DNA of 64,000 nt, taken from positions 1 through 64,000 of the forward strand of contig CBDHHL010000049.1 of the NCBI GenBank assembly GCA_965263355.1, written 5' to 3'. This DNA comes from Leptolyngbyaceae cyanobacterium. Lineage in GTDB: Bacteria; Cyanobacteriota; Cyanobacteriia; Phormidesmidales; Phormidesmidaceae. The first letter of the stretch is position 1; every line of letters begins with the position of its first letter. The notes below the pieces were generated by a model, which saw nothing but the letters and a program-made list of their open reading frames with translations, was not told the DNA's origin and ran no database searches. Shown here in pieces: positions 1 to 64,000 of the stretch. Both the position numbers and the translations under genes were made by a program.

Positions 1-793
1 TTGCATCCAGAGATTGACCGGGTAAATAGCCGCCCCGTGCGGCCACGCGGGACTGACGTAGTTGTTCTGCCAGGTCATAGAGTTGGCTCAGAACGACATT
101 GGCTGGCTGGCTGGGGTCGATGCGCTGCAGTTGCTCATCGGTGGGGGTATTACACCGCTGGCCACGGCCAGTTTGCTGAGCCATGCGATCCATCCGATAC
201 ACCCGATGGTAGTCACCTAACAGTTGGGTGGCGATGTCCAGTTCTGACTGGCTCAGGTGAGGTAAAAACCGGGGTAGTTGAGCCGCCTTGGTATCATTCA
301 AAATCGCCCAGGGTGTGGCCCGGTATAGCCCCATTCCTAGAAAGAACTGATTGATTTCTGAATGGTTTTTGGTTAGGCGACCGGCCCAGGTACTAAGGGC
401 TGCCTTACTTGGGTCATAGTCAGCCAAAATCGCCATGGCCAATGACTGGTAGGTAGCAGGTACTTTACCATCGTCATCGAGCACTAGTGGCCACAGGTCA
501 TCGGCTTTAAAGCTATAGGTTGTACCAAATCGTTGAGCTAGCTCGATACAGGTATAAACAATTTGGTGAGATATCCAGCAGCGCAGGCATAGCTGGGCGA
601 TGGGGTGCTTGTCAGGGGCTGTTTGGCAAATGCGCCACAGCGTATCCTGACAGGCACGATCCGTTAGGTTTGCAATGTCATCCTCCTCAAAGCAAGATTT
701 GAACCATTGCTGAGCCTGCAGAAAGTTGCGGTGTCCTAATTTCCCTGCGGTTGTCAGGATCCTCATTTGCCAATAGCGAGATGGGTTTTCCAT
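1..793 (-). CDS. Conserved cyanobacterial hypothetical protein, possibly sigma-factor/HetZ-like regulator (3' end runs off the window)
   Basis: Not in the ORF track because it has no stop inside the window. Manual translation from ATG at 793 is open to base 1: MENPSRYWQMRILTTAG...AQLCLRCWISHQIV...DLWPLVLDDDG...LSTWAGRLTKNH...WAILNDT...YHRVYRMDR...RCNTPTDEQL. Family assignment is from recalled motif resemblance only. Confidence 0.75.
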   Translation of the reverse strand, partial: MENPSRYWQMRILTTAGKLGHRNFLQAQQWFKSCFEEDDIANLTDRACQDTLWRICQTAPDKHPIAQLCLRCWISHQIVYTCIELAQRFGTTYSFKADDLWPLVLDDDGKVPATYQSLAMAILADYDPSKAALSTWAGRLTKNHSEINQFFLGMGLYRATPWAILNDTKAAQLPRFLPHLSQSELDIATQLLGDYHRVYRMDRMAQQTGRGQRCNTPTDEQLQRIDPSQPANVVLSQLYDLAEQLRQSRVAARGGYLPGQSLDA

Positions 794-1349
794 ATGTAAA
801 TTGGAAGTCTGGATGCGAACAGTACCCTGGGGTTAGTCTATGGGGGGGGGCCATAGTCAGGTAAATCTGACGATTGATTACCTGCAGAATTAAGGGATAA
901 ACCCGCTGTAGATGCTGTAAATTGGGTTATTCTTGTTTATCTATACGTATTAGTAGCCTCATAGATGCACTCCTTAACGAGTCGCCGTTGGGTACCGCTA
1001 GGATAAGGAAACTTATTCACAGCCTAGAGCTGATAGCTACACAAAAAGCCCTGTATGGTTTGACATAGCGCTCACTCTAGAGGATGCCAATCGCCTGACA
1101 GAATAAATGCAGCCCACTAATGCCCACTAATATAGATGGGCATAGTCACTGTTGGAGTTAATCATTTCCAAGCTCTGAGCTGTGGCCGTAGTGGCGACAA
1201 GACACGTATTTTTGGCATGTGGCCTCATTTATATAGATTTGATGTGAAAAATAGAATGATTAGTTGATGCAACCTGATAATCAACTTTTTGGGAAGTACT
1301 GCTCAATAGCACTTCCCAAAAGACTTTCTTCAACGTTTTATTGTCTTAA

Positions 1350-2342
1350 TTATCGCTGGGCCAACTCCCTCCACTCATTCCTTAACTCCTGCGCCCGTGA
1401 ATTTTGTGGATTAATCGCCAGCACCTGGTCCATTGCCTCAGCCGCCTGACCATAGCGACCCAAATTTGCCAGTGACAAGGCCTTGTTATACCAAGGCCCT
1501 TCTGCCTGCGCATCCAGAGCAATTGCCTGATCATAGGATGCCACTGACTCCTCATAGCGTTCTAACCGGGCCAGGCTATTCCCCCGAAAGAACCAGGCAT
1601 CAGCAAAATTAGGCGCTAGCTTCACCGCTTGGTCCAGGGCCGTCAACGCCTCCTCTGGACGCTCTAGCCCAATCAACAAACGCCCTGCCATAAACCAGGC
1701 CATCGTCATATCCGGCTTCAACTCCGCTGCCCGCTGAAAATCAGCCAGTGCATCACTATTGCGTTCAGCATTAGTCAACGCAATACCTCGATGGTAGTAT
1801 GCCGTAGCATAATTGGGGTCTACCGTAATCGCCTGCTGATAGGCCGCTAGCGCATCCTGCAGTTGATTGGTCATATCTAACGAATTTCCCAACCATACCC
1901 AGGCATAGGCTAAGTCCGGTTTAAGTTCCGTCACTCGACGATAGGCTGTGCCAGCGTCCCCATAGCGACGTAATCCCAAAAGCGCTTCCCCCTTGCCTAA
2001 CCAACCCTGAAACTGATTAGGCTCGATGGAAATTGCTGTCTCAAACGTAGCTAAGGCTGCTTCATAATTGCGAGAGTTTAACTGTTCTATACCTGTGTCA
2101 ATTAAATCTTGGTAGGACTGCCCCTGAGATAATTGAACCACTGCTTGGGAGTGTGTCTCAATCGCAGGTTCGATAGCGGCTAGTGCTGCAGTGGACAACA
2201 AAATAGGAAGAACCGTACCTAGACCAATAGCAGACAAAAATTTCATAGGGAATACTCCGAAAATACAAATGGGCCTTGCTGTGTTCTGAACCGCAATGGT
2301 GCTCATGCGGCTCGACTTATTCACTGACCTAGCGACAGCCAA
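1350..2342 (-). CDS. Tetratricopeptide repeat protein, likely exported (true start probably MKFLSAIGLG)
   Basis: About 7 tandem 34-aa TPR units (AW..G..L..L..Y..A...Y..A....P); hydrophobic signal-like stretch after internal Met. Confidence 0.9.
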   Translation of the reverse strand: MAVARSVNKSSRMSTIAVQNTARPICIFGVFPMKFLSAIGLGTVLPILLSTAALAAIEPAIETHSQAVVQLSQGQSYQDLIDTGIEQLNSRNYEAALATFETAISIEPNQFQGWLGKGEALLGLRRYGDAGTAYRRVTELKPDLAYAWVWLGNSLDMTNQLQDALAAYQQAITVDPNYATAYYHRGIALTNAERNSDALADFQRAAELKPDMTMAWFMAGRLLIGLERPEEALTALDQAVKLAPNFADAWFFRGNSLARLERYEESVASYDQAIALDAQAEGPWYNKALSLANLGRYGQAAEAMDQVLAINPQNSRAQELRNEWRELAQR

Positions 2343-2408
2343 AGATTTTGCAAACCGTAGGTGGTTCTCATGACTGTAGACTTTTCACACGGGTAGAGAT
2401 GATGAAAA

Positions 2409-2438
2409 CCCCCTATTCCCATCTTTGGAGAATAGGGG
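2409..2438 (-). terminator. Intrinsic terminator-like hairpin downstream of the caspase gene
   Basis: cccctattcc...ggagaatagggg inverted repeat followed on the minus strand by GTTTTC. Confidence 0.5.
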
Positions 2439-2517
2439 ATCAGAAATCTTGGTTACAGTTAGAAGATGCGTTTGACGTTGCTGATCTGCAACGATGGGCT
2501 GGTTTACCCACATGGGT

Positions 2518-4815
2518 TTAGGATGCTTCCTCAACAACTTCAAAGACAGCAGAAAAGGCTGCTAACCCCTTAGCATCAGAAGCACTTTGACGATTACGTG
2601 TAAAAACTGTACTGCGTGCATTACGATTTAGATCACCTAGCAAGCTATCTAACACCTGTACGGGGGTATCATCGCCTTCATTTAAACCACGGGTCTCACC
2701 TTCCCCAAATGCGATAGGGTTACCTGAGCTTATACCTCGCCCACGGGCCACTTCTTTTAACCCACGTAGGGCATCTCGTAGTTGCTCTGTACTGGCCAGG
2801 ACTAAAAGCTCAAAGTGCCCCGCCGGACCACCGATAACAAAATCAAAGGTACTGTTAATATCAGGAATTGTGATGCGTTGTCCTGCTGCTACCAACGTAT
2901 CAGGTTCTGCTGCATCCCAGGCGACAGGATGTAAAATAATCAGCTGACCTTTACTGTCAATGACCATAATGCTTATATACAGGTCCTGACGCTCATTATT
3001 GGTGACTTCAATCTTGATTTGATCACCTACTTTAACTTGTTGAATGCCTGTATCAATAGTGCGTGCAATAATACCTGTTTCTTGAGCAGCGCGGCTACCT
3101 CGACTAAATAAGACTCCGCCAGAGTCTACCGGAGTAACGTTCACATCTACGTTGAGATCGGAAATATCACTGTTGACTACGGACTTAAGGATACGTCCTG
3201 CCAACAACATTTTCATGCGAGGGCGTAATCGCATAACTGCATTTTCGACCGATTCATTGGGGCGAGAAAACGAGTCAGGAATAGGCGTTAACCCTGGTGT
3301 AAATAAGCCGATACCACCTACAGGAGATGTAATAGTTATGCCTTGGTTTGTTGCTTGTATTTTACTGCTCTCTGTTAATCTACCTATCAGATAGTCAATA
3401 GGTTGAGTTTGATCAACGTTAACTACAGTGACGCGGCTGACATTGGTTAAGGCTTCGAATAGTGCTGCCTTTTCATCTCCTAAGCTGTCATCCACACCGA
3501 CTCTTAGGTTTAAGTCGGCTGGAATACCGCGTACTTGTTCTCGCATGAGCACATTATTACTTGAAATACTACGACTATTGGTGGTTATAGTGCCATAGCC
3601 TTCTAGGCCAGCCCTGCTGTTTTGGACGATTTCACCTATAGGCTTTCCTTCTGAATCAATCAAGTTAAAAATGGCACCTTCCGTGAAGGCTTCAATATTT
3701 TGAGGCGAGACCCCTCCCAACCAAAAGGTGACTTGATTCCCTTCAATTTTGCGAACAACTGCTTCAGCAGATGGCTTTGGTGTCTCTATAAACAACGGTG
3801 GCTTCTGGCCAAAGTTACTATTAGGTTGCACTTCATGGATCGGTTCTTGCTCAATGCCTGCATTTTTGGCAACATCACTAGTGCTACGTGATAGATTTAC
3901 AAATACACTATCTATGGATTGATTACCTACTTGTTGCCAGAGATAGCGGGTTAGTAAATAGGTAAAGGCACCTGCGTTAAAGTCTCCAAAGGGCGCATCT
4001 GCGGCCAGTTGACTAATGCGAGCTGAGCCCAGTGCCATACCTTTTGCAATCCCTGCTCGACGTAAACTGCGTAGCTTGTCAACAGATAAACCGTTACGTT
4101 CTAGCCATATATCCTGATAGGCTAGTTCGATATCAGATGGTTCTACTGCTTCACCATTTAATAATCGATCAGAAACGGAGCGGAAAACCAGATTACCCCG
4201 GATACCTCCTTGGGAATGGCAGCTATCTAAAATAAGGCTGACATTATCTGTTTTTAGGGCATAAGTGAGCAAAAATAAGGTTTTGCCCATGATGTCGTTG
4301 ACTTGATTGCTGCTAGAGGGTAGGTTAGATCGTCCATCGATGGGAACTAATGTTCCGTTTTTGTTATTAAATTCTGGAATACCATTGTTCTCTTTGACTG
4401 TGGAACCATGCCCCGAATAATGGAAAACGACAACATCGCCTGCTTTGGCTTGTCCAATTAAGTGGTCTTCAAAGGCTCCCAATATGTTCTCCCTGGTGGG
4501 CGTAGCCATGATGCGATCGCGTAAAATCCCATTCAGGGGATCGCTGATGATCTTAATGTCGTCAGGGTGAAACCCAAAGCGATGTACTAGTAGCTCATAC
4601 TGCATTTCAACATCAGTCAAGCAGCCGCGTAAAGCTCCCACCTCGTCAGGGTAATTATTAATACCCACCAATAGGGCTAACTTTCTAGGAGTATCTTGAG
4701 CCAACGCCTTACCGTATTGCTCAGACTGGCGTAAAAAATCCGTTTGGCTCAGGCCAATGGATGCCAGGGTAGAGCCGGCAAGTTGTAGAAAATGACGGCG
4801 CTTGAATTGAGGCAT
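2518..4815 (-). CDS. Caspase-family (peptidase C14) protein with Tat-like signal and C-terminal DUF4384-like domain
   Basis: KLALLVGINNY, LRGCLTDV, catalytic HYSGHG and ILDSCHS motifs; N-terminal KRRHFLQ twin-arginine motif; C-terminal VKVGDQIKIEVTNN...LYISIMVIDSKG...LHP domain. Confidence 0.9.
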   Translation of the reverse strand: MPQFKRRHFLQLAGSTLASIGLSQTDFLRQSEQYGKALAQDTPRKLALLVGINNYPDEVGALRGCLTDVEMQYELLVHRFGFHPDDIKIISDPLNGILRDRIMATPTRENILGAFEDHLIGQAKAGDVVVFHYSGHGSTVKENNGIPEFNNKNGTLVPIDGRSNLPSSSNQVNDIMGKTLFLLTYALKTDNVSLILDSCHSQGGIRGNLVFRSVSDRLLNGEAVEPSDIELAYQDIWLERNGLSVDKLRSLRRAGIAKGMALGSARISQLAADAPFGDFNAGAFTYLLTRYLWQQVGNQSIDSVFVNLSRSTSDVAKNAGIEQEPIHEVQPNSNFGQKPPLFIETPKPSAEAVVRKIEGNQVTFWLGGVSPQNIEAFTEGAIFNLIDSEGKPIGEIVQNSRAGLEGYGTITTNSRSISSNNVLMREQVRGIPADLNLRVGVDDSLGDEKAALFEALTNVSRVTVVNVDQTQPIDYLIGRLTESSKIQATNQGITITSPVGGIGLFTPGLTPIPDSFSRPNESVENAVMRLRPRMKMLLAGRILKSVVNSDISDLNVDVNVTPVDSGGVLFSRGSRAAQETGIIARTIDTGIQQVKVGDQIKIEVTNNERQDLYISIMVIDSKGQLIILHPVAWDAAEPDTLVAAGQRITIPDINSTFDFVIGGPAGHFELLVLASTEQLRDALRGLKEVARGRGISSGNPIAFGEGETRGLNEGDDTPVQVLDSLLGDLNRNARSTVFTRNRQSASDAKGLAAFSAVFEVVEEAS

Positions 4816-5124
4816 GACAAGGACTCCAACTTTTCTCCATAGTCGCTACTTCTCACTTATCTGGACTTATTCACTCAACTTTTTGAGGAATAGTTTAGAT
4901 GGCTGAGCATTTTTAGGCGATATAGCTTAATTGATGCATTTAACTCGGTCCTCTACAAAGACATGTCTCGCCGGGTAATCGAAACTCTGCAACAGTTTAG
5001 CCCCGAGGGGAATAGTACTCCATTGGCCATCTGGTGACCGAACTGTCTGATTGAAAGAAGCGATAACGCAAGCGCTGACTTGTCAGTTCGCAACCTACAC
5101 CACCCATCGTGCCGAAAAACTCCT

Positions 5125-5687
5125 AAGAAGCCCCCCATGGACACTAAGAGGCATGGAGGGCTTTGGGTTAGCTATATAGAGTTAAGTAATACAGGGGTCT
5201 GTCTACTCAGATATAGGTTTCAAGATAGGACGTTTGCAATAACTTGTCTACGGTTCCACTGTACGCTGAGATGCGTCATACTAGCCCTTTTGTGGGATAA
5301 GCTTACTGCTTGCCTACACAACCATCAAGTTTCCTTGGTTTGTGTCTGCGATCACGGTGGAGTGAACCGGTTGGGTGTTGACTAAAGAATTCTGGGATTG
5401 TCTGATGCCGTGGCCTGGTGAGTTGTAGCGTTGGGCGATTAAGCTAGGGAAGCTTTAAAACACAATAACACCCAGAACGATCTACCTGAGGAACTCTTCT
5501 ACATTGGACAAGACTTTCTAGAGTTGTTCTGTGAAGGGCAAACCTTACTAAAAACAATGCTCTCTAGTGCAAGCAAGAAGAAATATCAGTGACCTGTTTG
5601 GATGCTATGTGTAGTCCGTCAAACGATGATATAAAAATATCTATCATTGACCTCCTTTGCTGTGGTTATAAGCTTTTCAGCTCATGT
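5125..5687 (-). ncRNA. Putative large structured ncRNA, copy 1 (~560 nt, family unrecognised)
   Basis: Diverged duplicate at 12296-12864 with indels and no shared ORF; many helices keep pairing through G-U/compensatory changes on the minus strand; two GAAA tetraloop hairpins; upstream -35/-10 and a 3' 12-bp hairpin in both copies. Confidence 0.65.
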
Positions 5688-5691
5688 TTCT

Positions 5692-5730
5692 AGCATATTC
5701 CTTAAGTGGAGCAGTGTCTTTTTTCTGACA
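5692..5730 (-). promoter_or_regulatory. Putative sigma70-type promoter of ncRNA copy 1 with overlapping TGTC-N8-GACA inverted repeat
   Basis: Minus strand AAGACA (5720-5715), 17 nt, TATGCT (5697-5692); the same layout is present in copy 2 while the spacer sequence differs. Confidence 0.5.
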
Positions 5731-5860
5731 TAAAGGTTAATGTTGTTAGTTTTTGTAACTGGTCAGTGAGGTAGGTCTCTAGGATGTTGTGGTTGATGAC
5801 ACTGCAAGCGATAATCTCATCCTTCTAGGATCGCATTGTTCAATAGTGGGTTAAAAGCCG

Positions 5861-6079
5861 ATGCGCCTACCAAGACCACAAATAGCTAGCCAAGAGTCAG
5901 CCCCATTGCCTAAATCACAACCAGCGACTGGAAAGCTGAAGTATTTTCGACCGTTGCCGTATCATATTGCGCTGAGTCAGGCGGCCCGGTTTGAGGCGTG
6001 GATGCAGGATGTGGAGGATGTGGGTGGTCCGGCAGAGGCGTTGGACAGTAGTGATTTTGATCCGAGGTTAATGGAGTGA
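5861..6079 (+). CDS. Small hypothetical protein (72 aa), paralog of 13039-13260
   Basis: Near-identical protein in the second copy with many third-position synonymous changes (tat/tac, ccg/cct, gcg/gct, gcc/gca, gac/gat, tta/ttg), indicating selection on the peptide. Confidence 0.8.
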   Translation: MRLPRPQIASQESAPLPKSQPATGKLKYFRPLPYHIALSQAARFEAWMQDVEDVGGPAEALDSSDFDPRLME

Positions 6080-6445
6080 TTGTAATCGAGCTTGGGGTCT
6101 AGAAATATTTGTAATCATCTAAAGCTGTTGCCATAGGGTGTGTTGACTATTATTGTCTCAGTTTAGGTGCCAGGGGCTAGAGACTTTTGTGATCAAATGG
6201 AGATTTTAGGATCAAAAGCTTTACTCCAAGGTAAGTAAAAAGCTGGTTGGCGAGAACAGGCAGGTAACTCGCAAGATGCAGGTTGTCTTAATCGCATTGA
6301 TGAAGCGTTACGAGAGTTATTGACTGAATTGGATTAGCCGAACGCACACAATGCCCGAATCATAGCAGCCGCGATCTCCCGGTTTAGTCTGATAGCGGTC
6401 TGTCAGTTTGAGTCGTTAACTTTGGCAGTAGGTTAGGCAGTTTAG

Positions 6446-6471
6446 GGTATCACCGTGAGTACGGTGATACC
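6446..6471. repeat. Perfect 11-bp stem hairpin GGTATCACCGT-GAGT-ACGGTGATACC
   Basis: Direct reading of an intergenic inverted repeat; function unknown. Confidence 0.6.
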
Positions 6472-6806
6472 AATTTGAACCAATAGTTACCCCTATTTTA
6501 GGCTGCCAGAGTCATTAAAGAGCGATAACGTTAAAAATTGTTCCAATAAATCTTCCTACACACCTGTGTGGATGTCTCTTTCTCATACAGTAATCATGAT
6601 TCCGGCTGCCATAAATCTTATGGTTGATTAGTCTCTGGAATATCATCATCAAAGGGTTGTATCCCTGTTTCAGGGTAATTGTCATCACTGGGGGAAAAGA
6701 CCCGCTTAGCAGCTTCTAAGACCCAGATTGTAGATCCTTGGATAGATTGACCAATAGTATTAATCATTCTTTTTACTGTACCCATGACAAAGCTCCTTAA
6801 ATAGTC

Positions 6807-6992
6807 TTAACTGTGTTTTTCCTTATAGGAATATTGCAATTCCCAACAGTCTTCTAAAAACTGAACCTTATTGTTGTGGCAAAACTGCCATGGTTCCAAA
6901 ATTGTCTTGCTATTTTTATCAAACAGCGGTTGATTTAGGTAACGCCATAGAAGCATCCCAAAACGTTTCAATCGGGTTTTCCCCATAAACAT
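6807..6992 (-). CDS. Small hypothetical protein (LWRYLNQPLF motif)
   Basis: Part of ORF 6807-7082; internal Met at 6992; motif resembles small cyanobacterial hypothetical proteins from memory. Confidence 0.5.
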   Translation of the reverse strand: MFMGKTRLKRFGMLLWRYLNQPLFDKNSKTILEPWQFCHNNKVQFLEDCWELQYSYKEKHS

Positions 6993-7263
6993 TGGCTGCC
7001 CCCCCCCATTGTTGGTCAATCTTGAACATGTCTTAAGATACAGAAAAAGTTTGGGGATATTGTGAGGGTCATAGAATGTCATTAAAAAAGTAGTTTTTAT
7101 TTCAAATTCTATCTATTATTTGGATGTCCTCCACAAAATACTCATATTGGCGGATTAACATACTAAATAGCAGCTAAGGATACGCAGTTCGGTTACTGAG
7201 TCAGGGGCATTATCAATTTTTCAAGCACTAATCAATCACTGGCATTTAACACATACTTTATTA

Positions 7264-8847
7264 TTGGTGGACAGGTTTACGATGGAATATCAACCGCTTC
7301 CTTCCCTAATTCATCAAATGTTAGAGCCCAGTTTCTATCCCCATTGGACCCAAGACATTATTGAATTAGTGCAAACCCATACTGCCTACGTACTACTGAC
7401 GGGCCGCTATGCTTATAAAGTCAAAAAGCCTGTTGATTATGGGTTTCTCAATTATGCTACTCTGACAGCTCGCAAACACTATGTAGAAGAAGAACTACGG
7501 CTTAATAAGCGTACTGCCGCCGCCATTTATATAGATGCAGTTCCTATTTACCAAATTGGAGAAATATTTAGCCTCTCTGGTGATGGAAAGCCAGTTGAAT
7601 ATGTAGTAAAAATGCATCAGTTTCCAGCTAATTCTCTATTTTCGGATTTGTTAGACCAGGGGCAGCTTACCCCTGAGTTAATGCGATCTCTTGCCCATCA
7701 AGTTGCAGATTTCCATGATCGAGCTATAACCAATGAGTATATTCAATCCTTTGGCATAGTCGAAAAGCTGCGTCCAGCTTTTGAAGAGAACTATCTTCAA
7801 AGTCAATCTTACATTGGGCGTGGTCAAACCCAAAAGCAATTACAAGAAACCAAAGCCTATACAGATGAAGCGTTTACTAAATGGCAAGAGTGTTTTCAAA
7901 ACCGCATTAAGCATAACAAAATTCGTGAATGCCACGGCGATCTACACTTGAGGAATATTTGCCTATGGAAAAATAAAATCTTTCTATTTGACTGTATCGA
8001 ATTTAATGAAGCCTTTCGATATGTTGACACCATGTACGATGTGGCTTTTACCGTCATGGATTGTGACGCTCGGGGACATCATGACTTAGGTTACGCCTTT
8101 CTAAATACCTACTTAGAAGATACCGGAGACTGGGAAGGGCTGGAAGTATTACCGTTGTATCTCAGTCGTCAGGCCTACGTCAGAGCTAAAGTAACTTCAT
8201 TTCTTTTAGATAGATCTAACATGAGCGTTGATCAAACTCAGCATCTCCAAACTCAAGCGCAAGCTTACTATACTCTGGCTTGGCGCTATACTCAACCACA
8301 GTCAGGTAGGTTAATTTTAATGTCTGGCCTATCTGGTTCAGGTAAAAGCACTGTTGCTCGGAAATTAGCATGTCTTATCGGTGCAATCCATATTCGTTCT
8401 GACGCCGTTCGAAAACATCTCGCAGACATTCCTCTTCAACAACGTGGGGATGCAAGTCTCTATACCCCTGTTTTGACCCAGCAAACATATGATCGCTTAT
8501 GCGATTTAGGAATTCGATTAGCAACCCTTGGGTATACCGTTATTCTCGATGCGAAATACGATCGCATTAATAATCGACAAAGAGTATTAAACCAAGCTAA
8601 AGCTGTCAATGTTTCTGCTGCGATTCTAGTGTGTACTGCTCCTCTCGCCGTACTCCGTCAGCGATTGCAACAGCGTACAGATGATATCGCTGATGCTACT
8701 GCCGAGTTACTGACTAGTCAACAGGCAACATCAGAGGCCCTCACTAAGGATGAAAACTCACTAGCAATATATCTTGATACAACCGGCAACCTAGAAGAGG
8801 AAGTCCAAGCAATTGCGACTCAATTGTCTCCAGTCGCAATTACTTAG
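7264..8847 (+). CDS. Bifunctional aminoglycoside-phosphotransferase-like kinase / AAA_33 P-loop protein
   Basis: QTH...AYKVKKPV, ECHGDLHLRNI, FDCIEFN kinase motifs; C-terminal GLSGSGKST Walker A and RSDAVRK. Start may be ATG 7282. Confidence 0.9.
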   Translation: MVDRFTMEYQPLPSLIHQMLEPSFYPHWTQDIIELVQTHTAYVLLTGRYAYKVKKPVDYGFLNYATLTARKHYVEEELRLNKRTAAAIYIDAVPIYQIGEIFSLSGDGKPVEYVVKMHQFPANSLFSDLLDQGQLTPELMRSLAHQVADFHDRAITNEYIQSFGIVEKLRPAFEENYLQSQSYIGRGQTQKQLQETKAYTDEAFTKWQECFQNRIKHNKIRECHGDLHLRNICLWKNKIFLFDCIEFNEAFRYVDTMYDVAFTVMDCDARGHHDLGYAFLNTYLEDTGDWEGLEVLPLYLSRQAYVRAKVTSFLLDRSNMSVDQTQHLQTQAQAYYTLAWRYTQPQSGRLILMSGLSGSGKSTVARKLACLIGAIHIRSDAVRKHLADIPLQQRGDASLYTPVLTQQTYDRLCDLGIRLATLGYTVILDAKYDRINNRQRVLNQAKAVNVSAAILVCTAPLAVLRQRLQQRTDDIADATAELLTSQQATSEALTKDENSLAIYLDTTGNLEEEVQAIATQLSPVAIT

Positions 8848-8888
8848 ATAATCTTCCTATCCAAACTTACTAACTCCTCAGGTAGATT

Positions 8889-9971
8889 TTAGGAGTTTAC
8901 CAGCGTTACCTGACGAGATTCTCGCGTAGACTCAGATTGTATAGCATTAGGTGTTGTTGCTGTTTGTTTAGGGCGTGTAACCATCACAGAACAAGGGGCT
9001 CGATGACTGACATAGTAGCTAACACTGCCCACTAATAGTTCCCTAAGACCTGATAATCCACGAGAGCCTATTACAATAAGATCAGCTTTCCAATCCCTGG
9101 CTATCTCACAAATACGTGACCCTGTCCGCCCTTGCATTACATCGCAGATTGCATCAATCCCTTCATTTTCAATATCTTGAACCTTCATCTGTAGCTGTCG
9201 CCACCAACCATCAATAAATTTATTCCAGTCATGTTGATATTCTTCTAACAAAAGCCTATTGTGTTGAAGCATATATTGACTATCGCTAAAGATAAGCTTT
9301 TGAGGCATGTCATGCTCATCCTCATCAATCACATGAACTAGCCTAAGCTCAGCGTCATAAGGTTTTGCAAAATCAACCGCAGTTGCAACTACCTGTTCTG
9401 ATCCATTAGACCTATCTATAGGTACCAAAATACGTTGCGGCTTTCTTATCTCAACATTCGAAGCGCTTGGTTGAAGAGATATCTCAGATTGCTTATCTGA
9501 ATGAACAATCAATACTGAACAGGGGGCGTGATGCATCACATGATTACTGACACTTCCGATCAATAATTCACTTATTCCAGAAAAACCATGACTACCAACA
9601 ATTATTAAATCCGCATCCCAGGTTTCAGCAAACTCACATAGCTTTGTGCCTGGGGTACCATAAAGTAGGGTGCCAGAAGCCTTAACATCTGTCTTTTTAG
9701 TATCAGCAACCTTCTGTCCTAGCCAGGCCTGAGAATGATCAATAAACTGGTTCCAAGCCACTTGATACGATTCCAACATCGTAGTATTTATACCTGGATA
9801 GGGGAAGCCGTTAAAATATGAACCAACTTGTGGCGCATCTGATTCATTATCAGATAAAACGTAAACTAGTTTCAGTTCGGCCTCATAACCTTGAGCAAAT
9901 AGGATTGCTTTCCGGAGTGCTTTCACACTCAAATTAGACTTGTCAAGGCCAACTAGGATTTTGCGAATCAT
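8889..9971 (-). CDS. Universal stress protein with two USP domains
   Basis: Two repeats of KILV..D.S and ADLI(I/V)(V/I)GS.G.SG..ELL.GSVS..V.H.APCSV; start set to ATG 9971 (MIRKILV) preceded by AGGAGA. Confidence 0.92.
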   Translation of the reverse strand: MIRKILVGLDKSNLSVKALRKAILFAQGYEAELKLVYVLSDNESDAPQVGSYFNGFPYPGINTTMLESYQVAWNQFIDHSQAWLGQKVADTKKTDVKASGTLLYGTPGTKLCEFAETWDADLIIVGSHGFSGISELLIGSVSNHVMHHAPCSVLIVHSDKQSEISLQPSASNVEIRKPQRILVPIDRSNGSEQVVATAVDFAKPYDAELRLVHVIDEDEHDMPQKLIFSDSQYMLQHNRLLLEEYQHDWNKFIDGWWRQLQMKVQDIENEGIDAICDVMQGRTGSRICEIARDWKADLIVIGSRGLSGLRELLVGSVSYYVSHRAPCSVMVTRPKQTATTPNAIQSESTRESRQVTLVNS

Positions 9972-10198
9972 TACTTTTCTCCTATATTTTTCATATTCAA
10001 CTAGAGTAAAAAAATCTCCTCTGAGGAGAATCAAAAATTTTGTAAGGAACAAAAGAGTCTGATGTCCCAACGCCTCTAGTGCCTATTAGATCAAAAGAAT
10101 TTGAGGAATTTATGAGGATTACATTTTCAACTTTTTAATTCTTCAAACTTAAAAGTCAGTCTTCTCAATAACTGCAAGATGCTGATAGCTTTACCTTT

Positions 10199-10525
10199 AT
10201 GCCATCAGCAGAGATGGATGAAACTGACGCTGAAATTCATCTGAAATTTGAGGTTCCTGGTATGACAGCAGACGATCTCGACATTGAGATCACTGATACA
10301 GCTGTTATCGTTCGAGGTGAACGCAAATCTGAATCTAAGACAGAGGAAAATAATATTACCCGGTCTGAATTTCAGTATGGCAGGTTCGAACGGATTGTTC
10401 CTTTGCCGAGTCACATTGTTAAAGACGATGTTTCTGCTGAGTATAGTAGCGGCATCCTCCGTCTAGTGTTGCCAAAATCAGAAGTTCAAGCAACTAAAAC
10501 CGTAAAAATTAAAGCTGTAGAGTAA
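10199..10525 (+). CDS. Hsp20/alpha-crystallin small heat shock protein (N-terminal arm short or lost)
   Basis: PSAEMDET..EVPGM...SEFQYGRFERIVPLP...AEYSSGILRLVLPK. Confidence 0.85.
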   Translation: MPSAEMDETDAEIHLKFEVPGMTADDLDIEITDTAVIVRGERKSESKTEENNITRSEFQYGRFERIVPLPSHIVKDDVSAEYSSGILRLVLPKSEVQATKTVKIKAVE

Positions 10526-10699
10526 ACTCAATATTCGCGTCGGTTGGTATTCAGGTATCTAACCGACGCAGCTAGTGGATATCATTTAAACCAGGCTATC
10601 TTGGCTAGATGGGAAGTCAGGAACCGGGCTCCATTAATGACCTGGACTCTGATTCCTGACTTTTGTAAAACTTGGCTCTTCTCGGAGAATGTCCTATCT

Positions 10700-10856
10700 T
10701 TAGGAGCCCTTGTCGCTTATACCATTATAGGTCAAATCATCTTCTATAACAGCTATAGCTAATGTAGTTTTTACCACAGAGTCCGGATTAAGACTAATAG
10801 AGTCAATCCCTTGTTGGACCAAAAACTGGGCAAATTCGGGATAATCGCTGGGAGCC
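10700..10856 (-). pseudogene. ppsA: 3' remnant of phosphoenolpyruvate synthase truncated by ISKra4
   Basis: APSDYPEFAQFLVQQGIDSISLNPDSVVKT is the PEP synthase C-terminus; it begins exactly at the IS inverted repeat. Confidence 0.8.
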
Positions 10857-12158
10857 GAGTACATCCCAGTCTTGTAAGACTTATTTTGAGAATTGGCCGT
10901 TAAGGTAGGCACATCGATGCTTGAGCACCTGTGGTACATTCTCTTTTTCCCATTGCGCTCCTGATATCTTGATGCGTCGACCGATTTGCTTAATGGTCGA
11001 TTCGATAGCACCTGAGCCAATCGAGATACCTTCAGCTTGATAATAGCCATAGTTGACAATCCGGGGCTGATGTTTAGTGAGGCATTTAATAAACCCCTCT
11101 GACTTTTCAGGGTCCCAGCTATGGAGCTGTTCGATAGCTCCGTCCAGGTTGCCTTGCCATAGCAATGTTTCAATGCTGTTCAAAACGTGTTTTGGGGCCT
11201 CTATCTTGCCCAGTTTTTCGACCAGATGGTACCAGTCTAAAATCTCTTGTCGCTGAGGTTTGTTCCCGATGGCTTCAAAAATATTCCAGATCCCATCATG
11301 ACCATCCCCCAGGCAAATGACCGGCTTGGCCAACGTGTGTTGGTTAACCCAATTGACTAAACTTGGATTGTCCTGGAAAAAGGCACCGACACTCTGCTCG
11401 TGCAGGTTCACCGCTTTATAGTCACGCCAGATACTCTTCTGTCCTTTAGGCGTACGTAAACGCACTTTGCCACCATCGACACTGATTTCATTCACCTCAC
11501 CCTCAACCGGGGGAACCTCAAAGGATTGGCGATGAACGAGACGTTGTTGTGTACTCCCAGAAACCGCTACCCCCGTGAGCACTTGAATGTCTTCAGCTGC
11601 GCGTTGATACGATTCATTCGCACTCAGCAGTAAACAACATTTCTCTAATTGGGGACTCCACCGGGTATGCGGAGCCACCTGGAGAACCTCAGCTTGTTTC
11701 TCCGTGATACTTAATTGCCCTACAATGCTCTTGAGGGTGCGGGTGCGGCCTTTGCTGGTGCCACTACTGGTTTGGATAAAAAATTTGCCAGGATCGGGCT
11801 GACATGCTCTAGAACATGCCCCCGGACGACCTCTTCGATATCTGCGAGTGTTTGAACTTGCTCGGGAGGGGTTTCCTCATAGAGTAAGGCAGCGATGGCC
11901 TGAGCGTAGGCAGCGTTTGAATTTGCTTATCTGCACTGAGTTTGGGCATTGGGGGCACCACGGACAACGCGTTCAAAGCATAGCTCTATTATCCTCAAGA
12001 TCTCACTAATATCAAGTCGTTGAGAAGGCCCACACTATGAATTTTAGAAAAACCTTAAATTACAAGGCATATAGCTTATTTACTCTGGCCGTATATTGTG
12101 GCTATTCAATCTGACTTGATATAAGTGTTTATACTTATTGCAAAAGTGGGATGTACTC
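10857..12158 (-). mobile_element. ISKra4-family insertion sequence
   Basis: Terminal inverted repeats GAGTACATCCCA at 10857 and its complement ending at 12158 (18/21 match when extended); no flanking direct repeat seen. Confidence 0.85.
10881..11949 (-). CDS. ISKra4-family transposase, frameshifted
   Basis: SVDGGKVRLR, CLGDGHDGIW, ILDWYHL, IGSGAIESTIKQ motifs. Upstream part AIAALLYEETPPEQVQTLADIEEVVR joins via a shift at AATTTTTTATC (~11780); an additional shift near 11918 separates it from ATG 11949. Confidence 0.85.
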
Positions 12159-12295
12159 AGTCTGTAGAGGCTTACTACTTCACCAATGATGATGAGGCAG
12201 AGCTGAAACGAATAGAGACATGCATAGCACCCTAGAAGTTGCGATCGCAACGCCGCTCCAGCGGAGTATCGCAACCAACCAGTATCCATGCCATA

Positions 12296-12864
12296 TAAGA
12301 AGCCCCCACGGCTGCTAAGGCTCATAGGGGCTTCGGTTTAGATATAAAGGGTTAAGTAATACAGTGTTCTGTCTACTTAGATATAGGGTTCGAAATAGGG
12401 AGTTATGCAATAAGGTGCTTTGTCTGTGAATCCACTGTACGCTGAGGTGTGGCATACACCCCCCTTCGTGGGATAAGCCTATGGCCTGCTTACACAACCA
12501 TCAAGTTTCCCTAGTTTGGGTGTGTGATCACAGCGTCATGAGTTGTTTTGATATTAACTGAAGGCTTCTTGAATTGTCTGATGTCGTAGCCCAGTGAGCC
12601 GTAGCGTTGGGTGACTGGGCTAGTAAACCTTTAAAACACAACAGCACCCAGAACGATCTACCTGAGGAATTTCTCTACATTAGACAAGACTCTCTAGAGT
12701 TGTTCTACGAAGCAATAACCCCGCTAAAAACAAGGCTCTCTAGTGCAAGCAACAAGAAATATCAGTGACCTGATTGGGTGCTGGTATTGAATTGGAAAAC
12801 GATGGAATGGAGATATCTATCGTTGACCTCCTTTTGTTGTGGTTATAAGCTTTTCAGCTCATGT
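12296..12864 (-). ncRNA. Putative large structured ncRNA, copy 2 (~568 nt, family unrecognised)
   Basis: Homologous to 5125-5687; invariant blocks such as AUGAGCUGAAAAGCUUAUAACCAC, UUCCUCAGGUAGAUCGUUCUGGGUG, GGAAACUUGAUGGUUGUGUA, CUCAGCGUACAGUGGA, CUGUAUUACUUAAC; 3' hairpin 12299-12334. Confidence 0.65.
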
Positions 12865-12868
12865 ATAG

Positions 12869-12908
12869 AGCATACCCATGGGAGTGATCGTGTGTCTCCT
12901 CTCTGACA
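12869..12908 (-). promoter_or_regulatory. Putative promoter of ncRNA copy 2 with TGTC-N8-GACA inverted repeat
   Basis: Minus strand GAGACA (12898-12893), 18 nt, TATGCT (12874-12869). Confidence 0.5.
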
Positions 12909-13038
12909 TAAACGGTAATGTTGTTGGGTTTTGTTACGGGTCAGTGATGTGGGTCTATAGGATGTGGTGGTTGATGACACTGCTGGCTGTGAAGTTATGG
13001 TTTTAGACTCAGATGATTCCATGGTGAACTAAAAACCG

Positions 13039-13260
13039 ATGATCCGACCGAAACAGCTGATTGCTAGCCAAGTCGTTGCCCCATTGCCTAAGTCGCGGCC
13101 AGCGACTGGCAAGCTGAAGTACTTTCGACCTTTGCCGTACCATGTGGCGCTGAGTCAGGCTGCACGGTTTGAGGCGTGGATGCAGGATGTAGGCGATGTG
13201 GGTGGTCCGGCGGAGGCGGTGGATAGTAGTGATTATGATCCGAGGTTGATGGAGTGGTAG
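13039..13260 (+). CDS. Small hypothetical protein (73 aa), paralog of 5861-6079
   Basis: Shared PATGKLKYFRPLPYH.ALSQAARFEAWMQDV.DVGGPAEA.DSSD.DPRLME with synonymous divergence. Confidence 0.8.
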   Translation: MIRPKQLIASQVVAPLPKSRPATGKLKYFRPLPYHVALSQAARFEAWMQDVGDVGGPAEAVDSSDYDPRLMEW

Positions 13261-13417
13261 GGAGGCCTATCTACCCAGATTACTCAGGCTCAGCGAGATG
13301 GTCCCTTAGCCCAGGGGGGTGGTAGGTCAGAAAATGAGAAGTGCTTGGCGTATGTCTTGGTTTCCAGACTAATGCAGCTCTCAACCAATCAAATGGGCGT
13401 GCTCATAAGCTATAGTT

Positions 13418-13540
13418 GATTCAGAGAATAAAGATCGGTTGGTAACTTTTGTTTCTAGTATTAACGAGTTTTCGCGTTTTTCCATTGACATTCCCCTTCT
13501 CGAAACTTCCCTCTACATATCCCCTAAGGTTTGGAGAAAA
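13418..13540 (+). promoter_or_regulatory. Conserved 5' leader of cyanobacterial rbp genes
   Basis: TTTGTTTCTAGT box, TTCTCGAAA box and TTTGGAGA ribosome-binding site resemble the boxes known upstream of cold-inducible cyanobacterial rbp genes. Confidence 0.5.
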
Positions 13541-13543
13541 TCT

Positions 13544-13816
13544 ATGTCAATCTATGTAGGCAATCTATCCTACGACGTTAGAGATGATGATCTAACGACT
13601 GCATTCACAGAGTATGGAACGGTTAAGAGTGTTCATCTCCCCACTGATCGTGAAACCGGTCGCATGCGCGGTTTCGCTTTTGTGGAAATGAGTACTGAGT
13701 CTGAGGAAGCGGCTGCCATTGAAGCACTCGATGGTGCCGAGTGGATGGGGCGTGATCTAAAGGTCAATAAAGCTAAGCCCCGTGAAAATCGTGGTGGTGG
13801 CCGCAAAAGTTGGTAG
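13544..13816 (+). CDS. rbp: RNA recognition motif (RRM) RNA-binding protein, cyanobacterial Rbp family
   Basis: MSIYVGNLSY (RNP2), RGFAFVEM (RNP1), LDGAEWMGRDLKVNKAKPRE, short Gly-rich tail; start set to ATG 13544 after GGAGA. Confidence 0.95.
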   Translation: MSIYVGNLSYDVRDDDLTTAFTEYGTVKSVHLPTDRETGRMRGFAFVEMSTESEEAAAIEALDGAEWMGRDLKVNKAKPRENRGGGRKSW

Positions 13817-13889
13817 CAGCTTTGCCCGTGGCTACTAAATCGTGCCGTTAAGTCATTTTTAGTCATTTGGTTGTAGAAGCCAGATCTAA

Positions 13890-13927
13890 CTAAAAGAGTT
13901 CAGGTAGAAATGCCTGAACTCTTTTAG
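13890..13927 (+). terminator. Intrinsic terminator after rbp
   Basis: CTAAAAGAGTTCAGGTA-GAAA-TGCCTGAACTCTTTTAG stem with A/T tracts on both sides. Confidence 0.85.
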
Positions 13928-14364
13928 TATCAGCGATAAGACTTAAGTGTCTTTATGTGAATTAGGTTAGCTGCCCATCGCTATGCTGTGGACGGGGCGT
14001 CGCTTATGGAGCAGGCGACCTCGTCGTCGGTCACTGTCAGCAGCCTGAGTGTCAGTATGAGTGCTGACGGTGGATGAGCAGCGTTTACTGCCGGAAGCGG
14101 CGTTTCGGTTTATTGGGTTGGGGGATGTGGTGGTGCCGTTTTAGGTGTGGGAGTTGCGATCGCATCCTGCTATTTTCTAACCGCTGACTAACGGAGGGTG
14201 CAAGCTTGGCTTGACGCGTTGCCTATTACGGGTAAACTTGAGTGCCTGTTGGTGGTGAATAATTTGTTAGTTGCGAGTGTTCTGGGGAAGATAGGAGAAA
14301 GTAACTCCGGTGATAGGCATTCAGTGGCTAAGTTGTAATTAAAAAAGGGGTGCGATCTCAAACT

Positions 14365-14586
14365 CTGAAACCACAACAGTTTCAAGCTCAGACGAGGGAG
14401 GAGTAAAAACCGTTGTAGGTTCCGTTTACGACTCGCATATTTGATCGGCTGAGGAAATAGACTGGCTAAGGTAGCAAGGGTGACTTGTCGATGGGCTTGT
14501 ATCAAAAGTAACACCAGCTCTAGCGTTAGATACTGCTGTTCGCTCAGATGTTTACGGCAGATGGTTTGGTAGACTGAAGGCAACAT
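14365..14586 (-). pseudogene. N-terminal fragment of an IS4-family transposase
   Basis: MLPSVYQ...QYLTLELVLLLIQAHRQVTLATLASLFPQPIKYASRKRNLQRFLLLPRL...LWF resembles cyanobacterial IS4 transposase N-termini; similarity ends abruptly and no DDE domain follows. Confidence 0.75.
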
Positions 14587-14617
14587 TTTATTTTTTGTGG
14601 GGGATGCATAGTCCCCT

Positions 14618-14827
14618 ATTTTTTTGCCTTCCTATTTTCCCAAATCATTGCCAAATATAGACTTTAAGTTCCTTGTCATCCTTTAAGATTTTTTTGCCTT
14701 CCTATTTTCCCAAATCATTGCCAAATATAGACTTTAAGTTCCTTGTCATCCTTTAAGATTTTTTTGCCTTCCTATTTTCCCAAATCATTGCCAAATATAG
14801 ACTTTAACTTCCTTGTCATCCTTTAAG
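14618..14827. repeat. Three tandem 70-bp direct repeats containing the probable IS end
   Basis: Units 14618-14687, 14688-14757, 14758-14827, identical except one G>C in the third; each ends CTTGTCATCCTTTAAG. Confidence 0.95.
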
Positions 14828-15692
14828 GACCGCGCCTTCCAAGGAAGACATTGAAGCTATCAAACCGATCCTAGAGGACTGGCTAAAGCAAAGGGGACTG
14901 ACATTCAACCTAGAAAAGACGAAAATTGTTCATATCGAACAGGGCTTCGACTTCCTCGGATTTAATGTCAGACAATTCAAAGGCAAATGCCTGATCACCC
15001 CGGCGAAACAGAAGGTGAACGATCTCCTCCAGCGAATCAGAGACTGGCTCTGAGCCAGTCCCTCGCATAAGCCAGAGGTTGTCATCGAACACCTCAATCC
15101 AATTCTCAGAGGATGGGCCAACTACTACAGGCATGTCAATAGTGCCAGGGTCTTCGCTTCCCTCGACCATTACATCTGGCAGGCCATCTTCAAATGGTGC
15201 AGGAGAAGGCATCCCAGAAAAGGGAAACGATGGGTGGTCAACCAATACTTCAAAACGATTCGGGGAAAGAAATGGTACTTTACTGCTCCGGCCATAAGCC
15301 GAGACGGTCGAGTCATCAACTAGAACTACTCTCTGACTCAATTGGCAACCATCCCTATCGAACGCCATGTCAAAGTGATTGGCAAGGCTTCACCAGATGA
15401 CCCTAAGCTCAAAACATACTGGCAACAGCGTCAAACTCGGCAAGGTAAAATTTACTGGGCCAAAGGCTCGAAACACTACCAAGTGGCAGAGAACCAAAAT
15501 TGGCAATGTCCGGTATGTAAAGAACACCTGTTCAACGGAGAGCAACTGCATACCCATCATGTTCTCAACGTGGCAGATGGAGGGACGGACAAAGTTGAAA
15601 ACCTGCTCCACCTCCACAAAGTTTGTCATCAGTACCTACATATGGGACATAACTACCTGAATCGCAGAAGGCTTGAGCCGGATGGCATGTAA
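14828..15692 (+). pseudogene. Group II intron reverse transcriptase/maturase/HNH, 5'-truncated with two in-frame stops
   Basis: Manual translation: TAPSKEDIE...GLTFNLEKTKIVHIEQGFDFLGFNVR (RT6-7), LNPILRGWANYYR (domain X), CPVC...HTHH...GGTDKVENLLHLHKVCH (HNH); TGA at 15051 and TAG at 15321. Confidence 0.92.
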
Positions 15693-15750
15693 GTGCCACG
15701 TCCGGTTCTGAGGGGAGGGTGATAAGGCGACTTATTCTCCCTTACCCGCC
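15675..15750 (+). ncRNA. Group II intron domains V and VI (3' end of the inner intron)
   Basis: GAGCCGGATGGCAT-GTAA-GTGCCACGTCCGGTTC (domain V with AGC triad and AC bulge) followed by a GGGGAGGG...CTCCCTTACCC stem with bulged A. Confidence 0.9.
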
Positions 15751-15789
15751 AAGCCGAGTCGGGGAGGCGACTCCCTGGCTTAGGTTAAC
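15751..15789 (+). ncRNA. Second domain VI-like element, probable 3' end of an outer group II intron
   Basis: AAGCCGAGTCGGGGAGGCGACTCCCTGGCTTAGGTTAAC hairpin with candidate bulged A and AAC terminus resembles cyanobacterial group IIB intron 3' ends. Confidence 0.55.
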
Positions 15790-15845
15790 CAGGGGTCAAG
15801 ATCGCTCAAATCTTTACTCTATAGGCCTTTCAGGTATTTTGCCCA

Positions 15846-17846
15846 TTACACGGAACCAGTGCCCTCTAATTTCATCTGGGCAAAATGCTCTAGCAGCATT
15901 CGGTGGACAAAGATGTAGCCACCACCAACCTTTTGTAGAAAAAGGCGTTCGGCAGAATAATCTAAGAAGTGAGCGTAGTTCCAGAGAATATGGTTTTGAT
16001 TATGTAGGGTAAGGCGTAGGTTGAAATGTCGAAAACATGCCCAACCACCGCAAATTAGACCGCAAAATGTCCCGTAGCTTACTCCATTAATCAGGCCAAT
16101 CTTGGATCCATAAATCATCCCAAAAAAGATACCAAATATCAGATTGCTAACTAGTGCAACCAATAAAGCATTCCTGCCTGATTTAATGATGCCTTGGTTA
16201 GGCCGGTTCTTCTTTAGAATAGCTGGACCTCTCAATCCACTGATTAATCCACCTATTAAAATACCGATTAGTAAAATAACCAGTCCAAAGCTCAACCCAG
16301 TAATGAGTCCATCTATGATTCCGTGAGCTAACCCAGCAGCAATCCCATTGAGTAGACCAAGTATTAACCCGACAACTACTCCAAACTTCAATCCATTCAA
16401 ACAACCAGATTTTACGTTTTGCCAAGACCATTTAAGCGTTTCTACAGTCTCAATGTCGCCAGAATGTCCTGCAAAAATTCCTGCCAGTGATAGTATCAGC
16501 CCTATGCCAAGACCATTCGGAATTCCAGTAGTCAGCCCGTGCAACAGAATGTGGATTGGTACGAAAAATAGTGTAAAAACGAATATTCCCGTGAGTACAC
16601 TGATTATCCGATAATTCACTTTGCGGATATAAGTTGGCAAGCAACTTGGCTGTAATCGCTCAACCCAAAAGACTGTTTGCGAAGATTGCATCATCGTCTG
16701 AGCTAACCAGCGTAACCAATACAAAGTTTGCTCTTTGGAATATTGTTGAGTTGTTCCCCTCCGCAAAAACATGCGCTGTATGTAAGCATCAAACAAGCGT
16801 TGATGAAATGTCTCGTCTGTGGTGACATCCTGAAACGTATTCAATGGACACCCATGGTATGCCAGACTCATAATGTTTAAGATCAGAGGCGAGGAAGCAA
16901 ACTGCTTAATATGAGCATTCTGATTAAGCACAGTTTTTAAGGCAGCTAATTGATTACCTGCTTGTTCTAGATATTGGTCGATTTGCTTACTGTCTAGAGG
17001 CTTTACATACAGAGCACTGCGTAGACATAACTGTTCAGGCAGAACCTTATAGTCCTGAATGCGACTGCACACAACCATCTCAGTACGACCATGGGTCTGA
17101 ATAAACTGGTTTAAGGCACGTACGCAAGCATCTCGACACCTAGCATCAACTTCATCCAACCCATCCAACAACAGGATTAACTGCTCATTATCGATCCAGG
17201 CTTGGCCTAATGATCGAGATACCTGGTAGGTTTTATAGAGTTCGCGAATTAGCCATGTGCGAATAGAGTCTCTTTTCTTAGACCAAGACGATAGATTTAC
17301 TAATACTGGTAAGGGTTGACTTAAGTCATTTTCTGAACGGTTAATAAGAGTTTCTGCTAGCTTGAGCAGGGTAACCGTTTTTCCTGAACCAGGCTCTCCT
17401 AAAATCAACAGTGTTCGCCCAGCACCAATATTTTCAAAAAACTCAATGGCTGATGTCCCTTCAGGAAAAACCGCCCGAGAGTCTGAGGAAAATTCGTCCA
17501 CCCCTGCTACGGGCTTAGGGACATAATTGTGGCGCTCTTCTAATCCTAGCTCAATTAAAGTCTGGGTATGTAGCGATTTGGTTAGCACTCCATCAATCCA
17601 AAACTGTTTGACCTTACTCAATAAAACCTGACGCCATTGATGCTCTTCCCGTTTAAGGGGGTGTGCTGCACTCAAGGAAGCTTGTGCTACCTGAACAGTA
17701 CCAAAGACACTAATTGATCCCACACCGCCTTGGATTTGGGTCAGGTTCAAATCACGCCCTGCAATACCACCAATCTGGACAGTTTCTAGAACACTGTCCG
17801 AGATATTGAGCCCCTGACTAGGTTGCTGAGGAGATTGATTACTCAT
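15846..17846 (-). CDS. NACHT-domain NTPase with N-terminal VQIGGIAGRD motif and C-terminal Gly-rich transmembrane region (paralog 2)
   Basis: Walker A GEPGSGKT, Walker B LLLDGLDE; start reassigned to ATG 17846 (MSNQSPQQ), overlapping the upstream stop as ATGA. Confidence 0.9.
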   Translation of the reverse strand: MSNQSPQQPSQGLNISDSVLETVQIGGIAGRDLNLTQIQGGVGSISVFGTVQVAQASLSAAHPLKREEHQWRQVLLSKVKQFWIDGVLTKSLHTQTLIELGLEERHNYVPKPVAGVDEFSSDSRAVFPEGTSAIEFFENIGAGRTLLILGEPGSGKTVTLLKLAETLINRSENDLSQPLPVLVNLSSWSKKRDSIRTWLIRELYKTYQVSRSLGQAWIDNEQLILLLDGLDEVDARCRDACVRALNQFIQTHGRTEMVVCSRIQDYKVLPEQLCLRSALYVKPLDSKQIDQYLEQAGNQLAALKTVLNQNAHIKQFASSPLILNIMSLAYHGCPLNTFQDVTTDETFHQRLFDAYIQRMFLRRGTTQQYSKEQTLYWLRWLAQTMMQSSQTVFWVERLQPSCLPTYIRKVNYRIISVLTGIFVFTLFFVPIHILLHGLTTGIPNGLGIGLILSLAGIFAGHSGDIETVETLKWSWQNVKSGCLNGLKFGVVVGLILGLLNGIAAGLAHGIIDGLITGLSFGLVILLIGILIGGLISGLRGPAILKKNRPNQGIIKSGRNALLVALVSNLIFGIFFGMIYGSKIGLINGVSYGTFCGLICGGWACFRHFNLRLTLHNQNHILWNYAHFLDYSAERLFLQKVGGGYIFVHRMLLEHFAQMKLEGTGSV

Positions 17847-19885
17847 AGCTCCATTGTAGCAAAGTGTTCTAGCAGCATTCGATGGACAAAGATATAGCCA
17901 CCGCCAACTTTTTGGAGGAAGAGATGATCCGTGGCATAATTCAAAAAGCGAGCATAGTTCCAGGGGATGTATCCATTGATATAAAGCATCAATCGCAACA
18001 TAAAGTGTTTGATGCAAGCTAAACTACCCCCCCCGATAAGGCCAATGGCTAAACCAACACTCAAGCCACTGATGATTCCATCGCCGAACTCACCAGTTAT
18101 CCCTCCGGCCAGTCCCCCCACCAGTCCCCCCGTACATCCACCTGCCAGACCAAAAATCCCAGCACTCTTGGCTGACATCCAAATAGCTTGATTGGGAACT
18201 GTCTTGGCTTCAATGTCTAAGCCACCTAGACCATTGGTGATCCCATAGGTTAGACCGGCAATTAGGCCCAATGCTCCATCTAAAGGTCGCACCGTCGTCA
18301 GTGCTCTACGGGCTTGTAGGGCCGCTTTTACTCCAGCGGGCCCCTGATCAATAAATTCAACAATTTGCCCAATCAAAAAACCAGATAATGCACCAATCAG
18401 AGCGTACCGGAGAATCTGATTTCTCGCCGTTTTCCAAGAGTATTTCAAGTTACCAACAGTATTAATGTCAGCTCGGCTAAAGCCAATAACTGTGCCTACA
18501 ATCCCTCCACTCAGTAAGCCGATGATCAATCCTTGGGAGAGGCTATACAATAAGCCCTCATGACGTATGAACACTTCTAAAAGGACTTGACTCATCAATC
18601 CATAAACCATCCCAAAAACAACTCCAATCAGCATCGAAAAACTGACTCGATAGACTAGCTTATGGACTTGTTTGACCAATAAATTTGGCTGCAAAGCCTC
18701 AATCAAAAACATCGTTTGAGACCCTTGATACATCTGCCGTGCCAACCAGATCAGCCAACGGGTAGTTTTTCCTTTAGAATATTGCTGTGTTGTTCCACGT
18801 CGTTGGAACATGCGCTCAATATAGGTATCAAGTAAGCGTCGACTCCATGCTGTAACAGTAGGCAATTGAGGGAGATCTTCCACAGCGCAACTTTCATAAG
18901 CGAGACTCATCACACCTAAAATCAGGGGCGATGAAGCAAATGCTTTGAGATCAGAATTTTCCTGTATAACTGTTTTTAAGGCCTGTAGTTGCTCGCCGGC
19001 CTGTTCTAGGTACCAATCGATTTGTACTGAAGTCAAGGGCTGCACATAAATGGCACTGCGTAGTATTAACTGCTCAGAAAGCGCCTCATAGTCATGAACA
19101 CGGCAACACACCACCATTTCCGTCAAGCCATGGTGCTGGATGAAGTCATTTAAGGCTTTTACACAGGCATTTCGGTATTTCTCCTTTACCTCATCTAGGC
19201 CATCTAACAACAAGATTAATTGTTCCTCTGCAATCCATGCTTGACCTAATGACTTAGAGACTTGATAGGTTTCATAGAGTTCTTGTACTAGCCAATCTGC
19301 AATAGGTTTTTGTTGCTTGCCCCAAGATGATAGGTTTACCACCACCGGTAAGGGCTGGCTTAGGTCATTTTCTGTTCGACTCAGTAGACTTTCTGCCAGT
19401 TTAAGTAAGGTCACTGTTTTACCGGCACCGGGCTCTCCTAAAATCAATAGAGTACGCCCCGCACCAATTTCTTCAAAAACAGCAGCAGCTGATGTGCCGA
19501 TAGGCAAATTTGATCGCGCCTCTGAAGAAAACTCGTTTACCTCTGTTAGAGGATTGGGCACATAGTGATTTCGCTCTTCTAATCCTAGTTCAATTAAAAC
19601 TTGAGTATGTAGTGAGTTGGCTAAGACTCCATCGATCCAAAATTGTTTAACTTTACTAAGCAGAACGCTACGCCATGCATACTCTTTCCGGTTAAGGGAG
19701 TTGGCGGTGCTCAGGGGTGTTTGATCTACTTGAACCGAGCCAAAGACATTGAGCGTTCCCACCTTGCCTTGTATTTGGGTTAAGCGTAGGTCGCGTCCTG
19801 CGATCCCCCCGATTTGGACCGTTTCCAGAGCGCTGTCCGAAATATTGAGGGTCTGATTTGGCTGCTTAGAGAACTGCTCACTCAT
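17843..19885 (-). CDS. NACHT-domain NTPase with N-terminal VQIGGIAGRD motif and C-terminal Gly-rich transmembrane region (paralog 1)
   Basis: Walker A GEPGAGKT, Walker B LLLDGLDE, terminal FLQKVGGGYIFVHRMLLEHFA shared with paralog 2. Confidence 0.9.
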   Translation of the reverse strand: MSEQFSKQPNQTLNISDSALETVQIGGIAGRDLRLTQIQGKVGTLNVFGSVQVDQTPLSTANSLNRKEYAWRSVLLSKVKQFWIDGVLANSLHTQVLIELGLEERNHYVPNPLTEVNEFSSEARSNLPIGTSAAAVFEEIGAGRTLLILGEPGAGKTVTLLKLAESLLSRTENDLSQPLPVVVNLSSWGKQQKPIADWLVQELYETYQVSKSLGQAWIAEEQLILLLDGLDEVKEKYRNACVKALNDFIQHHGLTEMVVCCRVHDYEALSEQLILRSAIYVQPLTSVQIDWYLEQAGEQLQALKTVIQENSDLKAFASSPLILGVMSLAYESCAVEDLPQLPTVTAWSRRLLDTYIERMFQRRGTTQQYSKGKTTRWLIWLARQMYQGSQTMFLIEALQPNLLVKQVHKLVYRVSFSMLIGVVFGMVYGLMSQVLLEVFIRHEGLLYSLSQGLIIGLLSGGIVGTVIGFSRADINTVGNLKYSWKTARNQILRYALIGALSGFLIGQIVEFIDQGPAGVKAALQARRALTTVRPLDGALGLIAGLTYGITNGLGGLDIEAKTVPNQAIWMSAKSAGIFGLAGGCTGGLVGGLAGGITGEFGDGIISGLSVGLAIGLIGGGSLACIKHFMLRLMLYINGYIPWNYARFLNYATDHLFLQKVGGGYIFVHRMLLEHFATMEL

Positions 19886-19898
19886 CGCTCAACTAATC

Positions 19899-20333
19899 TC
19901 AAATTAAAAAGCCTGCAGCCACTCCCAACCACGGACTTAGCGTTTCTAAAATGGGTTGCACTTTCTCCCAAAGACTGGTTCCAGCTTCTACCGTTTCTCC
20001 AGCATCCTTCAAAACCTTGGTTGCTCGCTGTAAGCTCTTAGCTGCAAATTCCTTATCCGGCTCGTCGGCCTGCACTTCATCTTTAGCCGTCTCTATACTT
20101 CGCACTGCCTTTGCTTTCTCTGTGGTTGATAGCTCTGAGCTTTCAAGCAGCGCCTTCAGCTGATCCAATAGATTCGCTACATCCATAGGCGTCAGGGACT
20201 GCTCGGAAACCCCTTCACCAATCTGCTGAGTTTGAGTCACTGATTGATCTCGACCAGCAATGCCACCAATCTGGACATTTGACATCTGCCCGCCACTAAT
20301 CTGAATTGATTGAGATGCCTGATTCTCAGTCAT
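19899..20333 (-). CDS. Small protein with N-terminal VQIGGIAGRD motif and helical C-terminal domain
   Basis: 144-aa ORF with GAGG ribosome-binding site, ending 13 bp upstream of NACHT paralog 1; Q/S/G-rich N-terminus, amphipathic helices, hydrophobic tail. Confidence 0.85.
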   Translation of the reverse strand: MTENQASQSIQISGGQMSNVQIGGIAGRDQSVTQTQQIGEGVSEQSLTPMDVANLLDQLKALLESSELSTTEKAKAVRSIETAKDEVQADEPDKEFAAKSLQRATKVLKDAGETVEAGTSLWEKVQPILETLSPWLGVAAGFLI

Positions 20334-20663
20334 ACGGACCTCTACAGAATGAGCGATACATCAATAATTAGAACATCACGGTTACAATGCCTGATTCACA
20401 ACTTATTTTGATGATTGTAATGATCTGTAATTAGGGATTGCCCCTACGGACTGATGCATTTTTTATCGGTGTTAATGGACTCGGAGTTGTATAACATGCA
20501 GAAGAAATATGTAAGCTATTACAGCTGCTTCTGTTGAACTCTGTGGTGCTATTTTGCCCGATGGAACACTTTTTACCTGCGACCAGTAAATAACTGCTAG
20601 CTTTGCTCGCTCGATTGCATCATATTGGCCAGAGCCGCTGTGGTAGCCTACCCATGTGCAGAC

Positions 20664-21497
20664 TTATAATTGTCCCCTGGCTTTAACTTGCCCATACAGG
20701 GTTTCCATAGCTTTAATAAATGAATTATCCCGATGCCAAAAGGCAGGAAAGTCTCCCTGTTTTTTGATAGGAATCGCTGATACTGGATTTTCTGATAGCG
20801 CCTCTATGGTTTGAGGTAATCGCTTTTTGCCATGCCAAAATTCCCGCAACTCAGTTTTATCAGATACACCCAGAATTTCTGGCGATGCGTAGTAAGAATT
20901 GACTGGTTGCGGTTCGGCCTGTTCCAACTGTAGTTCTGCTGATAGGGCCTGTCCTAAAGGAGACTTTGCCAGTTCTTTTAATAAGTTCTGTCGTGATAAA
21001 CCTCGCAGTTCAAATAACAGAAATGGATCCTGGTCCAGCTCTGCCGCTACTAAATAGTATACCCCGGCAATATGCTTGCATGGATTACTCCAGTCCGGAC
21101 AAGAACAGCTAGTCTTAAAGTCTTTGCGGCTGCCTGGCAATAGGTTCAGGTCCAGTTGTTGAAAGGTTTCTTCTATATTGTCTGGAATCTCGTTGAGTAG
21201 CAGTCGAGAAATAATACTGGCTTTGGATGCCATCAAGGCAATGGCCGCTGACCATTTGGCCTGACTCAGGGGCTGAAATTCAATGGTGATATGGTAAAGA
21301 GGTTCTTTATAGACACCAAAATAAGGGTTAACCGATCCTTGTACCTGGGCTGTGATCAGATTTCCATCAATGTCAAAGCCCTTTACCTTCTTGCCTCGGG
21401 CATAGGAGCGTCCTCGACTAAGGCGACCAGCATCTGTGAGTTTCTCAATGGCAGTGATAAATTGTTGTCCCCACCAGCTACGACTAAATTGACCCAT
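20664..21497 (-). CDS. SWIM zinc-finger protein
   Basis: CSCPDWSNPCKH SWIM motif, GRLSRGRSYARG N-terminal motif, DPFLLFELRG. Confidence 0.92.
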   Translation of the reverse strand: MGQFSRSWWGQQFITAIEKLTDAGRLSRGRSYARGKKVKGFDIDGNLITAQVQGSVNPYFGVYKEPLYHITIEFQPLSQAKWSAAIALMASKASIISRLLLNEIPDNIEETFQQLDLNLLPGSRKDFKTSCSCPDWSNPCKHIAGVYYLVAAELDQDPFLLFELRGLSRQNLLKELAKSPLGQALSAELQLEQAEPQPVNSYYASPEILGVSDKTELREFWHGKKRLPQTIEALSENPVSAIPIKKQGDFPAFWHRDNSFIKAMETLYGQVKARGQL

Positions 21498-21511
21498 GGT
21501 ATTGCTCCCCC

Positions 21512-24500
21512 TTATTCCATAATTGCGCTTTTGTTCAATGAAATTAGCTGTCTAAAGGCATTGTCATCTAGTTCCGTTAGCCAGGATTCATCAGAACCGA
21601 CAATGGAACCAGCCAATTTCTTTTTGTCTTCAATCATTTCGTCAATGCGTTCTTCCAGGGTGCCTATGGCGACAAACTTGTGGACGAACACGTTCTTTTT
21701 TTGGCCAATGCGAAAGGCACGATCCGTTGCTTGATCTTCTACTGACGGGTTCCACCAGCGGTCAAAGTGAAATACATGGTTGGCTTTGGTCAGGGTAATG
21801 CCCACACCACCAGCTTTTAAGGATAATACAAATACGGAGGGTTCTGTGTCTGGATCTTGGAATTCGGCAATCATGGCCTCACGCTTCTTTCGGGAGGTAC
21901 CCCCATGGAGATAATAGGTATGACAATGGAATGTTTGGCGGATGTATTTCTCTAGGGCGTTGCCGAGTTCGGTAAATTGGGTAAAGATCAGCAGACTATC
22001 GCGTTCTGCCCTGGCTTCTTCAATCATTTCGGTAAGGCGAGTGAGTTTGTGCGATCGCACCGCCGTAAACTCGCTGTCATCTTGCAAAAACTGTCGGGGG
22101 TGATTACACACCTGTTTTAGCTTGGTTAACGTACTTAAAATCAGACCTTTCCGTTGAATTCCTTCCACTTCCTGTAATTGCTGCTCTACATCTTTGACGA
22201 CGGCTTCATATAGCGAGGCCTGTTCTTTAGTCAAGTTACAGAACAGCTTTTGTTCCACCTTATCCGGCAGGTCTTTAATAATCGACTGATCTGTTTTTAC
22301 CCGTCGTAAGATAAAGGGTTCCACTAGCTTTTTGAGGGTGGCAGACTGACGGGGATCGTTGTTTTTTTGAATCGGTACCTCAAAACTTTTGCGAAATTGG
22401 GTTTGATTACCCAAATACCCCGGATTCAAAAAGTGAAAAATAGACCATAGATCCAGCAGTCGATTCTCAATCGGGGTGCCAGTGAGGGCCAGCCGATGGT
22501 GGGCCGAGAATTTACAAATGGCCTTGGTTAGAGCGGCTTTTGGGTTCTTAATATTTTGGGCTTCGTCCAGCACAATGCGGTGCCATTCAATTTGGTTAAA
22601 CAGTTTGGCATCTTTACGGGCCAGGGCAAAGGAGGTAATGATAATATCATGGTCACGACAGGCTTGTTTGAAGATTTTGGCGTCTTTGGCCCGCTCACTA
22701 CCATGGTGGACCGTTGCTGTAATGTGGGGCGCAAACTTTTGGATCTCCCGTCGCCAATTGCCAACAACGGAGGTAGGCGCAATCAATAGGGTAGGAGGTA
22801 GTTGGCTCTCTTTGGTGGCAGATTTAACCGTTTGCTTGCGACGTCCTTTCTGCGGTTTCTCAGGTTCGCGCTCCTGCACCAGACGGGCAATCACCTGGAC
22901 CGTTTTACCGAGACCCATATCATCTGCCAGACAGCCATTTAACCCCAGCTCTTCCAAATATTGTAGCCAGGATACACCGCGCTTTTGATACTCCCGTAGT
23001 TGTCCTTCAAAGCTATCGGGATTATCTACGGGGTGTAACTTAGTTTTATCGCTCAGCTTATTAAGCATGTCGGCGAGAATGTCTTTGCGATCGCACTCCA
23101 CCTCCAGTTCATCGTCCTTCCCCTTTGCCGTCAGCTTCATAAAGTCCAACAGCGACAACTCTGGATTTTCCTCCTGGTGTGTTTTCCAAAACTCCAGCAT
23201 CTGTTGCATCTTGTCCTGGTCCAGCTCTATCCACTGTCCCCGAAACTGAACCAAGGGTGTTTTCGCATTTACTAATTGGTGCCACTCTTTCTCGCTTACC
23301 TGTTCATCACCGATGGCCAGCTCATATTGGTACTCCACCAACCGCTCCAACGAGAAATAGCGCTTAGATTTATCTTTGCCTTCTGAGAGTGATTTTCCTT
23401 TAGCTTTGAGGCGGACTTTGGCTCGCTGTCGTCCCTGTGGTGTCCACCAGGCCGGGACAACTACCTTGTAACCCGCATTTTCCAGAATCCAGGCAGATTC
23501 TTTGAGGAAGTTGAATGCCTCATCCAAAGCTAACTGAATACCTACCGGCTGGTCTGTTTCCAACCCTTGCCATAGGGCTGAATAGATGCGAGATGCGTAG
23601 CCCAGGTTGAGCAACAGGTTTTGTTCAAAGTCCTGCCCTAATTGTTTTTGAACCTGCTTCTGTTGCTTGGTACCCATACGCCAATAATCATCTAGGGGTA
23701 ACTTGAGTGAGGGATCGTCCTTGGGGGCAACTTCAAATAAGAGCTGCCAGGGATCCTCAGGCTTAAGTGGGTCTTGTAAATGAAAGTACAGGTAGAAAGG
23801 CTGATTGGTTTGGGTGCGAACGATGAGATCGCGCCATGCCTGCCATTGTTGATACTGCCCCAACCCCTGTGATTGTGGCCAAACATTTAAGGAGAAACAA
23901 TGCGTCAGAATAGAGCCTGAGATAGTATTCTCAAACGCTTTTGTCAGCTGAGTATGGGTAACAATTTCAGTGAGCAAACATTCAGAAAAATGACGTAGTA
24001 ACGATAATCGATCATATAGCTGTGGTTCTTCACAGGGATCCACAAACCCCGCAGCACACATCAGCGGCATATACTCGACATACTGTTCTAGTAGAGTTTT
24101 ATACTCCTCGCCAATAAATTCCCATCCCCCATAGATTTCAAAGGAATGAAATGGCTCGCCACTGGTCGATTGTTTTCCCTTATCTGCAGATCGTTTTTGG
24201 GATGACGACCTTTTTTTTGACGTCTGGTGTTTAACTGTTTCCAGGAGGCGATACTTGAGTGAAGGAATGTAATGGTCCTTTAACATCACCCGTTTTAATG
24301 CTTGGGTAAAATGGAACCAAAATAGTAGGTCATTCCCTAACTGCAGCTCACTTAGATTATGTAACGTTAGAAAATGAAGTTCATTGAGTAACGGAATGAG
24401 AGAAGTGCTGCCCAATTTACTTTTGACAGGCACGGCACATGCAATTGGGCAACAATCCACTTCCCAATATTCGAACTCAAAGCTGTCTGGTAGCTCTATC

Positions 24501-24790
24501 TCCAGATAACGCGACAGTTCTAAGGATGGTAGCGGCTGATCATCAACGGTCGGCAATAAAAAATAGCAAGGCTCTATCCAGTCCTCCAGGGGCGTATTTT
24601 CGGGAGACCGAATTTTAAACTCATTTGTCAGTAAGTCTGCTAGCTCTTCACCCCCTAGTTGCAGTGGGTAACAGCCCTGCTCTTCAAGCATTGGTTTCTT
24701 TTCAGTGGTCTCTACCCAAAGATAAAACTGGCCTGCTTGGATAAAATCAGCTCCAGGTTCAGGGAGCCAGGTACCATGAAGAATTTGCAT
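21512..24790 (-). CDS. SNF2-family (SWI2/SNF2) helicase-like ATPase
   Basis: LREYQKRG, LADDMGLGKT, LDEAQNIKN, LTGTPIEN, SLKAGGVGITLT, QATDRAFRIGQ. Confidence 0.95.
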   Translation of the reverse strand: MQILHGTWLPEPGADFIQAGQFYLWVETTEKKPMLEEQGCYPLQLGGEELADLLTNEFKIRSPENTPLEDWIEPCYFLLPTVDDQPLPSLELSRYLEIELPDSFEFEYWEVDCCPIACAVPVKSKLGSTSLIPLLNELHFLTLHNLSELQLGNDLLFWFHFTQALKRVMLKDHYIPSLKYRLLETVKHQTSKKRSSSQKRSADKGKQSTSGEPFHSFEIYGGWEFIGEEYKTLLEQYVEYMPLMCAAGFVDPCEEPQLYDRLSLLRHFSECLLTEIVTHTQLTKAFENTISGSILTHCFSLNVWPQSQGLGQYQQWQAWRDLIVRTQTNQPFYLYFHLQDPLKPEDPWQLLFEVAPKDDPSLKLPLDDYWRMGTKQQKQVQKQLGQDFEQNLLLNLGYASRIYSALWQGLETDQPVGIQLALDEAFNFLKESAWILENAGYKVVVPAWWTPQGRQRAKVRLKAKGKSLSEGKDKSKRYFSLERLVEYQYELAIGDEQVSEKEWHQLVNAKTPLVQFRGQWIELDQDKMQQMLEFWKTHQEENPELSLLDFMKLTAKGKDDELEVECDRKDILADMLNKLSDKTKLHPVDNPDSFEGQLREYQKRGVSWLQYLEELGLNGCLADDMGLGKTVQVIARLVQEREPEKPQKGRRKQTVKSATKESQLPPTLLIAPTSVVGNWRREIQKFAPHITATVHHGSERAKDAKIFKQACRDHDIIITSFALARKDAKLFNQIEWHRIVLDEAQNIKNPKAALTKAICKFSAHHRLALTGTPIENRLLDLWSIFHFLNPGYLGNQTQFRKSFEVPIQKNNDPRQSATLKKLVEPFILRRVKTDQSIIKDLPDKVEQKLFCNLTKEQASLYEAVVKDVEQQLQEVEGIQRKGLILSTLTKLKQVCNHPRQFLQDDSEFTAVRSHKLTRLTEMIEEARAERDSLLIFTQFTELGNALEKYIRQTFHCHTYYLHGGTSRKKREAMIAEFQDPDTEPSVFVLSLKAGGVGITLTKANHVFHFDRWWNPSVEDQATDRAFRIGQKKNVFVHKFVAIGTLEERIDEMIEDKKKLAGSIVGSDESWLTELDDNAFRQLISLNKSAIME

Positions 24791-24890
24791 AGTGGCTAGC
24801 AGAAGATGCGTGACTAATTAATAAACCTTGACCAAGGTTTAACGTTAATTTAGCGCTCATACTAGCGTGTTTATCACTGCAAAATCATTA

Positions 24891-24925
24891 CAGTTGATGA
24901 CCAGTTGATGACCAGTTGATGACCA
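24891..24925. repeat. Short 11-bp tandem repeat (CAGTTGATGAC) x3
   Basis: Direct reading, immediately downstream of the 24930 stop. Confidence 0.7.
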
Positions 24926-24929
24926 AAGT

Positions 24930-25790
24930 CTACTGGCTGTTCAAAGCATGTCTTATCGCATCATATCGTCGCTGCTGGTCCCGATAGATAGCATCCCAGT
25001 GATTGCCTAAGCCTGGTGCATCCCAATACCCCGTATCCGGGTCTAGAAATGCTTTGCTCCTGGCCCAAACAATCTGTGACCGACTATCCATTGGCTGTTG
25101 TTTTGCTATATAAAGCCAGTCAATATAACCCCGATCCAGGGCTGCTAAGGGCGCTTGATTTGCCAGATCAATGCCATTGAGTTCTTCTAGCAGCGATAGG
25201 CTAAAGGTGCTTGCCTGGGCCTGGCGTCGTAGCTCTAGCGCCTGCTGTTGCAATCGTTTCAGTTGTTTTTGATCGGCTTCTTCCGGTGAGGCAGCCCCAT
25301 GCTGATATGAAAAACTCCCTAGGTTCCACGCCCCGTTGCCAGGGTCTATATGGCCATAGTAAGCATGGGTATATCCGCCTGTTGGTGTGCGTGTTCCCTC
25401 AGCGTTACCTACTGTTTTGGAGACGAGGGAATCAGTCCCTCCCGTAAATAATTCACCCATGGGATAAGGCTCAGTTTGGCTGATTGCCAGCCGATTAATA
25501 GGTTTTGAAGGACTCTCTGGCAAAAATGTCAGTGCAACAGGTGCGCTGACATTTGTTGTTGCACGAACGCTAGACTGAGCTGGTTGGGAAACGTCAAACT
25601 TGAGAGCAACTGGTTTAGCTTGGGCCATGGCTGCTGTGCCAAAACTGAGCGTGCCAAAACTAAGCGTCAGGCTAGTTAAGGTTGTAAGGATTGGTTTGAG
25701 GATGAAGTGTTGCATTGGTGATGAAGATAAGACGATAAAAGGATGGAGGGGATTATTCTGCAGTGGGCTCCCTTTGTGGGAGCCCATCAC
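24930..25790 (-). CDS. Exported hypothetical protein, possible lysozyme-like domain
   Basis: Signal-like segment ending AAMA-QA; VGNAEGTR...YYGHIDPGNG..NLGSFSYQ core. True start probably an internal Met (MQHFILK). Confidence 0.7.
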   Translation of the reverse strand: MMGSHKGSPLQNNPLHPFIVLSSSPMQHFILKPILTTLTSLTLSFGTLSFGTAAMAQAKPVALKFDVSQPAQSSVRATTNVSAPVALTFLPESPSKPINRLAISQTEPYPMGELFTGGTDSLVSKTVGNAEGTRTPTGGYTHAYYGHIDPGNGAWNLGSFSYQHGAASPEEADQKQLKRLQQQALELRRQAQASTFSLSLLEELNGIDLANQAPLAALDRGYIDWLYIAKQQPMDSRSQIVWARSKAFLDPDTGYWDAPGLGNHWDAIYRDQQRRYDAIRHALNSQ

Positions 25791-25829
25791 AGAGATATCC
25801 TCTATGGCTCTCGAAACCTTGTAAATGCT

Positions 25830-26294
25830 CTAAGAAGATTGATTTAGCAACTGTTCAATAAACCGTGCGGATGGTTCTACCATGGCCCAAGTGCCGTCTG
25901 GTTCTCGGCGCAGCATCGCAAAAATCAAATGATTTGCTCGTCCAATGCTCTGTCCCTGCTGTCTTGGTCCAAATTGAGTCCGACTAAGACCACACAGCCG
26001 AAACAGGTAAGCGGGCACGTCATCACTGGAGACCAGAACACAGCCCATTGTAGTCGGTTCAACAGTGCCATTAAACGGCATTCGCACCGCATCACCATCA
26101 AGATTAAGGCTAATGTCACCCAAGCTGCTGCTGACTGGGTACCCGGCGATCTCCGCTCCAATGGGTAAAGACCAACTCTGATGTAAATTGAGAGTGCGTG
26201 GTGCTGGCATAGAACGACCACAGCCTCCTGCAAAACTTACAGGAAGACCCAGCATTAGTCCCAGACTAAGGCATCTAAAAAAAGAGAATTTCAT
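25830..26294 (-). CDS. Exported/lipoprotein-like hypothetical protein
   Basis: Part of ORF 25830-26420; MKFSFFRCLSLGLMLGLPVSFAGGC signal-like N-terminus at ATG 26294. Confidence 0.65.
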   Translation of the reverse strand: MKFSFFRCLSLGLMLGLPVSFAGGCGRSMPAPRTLNLHQSWSLPIGAEIAGYPVSSSLGDISLNLDGDAVRMPFNGTVEPTTMGCVLVSSDDVPAYLFRLCGLSRTQFGPRQQGQSIGRANHLIFAMLRREPDGTWAMVEPSARFIEQLLNQSS

Positions 26295-26346
26295 GGGTAA
26301 GAATGTGAAAATGATTGTATGAGCATTCCCTGTGGATATCCTGAAC

Positions 26347-26853
26347 CTATTGAAAACTAAAGGAAAACCCGGCGTATTCATTCCCTTCATAGAGCATAAC
26401 CAGCCAGGTAGAGGGTGCAAAGGCGAGCGGGTAAGCTTCTCGGGTGGCAGTTACCCCATCGCGAATTTCCATGCTGGGCAACTGGCAGTAGGGTTCTGCC
26501 ACAATATCTCGAACAGTTTGTTGATTGGATCGTTCTGGTACGGTGAGAAGTTTGCCTAGCTGGGCTCTAGAGAGTATCGCAGATGACTGCACAATTTTTT
26601 GGCAGGTATCTTTGTGGGGCGCTGCAGCATCTGCTTTGAGATACGTGCCTGCATTGAGTAGTAGACCCATGGCGGCGATCCCCCAACCAGCAGCCAGAAA
26701 ATAGCGACTATGCCACCATGGAGTAGTGATTTTTGGCCGTTTAGAACTGAAGGTTTTGAGAAATGAATGGGTTGTCCGTCGTCTAGCTTTGTGGGGAGCA
26801 GGACGCTGGGCATGACGGTGAACTGTAGGACGAGGAGAAATATGTGGTGTCAT
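26347..26853 (-). CDS. Membrane-anchored hypothetical protein
   Basis: Basic N-terminus, one hydrophobic helix, small C-terminal domain with two Cys. Confidence 0.7.
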   Translation of the reverse strand: MTPHISPRPTVHRHAQRPAPHKARRRTTHSFLKTFSSKRPKITTPWWHSRYFLAAGWGIAAMGLLLNAGTYLKADAAAPHKDTCQKIVQSSAILSRAQLGKLLTVPERSNQQTVRDIVAEPYCQLPSMEIRDGVTATREAYPLAFAPSTWLVMLYEGNEYAGFSFSFQ

Positions 26854-27271
26854 CGGCGTGTTTGGGGATGAATGGATGATGAGTTGAATGAAAGTACTCC
26901 ACAGTCCGTCAAGGAAACCGTGGATAGGGCTGTGTGCACTAAACTTGCAAAAAAAATTGTGGTGTTCTGTACCTGTCTACAAGTATAGGAGAAAGATTTT
27001 CAGATGAGTATAGTGAGTTGTGCGTATGATCGACCGTAAAACCCCTATAATCCTTGTCTATAAAAGGAAATGGCGTCTGCTTAAATTGTTTCCCTCAACC
27101 TTTGCAACAGGTTTTTGGGATTGTCCATTGGAAACTATATATTTGTGCAACACAGTCCTATTTTGTATTGGTCTGTCAGGATTGAATTTTTGGGTGGAAC
27201 GGTGAGTAATAAGTGGTGTTTCACTCCAAAAAATAAAAGTTGGCGAACTACGGGGCTATTGAGGGGATGGA

Positions 27272-29113
27272 TTACCCTGTGTCAGGTAGATCCTGCAGGT
27301 AAGATAGCCACTTTTGGCGTTGCTCAGGGGTAAGATGAGCGAGGGACGATGTGGAGAACTTTACTTGTAATTCTTGGCCTATCTGTCTTGGTCCCCAATT
27401 TAGTCGATGTAGTTGCTCGACTATTTCTACAATTGTCGATAGCGATCGCAATTGCTCCTCAGCCAGTGCCATATCCAACAGCTCAGCACATAATTCCGGT
27501 GGCTGTTGCCGCAGCCATGCCAGCGCCTCCGCCATCAAAATCGGGTCTTCTAAGGTTAGCCAATAGGCCATTTGCTGCAGGTGTGCTGCCCTAGACTCCT
27601 GGGCTAGCATCTCCTCAGCGTTTACAACAGCTTGAGTCGCGGACAAATCGACCGTTGTCTGAGCCGTTGACAGCATCTCCCGAATACGCTGAATCTCATT
27701 ATGGTGAGGGTTACCACCCGCCTGCTCAGTTGCAACAGCTTTTAGATCGCCAGAAGCCTTGATTTCACTATTATTACCATCTATATCTTGTAATAAGCTT
27801 GTGGGGCTGTGACAGTTTGGCGCGTCAGCATGGCCAAACTGTCCAGTTTCATTATTAAGTTGGGGGGTCTGGGGGGTTTTTGGCTGTGATTTGGCCTGTG
27901 GATGCCATAGCTCTTTGTATCGATATAGCGAACCTCCCCCGATACTAAATTTTCTGAGGGCATTGAATCTCGCGGTTGCCTGTTTGGGCAGTTCATTTTT
28001 ATCTGAGAGTGCTTTAAGTGCAGCTTGAATTTTATCTTTGGTCTTTTGGCTCTGTTTTTGATTCCAACTGAGTTCAGTGTTTTCAGTGTCTGGTTTTTCT
28101 TTCTTAGGCTTGTACTTACCAAATTGTTCTCCATAGTGAAAGTAGTGACTTTTTTCAATGCAGCTGACCCACTCTGAAACCCGTTCTTCTATTTCATGTT
28201 GGTGGCGACACCATAGGTCATACCCAGGGAGTGCCTTGGCAACAGAAACTACTTCTTTAATTAATTTGTCACCTTTAAGTGGGTCGCCGCCGTATATCAC
28301 ATGGTGAAACACATAGGTACGCATGGTAATCCGACCCAGTAATCGATTTGTTTGGCCGTGGTCGGTCCAGCCTTGTTCAATCTCTGCATTGAGATCATTT
28401 AGAAACTTGTCAGCCTTATTTGAGAGACGATAGCTCCGTCGTTTTTTTTCCTTAATGATTTGCTGGAGTGTCGCCTGATTCAGGGAGTTACGTTCCTGGC
28501 ACTGTGCCCATTGAGCAAGAAATGTCGTCTGGTCAGTCCAGCTTGGCTGTAGATCCTCATTTAGTAAATAGGACCCACGTTGTAGTGGTAGCCGGTGAGC
28601 GTTAAATAAATTGGGCGTACTTTCAATGGTGTAAAGCCTTGCATTAGGAAAAACTTCCAGTTGACCTGGGGTAACCTTAAATCCTTGACTTTCTAAAAGT
28701 AATGTAATGCCGCTGCCTACTTCCCAGGCTGTGAGCAACTCTGTAAACGGAAAGTATAAATGTAATCCCTGGCTGTCGGATGAGGTGCAGATGATTGATG
28801 AGACCAGATCTAATGGCTCTAATGCCTCAGTCAGTTTTTGAAATGCGGTGGGATCTCGTCTGGGATGGTATGCACTACCAATATCTATATCGATCATGGC
28901 GTACTGGGTTTTTTGCCCAAACCGCACACCATATAAATACGCACCTTGCTTAATCAACCGGTCTGATAATGGATGGCGACTTTCTGTTTGCCATTGAGGA
29001 TGCTTACCCGGTTCTGGATGTCGGGCATAAATGTAATCGTGCCGATGGGGAAATAAATCCAGAAACGCGTTGTTTTCTGAAACATATTCAAAGTTTAGGG
29101 AGGCGGCTACAAT
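27272..29113 (-). CDS. Plasmid replication protein with primase-polymerase-like N-terminal domain (probable non-canonical ATT start)
   Basis: MIDID and SSDSQGLHLYF motifs fit the DxD and SxxGxH signatures of archaeo-eukaryotic primase-type Rep proteins; lies next to iterons; frame stays open 52 codons upstream of the TTG at 28957. Confidence 0.75.
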   Translation of the reverse strand: MVAASLNFEYVSENNAFLDLFPHRHDYIYARHPEPGKHPQWQTESRHPLSDRLIKQGAYLYGVRFGQKTQYAMIDIDIGSAYHPRRDPTAFQKLTEALEPLDLVSSIICTSSDSQGLHLYFPFTELLTAWEVGSGITLLLESQGFKVTPGQLEVFPNARLYTIESTPNLFNAHRLPLQRGSYLLNEDLQPSWTDQTTFLAQWAQCQERNSLNQATLQQIIKEKKRRSYRLSNKADKFLNDLNAEIEQGWTDHGQTNRLLGRITMRTYVFHHVIYGGDPLKGDKLIKEVVSVAKALPGYDLWCRHQHEIEERVSEWVSCIEKSHYFHYGEQFGKYKPKKEKPDTENTELSWNQKQSQKTKDKIQAALKALSDKNELPKQATARFNALRKFSIGGGSLYRYKELWHPQAKSQPKTPQTPQLNNETGQFGHADAPNCHSPTSLLQDIDGNNSEIKASGDLKAVATEQAGGNPHHNEIQRIREMLSTAQTTVDLSATQAVVNAEEMLAQESRAAHLQQMAYWLTLEDPILMAEALAWLRQQPPELCAELLDMALAEEQLRSLSTIVEIVEQLHRLNWGPRQIGQELQVKFSTSSLAHLTPEQRQKWLSYLQDLPDTG

Positions 29114-29119
29114 ACGGCA

Positions 29120-29284
29120 CCTCCCTTCCTATTTAATCCACCAAAAATTGTCAGCTCTGGTAAATCAGTACCAGAGTTGTTAGGATTTATAGGCATAAAA
29201 AAACGACCCACGTTGTGGGAACTTTTGATAGCACCAAGCTCTTAGCGGACCGGCAAGAAAGCGAAGGGCTGGTGCTTTTGCTTT
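29120..29284 (+). ncRNA. Putative antisense (counter-transcribed) RNA of the rep leader
   Basis: TACAAT at 29108-29113; stems 29152-29179 and 29230-29276 contain G-U pairs only on the plus strand; the last is followed by TTTGCTTT. Confidence 0.45.
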
Positions 29285-29374
29285 GGTCTAGAAGCTGATG
29301 AGTAGTTCATCTGTTTCTAAGCACCTGAGAGATTAACACTAGTTTGGGGTGTTCTCAAGTCCCCATAAGCCTTA

Positions 29375-29666
29375 ATACGGCAAAGTTATAGCGCACTCAT
29401 ACGGCAAAGTTATAGGCAAAATCTGACGCTAAAGGTATAGGTCCCAGGCTTGTTTATACGGCAAAGTTATAGGCAAAATCTGACGCTAAAGGTATAGGCA
29501 TTGGTGCCAGGCTAATTTGCAGGCGTTATATTTATACGGCAAAGTTATAGGCAAAATCTGACGCTAAAGGTATAGGCCCCAGGCTTGTTTATACGGCAAA
29601 GTTATAGGCAAAATCTGACGCTAAAGGTATAGGCCATTGAGCTAAAAACATACGGCAAAGTTATAG
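29375..29666. repeat. Iteron array, probable plasmid replication origin
   Basis: Six ATACGGCAAAGTTATAG (29375, 29399, 29456, 29534, 29591, 29650) and four related TGACGCTAAAGGTATAG (29424, 29481, 29559, 29616). Confidence 0.88.
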
Positions 29667-29697
29667 GGTTTAAGAACTGGAAAAAGCCCTCTATCAT

Positions 29698-30828
29698 GTG
29701 GCTGATGTTTTTCTAATGGTGGCGCTCTTGTCGGTAACTAAGGATGCTGCAAAAGATACGACCTTTCCAGTCGATGGGCAGCTTTTGCGGGTCCTTCCTC
29801 GGGCAGGGGCCTCATTGCGAAATCCCGATGTAAACTTGCCCACGCTTCGAACGGATGGTGAAAATTACTATCTAGAGATACGGGTGGAGGCAGACCCCGA
29901 TGAAGCTAGTGAAGTTGCGGTTACCCGTCGCATTCCTATCGAAGATCTGTCTGGGGAAGAATGGGAAGAACTTAAGGACCAATATGACAATCTGGATTTA
30001 GAGAGCTATTTAGGGGAAGGCATTAAGGGCCTAGAAAAAATTCAGGATCGGCGGATGCAACGCTTAATTGCAGCCTTGCTCACCTTCCTAAATCCTCGGC
30101 AGGTTTCTATTGTGCTTTATCTCTATCGCGCTGCCGCCCAAGAGGGGAATTGTCCAGGGGTGAGTTTTCGCTCGAACGATTTGCTGGAGGCCATGGGCTA
30201 TAAGCGCACTAGGGATGGTGGTTTTCCTGCTAAGTTGCGATCGCAACTCCACTGTGATTTGATGGCCCTCCATCGCACGGAGTTAGTCTTTGCCCAGTCC
30301 TTGCCCAAGGGCGATAGTCTGGGGGCCAAAGTCACCATCAAAAACGTATTGCGGATCAAAGAATTTGAAGTGGACAATGTGCCCCGAGACTTTGACCCAG
30401 ATAAAGCCGCTGACTACACCTACGAGCTAGCCGATGCCTACACAGTCTCGTTAGAATTTTTTGAAGGACCTGCCCGTACAGGAGACTATGTACTCTTTGC
30501 CAACAGTCTTGACATGACACAGCGGTTAGGGGGGAGTGCTAAACACAATTACAAAACCAAGTTGCTGGTTTACTTGGCCAGCCGTCTGAAATGGGATTCT
30601 CCAGAGGATGGCCAGTACTTGACCATCTCCAAGCGGTATCTCTTTAAGAATTTAGATCTTTTAGGCAGCAATTCTTCTCGTAACAATCAGCTATTTTGGC
30701 GCACTGTTGAAGAGTTACGTACAGATGGTTATTTAATCGGAGCGCAAGAACTACCCGGTAAACGTAAAAATGCCCTGATCCAGTTTCAAATCAATGCCGA
30801 TAAGATTACCGCGTCCGCTAAAAAATAA
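29698..30828 (+). CDS. Hypothetical protein, candidate iteron-binding replication initiator
   Basis: Long ORF directly after the iterons; VSFRSNDLLEAMGY and LTISKRYLFKNLDL segments look like tandem winged helices. Start may be ATG 29716. Function inferred from position. Confidence 0.65.
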   Translation: MADVFLMVALLSVTKDAAKDTTFPVDGQLLRVLPRAGASLRNPDVNLPTLRTDGENYYLEIRVEADPDEASEVAVTRRIPIEDLSGEEWEELKDQYDNLDLESYLGEGIKGLEKIQDRRMQRLIAALLTFLNPRQVSIVLYLYRAAAQEGNCPGVSFRSNDLLEAMGYKRTRDGGFPAKLRSQLHCDLMALHRTELVFAQSLPKGDSLGAKVTIKNVLRIKEFEVDNVPRDFDPDKAADYTYELADAYTVSLEFFEGPARTGDYVLFANSLDMTQRLGGSAKHNYKTKLLVYLASRLKWDSPEDGQYLTISKRYLFKNLDLLGSNSSRNNQLFWRTVEELRTDGYLIGAQELPGKRKNALIQFQINADKITASAKK

Positions 30829-30971
30829 GCCTTATGTACGGTTGCCACTCATTACTCTATTCACGACGCATCGGTCATAAACCACCAAAATATAGTCATC
30901 TCAATCGAGAATCACTGTAAACAATCATGCAGTTAGTTGGCTTTCCTAGAAAAGATTGGTACAATTGACCT

Positions 30972-31433
30972 ATGAAGATATACCAGCTTAAAGAACATGT
31001 TCTATCGCAGTGGCAGTCTCTCCACAGTTGGTGTGGTCAGTTGACCTCGCCATTGGAGCAATTTGGTCTGGATATCCGTAAGCAATTTGGTGACCGTCGC
31101 TACAAAGCTACTTGGGTAAAAGCGTTGGCCTATTATCAGGCCCAGCGTATTTACGAGTCTTGTATTGATAGCACCCTTTTAATTACCCATACGCTCAATT
31201 TTTCTCCGCAAGATCGTCTATACGCTTATCGAAATGAGATTCTAGATGCATTTCTTCAGTATGAAGATGGTCTAGAGCTAATTAAGCAGGGGCTAGAAAA
31301 TCTTTATTTCGATGGGTTTACTGCACAGGATAACGAAAGTGCCCATGGGATTCTTAAACTTTTGGAAGCAAGAGAAGGCCTTGACACAAGGTCAGGACAA
31401 CGAGACGAACCAAGAGTCCTCTCAGCAGCTTGA
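30972..31433 (+). CDS. Hypothetical protein
   Basis: 153-aa ATG ORF co-oriented within the replicon backbone. Confidence 0.65.
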   Translation: MKIYQLKEHVLSQWQSLHSWCGQLTSPLEQFGLDIRKQFGDRRYKATWVKALAYYQAQRIYESCIDSTLLITHTLNFSPQDRLYAYRNEILDAFLQYEDGLELIKQGLENLYFDGFTAQDNESAHGILKLLEAREGLDTRSGQRDEPRVLSAA

Positions 31434-31809
31434 TCTGTTTCGCAAAGGTGCGCTAGCCAATCGCGAGCGGTCTACGGGGGTGACAATTTTTCGTAAGTTT
31501 ACCGATTCGATCAAGGCCAATGGTGGTGATGCCGATGCCATCATCGACTCAATTACCGTGGAAACAGAAGAACTATTTGGCTGTACTGTGCGAGAGCTAT
31601 ATCAGGCAACGGGGGGTAACAAGAATGATCGCAGCACCCTACCGGAAATTGTGCAACGGTCTTACATCGCTAACGAAGCTCTTTCCTCTTTTGAGCTAGA
31701 GCGGATGGAGGGTACCATTGGCGGCGAAGACCAACAAGAAAATAATGAGAATATTGTTGGCACCGTGAGAGATGTGAGTAAAAAGACCCGCAAGTGGTTG
31801 CCTTGGTAG
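31312..31809 (+). CDS. Hypothetical protein
   Basis: 165-aa ORF (start may be ATG 31345) overlapping the previous gene; globular composition, ends KWLPW. Confidence 0.65.
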   Translation: MGLLHRITKVPMGFLNFWKQEKALTQGQDNETNQESSQQLDLFRKGALANRERSTGVTIFRKFTDSIKANGGDADAIIDSITVETEELFGCTVRELYQATGGNKNDRSTLPEIVQRSYIANEALSSFELERMEGTIGGEDQQENNENIVGTVRDVSKKTRKWLPW

Positions 31810-32226
31810 TAAAGTTTCAGGGGATGGATCTGTCTCTGCAAAGTCAGCCTAAATGTTGACACAGAGCAGCCAAACGGTACTAGAGCAACATCTGTTGGGC
31901 CAGTCTTTTGCAGCGACTAGATGTCTAATGACGACAATCATGAAACTGCCATACAGATTATTCCAGCCCACATTCCGCCATTAAATTGGCACATCGGATA
32001 ATTAATAACGAAGCCAATGGATCACAGCCTCTAAAGAGACATGAATTCTCAATAAAACCTAACTATTGAGAATGATCTAGAAATAGTTCAAATGAGTTAT
32101 CTAGGTACTCAAAGTCTCTATGGAAAAAGCTTTCAGATTTAATATGTGATTGTGACAGTTGAGAGTGTGGAATGTCGGATATAAGCCATTATTAGCCAAT
32201 ACATATGGCTTTGAAACGAGTCTGCC

Positions 32227-32246
32227 AAGTGCAGACGTCTGCACTT
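32227..32246. promoter_or_regulatory. Palindrome AAGTGCAGACGTCTGCACTT upstream of parA (candidate parS/operator)
   Basis: Perfect 20-bp palindrome, repeated downstream of the operon. Confidence 0.7.
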
Positions 32247-32335
32247 AATTGCACAGATTCACAATTTTTTGATCCAAAATAGCAATACTGATGTATCCTA
32301 TCCGGTGTACAGTTGTGCAACTGTGAGCTAGAACT

Positions 32336-33172
32336 ATGATTATCGCGATCGCAGCAATTAAAGGAGGCGTTGGCAAAACAACCATCACGTTCTGTCTAGC
32401 TGCCACATTGGCCCACATGGGTAAACGAGTTTTGTGTATTGATTTAGACCATCAGGGTGATCTGTCCTCAGCCATGGGAGCTGAGCGTGATGCTTCGGTC
32501 CCGGATATTGGTCAAATTCTTTATGCCCCCAAGCGAGAGCAAGCAGATCTAATGGCTCAAGGGATTGTCGATGTTCAGGGCTGGTGTCATCTGATTACCC
32601 CTGGCATGGATCTCGGGGGATACCAAACAGAGATTGAAAAAGGTCTATCTAGTGAGAATCGTCTCAGGGATGCCTTAGCTCAGTTTAATAGCGTCTACGA
32701 AAACTACGACTATGTTTTGTTAGACACCCCTAAGGGGGAAGGTCTTTTTACTAAAAATGCATTAGTTGCCTGTGATGAAGTGTTAGTGCCTGTGCAAACT
32801 GAGTTCTTTGCACTGAAAAATATTCCAGAATTATTGAACTTGGTGAGTCAGATTGCCGATCGGGCCAATCCCGACTTACGAGTATCTACATTGGTGCCAA
32901 ACCGGATGAAGTCCACTAGCTTACACAAAAGTATCCACCAGCAAATTGTCGATTGGGATGTGCGTACCCATCTACCCCATCAATCAGAAGAGTCCTGGAC
33001 CTCTCCCCCCATTCGAGATTTAACCGTTTATTCAGAATTGTCTGCCCAAGGTGAGTCACTCTACTCCTATGGGGCAGTTAAAGAAGAGCATCGTCAGCCG
33101 TTTGTTGCGATCGCAAACCATCTAGAAACCCTAGGTAGTTCCCCTATTCGTGAGGTAGAAACCGTTGGCTAA
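32336..33172 (+). CDS. parA: ParA-family partition ATPase
   Basis: Deviant Walker A KGGVGKTT, VLCIDLDHQG, YDYVLLDTP, NALVACDEVLVPVQ. Confidence 0.93.
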   Translation: MIIAIAAIKGGVGKTTITFCLAATLAHMGKRVLCIDLDHQGDLSSAMGAERDASVPDIGQILYAPKREQADLMAQGIVDVQGWCHLITPGMDLGGYQTEIEKGLSSENRLRDALAQFNSVYENYDYVLLDTPKGEGLFTKNALVACDEVLVPVQTEFFALKNIPELLNLVSQIADRANPDLRVSTLVPNRMKSTSLHKSIHQQIVDWDVRTHLPHQSEESWTSPPIRDLTVYSELSAQGESLYSYGAVKEEHRQPFVAIANHLETLGSSPIREVETVG

Positions 33173-34088
33173 AAAGAATTTTTCTAGGGTGGCCACTGTT
33201 GCCGAGAAAGCTCCCCTACCCCGTAAGTTAGCAGTCGTTCCCAAACGTAAGCCAGATGAAATCGTCAATCTAGAACGCGTTGATCTGGCCGATCGTGAGA
33301 ATTGGTTGCGAGCATTGGACATCTGTCAAGCTAACGACGCTCAGCCCCTCAATAGCCTGTTGCATGAAATTGAGACCTATCAAGGCCAAATCGATCAGGC
33401 TTTACAAACTGCCCAGGCCCAAAGCACTATCTATGCCTATGCCATCGGTAGTCGCCTAGATGTGATTGAAGAGAAACACCTCTACAAAGAGAAAGACTAT
33501 GAAAACCTCACGGCCTTTATTAAAGGTGGAGAAGTAAAACGTCCCAATGGCAGCCCCATCACCACTCGTCAGGTATGGGCTTACCGTCGGGTGACCCGTG
33601 GCCTGAAAGAATTTTTGCAAATTGCAGAATCCATTCGCGATGGCAAGCCCTTATCGTCTGACTTACAAGGCCAGTTAGAAGACCTGGGACAGCAAGTTAA
33701 TAAAGATATTGTCGAGTCATTTTTAGACTCCTATGCCGATAGCATTGCTGGTGTTCTAGAGTTGGGGGTCTCGAAACTAGAGCAAGTTTATCGTCTGCCA
33801 GAACCTGTCGCTCTGACAGGGTTGCTAGCAGGGAAGCTTCCTTTAGAAGAAGACATTATCGAGGTTCATGAAGTATCGTTCTCTCAGTTGCGCAAAGCCA
33901 TTAGCACTCACGAGAAACAGCGCAAGTCTGGGGTGAAAAACAAAAATACCAGCAAGGTCACCAGGGCAGATCGGATGTTAGACAACCTGAATCGTACTGT
34001 GGAAGAGTTAGATGCGTTAGTCCTTTCAGATTTACAACTTCAAAGGTTGAGTGCGCTTAGGGATGCAATTGGAAGGATATTGTCTTAG
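33165..34088 (+). CDS. Hypothetical protein translationally coupled to parA (candidate centromere-binding protein)
   Basis: TTG start after GAGG overlapping the parA end; basic N-terminal arm; helical body. Confidence 0.75.
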   Translation: MAKKNFSRVATVAEKAPLPRKLAVVPKRKPDEIVNLERVDLADRENWLRALDICQANDAQPLNSLLHEIETYQGQIDQALQTAQAQSTIYAYAIGSRLDVIEEKHLYKEKDYENLTAFIKGGEVKRPNGSPITTRQVWAYRRVTRGLKEFLQIAESIRDGKPLSSDLQGQLEDLGQQVNKDIVESFLDSYADSIAGVLELGVSKLEQVYRLPEPVALTGLLAGKLPLEEDIIEVHEVSFSQLRKAISTHEKQRKSGVKNKNTSKVTRADRMLDNLNRTVEELDALVLSDLQLQRLSALRDAIGRILS

Positions 34089-34182
34089 AAAGACTATTAG
34101 GGGTATTTCCTTATGAATGCCCTTAGATACCAGGCGCAATCAGTCAGAATTTCGTATGACATAGATTTTATGGATTCTTGTG

Positions 34183-34218
34183 AAAACGCCAAGTGCAGAC
34201 GTCTGCACTTGGCGTTTT
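34183..34218. promoter_or_regulatory. Perfect 36-bp palindrome containing the same 20-bp core (candidate parS)
   Basis: AAAACGCCAAGTGCAGACGTCTGCACTTGGCGTTTT. Confidence 0.7.
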
Positions 34219-34274
34219 GGTGTACCTAAGAAGTTAGGACTGGCGTAATTTCTAGAAGCGACCGATGTTTGTCC

Positions 34275-35774
34275 TTAATCGTTGTCGGCGTGCTCAAAGC
34301 GATAGACATAAAAGAGCTGTCGGAACTTTCTGAGTAATCCAGCAAAGATTGCCATTATACCTGCGCCACTTAGTAATCCCCAAAAGGCTAAGGGAGGGGT
34401 CGCCCATCCTGATTCAGTAGTGGGAGCCAGCACCATATGTGCCGCCATTGTTCGTGCATCCACCATCACCCCTGCAATCAGTAGACCAACGGTAGTAATA
34501 ATGGCAATTGTCGTTAGTTGATCAATCCGCTTTAAAGCTGTCTGGCAATAGCGACAATCTTTGGTGTGGGTAGACCATACATCAAATAATTTGTCCTTGT
34601 TATATTCTGGTGGTGGCAGTGAAGGGTCACAAGACTTATCCCAGGCCACACCACCACCGGCTCGATATTCTAGCCACTGCCGGAAGGTGATGATCATTTT
34701 GTCCTGGGGATTGGGGGTATAGACTTCATCGAGCCAGCGATTTCGTCCCCGTTGTCCCAGAGTCCGTTCTTGATAATGCAGAAATACCAGGTCTTGATGT
34801 AAAAAGAGAGACGCTAAAACATGGCCCAACCATTGGGGCATAGGGAGGGCAAAAAATCCTAACCCTGGTGGTGTGTTGCCTGCTTCATTTTTTACCAGAA
34901 TTTGACAGCCAATGTGGCGACACCAGCCTGGTCGGGTTGGTGTCGCATAAAGAACTAAAATTAACTGGCCCCCATCGGTAAAAGTGGTGGAGATTTTCAT
35001 TAAACAAGGGGGTTGAAAATCATGGGTTGCATCTGTAATTGCTGGTGAAGAGTTTGTTACACCAAAGGCAAATCCCTCTTGGGTAGAGACCTCTCTCAGT
35101 CGGGGCATATCGTAATACGTTGCATCGGTGTAGCGACTGCCCATAATGCCATGGTGGGAAACAGGCACATGGGCCGGATCGGCTACGTTTTCCATAAAAT
35201 AGTCCCAACCGTAGGGTAAATCTCGCTGATTCCAAAATAGCTTGATTACCTGATTTGAGGAGGTTTCTAACTCAGTAATCAGTCGGGGTGAGCGTTCTTG
35301 ACTGTGATTGAAGCCTGATTCTCCAGCTTCTGGCCATACCCATAGCAACCCCTGACGTTCTTGGGTAGGGTATGCGATCGCACAAGCTTGAGGACGATTA
35401 CAGTGGGTTTCTTCCGTAGTCTTGTCTTTAGATTGGGGAATGCCCAGACATTTCCCGTTGCTATCAAATTGCCAGGCATGATAGGCGCAGAGCAAGGTCC
35501 CATCAGCTTCCACACGACCTTCTGATAATGGAGCCAGCCTATGGGGGCAAGCATCTTCAAAACAGTTCCACTGTTGCTGCGCGTCTTGCCATATTACTAA
35601 AGCTTTTCCCAGCACTTGCAGTGCATGGGGGCGAGACGGATCGAGAGTTTCGACAACAGCGACTGGATACCACTGTTGAGTCCATTGAAATGTTTCCTTA
35701 GCTGCATCGATAGTGGTTTGATTAGCAGGAGAGTCTGACTCAACAGCAGGCACTAAGCTCGCATCGATAGTCAT
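34275..35774 (-). CDS. Rieske [2Fe-2S] oxygenase, pheophorbide a oxygenase/Tic55 family
   Basis: CPHRLAPLSEG...CAYHAW Rieske ligands, ENVADPAHVPVSHH mononuclear iron motif, C-terminal HTKDCRYC and two hydrophobic helices. Confidence 0.92.
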   Translation of the reverse strand: MTIDASLVPAVESDSPANQTTIDAAKETFQWTQQWYPVAVVETLDPSRPHALQVLGKALVIWQDAQQQWNCFEDACPHRLAPLSEGRVEADGTLLCAYHAWQFDSNGKCLGIPQSKDKTTEETHCNRPQACAIAYPTQERQGLLWVWPEAGESGFNHSQERSPRLITELETSSNQVIKLFWNQRDLPYGWDYFMENVADPAHVPVSHHGIMGSRYTDATYYDMPRLREVSTQEGFAFGVTNSSPAITDATHDFQPPCLMKISTTFTDGGQLILVLYATPTRPGWCRHIGCQILVKNEAGNTPPGLGFFALPMPQWLGHVLASLFLHQDLVFLHYQERTLGQRGRNRWLDEVYTPNPQDKMIITFRQWLEYRAGGGVAWDKSCDPSLPPPEYNKDKLFDVWSTHTKDCRYCQTALKRIDQLTTIAIITTVGLLIAGVMVDARTMAAHMVLAPTTESGWATPPLAFWGLLSGAGIMAIFAGLLRKFRQLFYVYRFEHADND

Positions 35775-36470
35775 GGAAGAAGATAGAGGTAGAGGGCAGG
35801 AAGTTTAGTGCAACCCATGAGTAAGTCGAAACCAACATGTAGTTGCTTGAATAGCGTATACAAAAGTTAATATAGCAACTGTTTCGATCCCTCACCTCAA
35901 GATAAAGAAAGTGCCCATGGGATTCTTGAAATTTTGGAAAGAAGAGAGAGCCAACTACGAGGAACAAGCCTTACAGTTGGACCTATCGGGGCACTCTCAG
36001 GCACTAATGCCTCAGCGTAAGCAGGTCGATGGCGCGATAGTCAATCGGCGGTAATCCATCAAGGCTAATGGAGGTGGGGCTAATGCTTCACCCTCTATTC
36101 TTTATACGAAGTACTGCCCTAGCTGTGCCCAGCATCAAAGAAAATTGGCAAGAGTACGGCTCATAACATCCTATAACTTGGAAATGAGTTACTACCCTTT
36201 TTCTGTCTTGTGTTGCTTTATATATTGTCGCATGTAGGCAACCAGCACCTCTTTCATATTTTCATCTCTGGCAGCACAAATAGATTTGAACTCACTGCGC
36301 AAGCTTCGAGGAATTCGTAGCTTCAGCTCGGCAATTTCTTCCTTTGGCTCCTTACTCACAGTCACTATGCTCCAAGGGACATACCTACCAATCGTCCCCT
36401 AAGGGTTAAATTACGTTTAGGGACATTAGTGGTCATAGTACCCCTAAGTGATATATTTAAGTAGATCCTC

Positions 36471-36848
36471 ATGAGCTGTCTTATGAGTCGTAATCCCTTG
36501 ATGTGTCTACCATTAGCAGGATTACTCATTTTGGGTGCCTGCACGTTAGAAAATACAGGTGGTGCGGCCAATGCTACCAAAGTTGGTTTTGACCCTTCAC
36601 TACCAGCAATTCCAGATACCAATGCTGAAGCTTACGGTCTAAGTGGAACTATGGGCGAGGCCGATTTACTTGCCCTTAGCTATCTTACCTGGCCTCAGAA
36701 TTACACTAGCATTAGCGATCGCTTTGGTTTTCCTGCACAACGAAGCGAAAGTACAGATTATTACAATATTTCTGGAAATCGTTGGGTTGCCATTTATTAC
36801 GATAGTGCTGGTAATGCGACTGGCTACAGCATTAGCGATAGTCAGTAG
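36471..36848 (+). CDS. Putative lipoprotein
   Basis: Hydrophobic stretch ending in lipobox LGAC. Confidence 0.65.
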   Translation: MSCLMSRNPLMCLPLAGLLILGACTLENTGGAANATKVGFDPSLPAIPDTNAEAYGLSGTMGEADLLALSYLTWPQNYTSISDRFGFPAQRSESTDYYNISGNRWVAIYYDSAGNATGYSISDSQ

Positions 36849-37218
36849 GAAGTAATCAGGCAGAGATTAGTACTACGTCAAAGCTAAAAATTCGGGTTGG
36901 TTACTGATAAAGGGTGAAGGGTAAAGAGTGACTCTTGACTCCATAGTTCCGAGGACATTGATGATGCTAGTACTTTTCCTCAATACAGACGAGGCACTTT
37001 GGATGCCTACTCACTGATTCTTTACACCCTCAATTTCACACCCAATCACCCCGATTACCGAATATCAATATCAAATTCTAAAAGCTGTTCATGACAATGA
37101 GAGATGCAGTCAAGTTTTTGCCGATGTAGTGATAGCTGAAACCGATGAATTCTTCAGCTGTGGTGTCAACGAACTTTACCAGGCAACTGGAGGTCAAGGA
37201 GCTATCGTCATATTGGTA

Positions 37219-38625
37219 TTAATAGCCCTTACCCACAAGCGTGTCATCTTCCAATGATGGCAATTGTTCATCATTCTCTCTCAAATGCCGAGATTGAGCA
37301 CTAAGGTCATGGTGGAAACGCTTTTTATCAAAGCGATAGCCATCGCCAAGGAACTCCACGATCTTCTCGGCATCGTCTTCTGCATTTTGTAGGCAGGTGG
37401 ATGCACCAGGAGATGGTGTGATGTTGAACAGGATTCTCTCTCCTACTATCTTTGCCTCCCCAAGTTGGAGTTTGCGAGTCTTCACATTGACAATCTGAGG
37501 GCGAATCCCACCATATCCCTTAGCATACTCCAAATCTTCCAGGTCCATATCTGGCACAATACGTCTGACTTCATGAATGAATAACCGTTGGCCGATAAAT
37601 GGAATGTCATACAAAAAGTTTTTCACAATGTATTTGAGGATTGTCCAATCGAGCAGAATGGTAGCAAAGCTCAAGATAGCTGCAATACTCAAACCAGCCG
37701 TTCTGAAATAATCAATGATTGTTGAACCACGATAACGTTCTAATTGAACTAAAACCTTTGCCGTAGGGCCGAACCGAGTGATAGAAGGATCATGAACTTC
37801 TGGATCCCCATGAATTGCAGCAAAGGGCAGTTTCTTACTTTGCATTGTGTAGACTTTGCCGTTTAATACTGAGCGAGATCGGTAAAAGCTACCAGCAACA
37901 CTAAGAAGAGCGTAGTCTTTGCCATATCCGAGAGATTTAGCAAACAACAGGCTGTAAGCTCCAGCTGCAATGACAACTGCTTTGGCTTGAAGAGATTCAC
38001 CACTGGTATTGATAAGATACCCATCAACAATTTTCTGAATATTTGTAACCTTTGTATTGAAGCAAATATCAACAGTTGTGTCCTGGCTGCCTGCTGCATT
38101 TTCCAAGAAGGATGTTGCCAGTTTTTGGAAATTGACCGTAAATCCTTCCTCTGTGAATAAAGCGCTGATCTCTTCATCAGAAGCGCGCCCTTTCAGAATA
38201 TTGGGTTCCAATTCCTGGATCTCTGCACGATTAATCATCCGCAAAGAAGGGAACAGATGCTTGAATTCGTGATAGCGCTTCTCCAGGATGCTGATCTGTT
38301 CTTGCCCAACTGCTAGCACCATTTTGTTGTACTTGCTGTGCATCTCTCGATAAGGGTCGTACTTTAGTAAGTAGTGCTTGACAAGAGACGATGCGCGGTT
38401 CACTTTCGTTGCTTTTTCGAGCGTGTAATTTGTTTCAATATCACCAAAATGAAGCGTTTGACTATTGTTTGATACTCGAGAGTTAACGGTGGCCGCATCA
38501 TCATATTTTTCTAAAACGACGATGCGTTTGATGTTTGTGTATTTTGACAATAGATAAGTCAAAGCAGAGCCGCAAACTCCAGCGCCTACAATCGCAACAT
38601 CATACTGATTTTGGTTTTGTGTCAT
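37219..38625 (-). CDS. mqo: FAD-dependent oxidoreductase, malate:quinone oxidoreductase-like
   Basis: GAGVCG FAD motif; NNSQTLHFGDIETNY, LPFAAIHGDP, TRFGPTA, GYGGIRPQ, TPSPGASTCL motifs. Confidence 0.75.
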   Translation of the reverse strand: MTQNQNQYDVAIVGAGVCGSALTYLLSKYTNIKRIVVLEKYDDAATVNSRVSNNSQTLHFGDIETNYTLEKATKVNRASSLVKHYLLKYDPYREMHSKYNKMVLAVGQEQISILEKRYHEFKHLFPSLRMINRAEIQELEPNILKGRASDEEISALFTEEGFTVNFQKLATSFLENAAGSQDTTVDICFNTKVTNIQKIVDGYLINTSGESLQAKAVVIAAGAYSLLFAKSLGYGKDYALLSVAGSFYRSRSVLNGKVYTMQSKKLPFAAIHGDPEVHDPSITRFGPTAKVLVQLERYRGSTIIDYFRTAGLSIAAILSFATILLDWTILKYIVKNFLYDIPFIGQRLFIHEVRRIVPDMDLEDLEYAKGYGGIRPQIVNVKTRKLQLGEAKIVGERILFNITPSPGASTCLQNAEDDAEKIVEFLGDGYRFDKKRFHHDLSAQSRHLRENDEQLPSLEDDTLVGKGY

Positions 38626-38880
38626 AGGTTTATGATCCTGCGAAGGATTCTCAATTAAGGGCGGCTATTCGCAAAGCTACAATCCTTAGCCTGCTGTGGC
38701 TACATATAAAACCACTGCAGGCAAATATTCTAGTTATCGTACCAGAGCTGACTGCCTCAATTTCATTGAATTTCCTCGATTTTCATTTTCATCAATGCTT
38801 TGAATTTCTAACTCTGGTTATTTGAACGAACCTATACTCTGAACCACCCAATTCCTCATGAGCGTCTAAAGATCAATAAA

Positions 38881-39861
38881 TCATGACTCTTCATGAGCCC
38901 CATAAATCTCTTGAAACGCCTCCTCCATTTTGATATCTAAGGCCCGGTCACTATAACGAGCAAAAATTTTGTCAGAGCGAATGCGGACAGCCCGCTTCGC
39001 CAATAGTGGATTCATGCCAGCAGTTACGAGAGAGGTGGCAAACGTATGTCTCATTCGGTGTGGGTGAATGTCATCTAACTCACTGGCTTGCGCTAAATCC
39101 TTGACCAGTTCATAGATACCGCTATAGCCCAGACGCTGTCCTCGACTGTTGTTAGACAAACTGATAAACAAGGGCGCTTCTTGGCTAACAAAAAATCCGT
39201 TACGTACCAACCACCCCAGATAGCTATCCAATGCCAAAATAGCCTCTGGTTTCAGCGGTACCAGTCCATCACTGCCCCACTTGGCCTCACGTACGCTCAA
39301 CCGTCGTCCGTCGTAATCGCTGATATCCAGGCCACAGACTTCTCTAGCGCGTAATCCATGACTGAGCACCTGGAGAATTGCCCGGTCACGCACTTCGGAA
39401 TCACCCCGGTAGGCTAGGGCCTCAAACAGTTGGTTGACTTGAGTTTCCGGTAAATCCCGAGGCGATTTGGCAGATTCTTTGAGAAATTCAATGGTGAGGG
39501 TGGGATTACGGGTGATATAGTCCTTGACAGTGAGCCACTTGAAGAAACTCTTCAGGGTGGCCAGGGCCTGATTAATAGTCGTTGGAGCCAGCGCTCCTCC
39601 CCGTTTACTAGGTCGGGTTTTCAGGTATTGTTTGTAGCGATCAATGTCGCGATGGGTGATATTGTGCCATGGCTTGTTCTGAGTCCAGGAGTAGAAGAGC
39701 CGGAGCTGCCGTTCATAAGCTTTGAGGGTACTGGCGGATAGCTCGCGCGATCGCAAAAACTCCACCACCCGCTGCCAGCCCAAATCCTCGGTAACCCGCA
39801 CTGGTGCCTGGGTTACCTGGCCAAACTCAATAAAGGTGGGCTCAGGGATATCATGAGCCAT
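38881..39861 (-). CDS. Tyrosine recombinase/integrase (XerC/D-like)
   Basis: SAM-like N-domain (STLKAYERQL, TINQALATLKSFFKWL), HGLRARE, HPHRMRHTFAT, C-terminal ARY; start set to ATG 39861. Confidence 0.9.
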   Translation of the reverse strand: MAHDIPEPTFIEFGQVTQAPVRVTEDLGWQRVVEFLRSRELSASTLKAYERQLRLFYSWTQNKPWHNITHRDIDRYKQYLKTRPSKRGGALAPTTINQALATLKSFFKWLTVKDYITRNPTLTIEFLKESAKSPRDLPETQVNQLFEALAYRGDSEVRDRAILQVLSHGLRAREVCGLDISDYDGRRLSVREAKWGSDGLVPLKPEAILALDSYLGWLVRNGFFVSQEAPLFISLSNNSRGQRLGYSGIYELVKDLAQASELDDIHPHRMRHTFATSLVTAGMNPLLAKRAVRIRSDKIFARYSDRALDIKMEEAFQEIYGAHEES

Positions 39862-40442
39862 TGTCAAACTCCCGTTATTTGAAACAAACCACAGGGCAAA
39901 AAGCATAATCTACCGTAGGCATCGCCCCACAGCTGATATTCTACCCAAACTAACATCACTTTTATTGGTTACACAAAAACTTACACTAAAAATAATCTGC
40001 TAAACATGCACTATCATAGCCCCTGAAATCAGAGCGTTTTGGCAATCACTCAATTTTGGATGGCGAATGGTGAGGCAAATTAATCAGATCATTTCAGATC
40101 ATTCACGTGCACCCCAGTTCATCATCGCTAATGCTGTAGAGTAGTTGTAAGTCAGCAACTGAAATATCACGATGATCTCGATTGAGAGATGACCTACTTC
40201 ACGCTTATGAGGCGTAGCATAAACTCTTTCTAAGAGCAGTTGAAATTCATTCTATAGAATCATCTCATCTAGACGGGCCAACAGATTTCTTTGACGCCAG
40301 TTTTTGTGATGTATCTCAAAATTCCAAAAGCCTTGTTGCTCCATGAGGCACCTCTCCTTCATCCGTATCTGTGTTCGTTTCATACTCTCATAGTGGACTC
40401 TATTTTAATTAATTGAGTGCCCTCTAGCCTGGAATTGACCAA

Positions 40443-41648
40443 GTGATTGTCAATTCTGATTACCCTGAAACCCAAGCCGTGAATCGATTAAGCTCTATCT
40501 TGAGTTTTGTTGCCTTGAAACTGTCCAATATTCTACGCTACGGGGCCGATGATCTGTGGTGTATGGATCGGGGATTAGGGTTGTTTGCGGAGCTCAGTGT
40601 ACTGCCCAAAACCGCCTGGTTTTCCGCCTATTCGTATCGGGTTAGTCGGGCGATAAATCACACCTTTTTCAAAGCCTTAAACGGCATTTGGCAACAACAT
40701 GGATTACTCTCAGAGAGTGCTAATCTAGATTTCACCACCCTGCCTCATTGGGGAGATGCCACCCATCTTGAGAACAACTGGTCAGGGACTCGAAATAAAT
40801 CGCTCACTAGTCTTTTGGCGGTGTTAGCTCAAGACCCTGATACTGGCCTGATTACCTATGGAGATACCACCCTGCGTCATCAGACTAAAAACAAGGTTGT
40901 CCTCGAATTTGTTGATTTCTATCATACTCATCATAACCATACCCTCAACTATTTGATTTTTGATAGCAAATTCACCACCTATGAACAACTTAAACAACTC
41001 GATGAACTACCCAACCCCATTAAGTTCATTACTATCCGTCGTCGAGGCAAACGAATCGTTGACGAACTCAATGCCCTTCCCAAATCTGCGTGGAAAACGA
41101 CACGAGTCCAAGCCGCCGATGGGCGTAATCGCACACTCCAAGTCCATGAACAAACCGTTTTTCTGCAGGGCTATGGAAAGGACATTCGGCAACTGGCCAT
41201 CGCTGGGACCGGGCGGATTAAACCGGTCTTATTAATCACCAATGATTTTGACCTGTCTATCGACCAAGTGATTCGAAAATATGCCCGACGGTGGTTGGTC
41301 GAGCAAGAAATTGACGAACACATTCAATTTTTCCATCTCAATCGATTGTCGTCATCTATGGTGATCAAGGTGGACTTCGATCTGACGATGTCTATCCTGG
41401 CTCATAAGCTTTATCGCCTGCTAGCGTCAGATTTACAGGGCTATACCCATCTCAATGCCACCTCCCTATTTGAGAAGTTTATCTGTAATTCGGGGCGCAT
41501 CTCTATTGCTGAGGATGCGATCTTAATTTCGATGAAAAAGAAACGTCATTTGCCCATATTGCTGAGCGCACTTGAACCGTTTCAAAATCAACCGGTCGCT
41601 TGGATGGGGAATCGAAAGTTCAGGTTCGCAGCAGATGCTTCCTCATAG
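40443..41648 (+). mobile_element. DDE transposase, probably 5'-truncated (family not assigned)
   Basis: NLDF, IFDSKF, LLITND, YARRWLVEQEI match the DDE and Y-(2)-R-(3)-E signature; the ORF starts abruptly at a GTG. Confidence 0.8.
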
Positions 41649-41689
41649 CCCTTATAATTAGGGGCCTTTTTTCAACATGAAAATCCGTG

Positions 41690-41833
41690 ATCACTAATCT
41701 CATGCCCGATAATATTGCCTCGCTGACAGACATCGAATCCGATATCTTGGATGACCCTGATGCCCTTTGGTTGGCCTATGCCTACTGTTATGACCAACGA
41801 GGGGGAGGCGTCGAAACTTCCTTATCAAGGTGA
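41690..41833 (+). pseudogene. Fragment of a second DDE transposase
   Basis: Manual translation ITNLMPD...AYAYCYDQRGGGVETS contains a Y-(2)-R-...E transposase-like motif. Confidence 0.45.
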
Positions 41834-42113
41834 GCAGCCCTTTAAACAATCCAGCTGAATGGCTGAGGCTTGCCTATGGGAGATATAGGTGTCAGCTGAC
41901 GCTGATCGTGAGTTGTCTCCAGGGAATAATTAAATTTGTAGAATGAGGGGCAAGTGAAAGAAGGTATGCTTTATTGCGATCGCACATACCTTTCCTAAAT
42001 TGCCAAAATACAGAGATTCGGTAGTGAAAATGTCACTGAGCCTGAGTATTTTAGCAGTAAAATTTAATAGCCTATATCTGAAGTAATACTTAATAGATTC
42101 AACTATAAACACC

Positions 42114-43475
42114 TTGGAACGTGATGACGCCAATGACTCGATCAATAAAGCACTGATGTTGATTCGTCAGGCCCTCCGACCTGAACGATTGAATACAATT
42201 CAGGAGTCGGTATTTTCTCAGTGTTGGACAGGGTCATCTTATCAAGAAATTGCCGATGTACTGGGATATGACGCAATCTATATTCGGGGGATCGGAGCAC
42301 AGCTCTGGAAGCAACTTTCCAAGGTATTTGGTGAAAAGGTTACAAAAAGCAATTTTCAAGCCATTATTCGGCAACATCTGACTGAGCAGCCCACTACTAG
42401 TCCATTTATTCCCCTGTCCCCACCCCCTCTCAAGGTTGCCAAAAACTGTCCTGTTGTGACGGCAGCTGAGGTCAACCAGGAAGACTACTACATTGATCGA
42501 CCTCCCATTGAAAAACGTTGTTATGAAGCCCTTGGTCATCAAGGGGCACTGCTGCGCATTAAAGCGCCGAAGCAAATGGGTAAAACATTCTTGATGACCA
42601 AGATTTTACTCTGTGCAAAAAAAAATCAATATCACACAGTAGTTGTTAATCTGCGTCTAGCAGATGGCCGTATTCTGTCTGATTTAGACCGGTTTCTGCA
42701 GTGGTTTTGTGCCGTGATCTGCGATCAGCTCAACATCACGATTGATTTAGACCAACATTGGAAACCTATTTTTGGTAGCAATTATAACTGTACCCAGTTT
42801 TTCAATCGCATTTTGCTACCACAGTTGGGCAACCCTATTGTGGTAGCCCTAGACGATGTGGATGTGCTATTTGGTCATCTCGAAATTGCCACCGACTTTT
42901 TAGGCCTAATTCGCGCCTGGTGTGAAAAAGCAAAGCACAGTGATGGAGTTAGTGACCTATGGCATTTACTTAAACTGCTAGTTATTCATTCTACTGAGGT
43001 TTACATTCCTCTACATAAGCATCAATCACCGTTTAATGTAGGGTTATCCATTGAGTTACCAGATTTTACTGCTATCCAGATATTGGCATTAGCCAAACGT
43101 TATGGTGTTATATGGACTGATGCTGAGGTAGCAGATCTTATGGCATTAATAGGCGGCAAACCCAATTTGGTTCGCCTTACATTAGACTGGGTCGTAGGCA
43201 CTTCAGAATCCCTTAATAGGTTGCTTGAAAATGCAACAGCTTCCACAGGGATTTACCATGAGCATCTACGTCAACAGTTTCGACTAATTCAAAAATATCC
43301 GGAGTTGATTCCCCTACTCCAGGAGGTAATGATCAGTGAAGCACCGGTTACTTTCCCTGCGGTACAAGGGTTTCAACTGGAAAGTTTAGGGTTGGTAAAA
43401 CTTCAGGGACAGGATGCGACACCAAGTTGTGCATTATATCGTCAATACTTTGGTCAGTTATTAAACAGTGACTAA
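42114..43475 (+). CDS. AAA_35-like ATPase with N-terminal helix-turn-helix
   Basis: SYQEIADVLGY...LWKQLSKVFGEKVTKSNF HTH; YIDRPPIE, RIKAPKQMGKT, HQSPFNVG. Confidence 0.88.
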   Translation: MERDDANDSINKALMLIRQALRPERLNTIQESVFSQCWTGSSYQEIADVLGYDAIYIRGIGAQLWKQLSKVFGEKVTKSNFQAIIRQHLTEQPTTSPFIPLSPPPLKVAKNCPVVTAAEVNQEDYYIDRPPIEKRCYEALGHQGALLRIKAPKQMGKTFLMTKILLCAKKNQYHTVVVNLRLADGRILSDLDRFLQWFCAVICDQLNITIDLDQHWKPIFGSNYNCTQFFNRILLPQLGNPIVVALDDVDVLFGHLEIATDFLGLIRAWCEKAKHSDGVSDLWHLLKLLVIHSTEVYIPLHKHQSPFNVGLSIELPDFTAIQILALAKRYGVIWTDAEVADLMALIGGKPNLVRLTLDWVVGTSESLNRLLENATASTGIYHEHLRQQFRLIQKYPELIPLLQEVMISEAPVTFPAVQGFQLESLGLVKLQGQDATPSCALYRQYFGQLLNSD

Positions 43476-43485
43476 GTTCTAATTC

Positions 43486-46296
43486 ATGGGCGATTATTCC
43501 AGCTTTAAACCCATTGGTTCTACCTATCAAGTGGGGGGGAGTTTGCCTCTGAATGCTATCAGCTATGTTAAACGTCAGGCAGATGAGGACCTGTACCAGA
43601 CCGTCAGCCAGGGAGAGTTTTGTTGTGTTCTGAACTCTCGACAGATGGGCAAATCCAGTCTGCAGGTTCATACCATGGCCCGTCTACAACAAGATGGTGT
43701 TCGGTGTATTGTGGTTGACCTAACCACCTTAGGTAATCAGCACATCACCCCTGAGCAATGGTATGCAAGCATTCTGCACGATTTGGCTGAGGGCTTTCAT
43801 TTAGATCTAGACTTTATCAACTGGTGGGAAACCGTGAGTCAGTTTTCCCTGCCAAAACGAATGGATCTGTTTTTTGAACAGGTATTACTGACGCAGATAC
43901 AACAACCTATCGTTATTTTTATTGACGAGATTGATAGTACTCTGCGTCTTTCTTTTCCCTGCGATGACTTTTTTGTTTTGTTGCGTGCTTGCTATAACCG
44001 TCGTACCAGCAATGCAGACTACCATCGTCTGACATTTGTGTTGCTCGGGGTGGCCACACCGTCTGATTTTATCCTGGATAAACAGCGTACCCCCTTTAAT
44101 ATTGGTCAATCGATCGATTTATCTGGGTTTGAGCGTAACAATATTGCTCCCCTACTGCGAGGATTTGATAACTGTGTGGCCAATCCCACTAAGACTCTTC
44201 ATCAAATTTTAGACTGGACAGGTGGACAACCATTTTTAACCCAGAAGCTGTGTCAGCTAGTTGTTGAGCATGCTCACAGTACTCCACAAGAACCTCAAGT
44301 CGTGACTGATCAGGACAGTCCTTTGGTAGGAACTCCACCAATTAATCAGGAGTTGCTGTATACCCCCCATGTTCCTTCTTTAGTTAAAACATATATCCTG
44401 GACCGTTGGGAGTCCCAGGATGAACCGGAACATCTGCGTACTATTCGTAACCGATTGTTGTATGACCATTCACGGACAGCGCAATTACTGGGACTGTATC
44501 AGCGAGTATTAATGGGTGAAATCGTAGCTGTTGACGGCAGCCGCGATCAGCTAGAGCTAAGGTTATCGGGTCTGGTGGTTGAATATCAGGGACGTTTATG
44601 TGTTAAAAACTTAATTTATCGGAGTATTTTTAACCATGTCTGGTTAGAAGATCAGCTTACTCGATTACGACCCTATGCCTCCACTCTGAATAGTTGGATG
44701 TCCTCAGGCTGTCAGGATACCTCCTGTTTGTTAACAGGGTTGGCACTGAAAGAGGCCCTTGCTTGGGCTGATCAGAAATATCTCAGTGATGTGGATTACC
44801 GGTTCTTAAATGCCAGTCAGGAGAGAGTCCAATGCTCCATGGAAGAGAATTTAGCAGCCGAAGTTTACCAGCGGGAACAGGCGCAGATTGCGCTTCAGGT
44901 AGCGGAAGATGCTAGTCAGCTCTTGGCAACAGCCCGTCGTCAGGCCAGACAAAAACAATCCTCGCCACATTGGCGTAAGCGTTGGGTGATGGGAATCACA
45001 CTGAGTTTGTTGTTAGCGTTGGCTGGCTTACGCTGGACCGGCTGGTTACAACCCTTGGAATGGAGCTTGTTTGATGCTTTTGTCCAGGTCCAACCAACAG
45101 CATCGACCGCTCCCAGGTTGGTGGTGGTGACCATTGACGATGCTGATATTCAAACCGTTGGTCAGTATCCGTTTGCCGATGAGGTATTGATGGATGTATT
45201 GAAACGACTCAAACAGTATCAGCCCCGGTTAATTGGTATGGATATTTTTCGGGATTTGCCAGTCCCTCCTGGTTCCCAAGCTCTGATTGAGCTTTATCAA
45301 ACAACCCCCAACTTAATCGGTATTAATAAGGTTGTTGATACACTTGTTCAGGCTCCGCCAGTATTGGCTGCCGCCGGACAGTATGGATTTGCTGATCAGG
45401 TTTTGGATGGGGATGGGGTAGTACGACGAGGATTGCTGACCCTTGAACTTGAGGATAAGTTATATTCTAGTTTTGCCCTTGAGCTGGTGTTAAGATATTT
45501 AAACCAAGAGGGAATTAAACCACAACCTCAGTCTAATTATCGTATACAGCTTGGTCAGGCTGAGATTGCTCCTCTTACTGAAAGTTCTGGTGGGTATGTG
45601 CAGGCGGATACAAAAGGATATCAAATTTTAATGCATTACCATGGTGATGCCTCTAGCTTTCAAACCTATAGCTTGCGGTCATTATTGAATGATCAACTGC
45701 CTGCTAATGCCGTTCGGGATAAGATTGTTCTGCTGGGCTTTGATGCCCTGACAGTGAAAGATCTGTTGCTTACGCCCTATAGTCGTCAGCTGTATGGTGT
45801 TGCTGAACCCACTTCGGGGGTATTTGTGCATGCCAATATTGTGAATCAATTGCTTAGTTCAGCGCTAGATAATCGGCCCATGATGGCAGTGTGGCCGTCG
45901 GCTCTCAACTATGGATGGATGATGATTTGGGTGTTGATAGGGGGCTGGTTAGGTAGCAGGGGCACCCAACGGATCTGGGCAGGTGCGATCTCACTCCTGT
46001 TTGCTTGTTTTAGCCTTCTGGCCATCAGTTATCTTGCCTACTTGCACGGACTATGGATTCCCATTGTTCCAGCTGGCTTAGGAGTCATCCTGAGTAGCAT
46101 CATTCTCACGATTGTGACCAATCGTCAGGCTGAGCACTTGCTATTACAAAATACGGTCAACGCCATTATGCAGCATCGGAACGACACCCCTGTTGCCACA
46201 AAAATTGCCCTGGAATATTTAAAGCAGGGTGAAGGACCACGTCAACAACAGTTAATTGAGGCTATGGGAGCAAAACTTATGGGGACTAAAGAATGA
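43486..46296 (+). CDS. AAA_35-like ATPase fused to CHASE2 sensor domain
   Basis: YQVGGSL, LNSRQMGKSSL, IFIDEIDS, RTPFNIG; CHASE2 motifs VVVTIDDADI, IGMDIFRD, DGDGVVRR, GVFVHANIVNQLL followed by three TM helices. Confidence 0.9.
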   Translation: MGDYSSFKPIGSTYQVGGSLPLNAISYVKRQADEDLYQTVSQGEFCCVLNSRQMGKSSLQVHTMARLQQDGVRCIVVDLTTLGNQHITPEQWYASILHDLAEGFHLDLDFINWWETVSQFSLPKRMDLFFEQVLLTQIQQPIVIFIDEIDSTLRLSFPCDDFFVLLRACYNRRTSNADYHRLTFVLLGVATPSDFILDKQRTPFNIGQSIDLSGFERNNIAPLLRGFDNCVANPTKTLHQILDWTGGQPFLTQKLCQLVVEHAHSTPQEPQVVTDQDSPLVGTPPINQELLYTPHVPSLVKTYILDRWESQDEPEHLRTIRNRLLYDHSRTAQLLGLYQRVLMGEIVAVDGSRDQLELRLSGLVVEYQGRLCVKNLIYRSIFNHVWLEDQLTRLRPYASTLNSWMSSGCQDTSCLLTGLALKEALAWADQKYLSDVDYRFLNASQERVQCSMEENLAAEVYQREQAQIALQVAEDASQLLATARRQARQKQSSPHWRKRWVMGITLSLLLALAGLRWTGWLQPLEWSLFDAFVQVQPTASTAPRLVVVTIDDADIQTVGQYPFADEVLMDVLKRLKQYQPRLIGMDIFRDLPVPPGSQALIELYQTTPNLIGINKVVDTLVQAPPVLAAAGQYGFADQVLDGDGVVRRGLLTLELEDKLYSSFALELVLRYLNQEGIKPQPQSNYRIQLGQAEIAPLTESSGGYVQADTKGYQILMHYHGDASSFQTYSLRSLLNDQLPANAVRDKIVLLGFDALTVKDLLLTPYSRQLYGVAEPTSGVFVHANIVNQLLSSALDNRPMMAVWPSALNYGWMMIWVLIGGWLGSRGTQRIWAGAISLLFACFSLLAISYLAYLHGLWIPIVPAGLGVILSSIILTIVTNRQAEHLLLQNTVNAIMQHRNDTPVATKIALEYLKQGEGPRQQQLIEAMGAKLMGTKE

Positions 46297-46381
46297 ATCA
46301 GTTTTAAGTTGTTTTGAATAAAATGAGATCGCAACTCCCTGCGACTATAGAGAGCGATGTATTTACCCTAACCAGAAATCA

Positions 46382-47059
46382 CTATATCGCTCCCACAGTG
46401 TTAAAAATATCCTGGTTTTGCAAAATGAGATGCACAACATCATACCAATGCCCAGTGTTTTGCAAAATAGTTACTTGCTCTTCTACTGAAGCGTTAGCTA
46501 ACGTTTGTGCTAACTCCGGTGAATGCTCTATCCGCTTGATCCAACCACTAAAAAAAGGATCGCTAGGATTTAGATAGCCCTCACATAGAATACTCAGGGT
46601 CCAGCGATAGTTTTGTCCAGGTATTAATGCCTCTAACGTCTCGGGCATTTGAAATTGTACAACACCTTGTTCCGTGGCTACAGGAATGGGTAAATGGGTA
46701 CGAGAGTGTTCGTCTCCAGAATCTGTTTGTAGCACTAACAGTACCTCCTGGGCACGAGTGCTGGGCATTTCCATCCATATCACCGGATGCGCTGCAGCGG
46801 TTAAACCATAATTACCGTCAGGCATCAATGGACGCATGGGTAAACCGTCGCCACTACAACGGTCTTCATCCCGAGACCCAGCAGGAACAGTTTCTTCGGG
46901 CGCACCATCTTTGGGTGGTTTAAAGTCCGATGCGAAAATACTCAATAGGGTTTGGACAGATTTTCGGGCAGGTTGCTCGGCCCGAACAGACAACGTTAAT
47001 GCTGTTATAGATAGGCTGATGGCCAGCAGAAGAGGTTTTTTGAAAAATAGGTTTAGCAT
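46382..47059 (-). CDS. DUF928 domain protein
   Basis: Signal peptide, FKPP..GAP...AGSR, GLT..AHP, L.PGQNYRW..C, GWIKR, G.WYD. Confidence 0.85.
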   Translation of the reverse strand: MLNLFFKKPLLLAISLSITALTLSVRAEQPARKSVQTLLSIFASDFKPPKDGAPEETVPAGSRDEDRCSGDGLPMRPLMPDGNYGLTAAAHPVIWMEMPSTRAQEVLLVLQTDSGDEHSRTHLPIPVATEQGVVQFQMPETLEALIPGQNYRWTLSILCEGYLNPSDPFFSGWIKRIEHSPELAQTLANASVEEQVTILQNTGHWYDVVHLILQNQDIFNTVGAI

Positions 47060-47132
47060 ATTCTTACGGTGTTTAGAAAACGTTTAGGGCACATCTTAGG
47101 AGCCTGATGGATTTCTCAAAAAATTGGAGCGC

Positions 47133-49832
47133 TTACTGCCAATTGCCAATCATGACAAAAGGAGCCCAGTAGTAGGGATGTTGATAGTCAGAACTTTGCA
47201 TGAGTGTGAGCTGGGCATTTCTCAGAGCTTGGGCTCGGGGCTGTTGAGTTTTAATCAGCTGTTGGTAAAATTCACTCATCAAGATAGATGTGGATGTATC
47301 CTGCACATTCCACAATGTGGCTACCGTACTCCGGGCACCGGATTCGATGGCTACACCGGCCATGCCCAAGGCTGCCCGACGATCCCCTTGAGCTGTTTGG
47401 CAAGCACTGAGTACTAACAACTCAATAGGGGTATCCCGACGTTGAGAAGATTGGAACAGTTCCCCCAAGTCTTTGACATTGATGCGATCATTCCAGGTCA
47501 ATAAAAAAGTGTCTTCTGCGGATGCACTAAACTGACCATGGGTCGCCAAGTGAACAATAGAAAATTCATTGTCCTCAGACTTTTCTATGATCCTATCTTT
47601 AGTAAATCGATTATTAATCAACACCTTGGCTGATACCAGTTGTTTAATTTGGTCAATCTCTTGCGCTACCCCTGGCAATGAACTAAAGCCCTGCCTTGCG
47701 GTGGTTAACCCAGCTGTTAATACGCTCAAAGAGTCTGATGCCAAAGGACGAGAATTGAGCAACTGCATGCTAGGGGTAAGGGCCAGACTATAGTGTTCTA
47801 CTAGATACCCCTGGCCATCGTACAAAATAGCCATGGGTATATTGCGCAGAAAACCATCGGGCACAAACACCAAGGTCTCAATAGTCTGTTGTTCTAGCTG
47901 GAGGGCAATGGGGGCAATCAGCCAATCGTAAAGCTGTTGTCCAAATGGCACTACTGCATTGATAGAACTAACAGGATGCAAGCTACCCAGGATATTCTGG
48001 AACAATGTTTCTTGATCAACAGCTGTAAGATCCACACTGTGGTGCAGGAGAGGCTGATGGGGTAAGGAAAAAATTACCTCCAGACGGTTTCTCAACACAA
48101 TGGGATAAATGATGGCCGCTTGGGGATCAATGGTCTCAATTTCCCGGGTTTGGTAGGTGAGGCAAGTTTCTCGGAAGTAGTTTTGTAGCTCAGCTAACTG
48201 CAGCGCTTCCATGGTGTCTCGGGCTTGTTCTAGTCTCTGTTGCTGCAGGGAGGCAGGCTGTTGGTCAATATCAATTAGCAGTAGCTCTACATAGCCGCGA
48301 TAAACTGGCTCAATACGATCGCGAAATGAAAACTTAGCATCAGGGTTAAGGGCCACCAGATCATATTGCAGGGTATCCAATTGACTAACCGCCCCCCCAA
48401 AGGCTGAGATCGCCTGTTCCGTAGCCCCTTGAGCCTTGAGGATACGACCCAACTGCCACTGTCCTTGGGCATTGGCATAGTTTGCCAGAGCACTAGGTAA
48501 CAGAGCCAACGACTGTTGGGTGAGTTCAAGGGCTGCTGTCCACTGTTGATTTTGTTCGTAAAGGTGACCCAACTGCTCCAGGGCAGTGGCTTCTGCCTGG
48601 GTATCTTCGATATTACGGGCCTGGTTTATCGCATGGGCTAATTGTTGAGCGATGTCTGAGGGAGAGATGTTTAAATTTGCCAACTGTTCCATACCGACAT
48701 TGTCAATCAGTAGATTCGCTAGATAGACCTGGGAATTTATCCCCCAACGACTGGGGGGGAGGGAAGAGAGTTTTGGCAGTAGTTGCCCTAGTTCTTGGTC
48801 AAGGTTAGACCAAGCAAAATCAGGGCTGTTAGCAGTCTCAAGTTTCAAGGCCAACTGTTTCAGTGTGGCCTCCAGTTGGATGTTGGGAGTGCCCTGATTG
48901 CGAACAGTTTGATAGAGGGTGAGGGCCGTTTGGCTATCCCCGAGTGCAGCGGTGGTTTGGGCCAAATCTAGTTGGATATCTGCCTGTTGTTCAGGTGTGT
49001 GAGCCAGGGGCAGGGCCTCGGTTAGGATAGCCTGAGCCTGAGCTAAATCACCCGTTCGCAGGAGAGTTTGGCCAAGACTTTGCAAAACGGTTAGTTTCAC
49101 CTCTGGTGGTGTAGACTCCGTCAGGTCTGTACGCACCGTATCCAATGTAGCTTTAGCTCGCCGATAAAAACCCAATACTCGTAATGCCTGGGCCTGGTTC
49201 AGACGTGTTCGGGCAATGGCTGCCGCAGTCTCATCTGAGCTCATGGTTTGATAGTGATCTATGGCCTGCTGCCAGGTATCCAGGGCCGCCGCTGCATCGC
49301 CTGTTTGCAGTTGATTACTTCCTTGGGTATTGAGAAGTTGAGCGGTTAAAAATGCTGTATTCTGGTTGCCCTCCAGGAGAGTCAGCCCCTGTCGAATGTG
49401 GATATCGGCCTGTTGCCACTGGCTAAGGGACTGGTGGGCAATGGCTAAATAGTTGTGGATAATGGCCCGTTGATAGGGAGCGCTTTGTGCCAGGGTGAGG
49501 GTCTTTTGCCAGGTTGAGATCGCCGCCCCATACTGACCAATATCGTACAATGCCTGCCCCCGATCCAGATAGTCACTCACTCTAGATGCATTAGCAACTA
49601 GATTCTCCAGACTTGTTGTCTCAGAAATTGTCACTTCTGGCGTAGCCGTAATCCTGGCAACTGAGCTACCAACACTATCAATCGGAGAGATTGCCCCATA
49701 GGCGTATTGCCCAAATGTCACTACAAAAAAGGTGATCAAGGTTAGTCCTGCATATCGCCATCCCTGCCAAACCCCTTTCCAAAACCGTTGTCGGGTCAAC
49801 CATCGATTCATATAGCCCCACCTCCTACACAA
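47133..49832 (-). CDS. CHAT domain protein with TPR repeats
   Basis: LVFVPDGFLRNIPM, IVHLATHGQF, LLVLSACQTA.GD, HPYYWAPFVMIGNW. Confidence 0.93.
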   Translation of the reverse strand: MCRRWGYMNRWLTRQRFWKGVWQGWRYAGLTLITFFVVTFGQYAYGAISPIDSVGSSVARITATPEVTISETTSLENLVANASRVSDYLDRGQALYDIGQYGAAISTWQKTLTLAQSAPYQRAIIHNYLAIAHQSLSQWQQADIHIRQGLTLLEGNQNTAFLTAQLLNTQGSNQLQTGDAAAALDTWQQAIDHYQTMSSDETAAAIARTRLNQAQALRVLGFYRRAKATLDTVRTDLTESTPPEVKLTVLQSLGQTLLRTGDLAQAQAILTEALPLAHTPEQQADIQLDLAQTTAALGDSQTALTLYQTVRNQGTPNIQLEATLKQLALKLETANSPDFAWSNLDQELGQLLPKLSSLPPSRWGINSQVYLANLLIDNVGMEQLANLNISPSDIAQQLAHAINQARNIEDTQAEATALEQLGHLYEQNQQWTAALELTQQSLALLPSALANYANAQGQWQLGRILKAQGATEQAISAFGGAVSQLDTLQYDLVALNPDAKFSFRDRIEPVYRGYVELLLIDIDQQPASLQQQRLEQARDTMEALQLAELQNYFRETCLTYQTREIETIDPQAAIIYPIVLRNRLEVIFSLPHQPLLHHSVDLTAVDQETLFQNILGSLHPVSSINAVVPFGQQLYDWLIAPIALQLEQQTIETLVFVPDGFLRNIPMAILYDGQGYLVEHYSLALTPSMQLLNSRPLASDSLSVLTAGLTTARQGFSSLPGVAQEIDQIKQLVSAKVLINNRFTKDRIIEKSEDNEFSIVHLATHGQFSASAEDTFLLTWNDRINVKDLGELFQSSQRRDTPIELLVLSACQTAQGDRRAALGMAGVAIESGARSTVATLWNVQDTSTSILMSEFYQQLIKTQQPRAQALRNAQLTLMQSSDYQHPYYWAPFVMIGNWQ

Positions 49833-52698
49833 GCCACCTGGCTACCGTTGTTGATAGTAGCTGTATCAGCCACTAACGCTACCGTTCCATCCGGATTCTG
49901 GGTCCATCCCTTGGCTTCTACCAGGGTAGTTTCTGCCGGGGCAGGCATTTGCGCAGCCTCCTGTCTACTGGGAGAACCATCATCCGCTAACTGAACTCCA
50001 ATCCCCCGCTCAAAGGCCGGTAACACGGGAAGACTCCTGACTTGTTGGGCCAAATCATCCGGCAGTCCACCCCGCCCCGTAGCGACAAAATTAGCCCCCT
50101 GGTTCGCCGGACATCCCGCAGTAATTTGGTTAGAACTATCTACTAAATCATTGGGTAATGAGACCAAACTCCTGCTAGGATCAATGGCCAACAGATTAAC
50201 TATCACCTCGCCATTGAGACCAATGTCAGAACTGGCCGTAATATCACTGCGTTCAGTCAATCTCTTTGGAAATGCCAGACCATAAACGCCTTGGGCCGTG
50301 ATTTCTATTCGTCCACCTTGTCCCTCTTGAGCATTGGCCGTAATGTCGCTATTCTCATCGGGAACGGCTACCAGATAATCACTCAAAATCGTGATGTTGC
50401 CCCCTGTCGCTGTTTGAGAAGCGTTGGTAGTAATCGTACTGTTATTACGTAGGAGAACCACATCGCTGTCCAAACGAATGTTCCCCTGATCGCCTGTAAA
50501 TGTAGAGGTGGTAATCGTTCCCTGATTACGCAGTTGAGTGGTTTTGGCCGTAATATCAATGCTGCCAGCTGCCCCTTGTCCAGGCGCTATATCAAAAATA
50601 TCAACACTGGGAAAGTTACTGGCGTTGATAGTGGCTCCATTTTGCACCTCTAGGGAATTTGTAGTGACCATGATAGTGCCACCATTACCCCTATCCTCAA
50701 AGGCATTGGCAAATAGGCCACTCCGCCCCAAACTGTTGCGGCCATCCAAAGTAATGGCATTAGCATTAACGACTAAGTCATTACCATTGCCTGATCCACT
50801 GGTACCCGTAACAATTTGAGCCCCATTCAGCACGGTCAAGGTTTCGGTCTGCAGATCGATTTTTCCTCCAGTCCTAGGGCGTCTGTCGCGACAGACGAGA
50901 AAATACCTGTAGGAGAATCATCTAGCCCTATCAGATCCACTGATTGGGCTTGAATAATAATATTGCCAGCTTTTTGCCCACTCGCAGTTGAACTATCAAT
51001 GCCGCCGCCATCAGTAATTGTAAGCTGTTGGGTCACTAAATTAATATCTCCCCCTTGCCCAGCACTACCTTGTTCCGAGGAGGAAAAAATCCCACTGGGA
51101 AAGAGGGCTGTATCAGGATCATCATTCTGCACATTGATCTGATCAACCAGCACATTTATATGGCCACCATCGCCTTGACCAAAAACGGTGGTAGATAAAT
51201 TAGCACCAGCTGAAATGTCTAAGACATCTCCAATAATGGTGATATCACCACCATCTCCTTCCCCTTCTACCTGGGATACAATTCTACTGGGGAAAGGCCC
51301 CGCTCTCCCTGTCAGTTCAATCGTACTGGCATCAATGGTAATTTGACCACTATCTCCTATGCCAAAGGTACTACCATCAATAATGGCTCCATTATCAATT
51401 AATAGCTGATCAGCTTGAAGGGTAAAATTCCCACCGGTCCCCTTAGCCAAAAAATCAGCAACGCTCAGAAAGAATCCACTGGCACCAAACTCTGGGGTCC
51501 CTCCAGACAATGCAACCTGGTCACCCTGCACTGTAATATGGCCACCATTGCCATCCCCAAACACACTAGTGGAAACTTGCGCCCCATCTGCTACCACGAT
51601 AGTTGGGGCCTCTAGTGTCACATTTCCCCCCTGGCCAGTAGCTCCAAAGCCGACTTCAGAAAATAAGCTAGTGGGAAAGAAGGCTTCACCTGTAATCGGA
51701 TCTAGTTCTGCCCCTAGTAAATTAATGACTTCTGTAGCTCTGAGAGTGACACCAGCACCTACTTCTGTATCAAAAATATTGGCTAAAATCGTGGAGCCAT
51801 CTAACAAGTCGACATACTCACCTTCAATCTGTACAATCCCCCCCCCGAAGCCACTGGTAAGAATGGAAGATGCATTAAACAGCGCTACGTCTGCCATGGG
51901 AAAGGTCGTATTGGCAGGTTGTGCGGTCCACCCGAAGGCATCTGCTTGTAGAGTAACCATACTCTCTGGGCCAGCCCCCAGCAGCTCCACCCGCCCATCC
52001 GATGCTGTCAAACTGCCCCCATCGAGAAGCACATCTCCCCCCAGTAGTGCCAGGGTATTCCCCGCAGCCACCCGCAGCCCCGTACGCGGTACGGTGGGTA
52101 ACACCTCTAAGGTAAACGGATCAATAATTAGTCCGTGGCCATTGCCCAAAACCTCAATACTATTGGGAGCTGCACCATATTGCACACCAATAGGGATGCT
52201 AATGTTTAAAAAAGCTGCATTCTCAGGTACGACAGCGCTAAACTGCTGACCATTTTCAAACAGAATGCTATCGGCTGTTGTGGCAATAAATGACCCACCA
52301 ACATCAAGTTCAGCCGTGGCCCCAAAGACAATCCCATTGGGATTCAGCAAAAACAAATCTGCATTTCCTTGGGTGGCTAATACCCCATCAATGATAGATG
52401 GCTCAACACCGGTTACCCGAGTAAACAGTGTCGTTAAATCTAGGGCATTGGCAAATTGAGCGACCTCTCCTGGAGCTACAGACAACTGGTCAAAGCTGTG
52501 CAACAAAACATTGCCAGAGCGAGTCCCCCCAGTAATCGTAATCAGGTTATTGTTAGGGGTGACGATAGAAGAGGCAGTGCCATCAGGGATGATCTGGGCC
52601 ACTGCAGTCGAGCTCAAACCACCCATGGTCAGTACCGCACTTAAGGCACTGAACACAACTGTGATACGTGATGTCGGTGAATATTGCTCTATCTGCAT
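49808..52698 (-). pseudogene. Filamentous haemagglutinin-family (TPS domain) exoprotein split by a 1-bp frameshift
   Basis: AQIIPDGT, HSFDQLS, LFLLNPNGIVFG secretion domain in 50836-52698; repeats and NSDITANA...GGLP...EAKGW tail in 49808-50839; frames join at ~50873. Confidence 0.85.
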
Positions 52699-52723
52699 TG
52701 TGCCTCTATGTACCTATATACGT

Positions 52724-55700
52724 TTACCCCAAGAACTCAATTCGACCGGTTAGATCTTGATCAGCCGTATTAAACACATCAGAGACCAGATCGTCTCCCT
52801 TGAAAATCCAGGTACTGCTACCCTCCACGCTAAAGCGATAGTCAGCTAGAGAACCACTCAGGACGATAGTGTCTTCTGTTTCATTAAAGTCAAGGATGTC
52901 AGCAAAGTCCTGGTATCCACCATCAGCATAGAAGCTACCGGTTTCATCCCCCAGAACAAAGACATCTGCACCGCCCCCCCCTGTTAGCTGATCAATGCCA
53001 GCAAACCCAACCAGACGTTCACTAGCATCAGTACCCACCAAAGCATCGTTGGCCGATGTACCCTCAATAAGAGTTTTGGGTTCAGCGCTCACATCATCAT
53101 CTTGTTGACCCTCGTTATCATCATCTTGTTGACCCTCGTTATCATCATCTTGTTGACCCTCGTCATCTCCTTCAGAGGATGGCGCATCATCATCGGCAAA
53201 TACAGTTCGACTGGTTAGATCTTGACCAGCCGTATTAAACACATCAGCAACCAGATCGTCTCCCTTGAAAATCCAGGTACTGCTACCCTCCACGCTAAAG
53301 CGATAGTCAGCTAGAGAACCACTCAGGACGATAGTGTCTTCTGACTCATTAAAGTCAAGGATGTCAGCAAAGTCCTGGTATCCACTATCAGCATAGAAGC
53401 TACCGGTTTCATCCCCCAGAACAAAGACATCTGCACCGCCCCCCCCTGTTAGCTGATCAATGCCAGCAAACCCAACCAGACGTTCACTAGCATCAGTACC
53501 CACCAAAGCATCGTTGGCCGATGTACCCTTAATAAGAGTTTTGGGTTCAGCGCTCACATCATCATCATCGTTATCATCATCTTGTTGACCCTCGTCATCT
53601 CCTTCAGAGGATGGCGCATCATCATCGGCAAATACAGTTCGACTGGTTAGATCTTGACCAGCCGTATTAAACACATCAGCAACCAGATCGTCTCCCTTGA
53701 AAATCCAGGTACTGCTACCCTCCACGCTAAAGCGATAGTCAGCTAGAGAACCACTCAGGACGATAGTGTCTTCTGACTCATTAAAGTCAAGGATGTCAGC
53801 AAAGTCCTGGTATCCACCATCAGCATAGAAGCTACCGGTTTCATCCCCCAGAACAAAGACATCTGCACCGCCCCCCCCTGTTAGCTGATCAATGCCAGCA
53901 AACCCAACCAGACGTTCACTAGCATCAGTACCCACCAAAGCATCGTTGGCCGATGTACCCTCAATAAGAGTTTTGCCGTCAGGCTTGGGGATGGTTGAAT
54001 CAGAGATAGGAGAGAAGTCTTTAGTTGAAACCTCAATGGCTAAACGTTGGGTGTCAATATCTCGAAAGTCTTGCCCCTCTCCCAGGATGGCTGTTACGAC
54101 TATGTCATAGATATTATTCCCATCGCTATCTAAAGGTGTTTCCTCACTGGGAATTGTCTTAAATTGGACCTCTCCAGTTGTGGAGTCGATGGTAAACCAC
54201 TCAGCATCATCTCCACCAGTAATAGAATAGCGAATGGGACGCTCATTCCTGAAGGCATCATAGCGCTCTTGCAAGGCGCGTTCATCATCGCTAGCCTCAA
54301 GGGGGGATAGTGGTTTTGCGAATAGATCGGGACCCGCCTGAACTAAATCAGCTAAATCAGCGCCCAAACTCGTATCTGTAAAGAAGAGTCGATCACTTTC
54401 TAGGGTAAAGTCGACACCATTCTCAAAAGTTGCGAGGGACTGCCCCTGATAGAACAGTGTATTGAAGTTGAGTTGATAGTCTTGACGTGAACCATAGAGC
54501 AGTAGTGTATCTTGAGTTGAGAAATCAGCGATCAGGGTCTGGGTGCCAAAACGGATGTAAGCCCCTTGGCGATCGCCCAGAATAATCAGGTCATTGCCGG
54601 ACCCGGTGTTTACAATGCTCTGCTCAACGGCAAGATCAATCACATCATTACCGTCACCAGTAGACACATTAGCTTGAACGGTATTCAGACGGACAATATC
54701 GTTACCCTCACCTGTTGTCACTGTGAAGATGTCTGTACTGTACTCAGGGGGAATGAGGTGATTAGTGATTGTTATGGTATTGTTACCATCGCCAGTATCA
54801 ATATCACCGCCAGTGCCGATCAGGGTGACTTCATCATTACCATCCCCTGCAGTAATAGTAATGTTGCTATCCTGAGTACCTTGAATATGGATAAGGTTAT
54901 TTCCCCCGGTGGTGGTAACAGTAGCATCCTTTGTTAGCAAGTAAATGGAGTCATTGCCACTGCCAGTAGAAATTCTATGGGTGCTGGGGGTGGACAGTAA
55001 ACTAAGGTCAGTGACATCAGCATTGATTACTAAGCTGTCAAGATTGTTGATACCTACGCCAAAAAGACCATAGCTATATATTTGATTATTACCGCCGGTG
55101 GTTTCGACAATATTGTTATCGGCCCCCACTGAAATATAGTCATTGCCACTACCTGTGGTGACTCTGACATCACCAGATTCAGATGTCAAAAAAGCATAGT
55201 TGTTGCCTTCACCAGCATTAATCGTGTAGCTGGTATCAATAGCTTGAGATGAATCGCGTGCATCTACCCCGACAATGGTGTCGTTGCCAGCAGCGGCGGT
55301 CACACGAGCTGTAAAGTCTCCCAGAACAACCAAGTTATTGCCGTCCCCTGTGTCAATATTAACAGGGGTATTCAGGGATGGAAGTACTGGCCATATATAA
55401 TCGCTGGCATCGGTACCAAGGAGGGTGTCGCTACGGAAAAATAATTGAGCATAGGGGATCGCCTGGACCGTTGTGACTTGAGTGCTCCCTGCGCTCGCAG
55501 CTATTTGGGCAAACTCCCCGGCTCCGTCACTGACGATATTAACAACGGTAGGATCTAATCCATCTTCTTGCCAGTATGTCCAGCGCCTGGTACGCACACT
55601 ACTACGACGACGCTCAAAGAGATTTTGATTGTCGATAATAGCCCTAGCTAGGCCTATCTGTTTATCTTGGGTAAAGGCACTCGTTTCCAGGGCTGTTTCC

Positions 55701-56884
55701 AGATCGCTAATGTCTACCCCAACTGTTTGAGCTAGAGTTGTTTGAGTCTCTTGCAAGAGACTGGCATAATTCAGCGAAGAGGTTGAATCCCTCAGGTCGT
55801 AGCCAATGATATCCAGAGCCTGTAAATCCAAGGTGGAGATAGTGGATCGAAACCCTGGAACCAGGGCAGGATCCATAATACCCAGGCTCTTGTAGGTGGC
55901 CTGACGGGCATTTTCTAAAATGGTGGTATAGGTCTGGTCACCAATATCCACTTCGTTTTCCACTAAAAATTGGCTAAGCTGTAATGCTCCGACAAGCTCG
56001 GCATCTCGACTGCTAACTGGGGCTGAAATATTAATTAAGTCCAAAAGTGCCGTGGTTAGATCAAACTCAGGCACTTCTGGTGTCAAATTAGAGTTGTCCG
56101 GTGCTTGATAGGCCCAGTGGCTGGCCTGATAACCCTCTACACCGCCAAAAACGTTAATCAGACCGCTCGCCATGGGGGCAATTGAGGTTTGGCCACCATC
56201 AATGGAGAAATAGACGTCTTGGCCAGGGGTAAATTCTCGGGCTTTAGTTCCAGCACTGCGATCGCTATAGCGAAATAAATCCAGCAGTGACGTTTGTCCC
56301 AAGTTGGCTTGATTGGTAATATCTCCAATCACATCTACACCACTAATAAAGCCCATAATATGGCCTAACTCATGGAGGGCCATGCTGAGAAAGTCTAACT
56401 GACTACTAGATGACGCTGAGGTGCGGGAAAAGTCGTAGCTCCAACTAAAGCTGCTGTCATTGAGATCATTGAAAACAATGTATCCATCAACTGGGGCGAC
56501 TAAATTTTCTAACCCTAGGGCCTTAGCATTGGCCTGGGTAATCGTTAGGTCACTGGCTTGATATTGGGTGTCATTGAGAACAGCACTGTACTGGATATCA
56601 CCATTGGCATCTGATGTGGTGTTGAGGTTCGCAATCGCAATCTCATCATCTATGGATGTAACATCTTGCCCCAGCAACCACTGCACTGTCTCAATGTTTG
56701 TAGTGACATAGGTCGGCAGTGCGCCGCCAACCACAGAAGGGGGCAGCTCATCCGTGGCCGACACGTGAATATTGAAAACCGTATCATCCTGAAAATATTG
56801 ACTCCAAATACGCCCAGCCATTTCGAAACCAATAATCTGTTCCGACGATATCCCAGGTTGAAATGTGAAATTAAAGTTTGTCAT
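52724..56884 (-). CDS. Large secreted zinc metalloprotease (NF038122-like) with Ca-binding Gly/Asp repeats, cadherin-like domain and triplicated C-terminal domain
   Basis: QANAKALGL, LHELGHIMGF (HExxH), LDLFRYS, YFSIDGG, ASHW, GIMDP; many TGxGND repeats; YSITGGDDAEWFTID..TG. Confidence 0.88.
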   Translation of the reverse strand: MTNFNFTFQPGISSEQIIGFEMAGRIWSQYFQDDTVFNIHVSATDELPPSVVGGALPTYVTTNIETVQWLLGQDVTSIDDEIAIANLNTTSDANGDIQYSAVLNDTQYQASDLTITQANAKALGLENLVAPVDGYIVFNDLNDSSFSWSYDFSRTSASSSSQLDFLSMALHELGHIMGFISGVDVIGDITNQANLGQTSLLDLFRYSDRSAGTKAREFTPGQDVYFSIDGGQTSIAPMASGLINVFGGVEGYQASHWAYQAPDNSNLTPEVPEFDLTTALLDLINISAPVSSRDAELVGALQLSQFLVENEVDIGDQTYTTILENARQATYKSLGIMDPALVPGFRSTISTLDLQALDIIGYDLRDSTSSLNYASLLQETQTTLAQTVGVDISDLETALETSAFTQDKQIGLARAIIDNQNLFERRRSSVRTRRWTYWQEDGLDPTVVNIVSDGAGEFAQIAASAGSTQVTTVQAIPYAQLFFRSDTLLGTDASDYIWPVLPSLNTPVNIDTGDGNNLVVLGDFTARVTAAAGNDTIVGVDARDSSQAIDTSYTINAGEGNNYAFLTSESGDVRVTTGSGNDYISVGADNNIVETTGGNNQIYSYGLFGVGINNLDSLVINADVTDLSLLSTPSTHRISTGSGNDSIYLLTKDATVTTTGGNNLIHIQGTQDSNITITAGDGNDEVTLIGTGGDIDTGDGNNTITITNHLIPPEYSTDIFTVTTGEGNDIVRLNTVQANVSTGDGNDVIDLAVEQSIVNTGSGNDLIILGDRQGAYIRFGTQTLIADFSTQDTLLLYGSRQDYQLNFNTLFYQGQSLATFENGVDFTLESDRLFFTDTSLGADLADLVQAGPDLFAKPLSPLEASDDERALQERYDAFRNERPIRYSITGGDDAEWFTIDSTTGEVQFKTIPSEETPLDSDGNNIYDIVVTAILGEGQDFRDIDTQRLAIEVSTKDFSPISDSTIPKPDGKTLIEGTSANDALVGTDASERLVGFAGIDQLTGGGGADVFVLGDETGSFYADGGYQDFADILDFNESEDTIVLSGSLADYRFSVEGSSTWIFKGDDLVADVFNTAGQDLTSRTVFADDDAPSSEGDDEGQQDDDNDDDDVSAEPKTLIKGTSANDALVGTDASERLVGFAGIDQLTGGGGADVFVLGDETGSFYADSGYQDFADILDFNESEDTIVLSGSLADYRFSVEGSSTWIFKGDDLVADVFNTAGQDLTSRTVFADDDAPSSEGDDEGQQDDDNEGQQDDDNEGQQDDDVSAEPKTLIEGTSANDALVGTDASERLVGFAGIDQLTGGGGADVFVLGDETGSFYADGGYQDFADILDFNETEDTIVLSGSLADYRFSVEGSSTWIFKGDDLVSDVFNTADQDLTGRIEFLG
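52748..53972 (-). repeat. Three near-identical intragenic domain repeats with acidic linkers
   Basis: TLI.GTSANDALVG...DVFNTA.QDLT repeated with periods of 465 and 432 bp; a fourth diverged copy ends the upstream paralog (~56920-57250). Confidence 0.92.
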
Positions 56885-56897
56885 CGTATATACACAT

Positions 56898-58646
56898 TTA
56901 CCCTACGAATACAATCCGACTGGTTAAATCCTGCCCAGCGGTATTAAACACATCAGCGACCAAATCATCTTCCTTGAAAATCCAGGTACTGCTACCCTCC
57001 ACAAGAAAGCGATAATCAGTAAGAAAACCACTCAACACAATCGTGTCTTCTGCTCCATTGAAATCAAGGATGTCAGCAAAGTCCTGGTATTCGTCACCAG
57101 CATAAAAGCTACCGTTCTCATCTCCCAGAACAAACACGTCTGCGCCCTCACCACCTGTCAGCTGATCAATGCCAGCAAACCCTACTAGACGCTCACTTGC
57201 ACTGGTACCGACTAAGAGATCGTTTACCGACGTTCCCTCAATAAGAGTTTCACTATAAATATTGAAAGCACTCTCTTGAATGTTGTTGACCAGGGATGAG
57301 GAGTCCCCTAGTACTTGATTTTCTGGAGTATCAACTTCTTGAAAGAAAATCTGCTGTCTAGTACGCACGCTGCTACGACGGCGTTCAATGAGATCATCAT
57401 CGTCAAAGTCGTCAAAAGTGATTGATTGCTCCATAACAAGGAGACTGGTTATATCGCTCTCAAATTGGGTAAGAGATGCTTGAGTCTCCTGTAGCAAATT
57501 GGCATAATCCAGAGGTGAAACGGTATCGCTGATGTCATAGCCAATCACATCTAGAGCTTGCCGATCCAAATCGGAAATATTAGATCGGTTCCCTGGAACT
57601 AGTGCTGGGTCCATAACCCCCAAGGGAATAGGCACTTGTGACGATGTTGGCAAAATCGTAGTAAATTGCCCATTCAGTAAGTTGACAGGAAATAATAAAA
57701 TATCGCTAGCTAGATTAAAGATGCTAGCAAAGGGATTGGTAATAAACTCAAAGGGGGAAGGAATGTCTAATAGTGGTTCAGAGTTTGTTGTTGATCCCCC
57801 CCAGTGACTTGCCTGGTAGCCCTGAACCTGGCCACCTTCTTCAAATTGGCCGATTGACAGAGGGGCAATGGCGGTTTGACCGCCATCAATGGAAAAATAG
57901 GCAGCCTCTCCAGCCGTTAATTCTTGGGCGTTGAGACTAGCACTGCGATCGCTATAGCGAAAGAGATCTAGCAGTGACGTTTGCGATAGATCAACTTGAT
58001 TACCGGCCTGGTTCTGGCTGTCAAATAAGCCAAAGAGATTGAACAATGAAGGTTGTTGGTTAGTCTGGTTAGCGGTATCCTCAATGGAGTCTACACCACT
58101 AATAAACCCCATGATGTGGCCCAGTTCATGAAGAGCCATACCAAGAAAATCTAACTCAAGATTAGAAAAGGTTGACGTCCGGGGAAAATCATAGTTCCAG
58201 CTGTAAAGACTATCATCAAGGTCATTAAAAATAATGTATCCATCTAGCGAATTGGGGGAGACCAAACTCTCTAAGCCAAGCGCTTTTGCATTGGCCTGGG
58301 TAATGGTGAGGTCGCTGGCCTGATATTCGGTGCCGTTGAGCAGAGCACTGTACTGAGTGTCGCCATTAGATGCAGTTATGGTGTTGAGGTTTGCGATCGC
58401 AACAGCATCATCAATCGATGTAGCATCCTGTGCTAAAGCTGTTTGCACCGTTTCAAGATCCGTAGTGACATAAGCCGGCAGAGCTCCACCAATCACCTCA
58501 GAAGGCAACTCATCTGTCAGGGCTACATGAATATTGAAAACCGTATCGTCTTGAATATACTCACTCCAAATACGCCCAGCCATTTCGAAACCGATAATCT
58601 GTTCCGAAGACATACCAGGCTGAAATGTAAAATTGAAGTTTGTCAT
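56898..58646 (-). CDS. Zinc metalloprotease (NF038122-like), shorter paralog
   Basis: Same MTNFNFTFQPG start (ATG 58646), LHELGHIMGF, one copy of the C-terminal domain. Confidence 0.88.
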   Translation of the reverse strand: MTNFNFTFQPGMSSEQIIGFEMAGRIWSEYIQDDTVFNIHVALTDELPSEVIGGALPAYVTTDLETVQTALAQDATSIDDAVAIANLNTITASNGDTQYSALLNGTEYQASDLTITQANAKALGLESLVSPNSLDGYIIFNDLDDSLYSWNYDFPRTSTFSNLELDFLGMALHELGHIMGFISGVDSIEDTANQTNQQPSLFNLFGLFDSQNQAGNQVDLSQTSLLDLFRYSDRSASLNAQELTAGEAAYFSIDGGQTAIAPLSIGQFEEGGQVQGYQASHWGGSTTNSEPLLDIPSPFEFITNPFASIFNLASDILLFPVNLLNGQFTTILPTSSQVPIPLGVMDPALVPGNRSNISDLDRQALDVIGYDISDTVSPLDYANLLQETQASLTQFESDITSLLVMEQSITFDDFDDDDLIERRRSSVRTRQQIFFQEVDTPENQVLGDSSSLVNNIQESAFNIYSETLIEGTSVNDLLVGTSASERLVGFAGIDQLTGGEGADVFVLGDENGSFYAGDEYQDFADILDFNGAEDTIVLSGFLTDYRFLVEGSSTWIFKEDDLVADVFNTAGQDLTSRIVFVG

Positions 58647-60169
58647 TTGTTCTACAGGGTTTTTATTACGTATTACTGATCTGTCAACATTGCCATCAAG
58701 GACAGCAAACAAACACCAAGCTTTATATAAAGTAAGTGTGAATCAATCAGCTGGTAGATGACAAACCCTTTATGTAAAAAATACATAGCAAACTATAATT
58801 CAAAGTATTTATCTGAGTACTAATTACATCCTAAAAACTTAGACATGGATAGAGACATTGACCGCTATAAAGTAGTTCCATCTCAATCAGGTTCAGAACG
58901 TTAAATTCAGTTAAGGTTTCGTCTATAAAAATTGGCGTATCAGGGGTTTTAAGATGATATATCTGCAGACTTGATGGTTGGGCAGAAAAGTTCCTGAGAA
59001 CTTAAAATAAAATCAATTATATTTCTAGATAAAAGAATTCTAACTGGCCCCTAAAATCAACTTTTCAACTTCTTTATTTTTAATATTTTTTGCAAGCGAC
59101 CGAAGAGTTTGTCTTACCTTAAGAAAGGGGCTGTCAAGATAGAAACCCTTTTGAGATAGCGAATTTAGTTGGCTAAAAAATACCACTCGAAGAGTGTGGA
59201 GTTCAATAGGACGCGACCCTTGTTGAATAACGATTACTCAATCCCATGTATGACTTGGGCGTAATCTCTGTATGCGATATTAAGCGTATCTGAATTGACA
59301 AAAAACAAGTAAGCGAATTACAGATACTTTAAACTCAAAAAATCTTACTTTCTATAACCCAATAAATGTAATAGCCAAACCAAAGTTATTAAAAATATCC
59401 TAAGCCCTAAAAATTCAATGATGTCGCTCTTGAATACATCAAAATGATAGTGCTCGTCTCAAACAAGAACCTCGATAGAGACCTTCTAACAGTAATGAAC
59501 CTAATAATCGGGAAATCAACTAATACTTACAACGAACTAGAAACTCTCATAATTTGAATATTATCCCACGGCAATGTTAGTTAAAGTAATTTAATGTAAG
59601 AAGTTTTGGGCTTTAGTTTGATAGCTAATCCATTAATCATAGATTTCCAATCAGATTAGAAAGTCAACCCAGATTGGCAGTCAGGATCTAATCTCTGTGA
59701 AGCAAATGCAAAGTTCGGTAATAACCACCAGGGATGGTTGTATAAACCTTTCGCGCTAATGCAAGCATCCATCCTATAAAAACTCAACATTTAACGTCTT
59801 ACTATCTCTTACAAAAGATGATTGGCTGCCTTTAGGTGGCGTGCTACTTTTAAGTACATATACGGGGACTCTAAACATAGTTGACTACATAATGCCCTGG
59901 TTTTTATAAAGCTGGTCGATGATTTTGCACATTCAATTAGTTCAAGATGTACAAAACTGTCCTTGTAGTAGTTTGACTGTTTAGATTTTATCGCTAACTG
60001 TTTGTTATTAAGCGTACTTGCTAAGGTAGTGCTGAAATCAAGTTATGTCACTCTTTGCCTTGAGACTGGTTTTATTTTAGCTAGTGATCGGTTTTATCTA
60101 CTGAGTTAGGTTAGGCATAACCTTTTTTGGAAAACTTTACGCTCGAATAGATGGGGCTCTTCTGTTCGT

Positions 60170-62032
60170 GTGCGCTCGAGTCAAGGAATTTTTATTTACA
60201 TGTCTGGGTCAGTTAGTGCTTGTGAAACACTGGTAGATTTACTTCGACAACGTTCTCAATGTGACGGTGATAAGCTGGGATATGAGTTTTGGCAAACAGG
60301 AGAGACCGTAACCGATACACTAACTTACCAAGAGTTAGATAGTAGGGCGAGGAAGATAGCAGTCTCTCTGCAAAGTAGAAGTCTGGCTGGAGAAAGAGTT
60401 CTACTGTTTTATCTCCCTGGTCTGGATTACATCGCCGCTTTTTTTGGCTGTCTTTATGCTGGGGTTATTGCTGTCCCAGCCTATCCCCCTCGTGGAGTTC
60501 AAAAACTCAATCGTCTACAGTCCATTATTGTTAATTGTTCTGCTAAGTTGGTCCTGACCACTGAAGCAATTCGCGCTAAGTTTGACGGGCGTCTGGAAGG
60601 GAGCAACATGCTATCCCACATTGAGTGGTTAACAACGGATTGGGAACTGCCATCAGCATCGGACTGGCAGTATCCCGACATTAGGGTCGATACCACCGCC
60701 TTTTTGCAATATACCTCCGGTTCAACGGGCAATCCCAAGGGGGTCATGGTTAGCCATCGCAATCTTCTCCATAATTTGGAATTGATTCATCGTTGTTTTG
60801 GCCATAGCCGTGAGAGCAAAGGTGTTATTTGGTTGCCCCCGTATCACGATATGGGTTTGATTGGCGGAATTCTTCAGCCGATTTATGGAGCATTTCCAGT
60901 AGCCTTGATGCCCCCGGTTTATTTTCTTCAGAAACCTCTGCGTTGGTTAAAGGCAATTTCATCCTATCGAGGGACAACGAGTGGTGGTCCCAACTTTGCT
61001 TACCAAATGTGTGTCGAAAAAGCTAAACAACAAGATTTAGAAGGATTAGATCTAAGCAGTTGGGAGATTGCATTTAATGGGGCTGAGCCTATTCGTGCTG
61101 AAACCTTACAGCAATTTATCAAGACATTTACTCCCTACGGTTTTGATCCCGCAGCATTTTATCCTTGTTATGGCATGGCTGAGTCCACATTGATTATTAC
61201 CGGTGGACAAAAGGACGCATCTGCAGTTATTCGCCATTGGAACAAGGGCAGTTTGGGAAATGGGTCTGCTGTCCCCATTAATGAAGCTGACACAATTAGT
61301 CAAGTTACGTCTTTGGTCAGCAGTGGCCATAGCCAACTAAATCATCAGGTTATCATTGTTGATCCAGACACATTTTGTCGATGTAGTTCTAGAACCGTTG
61401 GAGAGATTTGGGTGACTGGTACTAGTGTGGCCCAGGGGTATTGGAATGGTCCGAAGAAAACTGCACAAGCCTTTGGGGCATATTTATCTGATGGAACCTC
61501 TGGACCATTTTTGAGAACTGGAGACTTAGGTTTCCTAGACGAGGATGGCGAACTCTTTGTTGTCGGTAGACTTAAAGATGTATTGATTATCCGTGGGCAA
61601 AATCACTACCCCCACGATATTGAAAAAACCGTTGGCCAGAGCCATGAAGCACTGAGGGCAGATCATGGAGCAGCTATTTCTGTGGAGGTTAAAGAAGTCG
61701 AGCGTTTGGTTCTTATTCATGAGGTCAAGCGCACTCATCTCAAATCCTTAGATATTTCTGACGTCGCCAAGGCTGTGCGACTCTCCGTGACTCAACAACA
61801 TCAGATTTCTCCCTATGCCATTGTGCTGATCAAAACCGGCAGTTTGCCTAAAACATCTAGTGGCAAGGTCAAGCGATATGCTTGCCGAGAGGACTTTTTA
61901 GCCAATCGTCTTGTCATTGTTGATGATTGGGCTGAAGCTCCCACAGTGCGAGCAAAATTTAAGGCCTTGCAATCCGATGTGGATTCAATTCTTAAAACAG
62001 TTCCAGAAGGAACCCTATCCTTAACAGGATAA
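60170..62032 (+). CDS. Fatty acyl-AMP ligase (FAAL)
   Basis: FLQYTSGSTGNPKGV, WLPPYHDMGLIG, NGAEPI, PCYGMAE, FLRTGDLG, GRLKD, PKTSSGK; start may be ATG 60200. Confidence 0.92.
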   Translation: MRSSQGIFIYMSGSVSACETLVDLLRQRSQCDGDKLGYEFWQTGETVTDTLTYQELDSRARKIAVSLQSRSLAGERVLLFYLPGLDYIAAFFGCLYAGVIAVPAYPPRGVQKLNRLQSIIVNCSAKLVLTTEAIRAKFDGRLEGSNMLSHIEWLTTDWELPSASDWQYPDIRVDTTAFLQYTSGSTGNPKGVMVSHRNLLHNLELIHRCFGHSRESKGVIWLPPYHDMGLIGGILQPIYGAFPVALMPPVYFLQKPLRWLKAISSYRGTTSGGPNFAYQMCVEKAKQQDLEGLDLSSWEIAFNGAEPIRAETLQQFIKTFTPYGFDPAAFYPCYGMAESTLIITGGQKDASAVIRHWNKGSLGNGSAVPINEADTISQVTSLVSSGHSQLNHQVIIVDPDTFCRCSSRTVGEIWVTGTSVAQGYWNGPKKTAQAFGAYLSDGTSGPFLRTGDLGFLDEDGELFVVGRLKDVLIIRGQNHYPHDIEKTVGQSHEALRADHGAAISVEVKEVERLVLIHEVKRTHLKSLDISDVAKAVRLSVTQQHQISPYAIVLIKTGSLPKTSSGKVKRYACREDFLANRLVIVDDWAEAPTVRAKFKALQSDVDSILKTVPEGTLSLTG

Positions 62033-62129
62033 TTCCAAGTCTAATTTTTTGACGACTGAATTTGTTTACTGAAACAGTTTACCGATAGCGGAGTTTATCT
62101 TTTTTTCTTTCCCTGGAGATTTACAATCT

Positions 62130-63140
62130 ATGTCAGTGCCGTTTGAACCACCTTCTTCTAAGATTAGGGTAGATTCCATAATTACTGCTGGAACTGTACC
62201 CTCCAATTTTGAGCGCAAGTCTGTAACCATTGTCAATCAGCAACTGCAAAGCATTCAAAAGCTTTTTGGCTATGCTGCTGTGATTGTACCGGCTCTGGGT
62301 ACGATTGTAGCTCTGGTATTACTGGCTTATCACCCACTGGATAGAGTTAGTGTTGGTCTTTGCATCTTTTTGTACATTGCCACTGTTCTAGGCATTACAG
62401 TGGGATTTCATCGCATTCTCTCCCATTGTTCTGTTAAGGCTAATGGACCTGTGCGAGCAGTATTTGCTGTGTTAGGTTCCATGGCAGCTCAAGGCCATGT
62501 GATTCACTGGGTCAGCAATCATCGCCGCCATCATCAAAATACCGACCAAGCGGGGGATCCCCATTCTCCCCACAGCACCAATGACGGACAACAGCTGGGA
62601 CATTGGCAGGGTTTCTGGCATTCCCACATTGCTTGGATGTTTGAGGGGGAATTTCCCAACGTGTTGTTATCAAAGGATCTTCTCAAGGATCCCATTATTC
62701 TTCAAATTAATCGTTTTTACCTGGGTTGGGTGTTGCTTGGGTTTGTTGTGCCAGCAGCCATTAGTGGACTGGTAAATCAAAGCTGGTGGGGCGTAGCTTA
62801 CGGTCTCCTATGGGGGGGGTTTGTGCGTACATTCCTGGTACATCACATAATTTGGTCCATCAATTCAGTGACTCATCTATATGGTTGTCGACCATTTTCT
62901 ACCATAGAAAACAGCACAAACAATGTTTGGATCGCTCTCCCAAGCTGCGGTGAAGCCTGGCATAACAACCATCATGCTTTCCCTCAATCTGCCAAGTTTG
63001 GTCTGATGTGGTGGCAAGTGGACATTGGCTGGTGGTGCATTCAACTCATGCACCATTTGGGCTGGGTATGGGATGTGAAGGTTCCTACAGGAAAATTGAT
63101 ACAAGCAAAACGTAATTGGGCAGGTGGTCACCATGGGTAA
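62130..63140 (+). CDS. Membrane fatty acid desaturase (delta-9/JamB-like)
   Basis: His boxes HRILSH, HRRHH, HNNHH; DPHSP. Confidence 0.92.
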   Translation: MSVPFEPPSSKIRVDSIITAGTVPSNFERKSVTIVNQQLQSIQKLFGYAAVIVPALGTIVALVLLAYHPLDRVSVGLCIFLYIATVLGITVGFHRILSHCSVKANGPVRAVFAVLGSMAAQGHVIHWVSNHRRHHQNTDQAGDPHSPHSTNDGQQLGHWQGFWHSHIAWMFEGEFPNVLLSKDLLKDPIILQINRFYLGWVLLGFVVPAAISGLVNQSWWGVAYGLLWGGFVRTFLVHHIIWSINSVTHLYGCRPFSTIENSTNNVWIALPSCGEAWHNNHHAFPQSAKFGLMWWQVDIGWWCIQLMHHLGWVWDVKVPTGKLIQAKRNWAGGHHG

Positions 63141-64000
63141 TCAACAAACCGAAGCACTGTTATCTCAGGAAAAATCCTCGGACATTGCGCAACAGGCTGC
63201 CGCTGCTGCTGCAAAACGCCTCAAGGCCAATCAAAGTCATGGGGGGCAAGGAGGCGTAAAACGCGAAGTTAATAATTCCCACTTACAGTCTATTTACCAA
63301 CGTCTGAGCCTGAGTATTTATGGTATTCCAGCGTTTGGTGCAGTTATTGCCCTGGTATTACTCCCCTACACTGGGTTACATGGGGTGGACATTGGACTCT
63401 TGGTCATTTTCCATATCCTGAGTTTTCTAGGATTGGAAGTGGGTTACCATCGCCTCTTTAGTCACCGTGCATTTCAGGCAACGATACCTGTTCAGGTGAT
63501 ACTTGCCATTTTAGGCGCAACGGCGGTCCAGGGTGGTGTTGTCCATTGGGTGGCCCAGCATCGTTTACATCATCGCTACTCAGATCAATCGGAAGATCCC
63601 CACTCTCCTCATTTGCATGGGAACGGGGTTTTAGGGATAGCCCAGGGCCTTTGGTTTGCCCAAATCGGTTGGGTATTGCAGGGGAAAGTGCCTAATGTCA
63701 CATTTTGGGCCAGGGATATGTTGCGGTCTTCTGCGATCGCAAAAGTAAACCAACTACAACAGGTTTGGGTTGTAGTTGGAATCCTGCTACCGTCTATTCT
63801 TGATGGTTTGATCACTCAATCCTGGATGGGAGCCCTGAGGGGACTTTTATGGGCTGGCTTTGTCCGGGTGTTGATCACGCAGCACACTCTGGGAGCAACA
63901 AATTCCTTTGGCCATTTGTGCGGTAATCGCATGTTTGAGGCAAAGGACCGCAGCACTAATAATATTTGGATGGTGCTACCTAGCCTGGGACAGGCCTGGC
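63133..64000 (+). CDS. Second membrane fatty acid desaturase (runs off the window)
   Basis: Not in the ORF track. ATG 63133 overlaps the previous stop; manual translation gives GLEVGYHRLFSH, HWVAQHRLHH, DPHSPH. Confidence 0.88.
   Translation, partial: MGNQQTEALLSQEKSSDIAQQAAAAAAKRLKANQSHGGQGGVKREVNNSHLQSIYQRLSLSIYGIPAFGAVIALVLLPYTGLHGVDIGLLVIFHILSFLGLEVGYHRLFSHRAFQATIPVQVILAILGATAVQGGVVHWVAQHRLHHRYSDQSEDPHSPHLHGNGVLGIAQGLWFAQIGWVLQGKVPNVTFWARDMLRSSAIAKVNQLQQVWVVVGILLPSILDGLITQSWMGALRGLLWAGFVRVLITQHTLGATNSFGHLCGNRMFEAKDRSTNNIWMVLPSLGQAW

Follow-up and report, generated by a model that had tools for sequence, protein, structure and literature searches.

Extended copies of a PmgR1/Ncr0700-family RNA in a cyanobacterium and a candidate ribosome-engaging frame at their 5' ends

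The window, that is, the whole 64,000-nt stretch of Leptolyngbyaceae DNA analyzed here, contains two copies of a minus-strand RNA that, as judged by CMs and profile HMMs, very probably belong to the PmgR1/Ncr0700 family by their first ~230 nt (Table 1). PmgR1 was reportedly first described by de Porcellinis in 2016. A Shine-Dalgarno-like motif, followed by a stop-free frame that enters the long hairpin of the RNA, recurs across the family. The reading that we favor, with a probability of roughly 0.55, is that these RNAs engage ribosomes and would be selected for the act of engagement, not for the peptide.

Table 1. Positions of the RNA copies, their parts and the adjoining cassette in the window.
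Feature	Position	Strand	Basis or remark
Copy 1, extended PmgR1-family RNA	5125..5685	(-)	5' end placed by homology; as in L227, ATG(G)AG follows the -10 box after 6 nt
5' hairpin AUGAGCU-GAAA-AGCUUAU	5668..5685	(-)	99% paired in 59 homologues; counterpart in PmgR1-type RNAs
Shine-Dalgarno-like AAAGGAGGU	5650..5658	(-)	motif conservation
Stop-free frame, 26 codons from AUA to UAG inside the long hairpin	5564..5644	(-)	predicted; translation inferred
PmgR1-homologous domain, a long irregular hairpin with an asymmetric bubble in the middle	5460..5615	(-)	CM matches
Clade-specific 3' extension	5125..5459	(-)	weak middle helices, UAAGUAG hairpin 5209-5183, terminal stem 5164-5128
Conserved upstream block of copy 1	5692..5830	(-)	-10-like TATGCT at 5697-5692
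Divergent small ORF, 72 aa	5861..6079	(+)	member of duplicated cassette
Copy 2 of the RNA	12296..12862	(-)	homology; -10-like TATGCT at 12874-12869
Copy 2 PmgR1-homologous hairpin domain	12636..12791	(-)	CM matches
Copy 2 frame of 26 codons, AUA (12820) to UAG (12740), with its Shine-Dalgarno motif (12835-12826)	12740..12835	(-)	
Small ORF copy 2, 73 aa	13039..13260	(+)	followed by Rbp (RRM) gene at 13439-13816

Sequence comparison within the window confirmed that the non-coding minus-strand stretch 5125-5687, described in an initial annotation, is repeated at 12296-12864, with 78–83% ungapped identity between the copies in blocks D3 and D14. The repeat is larger than had been described, extending past the RNA by ~170 nt upstream and by the divergent 72-aa ORF. 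The 5' end, previously placed at about 5687, shifts slightly, to 5685 in copy 1 and 12862 in copy 2, on the basis of homology. The −35/−10 pair claimed upstream of the 5' hairpin was not recovered: promoter calling at the window copies returned no sigma-70 consensus pair, and only the −10-like TATGCT is conserved. The upstream block 5692..5830 is also kept in RNA copies that lack the small ORF. Contigs from two runs of one study contain the copy-1 sequence, so that this copy is no assembly artefact. The window resembles a cyanobacterial plasmid, with a ParA gene and, by inspection, integrase- and Rep-like ORFs; a blastn search of plasmids and phages with the cassette found nothing. For the 72-aa ORF, 56 homologues were identified (3 representatives), and 16 of its 36 loci carry the RNA. 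It is a component of the cassette, yet it is not needed for the RNA. It has no match in Pfam, NCBIfam or Atlas, and one helix is predicted in a low-confidence model (pLDDT 67). The core of this ORF is matched by 15 stretches of a 1035-aa protein (P0057), which is either a repeat protein or an artefact.

Several other observations concern the window itself. In the upstream region, a motif AACATTAACGTTTRT..AGAGA (5700-5760, minus strand) is conserved in close copies, and TAAACTTT is conserved ~35–45 nt before the −10 box in distant copies; both are possible regulator sites. A 55-aa ORF at 6618-6785 (minus strand) matches in the Atlas (0.90) a cyanobacterial cluster auto-named 'putative isochorismate synthase'; we take it to be AtpTheta/Norf1-like, a dark-induced ATP synthase inhibitor. 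Norf1 mRNA is co-regulated with Ncr0700 according to the accessible text of PMC4195498. Positions 14910-15750 hold a group II intron remnant, with an HNH fragment (15342-15692) and a domain V-VI match (15673-15750), and three 70-nt tandem repeats lie at 14618-14827. A 37-nt inverted match to a group II intron ORF was rejected as being, by estimate, at chance level.

Sequence analysis indicates that each copy is, as originally proposed, a folded RNA gene on the minus strand, and that this gene stands alone. Single-sequence minus-strand folds of the two copies are modestly better than those of shuffled sequences, with z-scores of −2.06 (4 of 100 shuffles as good) and −3.31 (1 of 100). All six helices quoted in the initial annotation are present in the sequence; the main helix of the long hairpin, CAGCAYCCAAAC/GUUCUGGGUGCUG (5609-5596/5478-5464), was missing from that list. 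We examined the pairings in a close set of 61 distinct full-length copies, metagenome loci included, of which 59, with a mean identity of 75%, remained after a 97% filter. Among these 59 homologues, the 5' hairpin (99% paired, GU 77 versus AC 3), the UAAGUAG hairpin (95% paired) and the terminal stem (96% paired, 7 compensatory branch changes) held up, whereas the AAYGAU/AUCGUU helix was weaker (83% paired, AC 64 versus GU 21). The earlier caveat on the strand of the 5411-5446 helix was justified, this helix being ambiguous (GU 20, AC 31).

An all-pairs G-test in the 59 close copies, dominated by phylogeny, returned no pair below E 0.05. In an alignment of 64 close and distant sequences that had been fitted to the model, 32 of the 37 pairs of the hairpin domain showed two-sided change and 89.8% of the cells were paired. 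None of 500 shuffles reached this level, and slid controls paired at 37–48%. Double changes of the compensatory kind, counted on a tree of the close set, numbered 13 in the 5' part, against a null of 3.3 (maximum 10). The 3' part had 18, against 7.6 (maximum 17); this signal comes chiefly from the terminal stem and a single small hairpin, and the middle helices are weak. The label 'highly structured' fits the first ~230 nt and the two 3' hairpins, but not the weakly supported middle of the extension. G-U pairs exceeded A-C combinations in the close set (347:145 and 454:187), which favors the minus strand. Codon periodicity over the element was insignificant (17 windows, all p>0.2), and all six frames contained about 2–6 stops per sequence per 141 columns. 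A decayed protein-coding gene or antisense ORF was rejected, given the missing codon signal, the lack of long open frames and the absence of a tblastn link to the 350-aa neighbour. The element is neither a tRNA nor a tmRNA, ARAGORN having found nothing.

The distribution of the element was assessed from both parts of the cassette. Searches with the small ORF yielded 36 loci, which belong to marine Leptolyngbyaceae (Leptothoe, Adonisia, and Leptolyngbya); most of those without the RNA sit after a chromosomal 350-aa gene. BLAST with the RNA gave matches in all 5 chosen genomes (22, 16, 9, 5, and 4), in 24 of 172 family genomes and in 3 of 401 class genomes. In a metagenome scan 36 of 42 loci were true, and scans of viral contigs gave 0 matches and 4 chance matches, the latter without HMM support. 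A CM of the central hairpin (R1), searched against 150 family genomes, uncovered a second tier of homologues in 61 of them, and the hairpin domain reached up to 19 matches per genome. The homologues share common start and end points, have gained or lost whole hairpins, and some of them lack a middle block of ~93 nt, a recurrent deletion. RNA copies are syntenic between two strains; the orthologous copies are 95–96.5% identical, similar to intergenic DNA (84–95%), so that this identity is uninformative on selection. The neighbours vary and include a secreted repeat protein, DUF2811, DUF4278, and Hsp20 and, frequently, CP12, Rbp, and Usp.

Some features of these loci are recorded in their own right. 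The commonest neighbour of the RNA is a secreted protein of short LEALDAR-type repeats (L096:1973-2536, ~30 ORFs), without a confident family. The conserved ~350-aa protein (L011:4766-5872 and 17 other loci) has no Pfam or NCBIfam match and by eye appears to combine a winged helix with a GNAT fold; its gene is flanked by a LuxR-type regulator on one side and the chromosomal 72-aa ORF copy on the other, with an acetyl-CoA synthetase-like gene adjoining. A CRISPR array lies directly 3' of an RNA copy (L070:10300-12700, L074:6240-7330); a linkage was rejected, this being a single orthologous locus in two strains. In alignment A4, columns 370–420 (window ~5390-5340), copies that otherwise differ carry one or the other of two sequence types, in a mixed pattern that suggests recombination between paralogues.

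The distant homologues of the hairpin pointed to PmgR1. The published Ncr0700 sequence was taken from the supplement of PMC6596454; a short-motif search located a near match in 1 of 401 genomes, and PmgR1 orthologue loci were collected from 12 of 14 genomes of one genus. Locus L227 agrees by eye letter for letter with the published sequence and continues into the closing helix. In each of the 12 loci, the best match of a CM built without PmgR1 orthologues (R2) fell on the PmgR1 domain, with E values from 2e-7 to 0.07. Altogether, R2 found matches in 57 of the 151 Cyanobacteriia genomes searched; some of these matches are intermediates that combine a 5' part of the PmgR1 type with a hairpin of the window type. 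In the genome-wide search R2 missed one genome (G355). A further CM (R3), derived from 34 class-level matches, one of them a reverse-strand row, recovered the window copies (E 2e-25 and 3e-24) as well as all 12 orthologue loci (E 1e-12 to 1.5e-4). Likewise, an HMM of 33 PmgR1-type intermediates matched the window (E 1e-19 and 3e-18) and 12 of 12 orthologue loci (9e-28 to 2e-17). The homology depends on intermediates, because sequence-only models without them fail in both directions: an HMM made directly from the 12 orthologues does not recover the window copies (its best value there, at copy 2, is E 3.6), and Leptolyngbyaceae-only HMMs score 9.5 bits on PmgR1 versus 8.8 in shuffles, a non-significant difference. 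The intermediates were themselves picked up by a model that goes back to the window family.

The comparison with PmgR1 of Synechocystis sp. PCC 6803 used family features that we derived from the orthologues, in place of the authors' own definition. The window copies share with the orthologues the long 3' hairpin domain (in sequence and structure), closed by ACARCAYCCAAAC/GUUCUGGGUGYUGU and with an inner GGGAG/CUCY helix; a short 5' AUG(G)AG hairpin 6 nt behind the −10 box; a GAGGU motif 42–51 nt before the domain (about 47–49 nt in the comparison with PmgR1 itself); and an open frame entering the hairpin. In contrast, the GGCAGAU/AUCUGUC and AAACAGC/GCUGUUU helices, a 5' double helix present in 42 PmgR1-type rows, are absent from the window copies, in which the match to the intermediate HMM starts at position 114. 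Because they lack this double helix, we file the window copies, at the level of sequence, as a variant of the family other than PmgR1 proper. Further differences are the predicted length (~560 nt versus <300 nt), the candidate start codon (AUA/AUC versus CUG in PmgR1), a stronger motif (AAGGAGGU), and the number of matches per genome (up to 19 versus one). Conservation in close copies runs ~330 nt beyond the closing helix, where PmgR1 ends, to the terminal stem. This 3' extension contains two ACCCYWUAUC-like motifs. When the regions downstream of up to 123 distant homologues were searched with an HMM built from the extension, no match was stronger than E 0.023. The sequence comparisons indicate that the ~330-nt extension (only in Leptothoe/Adonisia), the replacement of the PmgR1 5' double helix and the expansion to up to 19 matches per genome are new in this clade. 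PMC12873609, in its accessible text, reports a PmgR1 CM with 34 matches in its search regions; the spread of the family was thus already known. The literature passages covered describe no long or multicopy PmgR1 variant and no PmgR1 frame.

The motif between the 5' hairpin and the domain is conserved. Of the 61 close copies, 52 carry AAGGAGGT; among the family copies, 51 of 53 have either this sequence or AGGAGGT, and GAGGT occupies this position in PmgR1-type RNAs. In nearly all members, a motif ranging from GAGGU to AAGGAGGU lies 42–51 nt before the hairpin; in five orthologues with a 21-nt insertion the distance is 70 nt. As the start we took whichever AUA/AUC or CUG came first from 5 nt behind GAGG onward, a choice made by position and not by openness; in copy 1 an in-frame AUG (5647-5645) precedes the AUA. 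Of 168 distinct sequences, which are related and hence not independent, 167 had no stop within 15 codons of this frame, compared with 36 and 54 for the other frames. Counted by distinct position-codons, stops occurred at 1 of 499 in the frame versus 58 of 1033 in the other frames (CUG type, 0 of 254; AUA/AUC type, 1 of 245; 13–16 in each other frame). For the CUG type, all 46 frames were open, against a column-shuffle null of 31.0 (maximum 40). In small subsets taken alone, openness was non-significant (9 class-level AUC sequences, P 0.54; 12 orthologues, P 0.15). The count excluded sequences without the motif or with a missing 5' part (L190, L199, L212, L215, and L223), six rows of tandem-domain RNAs (L243, L250, and L259, two each), and the no-calls L270 and L279. 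Most frames end after 18–31 codons, within the 5' strand of the hairpin. The phase of the frame relative to the hairpin varies between lineages, which implies that the peptide is not conserved between them. The CUG and AUC candidate starts also lie in predicted RNA helices, so that their conservation could be explained without translation. The motif is in a predicted loop in two subtypes; in the window copies both motif and start are predicted to be paired.

tmRNA and leader-peptide RNAs are familiar examples of structured RNAs in which ribosomes read a short internal frame. The window RNA differs from them in lacking a tRNA-like domain and a fixed downstream gene to regulate, and in having a ribosome-binding motif of its own. 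In the ribosome-engaging reading, the RNA would have its own −10 promoter and be transcribed from it, probably, like PmgR1, when the cell is in the dark or low in energy, as the neighbours and the accessible texts of PMC4195498, PMC6596454 and PMC5386190 suggest. A 30S subunit would pair with the Shine-Dalgarno motif and initiate, with low efficiency, at a near-cognate codon, which is AUA/AUC in the window RNA and CUG in PmgR1-type RNAs. Translation would run for ~20–30 codons, entering the long hairpin by its 5' strand and opening the hairpin's base. Ribosome engagement itself, rather than the peptide, would be the selected trait, and the abundant RNA may hold or sense ribosomes, coupling their activity to hairpin opening, protein binding or RNase E cleavage. 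The available portions of the literature provide the background: PmgR1 expression peaks in darkness and PmgR1 is the strongest transcript in dark Synechocystis (PMC4195498), it is needed for growth under photomixotrophic conditions and for glycogen control (PMC4195498, PMC6693541), and it is cut by RNase E, its targets and mechanism being stated as unknown in 2021 (PMC8682795). A purine-rich ribosome-binding motif is found on only a subset of Synechocystis genes (accessible part of 10.64898/2025.12.20.695498). In gradients PmgR1 occupies fractions 5–12 with a peak at 8–9 and, unlike tmRNA, is not reported in the ribosome pellet in the accessible text of PMC12475003; this position argues against stable 70S binding, not against transient initiation. 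We give slightly less than even odds to the more specific idea that PmgR1-family RNAs, as the most abundant dark transcripts in many cyanobacteria, park or gauge ribosomes at night and that Leptothoe/Adonisia added more than a dozen copies and a protein-docking 3' domain with repeated single-stranded motifs.

The strongest alternative, which we nevertheless regard as unlikely, is a PmgR1-family RNA that acts without ribosomes, base-pairing with mRNAs or binding a regulatory protein via GGAGG/GAGGU and the hairpin, the frame being a by-product of structure or descent. The modelled folds, with the motif looped out in two subtypes and the candidate start codons paired, would suit such an sRNA, as do the Rbp genes adjoining several copies and the mid-gradient position of PmgR1 in the part of PMC12475003 consulted. 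It is at odds with the scarcity of stops noted above, which includes variable AT-rich linkers and two subtypes with different start codons.

6S RNA is a long hairpin with a central bubble, similar in length to the domain described here. By analogy, the 150–190-nt hairpin with its central asymmetric bubble might mimic an open promoter and bind RNA polymerase holoenzyme in the dark, and the dark abundance of PmgR1 (accessible text of PMC4195498) would fit such a decoy. This is still less probable: the window RNA has no match to the 6S model (RF00013) at E up to 10, the genomes G001, G002, and G535 each carry a separate 6S gene, and the Shine-Dalgarno motif and the frame would be left unexplained.

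That a 22–31-residue peptide is the effector of a dual-function RNA seems improbable. Within the Leptolyngbyaceae a pattern ID..E....TA(P/S)..(V/I).DIS is kept, one linker deletion (12 nt) is in frame, and the synonymous share is 0.30 versus 0.22 and 0.19, all of which speak for the peptide; however, phase and sequence differ between lineages, 10 family copies are shifted by 1 nt, and the conserved residues fall on paired bases.

The initial annotation had proposed a new class of large RNA. Models of OLE, ROOL, GOLLD and HEARO are present in Rfam 15. The Rfam scans gave no match to these four models, none at gathering level in the window, and, around copy 1 at E up to 10, only a chance snoRNA match. 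The window RNA resembles the large ornate RNAs OLE, ROOL and GOLLD (PMC12286853) in its 500–600 nt length and in having no enzyme gene attached; it differs in consisting of a ~230-nt structured sRNA core plus a loosely folded extension. The extension without a homologue outside the clade and the failure of the direct orthologue HMM would also suit an ornate RNA unrelated to described ones, but the 5' part is homologous to the published PmgR1/Ncr0700 via bridging CMs and HMMs that score both together, and −10 box, 5' hairpin, motif and closing helix follow in the same order, which leaves this proposal with very little probability.

Least probable of all is a non-autonomous mobile element (IS200/IS605-derived or MITE-like) with the hairpins as DNA ends: the copies are numerous with sharp ends and the terminal stem resembles IS200/IS605 end hairpins, but copies are 62–98% alike, sites are syntenic in two strains, G-U pairs show a strand bias, the 32 commonest neighbour families contain no recurring transposase or nuclease, and neither a linked TnpA/TnpB/IscB nor recent near-identical insertions were found around the copies, as regards an IS200/IS605 element or omega-RNA.

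One outcome of the analysis is a model of the covarying domain, with matches in 57 of the 151 Cyanobacteriia genomes; another is an extreme natural variant of the family. The Rfam scans made here miss the PmgR1 family, and the finding extends the family even if the frame hypothesis is false. For a mechanistically unexplained RNA family, the conserved motif and frame suggest a candidate mechanism, which, if true, would make the RNA an unusual regulator, abundant and translated for the act rather than for the product. The ribosome-engaging reading makes the testable prediction that initiation occurs at CUG or AUC/AUA behind the conserved motif. Start-site Ribo-seq data for Synechocystis exist (10.64898/2025.12.20.695498), and PmgR1 is unmentioned in the accessible main text of that source.

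The arrangement of family members varies as well. Two tandem hairpin domains follow one promoter in L239:1302-1640, L243:1278-1675, L250, and L259, and four whole RNA copies lie ~400 nt apart in L258. PmgR1-type RNAs are found directly upstream of a conserved MAIIALKAWY gene in L245, L255, L261, L262, L266, L267, L269, L270, and L275; this proximity in many genomes suggests read-through.
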